64,000 nt of DNA from Eledone cirrhosa (lineage: Eukaryota), in NCBI GenBank assembly GCA_964016885.1, contig CAXHJY010000455.1, positions 4,203-68,202 of the forward strand, read 5' to 3'. Each line of letters opens with the position of its first letter. Within the stretch, counting starts at the first letter, position 1. The notes beneath the pieces were generated by a model that saw only the letters and a list, made by a program, of their open reading frames with translations, was not told where the DNA came from and made no database searches. Positions 1 through 64,000 of this stretch are shown one piece after another. Made by a program: the position numbers and the translations under genes.

Positions 1-148
1 GTCAATGGCAACATTGAGGACCGAGTAAGTTAGATCGCAGATATGTATATATAAAAGACAGCGAGAAGCGAAAACCAACCAAACAGTGAGTGTGTTCTGT
101 TATTAATTCTGGCAAAATTACGCAAATATGACCCTCCCCAAATATAAC
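1..148 (+). mobile_element. 3' terminus (pseudo-LTR end) of a Penelope-like element
   Basis: Close match to 14081-14225 (gtcaatgg..acattgaggaccga...atgaccctccccaa.tataac), the end of the PLE at 12.8-14.2 kb; runs directly into a TA array. Confidence 0.8.
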
Positions 149-2372
<2,224 letters not shown>

Positions 2373-2438
2373 AGTTAAAAGAATAGAGGTGTAACACACA
2401 AGTTATTATATATTGGTAAACGGAATAGAAAATGCTGA

Positions 2439-2652
2439 CAAATTGTTCACAGTTGAAAAATGGTGTAATTAGGAATAAAAGAGTATTAGTGATTGTATGG
2501 GTTAGTATTCAGTTGTGGTTTTAAGTTTTTAAGTTTTTACCGGTTGCTCATTTCTAAATGCTTTTCAAAGATAATTTTGAGATAGAGTGTCCGTGCAATC
2601 ACTAATACTCTTTTATTCCTAATTAAACCATTTTTCAAATGTGAACAATTTG
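2439..2652. repeat. Inverted repeat, ~59-bp arms (2439-2497 / 2594-2652)
   Basis: caaattgttcacagttgaaaaatggtgtaattaggaataaaagagtattagtgattg versus its reverse complement with ~3 mismatches. Confidence 0.9.
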
Positions 2653-2659
2653 AACAACT

Positions 2660-4959
2660 GTGAACCCGCCATATAATCAGGATGTATCAACTAATATCCC
2701 TAGGTCTTTCTTCACTATCTTGGAGAAAAATGTCCCCCCTTCTCACAAATACCATGGTATTTTTAATAAAAATGTTATTAAACTCTCATTCTCTACCACC
2801 CCTAATATTAGTTCTCATTTAGCTAGCACTAATAATAGGAAAATTAGGGATGGATTCTCCTCTCTACATACTACTAGTCTGATGCATCGGACAATGCTTT
2901 ACCACCAGAACAGTCCTTATCTAATAGAGGTCCTATGTGCAATACATCACCACTCGAGCCAACCAATAACACCCGGAAGTGCAATTGTAGAGTGAGTGCT
3001 AACTGCCCTCTAAACGGTAACTGCCTTTCTAAGAACATTGTCTATGCTTGCGAGGTTATAACTAATTCCTCTAAAAGAACGTATATAGGATCTACTTCAA
3101 ACACTTTTAAGACTAGGTTTAACTCTCATATCTCTAACTTCAAACATGTTAGGTTTAAGAATTCTACCTCTCTAGCGCATTATATCTGGGATGTTAAGGG
3201 AGCTTATATACCATATAGCCTTAACTGAAGTTTAGTAGCACGATCTAACCACCTTTCTGCACATAGTAAGTTTTGTAATCTCTGTATACTTGAGACACAC
3301 TCTATTATTTTCTCTAGCGTACCCTTACTGAATAGAAAGTCTGAGATATTCTCTTCTTGCCCCCATGCCATTTCTAATTCTTACTTTTATTATAAACCCA
3401 AATGTTCTAGTAGTACAAATTGTACCCATTAGCAGATATATTCCATTACTTAGTTTTTTGTTTGGGTTCTTTTGTTTGCCAACATTAATGTTATCATTGG
3501 TTTTTGATGACTCTTCATTCTAGCTCTCATAATCATTTGGCCACTGTACAATATCTATGTCTTCACTATTACACCTTGTTAATATACATAAGATTACACA
3601 ATTTACGCCACTTACGTTATTCTATTATTATCTTTATATTTTTTTACTATTATTAACTTTAATTTTAATTTTAATATTATTTTTATTTCTATTTTTAATT
3701 CTATTTTTATTTCTAAGTCTATTCTGATTTATCTATCGACAACCCCCCCCCCCCCCTCCCCCCATGCACACATAAACTTATTGTCAACCCCTCCAGATTG
3801 AATATGATTATATTTAAACCCCTCCCCCTCTTTTATGCTCCGTTCTATTATTTATTATAGCATATCGAATATATTTTATGCCACTTCGCACCCTCCATAT
3901 GTTTTATTAATTCTGTCCCCATTAGCCTACCTTAACTCTACTTAAGTCAGTTTTTTAGATATCGTTGCGTATATGATAGTGTAATTTTATTCCTTTTTGT
4001 AAACATTTGTAATGATACATTAAAGTTTATATACTTTAATGACTTAAACTATAGCTAATATTATACTACCTTATCGGAAGGGTTCGATATTTTTAATATT
4101 AATTTATCAGATAGGGTTTGGAGTCATTTAAAATGATCGCTTTCCTTGGTGTTTACCTAATTTCTTAATGCACGCGAGGCATAAATGTGTATACATTTGC
4201 TTTTGTTTTGTAATTTCCGGTTGATTGTATTTATTTGTTTTATTCTATATTCTATTTACTATTCACTGTCTGGCTTCGCTCACTCATCCACACATGTCTG
4301 TCTACTAACCTTGTAATGATAAGTATTTATATATTTTATGCCAATTTTAAAATATATTACATTATGATATAGATCCTTATTACTTACCGTTCATTATATA
4401 TAACATTATGATATTTAAACTTTATATATCATGTAAGATGTCTGGATTTTTTTAAATATTTTAATATTGTGATATGTAACATTATGATATTTAGACTTTA
4501 CATATCATGTTAGATGTCTGTATATTTTTTTCTGTAACATCATATTTTTTCTGTAACATCATAATTTTTCCCTGTACCATTATAGTTTTTTTGAGTATTA
4601 TATGATTTATATTTCCTCATTTATTATGTAACCCAGTATGAATCATTTTGTCTATATTGTTTATGGTAATTGTTAATATAATGTTAACATTTTATCATTG
4701 TATTTCATTGTGACATCTATATTGTTTCTGTAAATTAACCGGGGATTATCTATTCTACTTTATTATATTGTATTGAATTATATAATGTTGTTGTTTATTA
4801 TTTGTTATACGTGTTTCTTATAATTATATCATATTATGGCCTCATGTATATTGGGTAGATGTATTAGTATTATTTTCACTATTACCATGCTTATTTTTAA
4901 TATTCAAACTTCTAATAGGGCTTAATTTCTGTGTAATAGAACATAGATATGTGTATTGT

Positions 4960-5011
<52 letters not shown>

Positions 5012-5429
5012 CATATATACATGTATATATTGTACCTTTTGATTTTTAATTTGGAATTTTAATGTTGGTATAAATATATTATTATTATAATGTATTATAT
5101 TGTGTTATATATAATTCCTGCTCTATATAACCAAATTTGTTTAGATTTAGGTTGGTGGCTTGGGACTATATTTGTAATATGGTTCTTAATGTTATCTACA
5201 TCCTTAGTTATTAAATTTTATTATTATATCTTTATTTTCATTTTTATTATCGTATATCTTTGCAAGACATTAGTGTATGTACACTCCATATTCTTCAGAC
5301 TTTCTGGCTTGTATCTGCTGTTATTACATCTTGTTGTTTTGATTGCCCTGATGAGTCCTTAATAGGACGAAAGATTGTCGGCTAATAAAAACTTTTGATG
5401 TATTAAAGGATTATTTGTTTTACCCTCTT
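2660..5429 (+). mobile_element. 5'-truncated Penelope-like retroelement (YRDD-type, possibly Nematis-like) with GIY-YIG and long 3' region
   Basis: Broken frames 2660-3432: NPPYN..KLSFSTTPNI, CNC..CPLNGNCL..NIVY, YIGSTSNTFKTRFNSH, CNLC..E, LLNRKSEIFSSCPH. About 2 kb of AT-rich 3' sequence ends in a hammerhead, then (TA)n. Confidence 0.85.
5337..5390 (+). ncRNA. Type I minimal hammerhead ribozyme
   Basis: gcc-CTGATGA-gtcct taat aggac-GAAA-gatt-GTC-ggc. Full core, 5-bp stem II, stem I gcc/ggc extendable (tttt.att/aat.aaaa); stem III is only 1 bp. Confidence 0.8.
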
Positions 5430-6288
<859 letters not shown>

Positions 6289-6364
6289 AACTTTGAAATG
6301 TTTTGGCCAGTATTGGCCCAGGCCATGTCTAACTTAATAGCACCACCTGGCGAAGTCTTTCAAT

Positions 6365-9361
6365 TCAGGATTTGGGCACCATGGCCCATTCGAGAAGAGA
6401 ATTACTGTTTGCGGAGACATATCCGGGTGTGGGTGGTTTGTCCGGGATTACTTGGAGGAATTTGTCCAAAGACTTCTTGAATTTTGTGTGGTCAGTTTCT
6501 GTTTTGACGTGTCCTGGTGTGATGTTGAAGAGAGCAGGGCCGATTGAGGTGAAATAATTGTGCCGTATTGTTGTTATGAGTTGCGATTTAGATTTTTGAA
6601 TGGGACGGATAGCACGGGGCCCAAGCCTTGGGTGTATCTTGAAGGCGATGCCAACATCATTTGGGCAGTGATGATGGAACATTTTCCACATCATGCAGAT
6701 AATATAACGCTCACGGCGACGTTGGAGTGAGTAAAGTTTCAGGTTTTCCAATCGACCCCAGTAGTCATGGTCTGACATGCCATCTATCTTTTTCGTGATT
6801 GCCCTTTGAGGAGCTTCAAGTTTCATGATACTTTGTTTCGTGTGGGGAGACCACAGTGGACAACAGTATTCAAGGTGTGGTCGGGCGAAAGTAGAGAAGA
6901 GAAGGATAATGGTGCGGGAATCTCTCGACTGGAAGGTTCTGAGGATCCAGGAACACATTCTGCGGGCCATGTCAACTTTGCTGCTTATATGCGTGGTCCA
7001 GCTTATGTTGCTGTCCACGGTTACTCCCAAGTCTCTGATGTTGTTAGATGCCACGAGAGTTTCCCCGGAGGGAAGGGAGTACGGGAGTTTCAGAGCATCC
7101 TCTTTTCCAAAGTGGATCAGTTCGAATTTGTCTTCGTTCAGTAACATGTTGTTCTTTTCTGCCCATTGGGTAACAGCCAGTAGGTCTGACTGAAGGCTTA
7201 TCCGGTCATCCACGCCATTGATGACCTTTTGGAGCTTGGAATCATCAGCGAAAATTTTAATGTTGCTGTGTTTGATGATGTCAGTGATGTCATTAATATA
7301 GATGATGAAGAGAAGTGGGCCCAACACAGTGCCTTGTGGGACTCCACTACTGACTTTGGCTGGGCTTGATTTGACTCCCTCAACTACAACATGTTGGGTT
7401 CTGTTTGACAGGAAGCTCTTGATCCACTGCAGCAGCTTTCCAGTGACACCAATATTGGACAGCTTTCTCAGTAGAATGTTATGATCAACCCTGTCAAAGG
7501 CCTTGCTGAAATCAAGGTAGATAACATCAGTGTTGGAACCCTCTCCCAAGGCTCTCAAAATGTCATCAAAGTGATGCAGTAGTTGCGTCAGGCAATCCCT
7601 TCCATTACGGAATCCATGCTGGTTGGAGTTCAGCATATTGTTACTCTCAAGGAAGTGGGTCATTCGCGATCTCACCACTCGCTCAAATACCTTAATGATA
7701 TGAGAGGTGAGTGAGATTGGACGGTAATTCACGGCAAGGGATTTGTTTCCCTTTTTGAAAACTGGGACAACAGACTGGGATAGAAGGTTTTCTGGCACAT
7801 ATCCAGCATCCAGTGAGTTCCGCCACAGATTGGCAAGAGGAGAAGCAAGTTGGTGTTGACACGCCTTCAAGACACAAGCAGGGAACCTATCGGGACCTAC
7901 TGCTGAATTATGCTTGATTTCCTTTATTGCCGCCAAGACATCAGGGGCGCCAAACGTTATGTCCGATAAGGTGTAATGGGGAGTAACATCGCCGATACAG
8001 CCCAGATCGGCCATATCAGGATTGCTGAAAACAGAGCAGTATTGTTTCTGCAGTATCTCACCCATGGTTTTAGCATTGTCTTGAAGAGTGCCATTTTCAT
8101 CAATTAGAGGGCCAACAGTAGAGCCAGTGATTTTGTGTTTTTTTGCAAATGAAAAGAACACTTTGGGATTGAGTTTGATCTTCTCAATGGCCCAGGCCTC
8201 TTCAGCTCTTCTCTGATTGTTGATGAGGGACATTATGTTGTTTTGGAGGTTATGTTTTTTAATCTCTAGTGATGAAATGGCAGTCAAGTTGATGTGTTGC
8301 TGCTGACAGTATTTCAGATTGTTGATTTTTTTGTTCGTTCTCTTAATTTTTCTGATGAGCGTTTTTCTATTTCTAGGGATTCTGCTCTTAGATTTGTTTA
8401 TAGTTCTTAATGGGGTGTGTTTAGCACATATGTGTGTAACAGTGTCCACAAATGTCTGCCAGGACTTTTTGATGTTAGTGGGTGTATGAGTGTGCGTGAA
8501 GGACCAGTCGACATGTGCAAGATCATGACTGATCGCTTCCCAGTTTGCATTGTGGAAATCCATAGCGTCAAACGGATGGACAGGAGAAATGACATTGGGT
8601 TTGTATATTGGACGGTGGAATCTCAGATCACAGAGAACCATGTCATGATCAGAGAGTAGAGTTTTCTCCACTGCAATATTGTGGATATTGTCAGTGTGAT
8701 TGCTGAAAATTAAGTCTAGGACGTTTTTGTGGCACCTCGTTGGTTCGAGCACTAGTTGGGATAGGAAGAAATCATCCATGAAGTCAAGAAGCGATTCCAC
8801 AGCTTCCCTGTCAGAGGTTGAGGCAGAAGAACCTGGTGGCAGGGTGTTTGTGGACCAGTCAACTCCGGGGAGGTTGAAGTCCCCCATCATTAAGATGTTG
8901 TCAGGGTGACACTCTTGGATGAAACACTTTATGCTGTTGAGGCATTCCTTGAAGCATGGTACAGGCGTTTGGGGTGGCCTATAGAGCCCAACTACTAATA
9001 GGTTGTTGGTTTGACTGAATACAGTGACTGCCTCACAGTATCCATTAGTGAATATGTTCATAGCCTCTGTTGAGAAAGAATTATGGACATAAATGGCAGT
9101 TCCGCCCTTTCTTCTGCCAGCGCGATCAGCACGGATGGCTTTGAAATTTTTCACTTTCACCTCGGCTTCCAAGTGGAGGTTACTGAGATGGGTTTCAGTG
9201 AGGACGAAGAAAGGGATGTGGTTTGGATGGACATCAATCCAGTCCTCCAGGAATTTGATCTTCCATTTTTGAGTATTGGTGGAAGGGCTGATGCCTTGGG
9301 CGTTAAGCAAAAATGTAGAGGCGAGAGTGGATGGTTTTAATTGTTTTGGTGTGTTGTTAAT
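6365..9361 (-). CDS. LINE ORF2: APE endonuclease plus reverse transcriptase
   Basis: APE motifs LNAQG, LTETHL, GLYRPP, MGDFN, LDLIF, SDH; RT motifs [43 protein letters not shown]; RPHLEYC..WSP. Frame open from 9361; true start codon unknown. Confidence 0.95.
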
Positions 9362-9372
9362 TTATTTGTTTG

Positions 9373-10527
9373 TTAATGGCAGCAATGGGAGTTTGTGCAG
9401 TGGCGTGATAGTGGAGGGTGGTGCTGGGTGATAGCTCGAATGTTTTTTTCCAGTTCTTTTGCCAGATTCATTATGGCTAAAAAAGAGGAAGAAGTTTCCT
9501 GTTTAGAAGACTGTTGGTGACTGTGGTAGTGGTTATTTTTATGTAGGTTATGGTTTTTGTTTTTGCTTTTATTTTTAATTTTATTTTCATTTATCCGACG
9601 GGTCCCCGGGAGATGGGTAAAGGGACAATCCCGGTCTAAACACAATCTGTCTCGCAGGGAAAAACGGCAGATTTGTGGATTCCTTGTTTGAGTTATTGGT
9701 GGTTGTGTTGGTGTTAAATTAGAGTATGTATTATGGTGGTGGCTGTTTGTGGGGATAGATCGTTTTGTCCTAGGTAAATGGGTGAATTTGCAGCCACTAT
9801 CCGTACATATTCTATAGCGTAGAGAGTAGCGGCAAATGATGGGGTTTCGAGTGGGTGGGTATATGGGTGTGGGTGTTGTGAGAGGTGTAGATGATGGTTT
9901 GGGTAGGATTTGACGACCTTTATGGACTGTGGGAGGGAGAGTTCTTGTTCTGGTATTAGAAGGTAAATTCCTTGACATAGCAGTAGACAAAAATGTTGTA
10001 GTAGTAGTAGTAGGCAGAGATGTTGGCAGTGGTGATGATTGGACTGCTGGGCCAGAGAAAGGATGTGGCGTTTCATGCTGTGAGACAGAGGCTACTGGGG
10101 GGTCAATAGTTTCATTTAGTAGATCGGCCATTGTTGATGAATCAAGGAGTGGTTCACACTGTTGTTGTTGCTGTTGTTGATGTTGTTGTTGTAGCTGTTG
10201 TTGATGTTGTTGTTGTAGCTGTTGTTGTTGTTGCTGTTGTAGCTGCTGTTGTTGTTGTTGCTGCTGCTGGACAGCATTCGAAGAGAAAACACACCGTAGT
10301 TTATCCAAATGTTTATTGATTAATTTAAAAGCAATTTCGATTTGCTTTAATTTATTTTGAATCTGTTGTTCAGATCGAGTTTTCAAAAATTGAACTGTAC
10401 GTTTAGCAATGTCGTTCAGAGATGAAGCATCTATATTTTCTGTTTGGGAAAGGCAATGCCATGTGTTTATTAGAATGTCGATTTCATTATCAGACCAGTT
10501 CTGTTTGGATTTTTGCTGGTTAGCCAT
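9373..10527 (-). CDS. LINE ORF1: Myb/SANT-like N-terminus, polyQ, two CCCH zinc fingers
   Basis: 384 aa from ATG; WSDNEIDILINTW...RSEQQIQNKLKQI; Q-rich tract; two C-x8-C-x4-C-x3-H motifs. Confidence 0.85.
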   Translation of the reverse strand: MANQQKSKQNWSDNEIDILINTWHCLSQTENIDASSLNDIAKRTVQFLKTRSEQQIQNKLKQIEIAFKLINKHLDKLRCVFSSNAVQQQQQQQQQLQQQQQQQLQQQHQQQLQQQHQQQQQQQCEPLLDSSTMADLLNETIDPPVASVSQHETPHPFSGPAVQSSPLPTSLPTTTTTTFLSTAMSRNLPSNTRTRTLPPTVHKGRQILPKPSSTPLTTPTPIYPPTRNPIICRYSLRYRICTDSGCKFTHLPRTKRSIPTNSHHHNTYSNLTPTQPPITQTRNPQICRFSLRDRLCLDRDCPFTHLPGTRRINENKIKNKSKNKNHNLHKNNHYHSHQQSSKQETSSSFLAIMNLAKELEKNIRAITQHHPPLSRHCTNSHCCH

Positions 10528-10538
10528 TCTAGTTTTGA

Positions 10539-10995
10539 GTGTGTGTGTGTTTTAGTTAAGTATTTCAATATATATATATTTTTTTTTAAAATTTATTTTT
10601 GATTTATTTTTGTTTTTTGTTTTTCTTGTGTGTGAGTGAGAAGCGTATATATATAAATATGAGTATATATATATATATATATATGTATATTCTGGTTATT
10701 TGAAATTAATTAAGTTAATGAAAAGACGAAAGTAGATAATAATAATTTGTAGTTAAAGGAAAATGTACTCACAAGTTCGTGTGTGTGTGTTTTAGTTAAG
10801 TATTTCAATATATATATATTTTTTTTAAATTTATTTTTGTTTTTTGTTTTTCTTGTGTGTGAGTGAGAAGCGTATATATATAAATATGAGTATATATATA
10901 TATATATATGTATATTCTGGTTATTTGAAATTAATGAAAAGACGAAAGTATATAATAATAATTTGTAGTTAAAGGAAAATGTACTCACAAGTTCG
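10539..10995. repeat. Tandem duplication (~240 and ~215 bp) in LINE 5' UTR
   Basis: gtgtgtgttttagttaagtatttc...gtactcacaagttcg occurs twice. Confidence 0.9.
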
Positions 10996-11007
10996 AAAAC
11001 ACGTGGT

Positions 11008-11161
11008 TTCAAATATATAATAATATAGATGTATGAAAAATGTATTAACCGGTCAATTTTCAAATATATAATAATATAGATGTATGAAAAATGTATTAAC
11101 CGGTCAATTTTCAAATATATAATAATATAGATGTATGAAAATGTATTAACCGGTCAATTTT
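11008..11161. repeat. 3 x ~51-bp tandem repeat in LINE 5' UTR
   Basis: aaatatataataatatagatgtatgaaaaatgtattaaccggtcaattttc x3. Confidence 0.93.
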
Positions 11162-11240
11162 TGTTTGTTTGGTTTTGTCTTGTGGTTTTGTTTTGTGGCT
11201 GTGTGACTTGCTGCTTACTCGGGGAGAGAAGTAAAAACAC

Positions 11241-11305
<65 letters not shown>

Positions 11306-11311
11306 CATATG

Positions 11312-11390
<79 letters not shown>

Positions 11391-11743
11391 GTTATAACAT
11401 TTCTCCACACACAGACTATATCAATCATATAAAGAATTTGCCACCAGATCTACCAACCTAACACTCTTGTTTACCTACCTAAGTGCCTCTACCACACATA
11501 TCTCTCTGCCACACAATATAAACAAGACGCACATGCGTGCCACACATATAACATTTGCACTATATAACCGCTTATCTTCATGTTGTATTTTAACCTGTAT
11601 TTTTGATTTTTGATTGTACCTCTTAATATGAATTCTGTAATGAATGTTGACCCACAATGTTTGAATATGTATCAATGTTTGAATATGTATCGGTATGTCT
11701 CTCGGCTAAAAAGGAGGTCATATAACTGTCCATGCATTAATTA

Positions 11744-11797
11744 ATTGCTCCGAAGAATCCACAACCTCGGTTTGGAGGAAACAGCTGTAAGCACAAT
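11744..11797 (+). ncRNA. Variant or degenerate type I hammerhead motif
   Basis: attgct-CCGAAGA-a tcca caacc tc ggtt tgga g-GAAA-cagct-GTA-agcacaat. Palindromic loop III; U4C change in core. Confidence 0.6.
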
Positions 11798-11824
11798 CAG
11801 GTTTTGAACAGTTCTTTGATTCTT

Positions 11825-12757
<933 letters not shown>

Positions 12758-14225
12758 ATTCTCCACTCAGACTATGCTAAACCCATGGCCTTCAAATACC
12801 TGATACTCAAAAACTCAGCAATGTCTAGTAGTGGTAAGTTTAATATTCTGATCGCAGATTTGGTACGAATAATGAAGAATGTGTCCCGCATGTGCGACCC
12901 AACAGAAATGGAAAGACACACACAACACTTCATCAACCGCATGCAGTTCTCTGGCTACAACCAAAGAGACAGAGTCAGAGTATACGAAGGAGCCACGGAG
13001 AAGTATAAGACCCTCATAGAACTGGAAATGAAAGGAATTTGCCCATTATACAGGAGCAAATCATGGAATAGCTTAGATAGGGCTAGACATAAGATAGGGA
13101 AAGCCACCTCTTGGTACGACAACCGAAGATACCAGAGTGTCATGTTTGTGGACGCTACCTCTGGGGGAAAATTAACTAACCAGTGTAGAAAGGCCCTGAG
13201 AAAGACCCACTTAAAGATTAAGGTGGTACAAAAGCCAGGAACCACCATAAAATCCCTGATCAGCAACACCTACCCTTTTAAGAAAACCCACTGTACTACT
13301 AGGAAATGTATCATATGTAACGTAAAACCCCGGATAAACTGTAAAACTAGAAACGTAGTCTATAGCATAAGATGTACAGAGGGTACTTGCAGAAACATGA
13401 CAACAACATACATAGGAGAGACAGCTCGTAGCATAGGTGAAAGGATAGACCGACACTGGGGGGAAGTAAAAGGACGAAAAACGGTCCAGTACTATACGAA
13501 CATGCCATACAACAACACGACGGTAACATAGACAACATAGAAATTAGAATAATATCTAAACATAGAAATGACCCAGCAGATAGGCAAATCAGTGAGGCCA
13601 GTGAAATCGAACTTAGAAGGCCAAGACTAAACAGAAAGAATGAATGGAATAACAACAGCACCCAAACAAACAACACTGATCTAAGAGACGTATAAATAAA
13701 TAAATAAATAAATAAATAAATAGATAAATAAATAAATACATACACAAGCACAATAACAACAAAGACATATAAACACAGATTAGTAAATATAGAATACATT
13801 AACCGATACACAGTCACCCAATCACGAACACACATCAAACAAAACACTATACACACACTCAAACGCATGCGCAAAGAAGACAAAATAAAATAAACAAACA
13901 AACAAACAAATAAATAAATATATAGACAGACTAAATAAAAATGGCGTAGACATACAATGTAACGGGAGGAAACAATAGCACCACTGACGATGTTGCAGAT
14001 GTGCAACGAAAGAACTTTGATAAACTATATATATGTGTTTGTGTCTATATTGTATCTGTATTATTTTTGACCGTCGGTCAGTCAATGGTAACATTGAGGA
14101 CCGAATAAATTAGATTACCGATATAAAAGACACAGAAGCGATAAGCGAAAACCAACGAAACAGTGAGTGTGTTCTGTTATTAATTCTGGCAATATTACAC
14201 AAATATGACCCTCCCCAAGTATAAC
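12758..14225 (+). mobile_element. 5'-truncated Penelope-like retroelement, second lineage (RT thumb, Cys-rich linker, GIY-YIG)
   Basis: MQFSGY, SVMFVDAT, KIKVVQKPG, CxxxxCxxC..C, NVVYSIRC..YIGETARS..R; frameshifted C-terminus (..RQISEA..LNRKNEW); hammerhead in 3' region. Confidence 0.85.
13981..14020 (+). ncRNA. Minimal hammerhead motif of PLE pseudo-LTR
   Basis: cca-CTGACGA-t-gttgca gatg tgcaac-GAAA-gaactt-tga. 6-bp stem II with an extra U after A9; weak stems I and III. Confidence 0.6.
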
Positions 14226-14800
14226 ACTATTTGTTTCGACACACGATTTCATATAAAAAACCTCGCAAAACTAATTTATCGCCGTTATATATATATATAA
14301 ACCCATCCCACTTCCCACCCTCTCCTACTACCAGAAAAGATATAAATACCACGATTTATTTTGGACAGCCAGATTCTTGATGATTTCTAAAGAATGAAAC
14401 AGTTCTAGTCCTGTAGAATCTCATCTATATTAACACTTTTATACTCTGCTATGTATTGAGTACCTTACTTACTGTGGTTACCTCCGATTCAACCCGGAAT
14501 AACTTACCTATATATATATATACACACACAGATACATTGTAGGTAGCTTTAACCCGTCTTTTATTATTCAAAAACCCTCTGGCCAATAAACATTAACCCT
14601 CTGTGCGCCATTCATCTAACTGTAGACCAACAAATATCTAGTAAGCGGAGCGTTGACAAGAATGATGGCAAATGAATCTTCGAGGTAAGCAGTTTCCTCC
14701 CGAGCTGTTAGTTCACGCGGGATTCTCTGCTACACCTTTTCGTAATAATGCCGAACAACGTACTGCTGGTGACTCCTTCCTGCAAAAGCTGTACAAAGCA

Positions 14801-14959
<159 letters not shown>

Positions 14960-15240
14960 AAGAACAGATTAATGTTTAAGCAAATAATCGCTGCTTTTAA
15001 CATTAACGGGATCTTCTGAAACTAAAAATTTAATCTGTGAACGCAGAAGTAAATATTTCCAGAAACATTGCAACCGAAGGAAAACAGGAAGACGATATTT
15101 TGGTTCGTGAAGACGTTCCCTGGTAATGAACGGAAAAAAGCGAGGATAATACGTCGTTATGTAGACCGAGAAGAACAATTTCATGCAAAGACAAAACCAA
15201 GTTTATGGTATATATGGAGTCGTTAGACTAACATCCTATT
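14960..15240 (+). mobile_element. Degenerate RTE-like 3' fragment, copy 1
   Basis: Homologous to 17541-17815; translation AAFNINGIF.N.KFNL.TQK.IF resembles the RTE ORF C-terminus. Confidence 0.5.
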
Positions 15241-15469
15241 TAAAATAACAGAATTATTTCCAGCCCCGGAGTTTAAGAATGATGTAAATAGAATTGAAAA
15301 CGAAAATGACAGAGGTTATTAAAATAGTAAAAGTAAATAGTGAAGATTTAGGCCAGCATATACGTATGCCCCGACGGACATATACTTACATACGCATACG
15401 CACATACATACACCCGCTCACACACGCACGCACGCACGCGCGCGTGCGTGTGTGAGCGGGTGTGAGCGG

Positions 15470-15907
15470 GTAAATATAAACGTCATGCATTTCTACAGTA
15501 TGTTCACCAAACTTAAGACATAGACTACTTATGTACTCCGGATGGTCATGGGCACTTTCATTTTTCTAGATATTGATTATAGGGCCTCCCGACATATAAC
15601 CTCCTTCAACCGCTTCTTTGGAGTCGACTGAGAACTGCAGTGCAATGCAACAAAACGTCATAACTTCTGGAGCTCGCAACCGATTTTCACAAAACTTTAG
15701 ACATGGGCTACGTTTATCCTACAGATGAATGCGAACCCTCAGAATTGGCATATATTGAATAGGCGACCCTGGGGGAAGGAGCCCCCTTTTGGAAGATGCA
15801 GAAGATTTTGTAAAAGTATAGTTTTCGAAGCAGCACTAACGTATTGACATAAATGGCATACACAATTGCTATTTAATACCCGAGCAACGCCGGGTACCTC
15901 TGCTAGT
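15470..15907 (+). mobile_element. Non-autonomous Helitron-like element 3' end
   Basis: Subterminal hairpin tacccg-agcaacgc-cgggta (15877-15896) followed by CTAG|T (15903-15907); internal ccgattttcacaaaacttt motif. 5' boundary uncertain. Confidence 0.6.
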
Positions 15908-16289
15908 ATATATATAAAACTGTAGTTGTCTGTGTGTCTTCATTTATGTAAAGGCTATACAAATAGATATTTCTACTCCGATTGACTTCAAACTTGCATT
16001 TATATATTCGTTACGGTCTAAAGATATTAGCTGCGTCTTTTATTTTTCAATTTTCTCTTTTTAAAGGTGTGTTAGGCCCCGGTTATCGATCTCCGTCGAG
16101 CCCTTATAATATCTGTCTGTTTGACACCCTGTCTGCATTACGACATTCTGACGAACACTTCATTGCTGACGTATTATCTTCGCTACATTCACACACACAC
16201 ACACACATATATACATATATACATATATACATATATATGTATATACACAAATATACATATACACACACATATACACACACACACATATA

Positions 16290-16361
<72 letters not shown>

Positions 16362-16363
<2 letters not shown>

Positions 16364-16960
16364 GGCTAGGTAAAATTCCCGAGAACCATGGACGAGTTCT
16401 CTCCAGCGGTCTCCGTCCTTCATTATCGCTGCCATGTCCTGCGTCTCCAACAGACCAGTGTCTGTCCTTAAGGCATCAAAATACGTTGACCTTGGTCTTA
16501 CTCTTCCAGTGTGTCCATGTAGGGGATCCCAAAGGAGGACTGAGTGCAATGTCAACTCTGGTTGTCGTTGAGCATGTGCAGCCAACTTCATTCTCCTCTG
16601 TGTCGCTTTTAAGTTGACCTTTGGGAGGCTCCCATACAGCTCTGAGTTTTTCATCCTCAGTGTATACTGATTAATGTTCAGAGCCATCCTCAGCATTCTC
16701 GTGTAGCACCCATCCACCATCTGAGTGAGTTTTTTGGTCAGTGTCCAAGTCTCAGACCCGTACAGCAGCACAGCCAGCACTTCAGCAATGAAGAGGCGGA
16801 TTTTCAGGTCTTTACGCAGGTCCGTCTTCCACACCGATCTCAAGTTGTGGCACGCCACCCAGGCTTTGCTCTTCCTCTCAACCACATCATCTTCAGTATG
16901 CCCAATCTTTGCTCCCAAATACAGGAAGTCCTCAACTAATTCTAGCAGCTTGCCGCCTAC
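16362..16960 (-). mobile_element. RTE-clade LINE 3' fragment
   Basis: [55 protein letters not shown]; ends in (TA)n. Confidence 0.9.
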
Positions 16961-16964
16961 ATTA

Positions 16965-17131
16965 GTGATCCCCTCTGGACACACTGGAAGAGGAAGACCA
17001 AGGTTAACGTATGTTGATGTCCTAAGGAAAGACACTGGTCTGTTGGAGACACAGGACATGGCAGTGATAATGAGGTAGAGAGACCGCTGGAGAGAATTCG
17101 TCCATGGATCTCGGGATTTTTACCCTCCCTA
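16965..17131 (+). mobile_element. RTE-clade LINE 3' end, inverted relative to its neighbour
   Basis: [29 protein letters not shown]; diverged reverse complement of 16362-16530; ends in (TA)n. Confidence 0.85.
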
Positions 17132-17152
17132 GAATATATATATATATATATA

Positions 17153-17350
17153 TTGTTATGCTTTGGGAGGGTCATGTTGCCAATAAGAAACACACGAACC
17201 CTTGCTTTCACTCCAATTTATTATCAATTAAATTTATAAATTTAAGAATTTATAAATTTCTAGTTGGTTGGTTCCACAACCAGACGATTGCTCATATATT
17301 GTCAAAGTTCTTTCGTCACACATTCTCTGACCACATTGTGTGAACATACA
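17153..17350 (-). mobile_element. Diverged PLE pseudo-LTR remnant
   Basis: Minus strand contains cgaaagaactttga (as in the HHR at 13981-14020) and ends atgaccctcccaaagcataac, like the termini at 128-148 and 14205-14225. Confidence 0.6.
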
Positions 17351-17540
17351 CAAAAACAAGATGGCGTAGGGCAGAACAAAGGAGAGGCACAACAAAAAAC
17401 AAAGAAAAGTAGACATCCAGAGTTGACATATATATATATATAGTAATAATAAGAAATTTGAAGACTAAAATCAAAAGAGGGTCCGATAAGGATAAATATA
17501 TATCAGATATATAAGAACCGTAGAGCAAATATTTATTAAA

Positions 17541-17815
17541 ATAACAGATTAAAGTTTAAGCAAAGAATCGCTGCTTTCACCCTTAACGAGATCTTCTAAA
17601 ACTAAAAAATCAATATGTGAACGCAGAAGTAAATATTTCGAAAAACCTTGCAACTGAAGGAAGGCAGAAGTCAATACTTTGGTTCGTGGAGACGGTCCCT
17701 GGCAAAGAACGGAAAAAAACGAAGATTATACGTCATTATTTCTACCGGTGAGAACAATTACACGCAAAGTCAAAACCATGTTTATAGTATGAAGTCGTAG
17801 TCTAATATTCTATTA
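17541..17815 (+). mobile_element. Degenerate RTE-like 3' fragment, copy 2
   Basis: Colinear with 14960-15240. Confidence 0.5.
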
Positions 17816-18766
17816 GGTGGTTCGTGGAGACATTCCTTGGCAATGAGCAATGTTTACATCCATTATGCTATTTCTGTCAACCTTTAATATTCAGTTCGAT
17901 GAATTCAATATAAGTTGTATCCCCTTATATGATCGTTTTGATTTAATCCCGGCAAAACGTTACCAAAATGACAACTTTTATTTCCTATCATTATTACTTG
18001 TCACGTTGTAATTGACACTCCATAATATCTTATAATTATTTTGACTAAATAAGCCGAGAATTCAAAATACCAGTGAAAGATAGCAAGTGAATATGAACAT
18101 TGGTCGTATTTATCTATTGTGTAAAATTAGGAACAATTGTATAAACGACGTTTTATTTCCTAACTTCTGAACTAGACATTCTTACTGGCGTCAACGTCTG
18201 TCAAACTTATATGGACATATGGTCGATGCAATATCCATTTTATTTGAAAAAGTAAAGACAAAAACAAATCATTGACATTAAATTAGTGATATTGCAGGAA
18301 GTTGCAGATTGTAATAATAGGAGATAGATACATGAAATAATATATTTACAAGTATTTCTTTTTTAAACTTAATTATTTCATCCGTGAGCTTACTCTACAT
18401 TATATTAAATATATACTTTCTTATTTGTAGGATGTAGATATACTTTATTATCTGTAGCGAAAACATCTCATGGTATCTGTTCAAAAAATATTCGCTAACA
18501 CTATTTAGTAGATAATAGATTAGCAAAAAGAAAACGAAATATTGTGCATTGTAGAGATATTTTGCAAGCAGTTCTTGTTAACCAGAAACCATAAGGACTT
18601 TTGGAAAGAGAAAACAATTCAAATAATTCTCTCTTCAGTTGGGATGTCATGATGCATGCATCTTTACAAACCAGTGAGCACAGCATTGTCACTGTTAAAT
18701 GAGCCTTTAACTATGCTTACAGAATAAGGTAGATTTTGTTTATAATCTTTGATGGTTTTGTGCAAA

Positions 18767-18935
18767 TAATTGTTTCTACTTTTGGCACAAGGCCTGCAAT
18801 TAACCAGTACATTACTGGTACTTTATGTTATCGACCCCCATAAGCATGAAAGGCAAAGTTAACCTCGACGGGATTTGAACTCAGACTCTAAATGGACGTA
18901 AATATGCTAGAAAACATGGCGTTCAACCGCCATCC
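18767..18935 (-). mobile_element. tRNA-derived SINE (Meta-domain type)
   Basis: Reverse complement of B box gagttcaaatcc and of aactttgcctttcat..ggggtcgataa..aagtaccagt. Confidence 0.8.
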
Positions 18936-19859
18936 AATATTATATAAATCTGGATGTATGTGGGTGTTGTTCAAAACAACTTTGCTTTGTATGTTTTGTA
19001 TGAAATGATGATATCTTGATTCAGTTAGAAGTGCTTACGGTAATGGCGTACCCTTTATCGTTATCGTTTAAACAACCAGTGGAACCTGTCGTAATGCGAA
19101 GGATAAAAAGAAACAAACATTATATTCGCATGATTTTGGAATTTAATACATCGAGAGACCATTATTAATCCATTTACGTTAAATAACACCAGCGATGGTC
19201 GATTGCAAGGTGAAACTACGTCCGTTCCAACCAAAGATTATACTGGTAAAATATTTGCAGAGCAATATTTCTGCGAGAGAAAACACGAAAGCTTTTTAAT
19301 GTCAAACAAATCAGCATTACATTCCTATTGGTGTGAAACATCTGAAAAACGTGTTCAGGAAATATATGTGTAACAACTTTGAATCTCTGAGAAGAATGAT
19401 AATAAAATGATGGCGAATGTGTTTTGTTTTTGTTACCTTCACATTAGATATGACGACAATAGTAAATAACTTATTAAGGCTCATCTATAGTGTACGCAAC
19501 AGTATGTGTCTATGTGATGGAATACGGGAATAGTGAAGACTTAAACGAGGGAGGAGGCCGTATTTTGATACTACTCTATTTCATGGGTTTGAATTAAAAA
19601 ACACATCTCGAATTTACATGGAATACTCTAGCATATAAATAGTTTAGGTTTTTGGAATTATAACATGAAATTGAGGAAATGATTTAACGGCTAGATTGGT
19701 GTGAAGAAAATCGTTGAGAATTGGTGACTACTATGTTGATGTAATAAAGAGCGGATGATATTCCAAATATGTTGATGATGCCATGTACAGCTAAAGCTTA
19801 CCGAGAGTTGATATTAGTTGGCGGCCTAAGAAAGTAATCATAACACATATACATTAAGA

Positions 19860-20640
19860 TAATTAGTCAGAATTTTCGTTTTATCTAAATTTATCATAGA
19901 CCCACTGATGCCAGGTTTACAGCCCACCTTCTCTACGATGCATTGCATTAGGTGGAGGTTGTCGTGTTTGGATATGGTCAGGATTGCACAATCTGCGCCT
20001 CCCCTACTAAACACTCGATCACACCTAAGTCAAAATTGTCAAGTGTCCCTCTTATCCTCGTATTTCACCATCAACGCTACTAAGGTCCTATCAGTGGCAG
20101 TAGGCCGCTTCAAAAAGATAGAAGAACAAGCCTAGCATATCCAAGTAAAACTCGTAGGGTAGACCAAGGCATCCAAAATCTTGGCTGATGTAAGCGACCC
20201 TTGACAACCCTCAGCATGGGATGATGAAAGTCGCGGGTGGCCGTTGAGGTTGGAAAGTCCGGCACGGTCCCGGAATACCTGCTCCTCACCGAAGAATTGA
20301 GCAAAGTGCTGGTGAAACGATGCACATATCTGCCTGGAAGCGTTCACAGACTGACTGGCTGTTTTATTACCACGCTGCAATTCTGGCAATCGAACAATGT
20401 TCGTTCCCTCGTTTCTTAGAGGACGCGCCTTAGCTCTGACAATGCAAACTTCGTGTTTTGCATTAGAGAAAATACCTAATATCATTCTCGTCAATAGGAC
20501 TTCCGTTTGAATACCACGTCAGATAGCCTCATCTTATTCAGCTGCCAGCTACACCTCCTTTCAACTCTTCTCTTCAAAAAATACAAACAATATGTTGACT
20601 GGTGTTGGGCACGTTTAGAGAAGAGCTCTATCTCTGTAAG
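19860..20640 (-). mobile_element. Degenerate Tx1/L1-clade LINE ORF2 fragment
   Basis: HPRLSSSHAEGCQGSLTSAKILDAL, and LVGEAQ.CAI...HDNLHLMQCIVEK...MINLDKTK (matches the region before D..KAFD). Confidence 0.65.
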
Positions 20641-21239
20641 AATGATATCCCTAAACGTATGAATGTACGTGTGTTTGTGCGTGTGTATGTGCATGGATAT
20701 CCTTTATTTATATGCATTTATATGTAAGTGTATAAGTGTATATGGGTATGTGTATGCATTATATCTGTGTGTGTACGTATATATATGTATATATATATAT
20801 ATATATACATACACACACATATATGCGTGTGTGCCTGTACGTTTGTGTGTGTATGAGCGTGTGTCTGTGTATGTGTACGTGTATATATATAAATATATAT
20901 ATATAATATTTTTTTAAGCTGTAAATTATAATCAATGTGGTGTGTTAACTGACTTACCAACGTATACAGTGGTTTTATTTACCCTAGGTGTCAGGAAGAC
21001 ACTCGACATATACCAGAAACAATACCGAAGGAAAAGGCAAGTCAGACGAAGGTAATTAGCGAAACACCCACACATTGCCTCGTATCTCAAAACATGTACC
21101 AGCGCACAAGTGAATAATAAAGACATTCATTTGATAGTAAGCCTCCTTGTCTTTAGCTTCGTGCAGCAATATGAACGGATGGAAAACGTGCAGGAAATGA
21201 AACACGGCATCTTGTTAAGAAGGAATCAGTATAGTGTGC

Positions 21240-21560
21240 CATTCCAGAGCAATTACTAAAACTAAGACTGCATAGCAGAAGAATACACCTCTATATATGC
21301 TGCAACAAATGCTATTCTCCGAGCATGGAAACAGACGAGGGCAGAGTCTTCCTCTTGCCATTGTCACAATACCAGCAATCGATGCACCAGAATTAACGGA
21401 GGAGAATACATTTTCTGACCATATATTCGCAGTTTCACTCGCACTTGGTCATTACCAACAGTGTCAGTAAAGAAGAAAACGAGTGTGTTTGAGAATGCAA
21501 CACAGTAGCGAAAGCAAGCAGTAGAGACTGCCTTCTAGTGATACCCAATTGCACTTCTAA
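21240..21560 (+). mobile_element. Possible decayed copia-type integrase remnant
   Basis: TRINGGEY and EENECV.ECNTV resemble RxDNGGEY and PEQNGxxERxNRT; weak. Confidence 0.25.
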
Positions 21561-22319
21561 ATTGCCCTTTACATCTTCTGTCCTAGTAACTAAGCAACAG
21601 AAGACATTATTTGCAGCAACTTCAGGACAGCAGATTGTGACACTGAACATGAAATACAGGTTGTTGAGGAAGGAAAACCTTCCCTATAGAAAAGGTTGAT
21701 CTGTATCAAACAGAGGAATAAAGCTGGGTACGACGTAACTACATGAAAACTAAGTGAGGTGGGCAAAAAGGAATATGACACATGATTCATAGTCTTTCGT
21801 AAAACAAATGAAAAGAAACATTTTAATGGTGTGGTTCAAATGATGCTGCGGAAACGTCTTAGAAACTGGAAACGAAATAAGTTATCAGGATAGTCTGAAG
21901 GATAAAGCATTATTTTGTTTAAATAATTTATTATTCTTATCAGAAGCTAATCCAATATTTTGAGGACGTAGAAATACTAAAGTGTTCGTTGGGTGATATA
22001 ACAAGAGTACAAATATATATGGGCGACGTGGGCTCATTTATACCGGCACTAGCAACATTCGGGGTCATTATGTGTTGGAAAACCTACTTTATGTAAATAC
22101 ATTTTCTTAACGTTTTACTTAACAGTTTCAAAGTATATATATATCCTTATTTTTCCACAATGTGTTAAAAGGTTATCTTTGCCCAACGTCCTTGTCATTC
22201 AATTTATTATATCTGACTGCGAGATCCACAAATTTTCTTTTGTAATATCCATTAATAATATCATGAGGCGGACAATTTAATTGCATCCATCATTATCAGC
22301 AGCATCAGCAACATATAGT

Positions 22320-22475
22320 GAGAATGGATTAGCGGAATGTGCAGTCCTGTATAGAATATTTATTCTGAGTTCAAATCACGTTCGGCTCACTTTCATAATT
22401 TAGCTATCAAATAATTGGATCGATCTCATGGACTATACTCATCAACAAAACCGGTTGCCTTGTGAAAATGGTATA
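22320..22475 (+). mobile_element. Decayed tRNA-derived SINE
   Basis: tctgagttcaaatc B box followed by ctttcat and a gccttgtg tail as in other copies. Confidence 0.45.
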
Positions 22476-23351
22476 ACATATTAGTATTTGCTTTCTCTAA
22501 CGTAAGTTTTGATTTGCTACATCAATCTATTGCAGTTTATATTAAGAAACACGAGGAAAACTGTATAATATATATTTCCTACGCCTCTAGGAGGCAAATT
22601 TGTTAATTGAGATTTGTTTCTGAAATCTTTTCTGGAAATCATTTTTAGCATCGTTGCGTTGGTGACGATGGCTGATAATTAAGAAAATGGTATCTCAGGA
22701 TCCCCTGTAGAGGAAATGAATGTTGTTGATGATTGCTTATAATTGTCCAAATCGGAGTAATATTTCTACGTATAAGAGTAACGCCAGCAGCAAAAGTAAG
22801 GAACATTGATGAGAATATTAATAACATCATTAGTAAACAAAACTGCCATAACGTGTGCACTATTAGTAAGAGCAAGAATGCAATGATATAAAATATTAAA
22901 AATATATACCGAAAATATCATCAGTAATAGAGAGCTTTGTAGCAGAGAAAAATACGTTTGCTCATATATGCATTGATTCAGATCTCAGCATGTTAGATAA
23001 AAGCTTGAAATGCACGCCTCAAAGATTAGATTGAATTAAAACTCTTAATACCAAAATAATTGCATGCTTATTAGTGAAGAATACAATTAAATCTACATAC
23101 ATTTCATCATAGCCAAGCTGAAGACCATTTCCAAGATAATACTAAATGAGATCACGTATATAAGGTATGAGGACATGATTCATTAGAAAACACCAGATGC
23201 GATACTATTGAAACCTTCCACTTATTTTGGCAACATAATTGATTTCTTTCATAATTGGCTTGGGTATAAATTGAGATAAACACATATGAGGGATTTCTTT
23301 AAAAGCACCTTACATTTGCTGAGCCACACCACTGAGTCATATATATCAAAT

Positions 23352-23563
23352 AATGGTTTCTGATTCAGACACACGGCCAATAATTGCGGGTGAGGGGAAA
23401 ATAGATTAAATCGACCCCAGTGCGTGACTGGTACTTTATTTTTTTGACCCCGCAAGGATGAAAGGCAAAGTTAACCTCAGCCGTATTTGAACTCAGAGCG
23501 TAAAGGGCTCTAAGTAACCTAGCATAGTTTGCTTAGAGTTACGATTGTGCCAAGTCTCCGCCC
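23352..23563 (-). mobile_element. tRNA-derived SINE (Meta-domain type)
   Basis: ctggtactttatt..gacccc.aaggatgaaaggcaaagttaacctc..atttgaactcagagcgtaaag. Confidence 0.8.
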
Positions 23564-23576
23564 TCATATATAACAA

Positions 23577-23760
23577 ATAATTGTTTCTACTTTAGGCACG
23601 AGGCCAGCAATACCCCAGTGCATTACTGGTACTTTATTTTATCGACCCCATAAGGATGAAAGGCAAAGGTAACCTCGGCGGGATTTGAACTCAGATCGTA
23701 AAGGGACGTAACTATGCTGGAAAGCTTGGCGTCCGACCCTCTACCGATACTGCCAATCCA
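23577..23760 (-). mobile_element. tRNA-derived SINE (Meta-domain type), tandem neighbour
   Basis: Same subfamily as the 18767 and 37890 copies (taattgtttctacttt.ggcac tail). Confidence 0.85.
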
Positions 23761-26700
23761 TACAATCATATATAACAAATAACGAAATATATTTTAGTAG
23801 GTCCCAACGAATTAAGATCATCCTCCCATTTTCCACTAGGTTGTTGCATTTAGATATTCTAGAAATTTTAATTTTGAGTAGTATAAAGTGCATAAAGTAG
23901 ATACCATGTGCAATAACGGTCATTTCTAGACAAGAAAACACCAGTAAAATTAACACATAGTAGGGAAATAAATATAAGAAAATCCACATTGTTTTATAGG
24001 TTAGAATGCTTTAGATCATAGACTGGGGCTAAGCAAAAATCACAGCTATACATTATTTGCTGCATTTAGTTTTATCGCATATAATACATCAATCCAGCGG
24101 CCAGTTATCAGTATCTGATATCTGATTGAGATTATACACTGATGGAGATTATACACTGTTTGTGTTCATTCAATTAATCATCTTCCTCTTTGAAAAGGGG
24201 AAATTTAATAATTGAATTCATAGTTATATTATCTGCTGCTAACCCTACATTATTTTACTAATATATTTTATCCTGTGGCATGAAAAGGCAGATTTGTATT
24301 CCGATGTCTTGTTTAAAGACGCAACGAATTCATATAGCAAATTGTCGAACCTAGTTTGTTTGGATTTATGTTGATGAGGCAGTTAGAAGAATAATAGATA
24401 CTCTACCCAATTATTCGTATATTATTCCGGATTGGTATAATCTAGTCACTTGATCCTTACGCTAAATTGAAATACATCAAATACGTCAGCAGAAAATTCA
24501 GAAGGATGTAGCTTAGTTTTGCAATAATGATTAAAGTGATCATCGTTGGATAAAAGGCGAAACGGTTGTGACAATGAAAGGCGAAATGTTTACGGTAGAT
24601 GTAGTGATATGTGACTTATGTGATATATGCACTTATGTGACACCCTCTTTGTAGAATAGAGTTTTAGTGGCATCGTTCTCACAAAGTCACTTCCATTTAT
24701 TATGAAAACTAATCCTGTCACATAACCCGCATATCTCTTATTATAATCGTTCCTTTTTGTCAAATGCGTTATCTTCCCATTTTATATATCTGATAAACTC
24801 CAAAGTTATATCCTGATATAACCTTTTCGGTAGTGGTTATGTTACTTTATAGAATAAAATCAATACTAGAATATTATATAACTGCCTGTATTTAGCGGGC
24901 TAATACTATACACTCGTAACAAATTAGTGAACATGAAATCAGGAATTAGACAATGTTTTACATACATATGAAATTTTGGTAGTTTTTCTCTTCATACTAA
25001 TTTGAATATTTGATTAAAAATTGAAACAGTGTAATGCGTTATAAGATATATAAATAGAGAACAACTTAATCTTAAATGATTCTTAACCAATCAATTCAAT
25101 CATTGAATATTCCATAATGCTCACATTGTACACTTGTCACATATCACAGTGGAATCATTAAACGAATACATTATGCCCTGCCTTACTAGTAAACAGAAAT
25201 CTTTGAAATGCGATAGATATTCCAACACATTAATGTTTTAATTTATATGAGATAAGCTAGATAAAGTATTATATATCTTCCATTGGCTTTCACACACAAC
25301 TGAATTTTCAACGAAATTAAATTACTCATTGACAAATTTATATTGTAACGTTCAAAATGCGGATAAGCATTCATATTATATAACAACTGCACATTATGCT
25401 AATTGTGAAGTGGGAGACATAACGAAGACATTTAACGACACAAAATTGAAAGAATGGCATGCAATATTCATTTGAAAATACATTAGAAGTCTATTTATGT
25501 CCATATAGACCAATATTTCTAACCTGTAATTATTGGGTAAATCGAATGTCGTTCTGGCTATATTGTGTATACAGTCATATCTTTTCTGACCCACTAAATT
25601 AAGTGGAATATCCATTGCCACAAGGAAATATGTCCTATTGATTCTATAACGTAATCACGTACACTAACCTGATTAGAGCTTGTAGATTTAACATTAGTTG
25701 TCGGTAGCTTTCGATAAATGTTTCATAAAGATAAAATCACTGAAATATTCCTTTAGGGCTCAAATATTGATTTTCACTATTATGTTTGTATATAATGACA
25801 TTCGCCTTCGCCATGTCTGTGTCACAATTATTTAAACTGACTTAATTATTACTATAAGAAATGTTGGCTGCAAAATATTTATCAATTTAGTTCTGTTTTA
25901 AAACTAACAATATATCAAAGTTTAATCAAATTAAGTGTTCAATGTCTGACATATCCACACACGTCACTCTGAATATAACTTGTTTTAGATTCTACTGCTG
26001 CAACATTTTGAAGTTCATACCTGCTATATAGACCTCTAATGTTTTATCATGTTAACGGTAGAATAAATTCGATATGTAGCACAGTCTGTGATATTTGCGT
26101 AATCTTTGTTTGACATTAATATCCCCAATATGCATGTGTCATTTCAAAACACTTTTACTATTGATTAAAAGTTTGATACTTTAGTCAGAATATTTGCAAA
26201 TAATTTAATAATTTGGTTGACATTTCTTCTGAATTATCGTCTATGAAATCAAAGGTTACCATTAATAGATTTGAGTAAATATACAAACTATTCCACAATG
26301 AAAGTTATAATACAATATTGAAAATATATGTATTTTCATTTTACATGTAAATATTTAAGATAAGACAATGATTGAGCTTATTTAAATTATGTATAGTGGT
26401 ATATGTTTAATATTCAAATTTCCGAACTTACTGGGAAAAGTACTATTAATAATATTGAAGAATAACATATATGTATTAAAATACATTAAAAACCAGTCTT
26501 TGTTTATTTTACCTATAACTATTATAATTCCGTATTAAACTAGTCTGCCATCTGCGGTCATATCATAAATCCTCTCTCTTATACTCACTATGGAAACATT
26601 TCTCTTAATACAAATATTTTCTTTACCTGCAATAGAAAGATCTCTACCATTTCTAAATGAAAAATATAAACGTTAAGTTTTATTTCTGGGATACAATGTC

Positions 26701-26954
26701 CATTGTGCAGTTTACCATAAATATTTCCTCATCACTGAAATTATGTATACTTTAATACATCTATTCGTGTCCGTCTTTTGACAGCAACATTGCTAGGTCA
26801 CAGAATTCAGGTATGTTTAGTTAATCAAATTAAGCACAGAAGACGAGTTTGGCTCTCATTTTAATATATTCCGACAATAAGAAGAATTATGTTTATTTAA
26901 GTGTATTAAATGTCAATGATTTCTAACATCTATATATACATATATTCACTTAAA

Positions 26955-27240
26955 GATACCAGGGTCTACAGAGGAATTGATCATGGAAGTGATACTACTG
27001 CTCTTGGTAAAACTAAATTTCAAGTTCGATAGGCTTACGAGGCCTGAGAGGCAAATTAAATTTGATCTTGCGAAGTTAAATGAAGATTCTGTTAGCGAGA
27101 AGTACTAGTTGTAGTTAAGAAATGAGTTTACAGAATTGGAAGCTACTAATGACATTCAAAAGCGATGGTATGCTATCAAAAATGCTCTACATGCTACTGT
27201 AGAGGAGGATGTCGGTCGTCGGAGAGGCACACACAAAGGG
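26955..27240 (+). mobile_element. RTE-like LINE fragment (APE end plus linker)
   Basis: TRVYRGIDHGSD...KFDLAKL...LRNEFTEL...WYAIKNAL...VGRRR. Confidence 0.65.
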
Positions 27241-27429
27241 CCGCTGGCCCCTTTTAACAGGTGCATAATTTATTCTCTATTTCAATCAAGTATTCAGCAT
27301 TGTTTGATATGTTCGGGATTTACGTTAATTTCTAAACTTTTCAGCTACAGGCCAATGTTTATTTACTAATGTCGATATATGCCCACACACACATATCCAC
27401 CTGTACACACAAACACACACACAAAGTTT

Positions 27430-29226
27430 CCTGCATTCGGCGGTGGCCTGTATCGAGATAACGGGCTTCTCATACTCAAAGGTTACAACACCAGTAGTAT
27501 GGATCGTGTCCGTAATCACCTTACTAAATACTTCCCGAATTTGCGTTTCAAAATTACATTACAGATGTCCATTACCCGCGTCAATTTCCTGGATGTTACT
27601 CTCAACCTCGAAAATAATTTACACTACCCATATAGGAAACCCAATGACAACCTACAATACATCAACCGCAGTTCTAACCATCCTAGGAACATCACCAACA
27701 ACTAATTTAAAGACATCTCCCTCCGCATATCTCACTTATCTGCAAACGAGCAGATCTTCAACGAATATGCGCCATATTACAACCAGGCCCTCAAGAGAAG
27801 CGACCTCCGGGAGGACATCTCATATTATCCAGGCCTTTTTCGCCGATCTAGCAAGAGTGGCCGCCGCTGACGCCGTGTAACGTGGTTTAACCTTCCCCAC
27901 AATGCCTAGGTTGCAACACTGATTGGTAAGGTGTTTTTCGGCTCCTCGACACACTTCCTACCACAACACCGCTACCACAATATCATCAACAGAAATACTG
28001 TCAAACTCTCCTACAGCACTACACCCAAGCTTGAACAAAACACGGCTTCTTGAAACAACAAAAAACTCCTCTATAACAGGAGACAACAACGATATCAGTG
28101 GAGAGCAAACTAGGAGGTGTAACTGTCCGGATAGATAATCGTTCCCCCTCAACAACAGATCCCGAGAACGTAACGTGGTCAACCAGTGCAATGTGCGGAC
28201 AGAAAACTCTAACAAGGCCACATCGGATTAACCGTCAGCGATTTTAAGTCCCGGTATTACGAACACCTACATACATTTAGAAACCGGCCCGGCGACACGC
28301 AACAGCCCTTTCTGGCCATATTTGGAACCTCCAAGACAATAATATCACCTATCATCTAAGTTGGAGCATACTTTCCAAGGTAAACTCTTACTCGGGAGGA
28401 CGCCGTCCTTGCAATTTATGCTCGGAGGAAACGATCCAAATGCTGTTTACTAAGGACCAACTCTTAAACTAAAAAGATGAACTTGTTACTTCATGCAAAC
28501 AAAGAATGCGTAGGACAGACCTTACCTTTAGACCCCCTTACGACCTGGGTGGGTAAACCTCGGCCGTAACTTTGTTTCCTATATGCAGACTAAGATAGAG
28601 GAATCCCCAAGCATAGTTAGGTAGAAGTAGACATTCTCTTTTTTTCTTATTTCTTCATATTTTTCTTCTCTTAACTTTCTTCATTAGTTACACACTCTAA
28701 TTACACTTAGGCGGCTCATCGCTGATTTACACTATTATATTCAGCTTCTTCTTCCTTAAATTAAACCCAGTATTTCCACTCATGTTAAAAATATATATAG
28801 AACCTGCCGAACTTAAAGCCATGGTTTTTTTTCTTTTTGGACGGGAGAGGGTGCATCTCTACAGAAGATAATTTTGATAAATTATTATCTTGAGGCGGTG
28901 TTTTAGTGTATTGGACGAACAAATAGCTAAAATCTTATTAATTTAGAATTTTGTATTCAATTATATTTGCTTAGTTTTCTAGCTAACGCTTGACCTATTA
29001 ATATTCCTTGTTTATCATAATTTCTTCACCCCTTTAGAGATAGCTGTATATAATTCTCTCTTAACGCATGACTGGCCTGCATCCACAGGCCAGATTGTCA
29101 TCTTACTCCCTCCCCTTGTTGTACAGACAAGTTCAGCAAGACTACTACCGTCCTGATACTACTGCGTTAATTTAGACCTAGCTATAGAAACGGCCGGAGA
29201 TCAGCCGTCTGGGTCCATATCCTTTT

Positions 29227-29228
<2 letters not shown>
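27430..29228 (+). mobile_element. 5'-truncated, decayed Penelope-like element (YRDD-type)
   Basis: GLYRDNGL, VNFLDVTLNL, PYRKPN..YIN.SSNHP, VTWFNLP, CNC, HIGLT..FKSRY..H, HIW, CNLC.EE; multiple stops. 3' region ends in an HHR-like relic and (TA)n. Confidence 0.85.
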
Positions 29229-29293
<65 letters not shown>

Positions 29294-30013
29294 GTACATA
29301 CATTCATATTTTTTAGTTCATGCGTGTATGGGTATGTCAATGTTAGCGTATGATTATACTAATATATAGTTCTCTCTCCATATCCTTAGATGGTGCGTAA
29401 ATAAAGCTGCTAGGAGCGTATTCCTGATTCGTCAGTCATTACAATATATATGTTTAATATATCATGGAATAAAAAGGTTCTATTTGATCTTTGATGCAAT
29501 GCTTAATTTCGTAAAATTGTCCTCCATTACATACGTTATAAATCTTGGCTATAAATTATATATTGGCCTGACATAAAATCTATATATACTGTACAAAAAC
29601 ACAAAAATAACATAAACATACGCTCTCAGAAAGTTTTGCACAGACTACATATACACAAACACACACACACATGCACGCCAATATGCACACAATCACACAC
29701 ACATATGCACATACCTACACACACCTGCACACGCATACACATATATGGATGTTGGAATTATTTTCAATTTACACTGTTGTTATTAAAACACAATTCATAT
29801 TATCTATAGATTTGTATGTGATTTCATACCCAAGCTTTGTACATGGAACATTAACTCGGATGAAGTAGAAAGAAACTGAACTTGTGACCACAAAATCATT
29901 AGTATCGCTTCAAAACATTTCACACAGGAACATATTAACCAGAATTACTTTTAAACACAAAATAACCCCATGTCAAAGGTTTGGAATGGCAAATGGAATC
30001 ACAAGTATTATTA

Positions 30014-30044
<31 letters not shown>

Positions 30045-30053
30045 CATACGAGC

Positions 30054-30102
<49 letters not shown>

Positions 30103-30924
30103 CGGGCAAATATATATATATATATATACGTGCGTGTGTAGATATGCGTTGTTTACAAACACTGACATATCATAGTCACGTAACGAATAAATCAGTGAAA
30201 GATTGTAGATATATGTGGGAAGAGACACACACATACACACACATACACACACACACACACACACACATACTTACACACAGATACATACACACACACACAC
30301 ACACGCGCATATATATATATGTGTGTGTGTGTGTATGTATGTATGAGTGTATAACATACATGTGTGTGTTTGGATTCTATATATGTGAATAAACGCGACC
30401 GAGCGATTATAAATATTTGTAATCAAGATTTGGACACGATGAAATATGAGTGTCTGCCAAAACCTAGCTGTATCAATATTTATTTCAGAATTCAGCACCT
30501 CTCTAAATTTTATCGGACTTCAGTTTTCATTAATATAAAAATATTCACAATATATAATATCCATCTGCAATATCGGAATTATTGATATGTATACAATATT
30601 GATATGTATATAATCAATTTTTCGATTTGTTTAGTTGTAAGGAAAGCTTTTTTTTTCCCCCAATCGTTAACTGTTTATTATTTACTGAATAGTTCTACTA
30701 TTGGTAATGGTATCGATATGGGCCTGAACTCCCGAAGACTCGTCTCCTGAAGCGTCATAGGAGCGCCATATTGACATACTGCGTTTCTAGAGCATGTTTT
30801 GAACTTGGTGGAGCCAATCTCCTCTCCTGGTTTCTCTTCTCCAGAGAAGGATAGATATATTGAGAGAAAGGTAGTGAGAAAGAGTTAGAGAGGAAGAATC
30901 AGCTCTAGGAATAAACTTGTATAT

Positions 30925-31020
30925 TTTTTTTATTGACCATGCATGGATGAAAGGCAAAGTTTACCTCGGCTGGATTTGTATTCATTCTATCTGACATTTT
31001 AACAAATCTGCCAATTCGTG
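30925..31020 (-). mobile_element. SINE fragment
   Basis: ggatgaaaggcaaagtttacctcggctggatttg. Confidence 0.6.
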
Positions 31021-33819
31021 GACTGGTTGTACAATGTTATATGCTTAATATAAACTATTCCGCAACAGGTAATTTGTCTTTGTCCAACACGCTTCACAAA
31101 GCCGATGTCATAACGTGGATCAAGGACAGTTAGACCATCCGTGCGATAAATGAAGAATCGATAAATATCACGAAACAAAATAAATTTTGGCAGCTACTGT
31201 TCTGAAAATCGTTAAGTCAAATTAAACACGATATTGTAAATTAAATAGTCGTTTGAATTTTTTTAGTACGTTATTCTTTTATTTATTTTAAACTAAGTTG
31301 GTGTCTACAGATTTTTGTTGGAAAACGTATAATATCAAGTACTTAGTTATAAGCAGAACAACCGGAACAGTTCAAATAATGTGTATACTTTTTTTCACAA
31401 CATAATCAAAGGACATTTGTCATAACTAACATTAATATAAAAAAAATGTCTACTCTAAATCCTGCTAGCGGTGAGTTTCACAAAACCACATGATAATTAA
31501 ACGGATGAACTTGTTCTGACGCCTATTTCTTGATGGCTGTAACTCTTTTGCTTAATAAATATAGTTTAAGGAAGTATTATGAATAATATGTTAGCAAATA
31601 TTAAACGGAAACAACAAACGTTACAACGTTGTATAATGATAACCTATATTAGTTTATAGCTTTTATTTGCTCCGCGAAGGTTAAATATTCTTTTTAGATT
31701 AATAGTCGAAGCACAATGGAGCGTAATACATGTCAAATATATACTATGGCACATTTATCTTCGAAATGAGTAGAAACGACGTAGGATAATTTTGAAACGG
31801 AGATAGAAAAATCAAGAAAGAATTTATAAGCAAAAAACAACAACCTTCAGCAAAATATATTACACGTCTAGTATAATAAATATATTTAGAGCTGTAATAT
31901 AAAATTGAGACGTTGTGTTTTATATGAAATTAGTTATAGCACATATATATTTAGGAAAAGTAACTTGACAGAGAAAAGCGATTGTCATAAAAATATACAA
32001 TCACTGTTAAATTTACACATTACTCGGCTTACACACACAGAGGACACACAAACAGCACATACACACACATATACGCATAGGTATATATTTTTGTTTGCAG
32101 TTACGCATGCACTCATGAACAAAATGAGAAGCACACTTCTCGTCTGAGTCACCGGCATTCATACGATTAATAGTGAAAAGTATTATACATATATGATGTT
32201 TACGTCCACCTTTAACTTGTCTTAATGCAAAATTACGATTAAGAAATTTATATGGAAGTGATCTATTCATTTCTATGGGCATTCTATCCATCACTCTCTG
32301 CCAGCATGTTCGTCACTCTCTGTCTACATTTATATCTAGCCATTTATTTCTATTTGTCTGACTTTAATATTTTTCTGTGCATCTGCTCTACGTATAGGTT
32401 AATCTGCTTTGTTTTGTTCTTTTGTTACAGACCTGCCAACGTCTAAAAACCCAAACGGGAAGAACCACGAAACATTGGAGAAATGAGGCAAACGGGGAGA
32501 AATGAGGCAAAATGGGGATATTTTACATAATTACATTTATACCCATTTTTACAAAAGAAGAGATTTCTCACCCATCCCAAAGTGAGTGGGAGATCACCCA
32601 ATCGGACGGAGAGATTTGAAATGTTTGTTGTTGGTATAAAGATTGGAGGGAACTCCACTAATTTGATAATCTCAAAATAGACAATTTACTGTACAGAAAT
32701 TGTGGAAGAAAAGGGAGAAAATATGAATAAACAGAGAACAACAAAGTAACGAGAAAGAACGAATGTGACGTTGTTATACACCTGAAGGTACATCACGAAC
32801 TGTACCCACTAAACACATAGAAAATATAATTGAAATAAATCAATAATGAAATTGCTGAATAGCTGAGAGTACATTATGGACAGTCAAACAAAAGTATGCT
32901 TTAAAAATACGATTAATAATAACTAAAACCAGTTTGCACTCTTCCATTACACAGTTTGTATGTATTTGTTGGAGGTGCGTTGTTAATATACTGATGAGGC
33001 TAAGCTTTAAAATTTAATTTCCCTGTTTTGTTCGATGGTCTCTCGATACAATTTTAAATCTTGGATTTGACACTATATATATATACATATATAGTGTCAC
33101 TCTGTACATATACTGTTACTCTGCTCGCATGTGCGTTTGTGTAAGTGTACGTGAGCTTGTGCGCGTACGTCTGTGCCAGTACATCAACTTTATATTGATT
33201 GAATTAAAATATGCCATAAACCGTTTTGTCAGATTCTCGAGAATAATTATCCAATTGTTTAAGACGTGACGCAATTTTGAAATTTCTTAATTATCTAATT
33301 ATGTTCAATTATAAATTTCGTCTCTGAACAGGAAATGAATTTTCAAAACTACAAAACAACCAAATTCTTGAAGGAATAAGGGTAAAGACAATCGAATATG
33401 TTACTGGTAACTTCATTACGGAAATGAATATTAAACCCATTCAGTTTTATTATTGAAAGATGAATAATAGCTTCAGTCAAATTCTTTAAATGTGTGTCTA
33501 CTCTGGTAATAGATGATATTTTATATCTTTCACACAATAACACATTGATTTGCAAAATAAAACAGATTAGCAGTGGTAGTTAATTAGCCTCCACGATGTT
33601 CTAATGCTGATGTACAGTGCTAGCCTTCTTGAAACACAACTGAATGCCTATACAGTTATTCAGCTCAGCACATCTTAAAATAACATGTGTAAGGTCAGCA
33701 CATCATAAAATAATGTGACAGGTTGACTGGAGATATCTTTACACCTGTTACTCTTTCGGAGAAATACATTTCTAATGTTATATATTTTAGGAAATAATAA
33801 TGAAAATATGCACCTAAAT

Positions 33820-33995
33820 ATTGTTTCTGACATAGGCACAAGATGAAAAATTTCAGGAAGGGAAAGTCGATTAAATTGACTCCAGTACATTACTAGTACT
33901 TTATTTTATCGAGCCTGTAAGGATGAAAGGCAAAGCTAACCACGGCGGGATTTGAACTCAGAAAATAAAGAGCCGTAAATCTATGCCGTGAAGCC
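33820..33995 (-). mobile_element. tRNA-derived SINE (Meta-domain type)
   Basis: gtactttattttatcga..aaggatgaaaggcaaagctaacc.cggcgggatttgaactcag. Confidence 0.8.
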
Positions 33996-33999
33996 CTTC

Positions 34000-36870
34000 A
34001 TAAAAGAGGAAGTGACGAGACCCAGCCAAGTAGATATTAACAAAATATCACCATGACATATCATAAACAACATACCTGGAAGTAAGTCATGGAGTATGAA
34101 AGCAATCTTTGGACGTTGGGAAGGAAAATGCTATGTCGTCTGTGTCAAAAATTAAAACGATGAAGTTAGTAAGGATGATGGGCAGGAAGGGATGAGTAAC
34201 TGAAATAGAAATATCTTGGATAATTGAACGCTTAAGCGAACCTCTAAAAAAGAGAGGTAGAAGCTGAGGTCGATTCTACGGTGGAATGCCAAGTCATCAA
34301 TAGGCAACATTAACAGAAATGATGATGGGTATGTTACTACTGTTCAGCTGGGTGGCTTAAGTTTGAACCCTGGTATTATTACGATTGATGATACAAATGG
34401 GGGGAGTCAATTAGATGATCGATTTGCTTGAATAACGGAAACGGCTTTTGAAGTTGATGAATGCTCAAGAAAAAATATCAATTAATATGAGAAACGTAGA
34501 TAGGGAAATGATATATGCATTTTAGGAAGAGATAAATGGTGTCTTACAATATGCCATGATAGAAGACATAGCACGAATAGTGAATCGTATCTGTGTGGTT
34601 GCTCTAATTGTCAAGAGGAAATTGCAAGTAAGGACAGACCAAGCGGACGAATGCAAAAGAATCATGGTAGAAATTTTAAGGCTGATCAGGCCAAGGAGTT
34701 CGTGAATGGGATATGGGGATTCAGTGTGACTCATAGAAAAGACGCTAAGTGCATAGAAATCATTGAGGCGGAATGGTGAAAATGAAATAGAAAAAAAATA
34801 CCATAATCATTGATGATCAAGAGAATCAAATAACTAAGATGCCTAACAGGAAGCCTCCTCATGAATTAAATGTGGTGAATGGCATTTGGTTATAGAGGTG
34901 TGATGCAATTCTTGAGATGTTTTTGTTTCAATTGAATGATTTGAGTTGGTGCAGTCAGGTGCAGTTCCATTTTGATAGAAGTAAGGGCAATGCCCTAGTA
35001 AAATAACGCAGTGTCTCCACTGTCAATGTGGATGGAACTTACGGGGTTGTGTGCAGGAAAATCATCATTCATTTCCAGAAAGTTATGTTGGCAATGAAAC
35101 AAAATGGCAGTAGGAAGAAGTCCAACGATACCAAAAAAAATCACCTGGTTAAATATATGAGAGTTTGGAGATATGGGAAGAGAACATAATAACAAGACAT
35201 GTCTATTGCCTGAATTGACTTCAAGATCGCATGTGATATGGTACCTGCTTCGATCGTTGAATGCCTTCAAATATTTGATATTGCTGAGAGTTATTTTCTT
35301 TTGGATAGTAATGCGGAGTGTAAAACAAATTTATACCAAAACAATGTCTTTTTTGGAGATGTAGATATTAAAAGCGATTACTTCCAAAGTGAATCATTCT
35401 TACAGCGATTATTCGTTATCACAATTATACCTATAATACTGTCACTTAGGAAAGTTAAAGTAGGTTAATATTTTGGAAAGCAATGGAGATTCATGAAGTA
35501 TCTTCTGTTTATGGATGACGTGAAACTGTTTAGGAAGTATTTAAAACAGTTATAGTAATTGGTTGAAACAGTGCAGATAGTTACATCGGCATTGAATTTT
35601 GGATTTCCACATTGTCTGTGCTCCATATGAAAAGAGTGAACAAATCATCCCTTGTTGGAATACGACCGCCATTGTAGGAAATTATGCGGGACTAGACAAT
35701 AGTGGATGTGGAGAATGCAGAACTGGATGATGTATTACAAGCAGAAATCAACGAAAAGTTTAGTGATACATATTTAGTGAGAGAGAGAATATGTTTTCGA
35801 AGTCCAACCTGAATGCGAGGAATCTATTCACCAGAATGACTATTTGGGATGTTTCGAGGTAGTATTAGATAGAGTTCCGTGTCAGACAGAAAGTAGAAAA
35901 ACACGTTTGAGACATCTAATGGAATTTCACAGACTTTCTAATTAAGGCAAATATAAATAGATTATACATGAAGAGGCTTAATGTTGCTAGAGATCTCACC
36001 ATTGTGTATTATTGTATAAGGAATGGAAGATTGATAGCAGAATATTTGATAATTAATGGCGGAAATGTGTTGCAATATGCTGCAGAAGATATGGAGATAA
36101 ATGCAGATGAAATACTAGGAAACGAATATTTTAATCAATACTTTGATGAGAGGAGAAAAGAAGATCTATGAATGAGATTTGATGGTCAATTTGATTGAGA
36201 CACATAGGTTATGACAGGTTATGATTGATTAAACAACATCATGAACGTGGCTTCACCAAGGTGATGTGGAGAGTGTCACTGAACACATTATATCTGAAGC
36301 GCGAGACCTAGGTCATGTTAAGTATGGCTTCTGCATATATTTTGACACCCAGAAAGACACTATGGAAAGACAGTAGATGACGTAATGCATTCGGTAAGAG
36401 GATATAAGGATGCTGCACTCATAGAATACAAGTGTCTTCAACGTGTCAATATTGGATGGTGTGCCGTGAATACGAATGTGGCGTAATAGAATATTATTAT
36501 GGACGTGTGCATTGTAAAGTAATGCTCGTGGATGTGAAAGCAACGGTTAATGTGATTGTGGTTTACAAACCGAAACAGTAATTGACCTGCATGGATCAAA
36601 TATTGTCGAATTGAAAAGGGATTCAAATAGGTTCAGATCATTGATGTAGATATACGAAATGACACGAATATTGCGAATAAAGAGTTGAGAATGACAGGTG
36701 GTATTGGCAAGATGGTTTAGAAAGAAAGCGAGTAATGCAAAAATGAAAAATCGTCATTATGAAATTTCATGATTGAAAGTGGTTGAAAATACCACGCAAA
36801 ATTAAAGTCATATGAAACAGCCTTGCCAAATGCTGCATATTTTTCCTGAAGGTGTTACCTGTCTTAGTTA
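34000..36870 (+). mobile_element. Highly decayed R4/Dong-clade (RLE-type) LINE
   Basis: Relics: MPNRKPP..NGIWL, DMVP..IVECLQIF.IAE, FQSES...LFVITIIP, YLLFMDDVKLF, SNLNARNLF, IDRLYMKR, EHIISE, IIDV.I.ND.NI..KE. 5' boundary approximate. Confidence 0.7.
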
Positions 36871-37889
36871 CTTGTTGTTAATTTACAGATGACTGATGTA
36901 TTAAATATTAACACCGCGCGAGAAAGTGGTAACAATGATTTGTTAGTAGAATAATTTGTAGTAGTAACTTTCAAAAATATTTACCACTTTTCTTACTTCA
37001 ACTTTTCCTCAAGATAAAGTTTTGTATTTATAGCATAATTATGTTTACAGTTGGAAACCTATTTACATGGCTAATATATTTGTATTTATTTAACCTTTTC
37101 CGTGTTTGAAAATAATGTAGATTGCAGCCGAGGCTTCGATCCATTTTATGAGCTCGACATTCGATCACTTAAACTGTGCTTAGAAAAGGGTTGATAACTG
37201 AACATAAGGGACAGGAAAAATGTAGATAATTGCAGCAGTGGGATGCTCTTACAAACAAGTAGATCGACTGTATGAGGAGTCATTCTGTTGTTTCAATCTG
37301 TAATGTATTTTGGTACCATACATGAAAACATGCATGGTACCAAACCCAGAAGCAATAATAGCAATTACATAACTATCGTCATAGCACCATAAGCAACAAA
37401 GAAAATATGTTCAGTGAGTGATATTTTTAGAAAATCTTACTAATGAATCTATCTCTGCCACGGCCGCATTTGGCAATCGTCACACCAGCAGCAGCAACGA
37501 CAACTAAAACACTCATTAACGTTCTATATGTAAAGAATAAAATTAGTGAAATGTATGTAAAATCATGAAGTAAATATGCCTTTAAATGACGATCTCATTC
37601 ATTTGCAAACCGTTAAAATATTAGTAGGTTTGAAATGATTCGAAACGTTTATTGTATAAATGTATAATAAATACTAAGTGAGTCGAACTTAGGGAGATAC
37701 ATCTAGGTTATTCATTATGTAATGATTAAAGATTGAGATTTATATATGGGGGCTTTACCAGAGTGAAGAGTTCAAACCTTCTATCCACTTTGGACACGCT
37801 GCTGTGGTTTACTTACAGAGAAGCATTGATCTATCAGAAATATGATTCAAATCATACCATCTGTTAACATATCTTTACATATTTCATTG

Positions 37890-38075
37890 ATTGCTAGTAT
37901 CGGTAGAGAGACGGACACCATGCTTTATAGCATAGAGTTACGTTACGCCCCTTTACAGTCTGAGTTCATATCCCGCCGAGGTTAACTTTGCCTTTCATCC
38001 TTACGAGGTCGATAAAATAAAGTACCAGTAATACACTGGCTAATTGCTGAGCTAGTGCCAAAAGTAGAAACAATT
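37890..38075 (+). mobile_element. tRNA-derived SINE (Meta-domain type)
   Basis: tctgagttcatatcccgccgaggttaactttgcctttcatccttacgaggtcgataaaataaagtaccagt; a more decayed copy follows at ~38095-38260. Confidence 0.85.
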
Positions 38076-39300
38076 ATGTAATGAAATAGAAAATGCAGGA
38101 GTTTCTGGCAGGCTGCTTGCGTTATTTAGCTACGTCCTTCTACGTACATTCTTAGTACACCGATATCAACATTGCCTTTCATGCTTTCTGGTTCGATAAA
38201 ACATCAGTTACGTTTTTCGATATAATCAATTTGACCCTTCGTCAAATTGTACCCATTTTAGATGACAGTATTTAAGGAATAGCAATCGTAGCTTTTATTT
38301 GTAGCCAGATGTTGCAATAAACTATAAAACTATATTTGAGCTAAATATTTGAATATATCCATAACGATAATCTTCCTAAAAGACTACCCTATATTTCACA
38401 TGTTCTATACAATACACAGGTGAGTGTTACAGATTAGAAAGTATAATTCGAGTTGCATATGATAGTGGCATAAATGTAGATAGTTGAGAAAACTTAAAAT
38501 GAAATTAATGCTACTGACAGGGATAACATAAAAACAGTCTCAGGTTATCCATAGATTGGAGAGGTGGTATTTTGCAGTAAAATGGAGAAGTGGTAGTTTA
38601 AAGTTTTAGACATAGATAGAAAATGAAGAATGTAACACTATCACGGTCTTCAAACATCCAAACAGTAACTTCATTTCTACAATATTTATTACACACTTTT
38701 GATTAGTATTTCATGTTTGTGTAGCATCTTCAAACTCAGTCATGGTTAATGGTATAGAATCACCACCCACATTATTTTGCATGCAATTCCGGAACGTTAT
38801 ACAATCTTAGAACCATTAAAACATTTTACATTCCAATATAGGCAGTTTCCATAGAAACAGAACGAGCCAGAGAAAGTTTATGAAAGGAATATTAACTTCT
38901 AATAAAACTTTAAGACAATACGGAGATTGAGCATATTCCAGTAATACAGTTTGGTAAATAATATATTCTCATGAGATTCATTTCAGAACCAACGTTATGT
39001 TTTTGATAATAAAACCATATTGTATATTGACATTTGCTTTCACTGAGATACTTTGCATGGTATGATTTAAAAACTTATATAAAGTGTATTCAGTGCCACG
39101 AGACGTTACACTACACTTCCTCCCACAAAAAAAAAAACATTTGCATTATATATAATGTAACAACTACTATTTGAGGGGGGGGGGGGGGGGCGTCATGCAC
39201 AAACTATGTCACAAAGAATATTACTATCACTAACTCACTCTGGTTTTATTCTTCGTATTTATTCTTGCCTGTTTTCAAGTCGAGCAGTTGCAAGAGTGGG

Positions 39301-39357
39301 AGGGATCGTCCTGATGAGTACCAGTTCAGTTGGAAATGCGCATAGATGATTGTCCCT
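39301..39357 (+). ncRNA. Degenerate type I hammerhead motif
   Basis: agggatcgtc-CTGATGA-gtacca gttcagt tg-GAAA-tgcgc-ATA-gatgattgtccct. Good stem I and palindromic loop III; stem II base broken. Confidence 0.55.
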
Positions 39358-39879
39358 CGTGCTTCTGCTGGACACCGCCGGACGACGTTAGCCGCTGGTG
39401 TTTTGGCATTACTACGGCTCTCTAAATGTTCATGTTAAACATAACGTATTTCTATAGAAATACGAAATTCCAATACATATTTGTATACAACTCTGCCTGA
39501 AGCTGAATTCTAATTCTAATATATATATATATATATATAAATAATAGAAAGCGAAAAATCACCGATTTTTCGTTTTCTATTCTATCATACACTGCTCTGT
39601 AAGAGCATAGAGTGCTCAACCGGCATACCACCTATGGAAGCATCTTAGCTACCATCAGACACACACATATATATACATATATATATATGTGTATATTGTA
39701 TATATATATATATATATATATGGGAAATGTATGACCCCCGACGGCAGAGCTCAAACCGTTTCGACGGCTGTTACCCACACTACTACCCAAATTATTGAAT
39801 ACTCTGGTGCTTTATCGTCCATATGGTTCCTTACCAGAACTCCTTCTTTATATATATATATATATATATATATATCAGT

Positions 39880-40740
39880 ATATATATAAAATTAAGTATG
39901 TGTGTCTGTGTATTACCTATAGGGGCCTACATGTTACGACCGATTTTCATGAAACTTTACAGGCCCATAGATTAGTCATCGGGGAGTGCTTTCTATATAT
40001 CAGCGTATAGTTTTTTTTTATTCCGGGGGTCATTCTGCAGGTAACAATCGATACGTGGGGTCACCTTTTTTAGGTATCGAAATATAAGATTTTTGGCTCT
40101 AGCTCACACATTTTGCCATCGATTTCGTTCAAATGTTAAAGCTAAATAGAATTTATCATTGCACATCCTGTAATGACTTTATATTTTGCATTTCTTTTTC
40201 AGGAACGGCGTGGCAATCGCTTAAATATAAAAAATACCACATTTAGACTCAAGTTTCCACTTTTTCGGCTCTAGCCCCCACATTAATCAACCTACTTTCT
40301 TCACATTTTACACTACGTTAGATCTTATTATTAAACGTCTTAAAATGGCTTTACATTTTGGTTATTTATGCAGGAACGGCGTGGCAGCTGCTTAAATATT
40401 CGAAAATACCACCTTTTCGCTCGAATTTCTGCCTTTTCGGCTCTAGCTCCCACATTTTTCAACCGATTTCGTTCAAATTCGAAACTTCGGCTCCACCTCA
40501 CACATAAATCAATTCATTTGTCTCAACTTTTATACTACGATAGAATCTATAATTGCATATCTTATAGCAGCTTTACACTTTGCATTTTTGTTCAGGGACG
40601 GCAACCTATCATTAGCTCCCACATTTTTCAACCGATTTCGTTTAAATTCGAAACTTCGGCTCCACCTCACACATAAATCAATTTATTTGTATCAACTTTT
40701 ATACTACGATAAAACCTATCATTGCACATCTTATAGATGG
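39880..40740 (+). mobile_element. Helitron/Helentron-like non-autonomous element with ~173-bp internal tandem repeats
   Basis: Starts tatatataaaattaagtatgtgtgtctgtg..accgattttcatgaaacttt; ggctctagctcccacatttttcaaccgatttcgttcaaat recurs near 40096, 40266, 40438 and 40613. Confidence 0.5.
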
Positions 40741-41029
40741 TCAAAGGCAAAACGATGGTCACTGACGTCGTATGAGCTTTTAGTTGTGTATTTGCGCAAG
40801 TAATAAGACACCCAAATTCCAAGTCTTCTCATTTTACATTTTCGCTGACAATACAATAGAACAAATACGAATAAATAAGGAAAATATGTTTATTCAAAAA
40901 TATAGACCAGCATTAAATATAGTTTAATATACATTATGTCAACACCATAACATGCTAACCATCCAAACAAACACATACATACACACACACATACCTCCAA
41001 GTTTAAAAAATAAAAACCAGAACTAAATA

Positions 41030-41440
41030 AACCTTAACATACGTTAATACTCTAACACCTTAACATGCTAACACACACACACACACACACACATAACTCC
41101 CTCCCCCATTTCTACTAACTGAATTATTTTCCTACACACACACCTACACACATACACACATACATATATATATTCTCTCCATCTTAACATGCTAACCATA
41201 CTCCCCCCCCCACAAACATAACACACATATACACACACATAACACCCCCCACACACATAACTCCCTCCACCATTTCTACTAATAGAATCACACACAAAAT
41301 ATAAATATATTCTCTCCATCTTAACATTCCCCCCCACACACACATAACACCCATACACACACACACAACTCCCTCCCCTATTTCTACTAATCATCTTGCT
41401 AATCACAAGCACAGAAATCATCTTGCTAATCACAAGCACA
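41030..41440. repeat. CA-rich minisatellite plus a 23-bp duplication
   Basis: cttaacatgctaac...acataactccctcccccatttctactaa x3; aatcatcttgctaatcacaagcacaga x2. Confidence 0.8.
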
Positions 41441-42107
41441 GAAATAAACATACATATCTCTACTTTCTTTATTTCAATAGAAAGCCTGAATTCTGACACC
41501 CCAGCAAACCAGCCATTTTCAATGAACCAGAACAATTCTCCCCATCCCATTTCTCTTGACCATTATATTTTGTTTGGCACCAAATTCTCTAAAAGGCTAC
41601 AAAATAAATTCCCAAATTCGTGCGCGAAAATGAATGAAATTGTTCATGTGACAGTCATAATTTCATAACCAATCAAATTATATTTTAAAAAAAAAAGCCT
41701 TCGCGAGCCACATTTTTTAAGTAAAAAGAAATTCAAATACGAACTGGCGCGAAAGCTGATGTGCTTATTCACATGACTAATTAACCAAACAAACTTCACT
41801 CATATATGAAAAAAAACAACCTGAGCCTCCCACCCCATTTTGTTGAAGAACTTTGTTTACGCGAACTGGCGCGAAATGTATTATACATATCAAATTACTT
41901 CTCTAAAAACCTGGCATTTCGAGCCACTTTTTACCATATAAAACAAGTAACATTCAAAGACCAACCAGATGCGAAAAGAACCACAGACCCTCCATCTCAA
42001 CCCTACTTTTGAAAAGCAGAAGAACTGCGAAACTGGTAAAGGAACCAAATAAATACGTATATTTAATAAAAAAAGACTCCAGTTGCATTTTCGATCTCAT
42101 CGTTTTT

Positions 42108-42161
<54 letters not shown>

Positions 42162-42599
42162 GGAAAAAATGAAATTTCGTTTCTCACTCGTAGTACGTCT
42201 GATACTTAAATATAAGTATGTATACATTCATATGTATACAGACGTATGTATATACATACATACATGCACATATATATATATGTATGTACAAATTAGGCTG
42301 CTCAGCTGTTAATATACATAAGGAAAAGATATACTTTCAAACGTTCAATCGACTGACAGGAAGGTTTACGGTGCTGATGACAGCTAATAAGCTAGAAACA
42401 AGTTCATCGTTTCTTTGTCAGTGTTGAACAAAATGGTAACAATGGTTACTGAACACTATCCGGCTAATAATTCGTCATGTTTGTTTACAACCAAACCGAG
42501 CATTATAACAAATTTCCTGTAAACTCATACGTACATATGTATATGTGTGCATACATACTACTGTACGTCTGTATACATTTATGTATTTACGTGTACATT

Positions 42600-42669
<70 letters not shown>

Positions 42670-42989
42670 CATATATTCATGGCGTACGGTCTGCTTCTCT
42701 GACCTCTCATGAAATTCACCCAGCCTATGCTGATCGGATAACTATCATGTTGCTTGCTGTTTTTCACACCTTCGGTTTGCTTTTCATTCTGTTGTTTACT
42801 TGTCTCACTCGCTTTACTCGTTTCACTTGTCCCAATAGCTTATTTTAGATATTGCTCGCACCAACCTGACGTATCTGATTTTTAATGCGATGAAATACCA
42901 ATGATGATTGGCAAATCACTGATGAGGGACTAATTTTATAATATGTAATCCATGTGCAACCATGCAGTATTCTTCTCCCCTTGTTTTTC

Positions 42990-47333
<4,344 letters not shown>

Positions 47334-64000: not shown

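What the first reader, a model, noticed from the sequence alone, without database searches (positions are those of the whole stretch)
9373..10527. Unusual ORF1 architecture: Myb/SANT-like domain, polyQ, disordered linker, duplicated CCCH fingers
Seen: W-x11-W...RSEQQIQNKL pattern, ~35-residue Q-rich tract, P/T-rich linker, and two homologous modules TRNP.ICR.SLR.R.C....C.FTHLP.T.R (C-x8-C-x4-C-x3-H), then a basic N/K/H tail. Known: typical LINE ORF1s use RRM, CCHC, PHD or esterase domains; tandem CCCH fingers bind AU-rich RNA; Myb domains direct DNA targeting in R2 and TRAS. Inference: a transcription-factor-like ORF1 that could tether its RNP to TA repeats and form condensates. Novelty not verified.
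Basis: partly seen in the sequence, partly recalled or inferred. Interest (0 to 1): 0.75.

Follow-up and report, generated by a model that had tools for sequence, protein, structure and literature searches.

The report
Octopus-type CR1 LINE with CCCH-finger ORF1
This is the first gene of an apparently full-length jumping element (a CR1-type LINE, likely from an octopus); its two zinc fingers are a reshuffled form of a likely RNA-packaging module shared by a marine LINE lineage, its front end may be a borrowed Myb-like DNA-binding domain, and nothing found shows that it steers the element to TA repeats.

Summary
The RT differs at 10 of 209 residues from an Octopus sinensis family classed as CR1.

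The C-x8-C-x4-C-x3-H finger is not unique. It is the last of three CCCH fingers in the ORF1 of a marine CR1 subclade, linked to the same ORF2 in Mnemiopsis gene models and on one contig. Relatives read PHD-like domain, P/T/S linker, three fingers, basic patch, amphipathic helix. This element keeps that frame, lacks the PHD and fingers 1-2, and duplicated finger 3 long ago; both copies are under purifying selection.

The Myb/SANT call is plausible but unproven (about 60%): Pfam E 5e-5, below the cut-off, three predicted helices, fold searches inconclusive, no homologue found. The polyQ looks like a young repeat expansion.

TA tethering is unsupported. TA arrays fill 19% of the window, and Penelope-like and RTE-like elements abut them too.

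Most likely ORF1p packages the RNA, with a swapped N-terminal chromatin or DNA contact module. I found no CCCH or Myb ORF1 type in print; Repbase and Dfam could not be searched. Verdict: new variant of a known kind.

The parts
6290..11241 (-). Apparently full-length CR1-clade LINE, about 4.95 kb, bounded by TA arrays on both sides
   Evidence: clade
10528..11241 (-). 5' UTR, 714 nt, with a tandem duplication of about 240 nt (89% identical) and a 51-nt repeat in three copies; no ATG upstream of the ORF1 start
9373..10527 (-). ORF1, 384 aa (P0001)
   Evidence: start context has A at -3 and G at +4
10297..10503 (-). ORF1 residues 9-77: predicted three-helix domain, Myb/SANT-like by a sub-threshold Pfam match
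   Evidence: fold searches inconclusive
10159..10269 (-). ORF1 residues 87-123: polyQ made of CAA/CAG codons with a 24-nt higher-order repeat
9853..10158 (-). ORF1 residues 124-225: P/T/S-rich, likely disordered linker
   Evidence: L003 has a P/T/S-rich linker and P0128 and P0132 have low-complexity linkers at the same place
9757..9852 (-). CCCH finger copy 1 (C232, C241, C246, H250)
9592..9687 (-). CCCH finger copy 2 (C287, C296, C301, H305), equivalent to finger 3 of the subclade ORF1
9493..9591 (-). Basic N/K/H-rich stretch, residues 313-345
9424..9492 (-). Conserved amphipathic helix, residues 346-368; likely oligomerisation element (inferred)
6365..9361 (-). ORF2 frame, 998 codons without a stop: APE endonuclease plus RT; first Met at codon 101
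6290..6364 (-). 3' UTR with predicted stem-loops (z -2.38; 2 of 200 shuffles fold as well); no poly(A)
5428..6288 (.). TA/TATG array at the LINE 3' end, shared tail to tail with a Penelope-like element
11242..11399 (.). TA/TATG array at the LINE 5' end

Best explanation
This is ORF1 of an apparently full-length CR1-clade LINE, likely from an octopus, and it likely encodes the protein that packages and chaperones the element's RNA. Shown: two-ORF anatomy, RT near-identity to an octopus CR1 family, descent of the finger from a subclade-wide ORF1 module, an old duplication of that finger kept by selection, and no detectable PHD. Inferred: the two fingers and the basic patch bind the element's RNA in place of an RRM/CCHC; the C-terminal helix oligomerises; the linker and the polyQ are flexible spacers. 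The N-terminal slot holds a PHD-like domain in relatives. Here it holds a three-helix, probably Myb/SANT-like domain that would give general DNA or chromatin contact for the RNP. The TA-array position most likely reflects a genome rich in TA arrays that many retroelements enter or extend, not an ORF1-coded address.
For: ORF2: RVT_1 E 4e-31 and Exo_endo_phos_2 E 5e-14. RT differs from O.sinensis_33_LINE at 10 of 209 residues, counted by eye in the RT alignment of PMC10294476; that family is listed as Jockey/CR1 with 69 RT members. Best named database hit: Argonauta hians, 57%, sister to ORF2 at 99/93. 12 of 13 hits to residues 220-384 carry the finger. Mnemiopsis models P0140 and P0142 join three fingers to the same ORF2 family. 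L003 carries a PHD-like domain, linker and three fingers just upstream of a related ORF2. All fall in one RT clade of 24 rows, 96/95. Finger pair: pS about 1.05, pN 0.27; 16 of 21 identical residues use different codons. Weak same-class hits: zf-C3H1 E 8e-4 and Nab2-type E 5e-3; MBNL1 E 0.037. N-terminus: PF13837 E 5.4e-5; 8 of the 10 best Atlas hits with a family share the Myb clan; three helices in two models. TA context.
Against: RNA binding, oligomerisation and DNA binding are all untested. The Myb score is under Pfam's cut-off (23.9 against 27), Atlas scores are under 0.9 (lead only), and both structure models are single-sequence with pTM 0.39 and 0.44. The N-terminus also aligns weakly with the relatives' pre-PHD helical region (80 of 2000 shuffles and 52 of 2564 natural windows score as high). 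No homologue of residues 1-85 was found among 169 proteins and 71 loci, so its presence across the family is unshown. Only one copy was examined, and it is flanked by TA on both sides, which a targeting model also predicts. The clade label rests on another study's tree and a by-eye comparison.
Confidence: 0.6

Rival explanations
1. The N-terminal domain is not a captured Myb/SANT domain but the eroded helical region that precedes the PHD in relatives. The polyQ then grew where the PHD decayed, and the domain is structural or a protein contact.
For: Ungapped 70-residue alignment with the pre-PHD region of P0132 (20% identity, pairwise E 0.02); profile score 3.4 bits, reached by 80 of 2000 shuffles and 52 of 2564 natural windows. 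The polyQ starts where the PHD's first Cys pair would be.
Against: The signal is marginal and hhalign gives probability 0.2%. The Pfam Myb match is E 5.4e-5 library-wide, while P0128, P0132 and L003 show no Myb match at all.
Confidence: 0.22
2. One reading: the Myb-like domain reads (TA)n DNA and the fingers hold the RNA, so ORF1p tethers the RNP to TA arrays and sets the target.
For: Both ends of the element abut TA arrays with the same TATG polarity. A Myb-like match exists. R2 uses Myb and zinc fingers for target DNA (PMC12503042 passages).
Against: TA arrays cover 19% of the window. A Penelope-like element with a hammerhead ends in the same array, and 3 of 3 RTE-like 3' ends run into TA runs. 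(TA)n is a reported preferred target of Penelope-like Naiads (PMC8557442 passages). In APE-type site-specific LINEs specificity is mainly set by the endonuclease (recalled). This is a single copy.
Confidence: 0.1
3. The N-terminus and polyQ are peculiar to this copy or a minor subfamily (captured or slipped sequence fused in frame) and play no part in mobility.
For: No homologue of residues 1-85 found. The closest ORF1 relative, P0123, has one finger and an unrelated called N-terminus. The polyQ has a 24-nt higher-order repeat with 93% matches.
Against: 86 stop-free codons have a chance of about 0.0015 at local base composition, and the start context is strong. P0123 may simply be called short. 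The finger duplication is old.
Confidence: 0.08

Closest known systems
Octopus sinensis CR1 clusters O.sinensis_33, _59, _211 LINE (PMC10294476, Table S7 and RT alignment)
   Same: RT 95% identical to cluster 33 by eye; clade CR1, superfamily Jockey.
   Different: That study classified RTs only; 'ORF1' occurs once in its main text, in the reference list. No ORF1 or target description was seen.
CR1/L2 ORF1 types I-V (PMC4120745)
   Same: Two-ORF APE-RT element; variable N-terminal ORF1 module; PHD common in the lineage; domain shuffling proposed.
   Different: No RRM, CCHC, Transposase_22, esterase or PHD here. The main text has 0 occurrences of CCCH, Myb or SANT. It would fall in type V, unclassified.
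Unnamed PHD plus triple-CCCH ORF1 of the same CR1 subclade (P0128, P0132, L003, Mnemiopsis P0140/P0142)
   Same: Same finger 3, same order of linker, fingers, basic patch and helix, same ORF2 clade.
   Different: Here the PHD-like domain and fingers 1-2 are missing, finger 3 is duplicated, and a Myb-like domain and polyQ are present.
R2 retrotransposon N-terminal ZnF plus Myb (PMC12503042); TRAS Myb-like region (recalled)
   Same: A Myb-type module in a non-LTR element.
   Different: There the Myb is part of the RT-bearing protein and R2 targets rDNA with an RLE nuclease. Here it is a weak match in ORF1p and no target specificity is shown.
Cellular CCCH RNA-binding proteins (TTP/ZFP36, MBNL1, Nab2) and Myb/SANT-like proteins of PF13837 (trihelix and Harbinger partner proteins, recalled)
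   Same: Cys3His ligand pattern; weak profile matches; three-helix pattern.
   Different: Spacing is x8-x4-x3 with a 36-residue linker; all matches are below curated cut-offs; binding specificity cannot be carried over.

Membership tests
CR1 clade LINE (Jockey superfamily) | ORF2 with an N-terminal APE endonuclease followed by RT | tested here: met
   Pfam hits above cut-off for both
CR1 clade LINE (Jockey superfamily) | RT groups with reference CR1 elements | tested here: met
   Indirect: 199 of 209 residues identical, by eye, to a cluster that PMC10294476 placed in CR1 by tree. My own tree had no named Repbase references.
CR1 clade LINE (Jockey superfamily) | 3' stem-loop and short-repeat tail rather than poly(A) (recalled) | tested here: inconclusive
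   Stem-loops at z -2.38 and no poly(A); the TA run could be tail or target
Proto2 clade | RT like Proto2 references, with extra residues between the PQG motif and YADD | tested here: not met
   Proto2-1_BF and Proto2-1_HM differ throughout and carry the longer spacer (by eye)
Myb/SANT-like domain PF13837 | Score at or above the curated cut-off of 27 bits | tested here: not met
   23.9 bits, E 5.4e-5 for residues 1-85; 18.7 bits for the whole protein
Myb/SANT-like domain PF13837 | Three helices, with Trp just before helix 1 and a long helix 3 | tested here: met
   Helices 13-29, 34-50, 53-83 and W11 in both single-sequence models
Myb/SANT-like domain PF13837 | Compact helix-turn-helix fold matching solved Myb or trihelix structures | tested here: inconclusive
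   pTM 0.39 and 0.44; best Z 5.5 (rmsd 3.5, 52 aligned) and 5.0 (rmsd 4.4, 67 aligned), to unrelated helical chains
Myb/SANT-like domain PF13837 | DNA binding | not testable with these tools
   Needs EMSA or SELEX
CCCH zinc finger (broad class) | Conserved Cys-Cys-Cys-His ligands | tested here: met
   C, C, C and H invariant in 13 of 13 aligned rows
TTP/ZFP36-type tandem CCCH (AU-rich element binders) | C-x8-C-x5-C-x3-H pair with a linker of about 18 residues (recalled) and a zf-CCCH score above cut-off | tested here: not met
   Spacing x8-x4-x3, linker 36 residues; PF00642 not hit; zf-C3H1 19.6 against 20.9; zf-CCCH_2 17.7 against 25.8
Microsatellite-specific LINE | Most independent copies inserted in the same repeat | not tested
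   One copy only; no whole genome is held and flanks of other copies were not seen
ORF1 types I-IV (RRM+CCHC, Transposase_22, PHD, esterase) | Presence of the type's domains | tested here: not met
   No such Pfam hit at E up to 1; no PHD-like Cys cluster and no match to the relatives' PHD profile

The most novel reading that the evidence does not exclude
An octopus CR1 family replaced the chromatin-reading PHD of its ORF1p with a captured Myb/SANT-like domain that binds (TA)n DNA, while duplicated CCCH fingers hold the RNA. ORF1p would then be a bridging factor that addresses an APE-type LINE to a microsatellite, a targeting route I did not find described.
Probability: 0.1. Interest if true: 0.75.

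Novelty: new variant of a known kind. Interest (0 to 1): 0.42.

Why it matters
The sturdy result is an ORF1 type with no RRM: a marine CR1 subclade reaching from comb jellies to octopods appears to use CCCH fingers, and I found it in neither ORF1 survey that I searched. It widens the list of RNA-binding solutions for LINE packaging. It also offers a natural swap (PHD-like against Myb-like in the same N-terminal slot) for asking whether ORF1 accessory domains influence where LINEs land, which PMC4120745 raises as untested for PHD. ORF1 domain shuffling in CR1 and L2 is already documented, so the kind of event is known. Interest would rise sharply only if target bias were tied to the N-terminal domain.

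Tried and rejected
No whole genome is held, so copy number and other flanks could not be examined. The run index lists 24 runs; 7 from 4 studies hold half or more of the sampled words, one may be the source, and which part they hold is unknown; no RNA holder listed. Word-index searches with ORF1 whole and with residues 220-310 found nothing; only the full HMMER scan did, and it was run on residues 220-384, so the N-terminus never had a full-library search. P0133 was dropped as a low-complexity hit (1 of 13). Metagenome scan: 1 distant locus. Viral contigs: nothing. Fold searches gave no Myb match from two low-confidence models, and a PDB sequence search gave only E of 0.3 or worse; none of this counts for or against the fold. 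The complex prediction for three copies of the C-terminal helix gave no verdict. Proto2 was considered and rejected. Rfam microRNA hits on TA arrays are low-complexity chance matches. Earlier scan notes: nothing on this sequence or genome; the 8 rows concern other LINEs and were not used. Literature searches that found no CCCH or Myb ORF1 type; two searches returned no papers. Repbase, Dfam and subscription papers could not be searched, so an existing catalogue entry is not excluded; the zip supplements of PMC4120745 were not opened.

Full report
Observation. Every listed feature is there: W11-x11-W23, RSEQQIQNKL, 32 Gln in residues 87-123, a P/T/S-rich linker, two C-x8-C-x4-C-x3-H modules (232-250, 287-305) and an N/K/H-rich stretch. 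Two such motifs arose in 0 of 100,000 shuffles.

The element. Eleven bases after the ORF1 stop a 998-codon stop-free frame begins, with APE endonuclease and RT above Pfam cut-offs. A 75-nt 3' UTR folds into stem-loops (z -2.38) and runs into a TA array with no poly(A). A 714-nt 5' UTR starts at another TA array. There is no second copy in the window. The best named ORF2 hit is from Argonauta hians (57%). In the RT alignment of PMC10294476 the entry O.sinensis_33_LINE differs from this RT at 10 of 209 residues, counted by eye, and its Table S7 lists it as Jockey/CR1 with 69 RT-bearing members. The element is therefore a CR1, and the host is likely an octopus. Proto2 references differ.

The fingers are inherited. 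A full HMMER scan with residues 220-384 gave 13 hits at E up to 0.001; 12 carry the finger and one was dropped as low complexity. In these relatives the finger is usually the last of three CCCH fingers and is followed by a basic stretch and, in most, an amphipathic 'FL.L' helix. The three that reach far enough upstream (P0128, P0132, L003) have a PHD-like Cys/His cluster, named from its pattern since Pfam gave no PHD hit; P0132 also has a weak Tudor-knot match (E 9e-4). Linkage to this ORF2 family is shown twice: Mnemiopsis gene models P0140 and P0142 join three fingers to ORF2, and contig L003, evidently a eukaryotic piece within a bacterial MAG, has the ORF1 directly upstream of a related ORF2. 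L003 was 1 of 71 loci matching the ORF1 profile (E 6e-17; next 0.95), though many loci lack upstream DNA. An RT tree of 40 rows puts this ORF2, Argonauta, Mnemiopsis and L003 in one clade of 24 rows (96/95); L003 is a long branch.

What is special here. The PHD-like domain and fingers 1-2 are missing, and finger 3 is present twice. The two copies share 21 of 32 residues, 16 of those with different codons; synonymous sites are saturated (pS about 1.05) against pN 0.27. The duplication is old and both fingers are kept by selection. Matches to cellular fingers are weak and below cut-off (zf-C3H1, Nab2-type; MBNL1 E 0.037). Spacing and linker differ from TTP-type fingers (recalled), so AU-rich specificity cannot be assumed.

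The N-terminus. Residues 1-85 match PF13837 over positions 2-73 of 89 at 23.9 bits, E 5.4e-5, under the cut-off of 27. In the Atlas, 8 of the 10 best hits with a family share the Myb clan, at scores under 0.9, a lead only. Two single-sequence models agree on three helices but have low pTM, and fold searches were inconclusive. A rival signal exists: a weak alignment to the relatives' pre-PHD helices, matched by 80 of 2000 shuffles and 52 of 2564 natural windows. No homologue was found among 169 proteins and 71 loci, but this part never had a full-library search. I put a Myb/SANT-like fold at about 60%. The polyQ contains a 24-nt higher-order repeat with 93% matches and is absent from the relatives seen, so it looks like a young expansion inside an older low-complexity linker.

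TA repeats. Both ends touch TA arrays, but such arrays make up 19% of the window. The array at the 3' end is shared with a Penelope-like element (GIY-YIG at 2878-3225; hammerhead at 5342-5386, E 6e-4). A 441-bp piece and a second Penelope-like fragment interrupt the next arrays, and 3 of 3 RTE-like 3' ends run into TA runs. Some of those ends were defined by the array edge itself; the RTE 3' ends and the hammerhead end were not. (TA)n is a reported target of Penelope-like Naiads (PMC8557442 passages). TA adjacency is thus common to unrelated elements here and needs no ORF1 tether, although one copy cannot exclude it.

Mechanism. Most likely ORF1p packages and chaperones the element's RNA, as L1 ORF1p is thought to (PMC12503042 passages): fingers and basic patch bind RNA, the helix oligomerises, and the N-terminal slot gives general chromatin or DNA contact. 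The anatomy, descent and selection are shown; all binding steps are inferred.

Comparison. PMC4120745 (parts 1-2 of 6, passages, part 1 of supplement 1) lists RRM, CCHC, Transposase_22, PHD and esterase types and has no occurrence of CCCH, Myb or SANT. PMC5203782 (passages) has none either for L1, though it reports a bacterial-type HTH in an algal L1 ORF1. PMC9115989 (passages) covers octopus RTE and Dong elements and never mentions CR1. PMC10294476 was seen as passages plus searches of supplement files 1-12, 19, 21, 23 and 25; PMC7846101 as passages. R2's Myb lies in the RT-bearing protein; the TRAS Myb is recalled only. Searches found no CCCH or Myb ORF1 type. Repbase and Dfam were out of reach.

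Verdict. A real and conserved ORF1 architecture; new variant of a known kind; interest 0.42. The firm novelty is the CCCH-type ORF1 of a CR1 subclade and its rearrangement in octopods. The TA-tethering idea stays possible at about 10%.

Noticed in passing
window 9300-9510 (-): ORF2 has no ATG before the endonuclease motifs (first Met at codon 101). Its frame opens with ATT right after a TAA, and upstream of that TAA the same -1 frame is open for 47 codons across the end of ORF1, with an A-AAA-AAC heptamer in ORF1's frame. This suggests non-AUG reinitiation, or a copy-specific stop in a frameshift overlap; the EKN residues it encodes are not kept in P0123.
   Followed up: partly
window 2378-5427 (+): Penelope-like element between two TA arrays: GIY-YIG remnant at 2878-3225 and type I hammerhead at 5342-5386.
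   Followed up: partly
window 12757-14030 (+): 5'-truncated Penelope-like fragment (label from recalled motifs; no Pfam hit) with a hammerhead-like core at 13984, starting at a TA array.
   Followed up: partly
window 11391-11831: Unidentified 441-bp piece between two TA arrays; its first 20 bases resemble the start of the fragment at 12757.
   Followed up: no
window 16361-17153 and 51872-52091: Three 3' ends of an RTE-like element (label recalled), two forming an inverted pair, each running into a TA run.
   Followed up: partly
P0132 (residues 13-57): A relative's ORF1 carries a weak Tudor-knot/chromo-like match ahead of the PHD-like domain (E 9e-4, below cut-off), so the N-terminal slot varies across the subclade.
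   Followed up: no
L002-L071: 70 loci in prokaryotic GTDB assemblies, mostly MAGs, encode LINE ORF2 relatives, most likely host contamination.
   Followed up: partly
window 10539-11161: The 5' UTR holds a tandem duplication of about 240 nt and three copies of a 51-nt unit, recalling monomer-type internal promoters.
   Followed up: no
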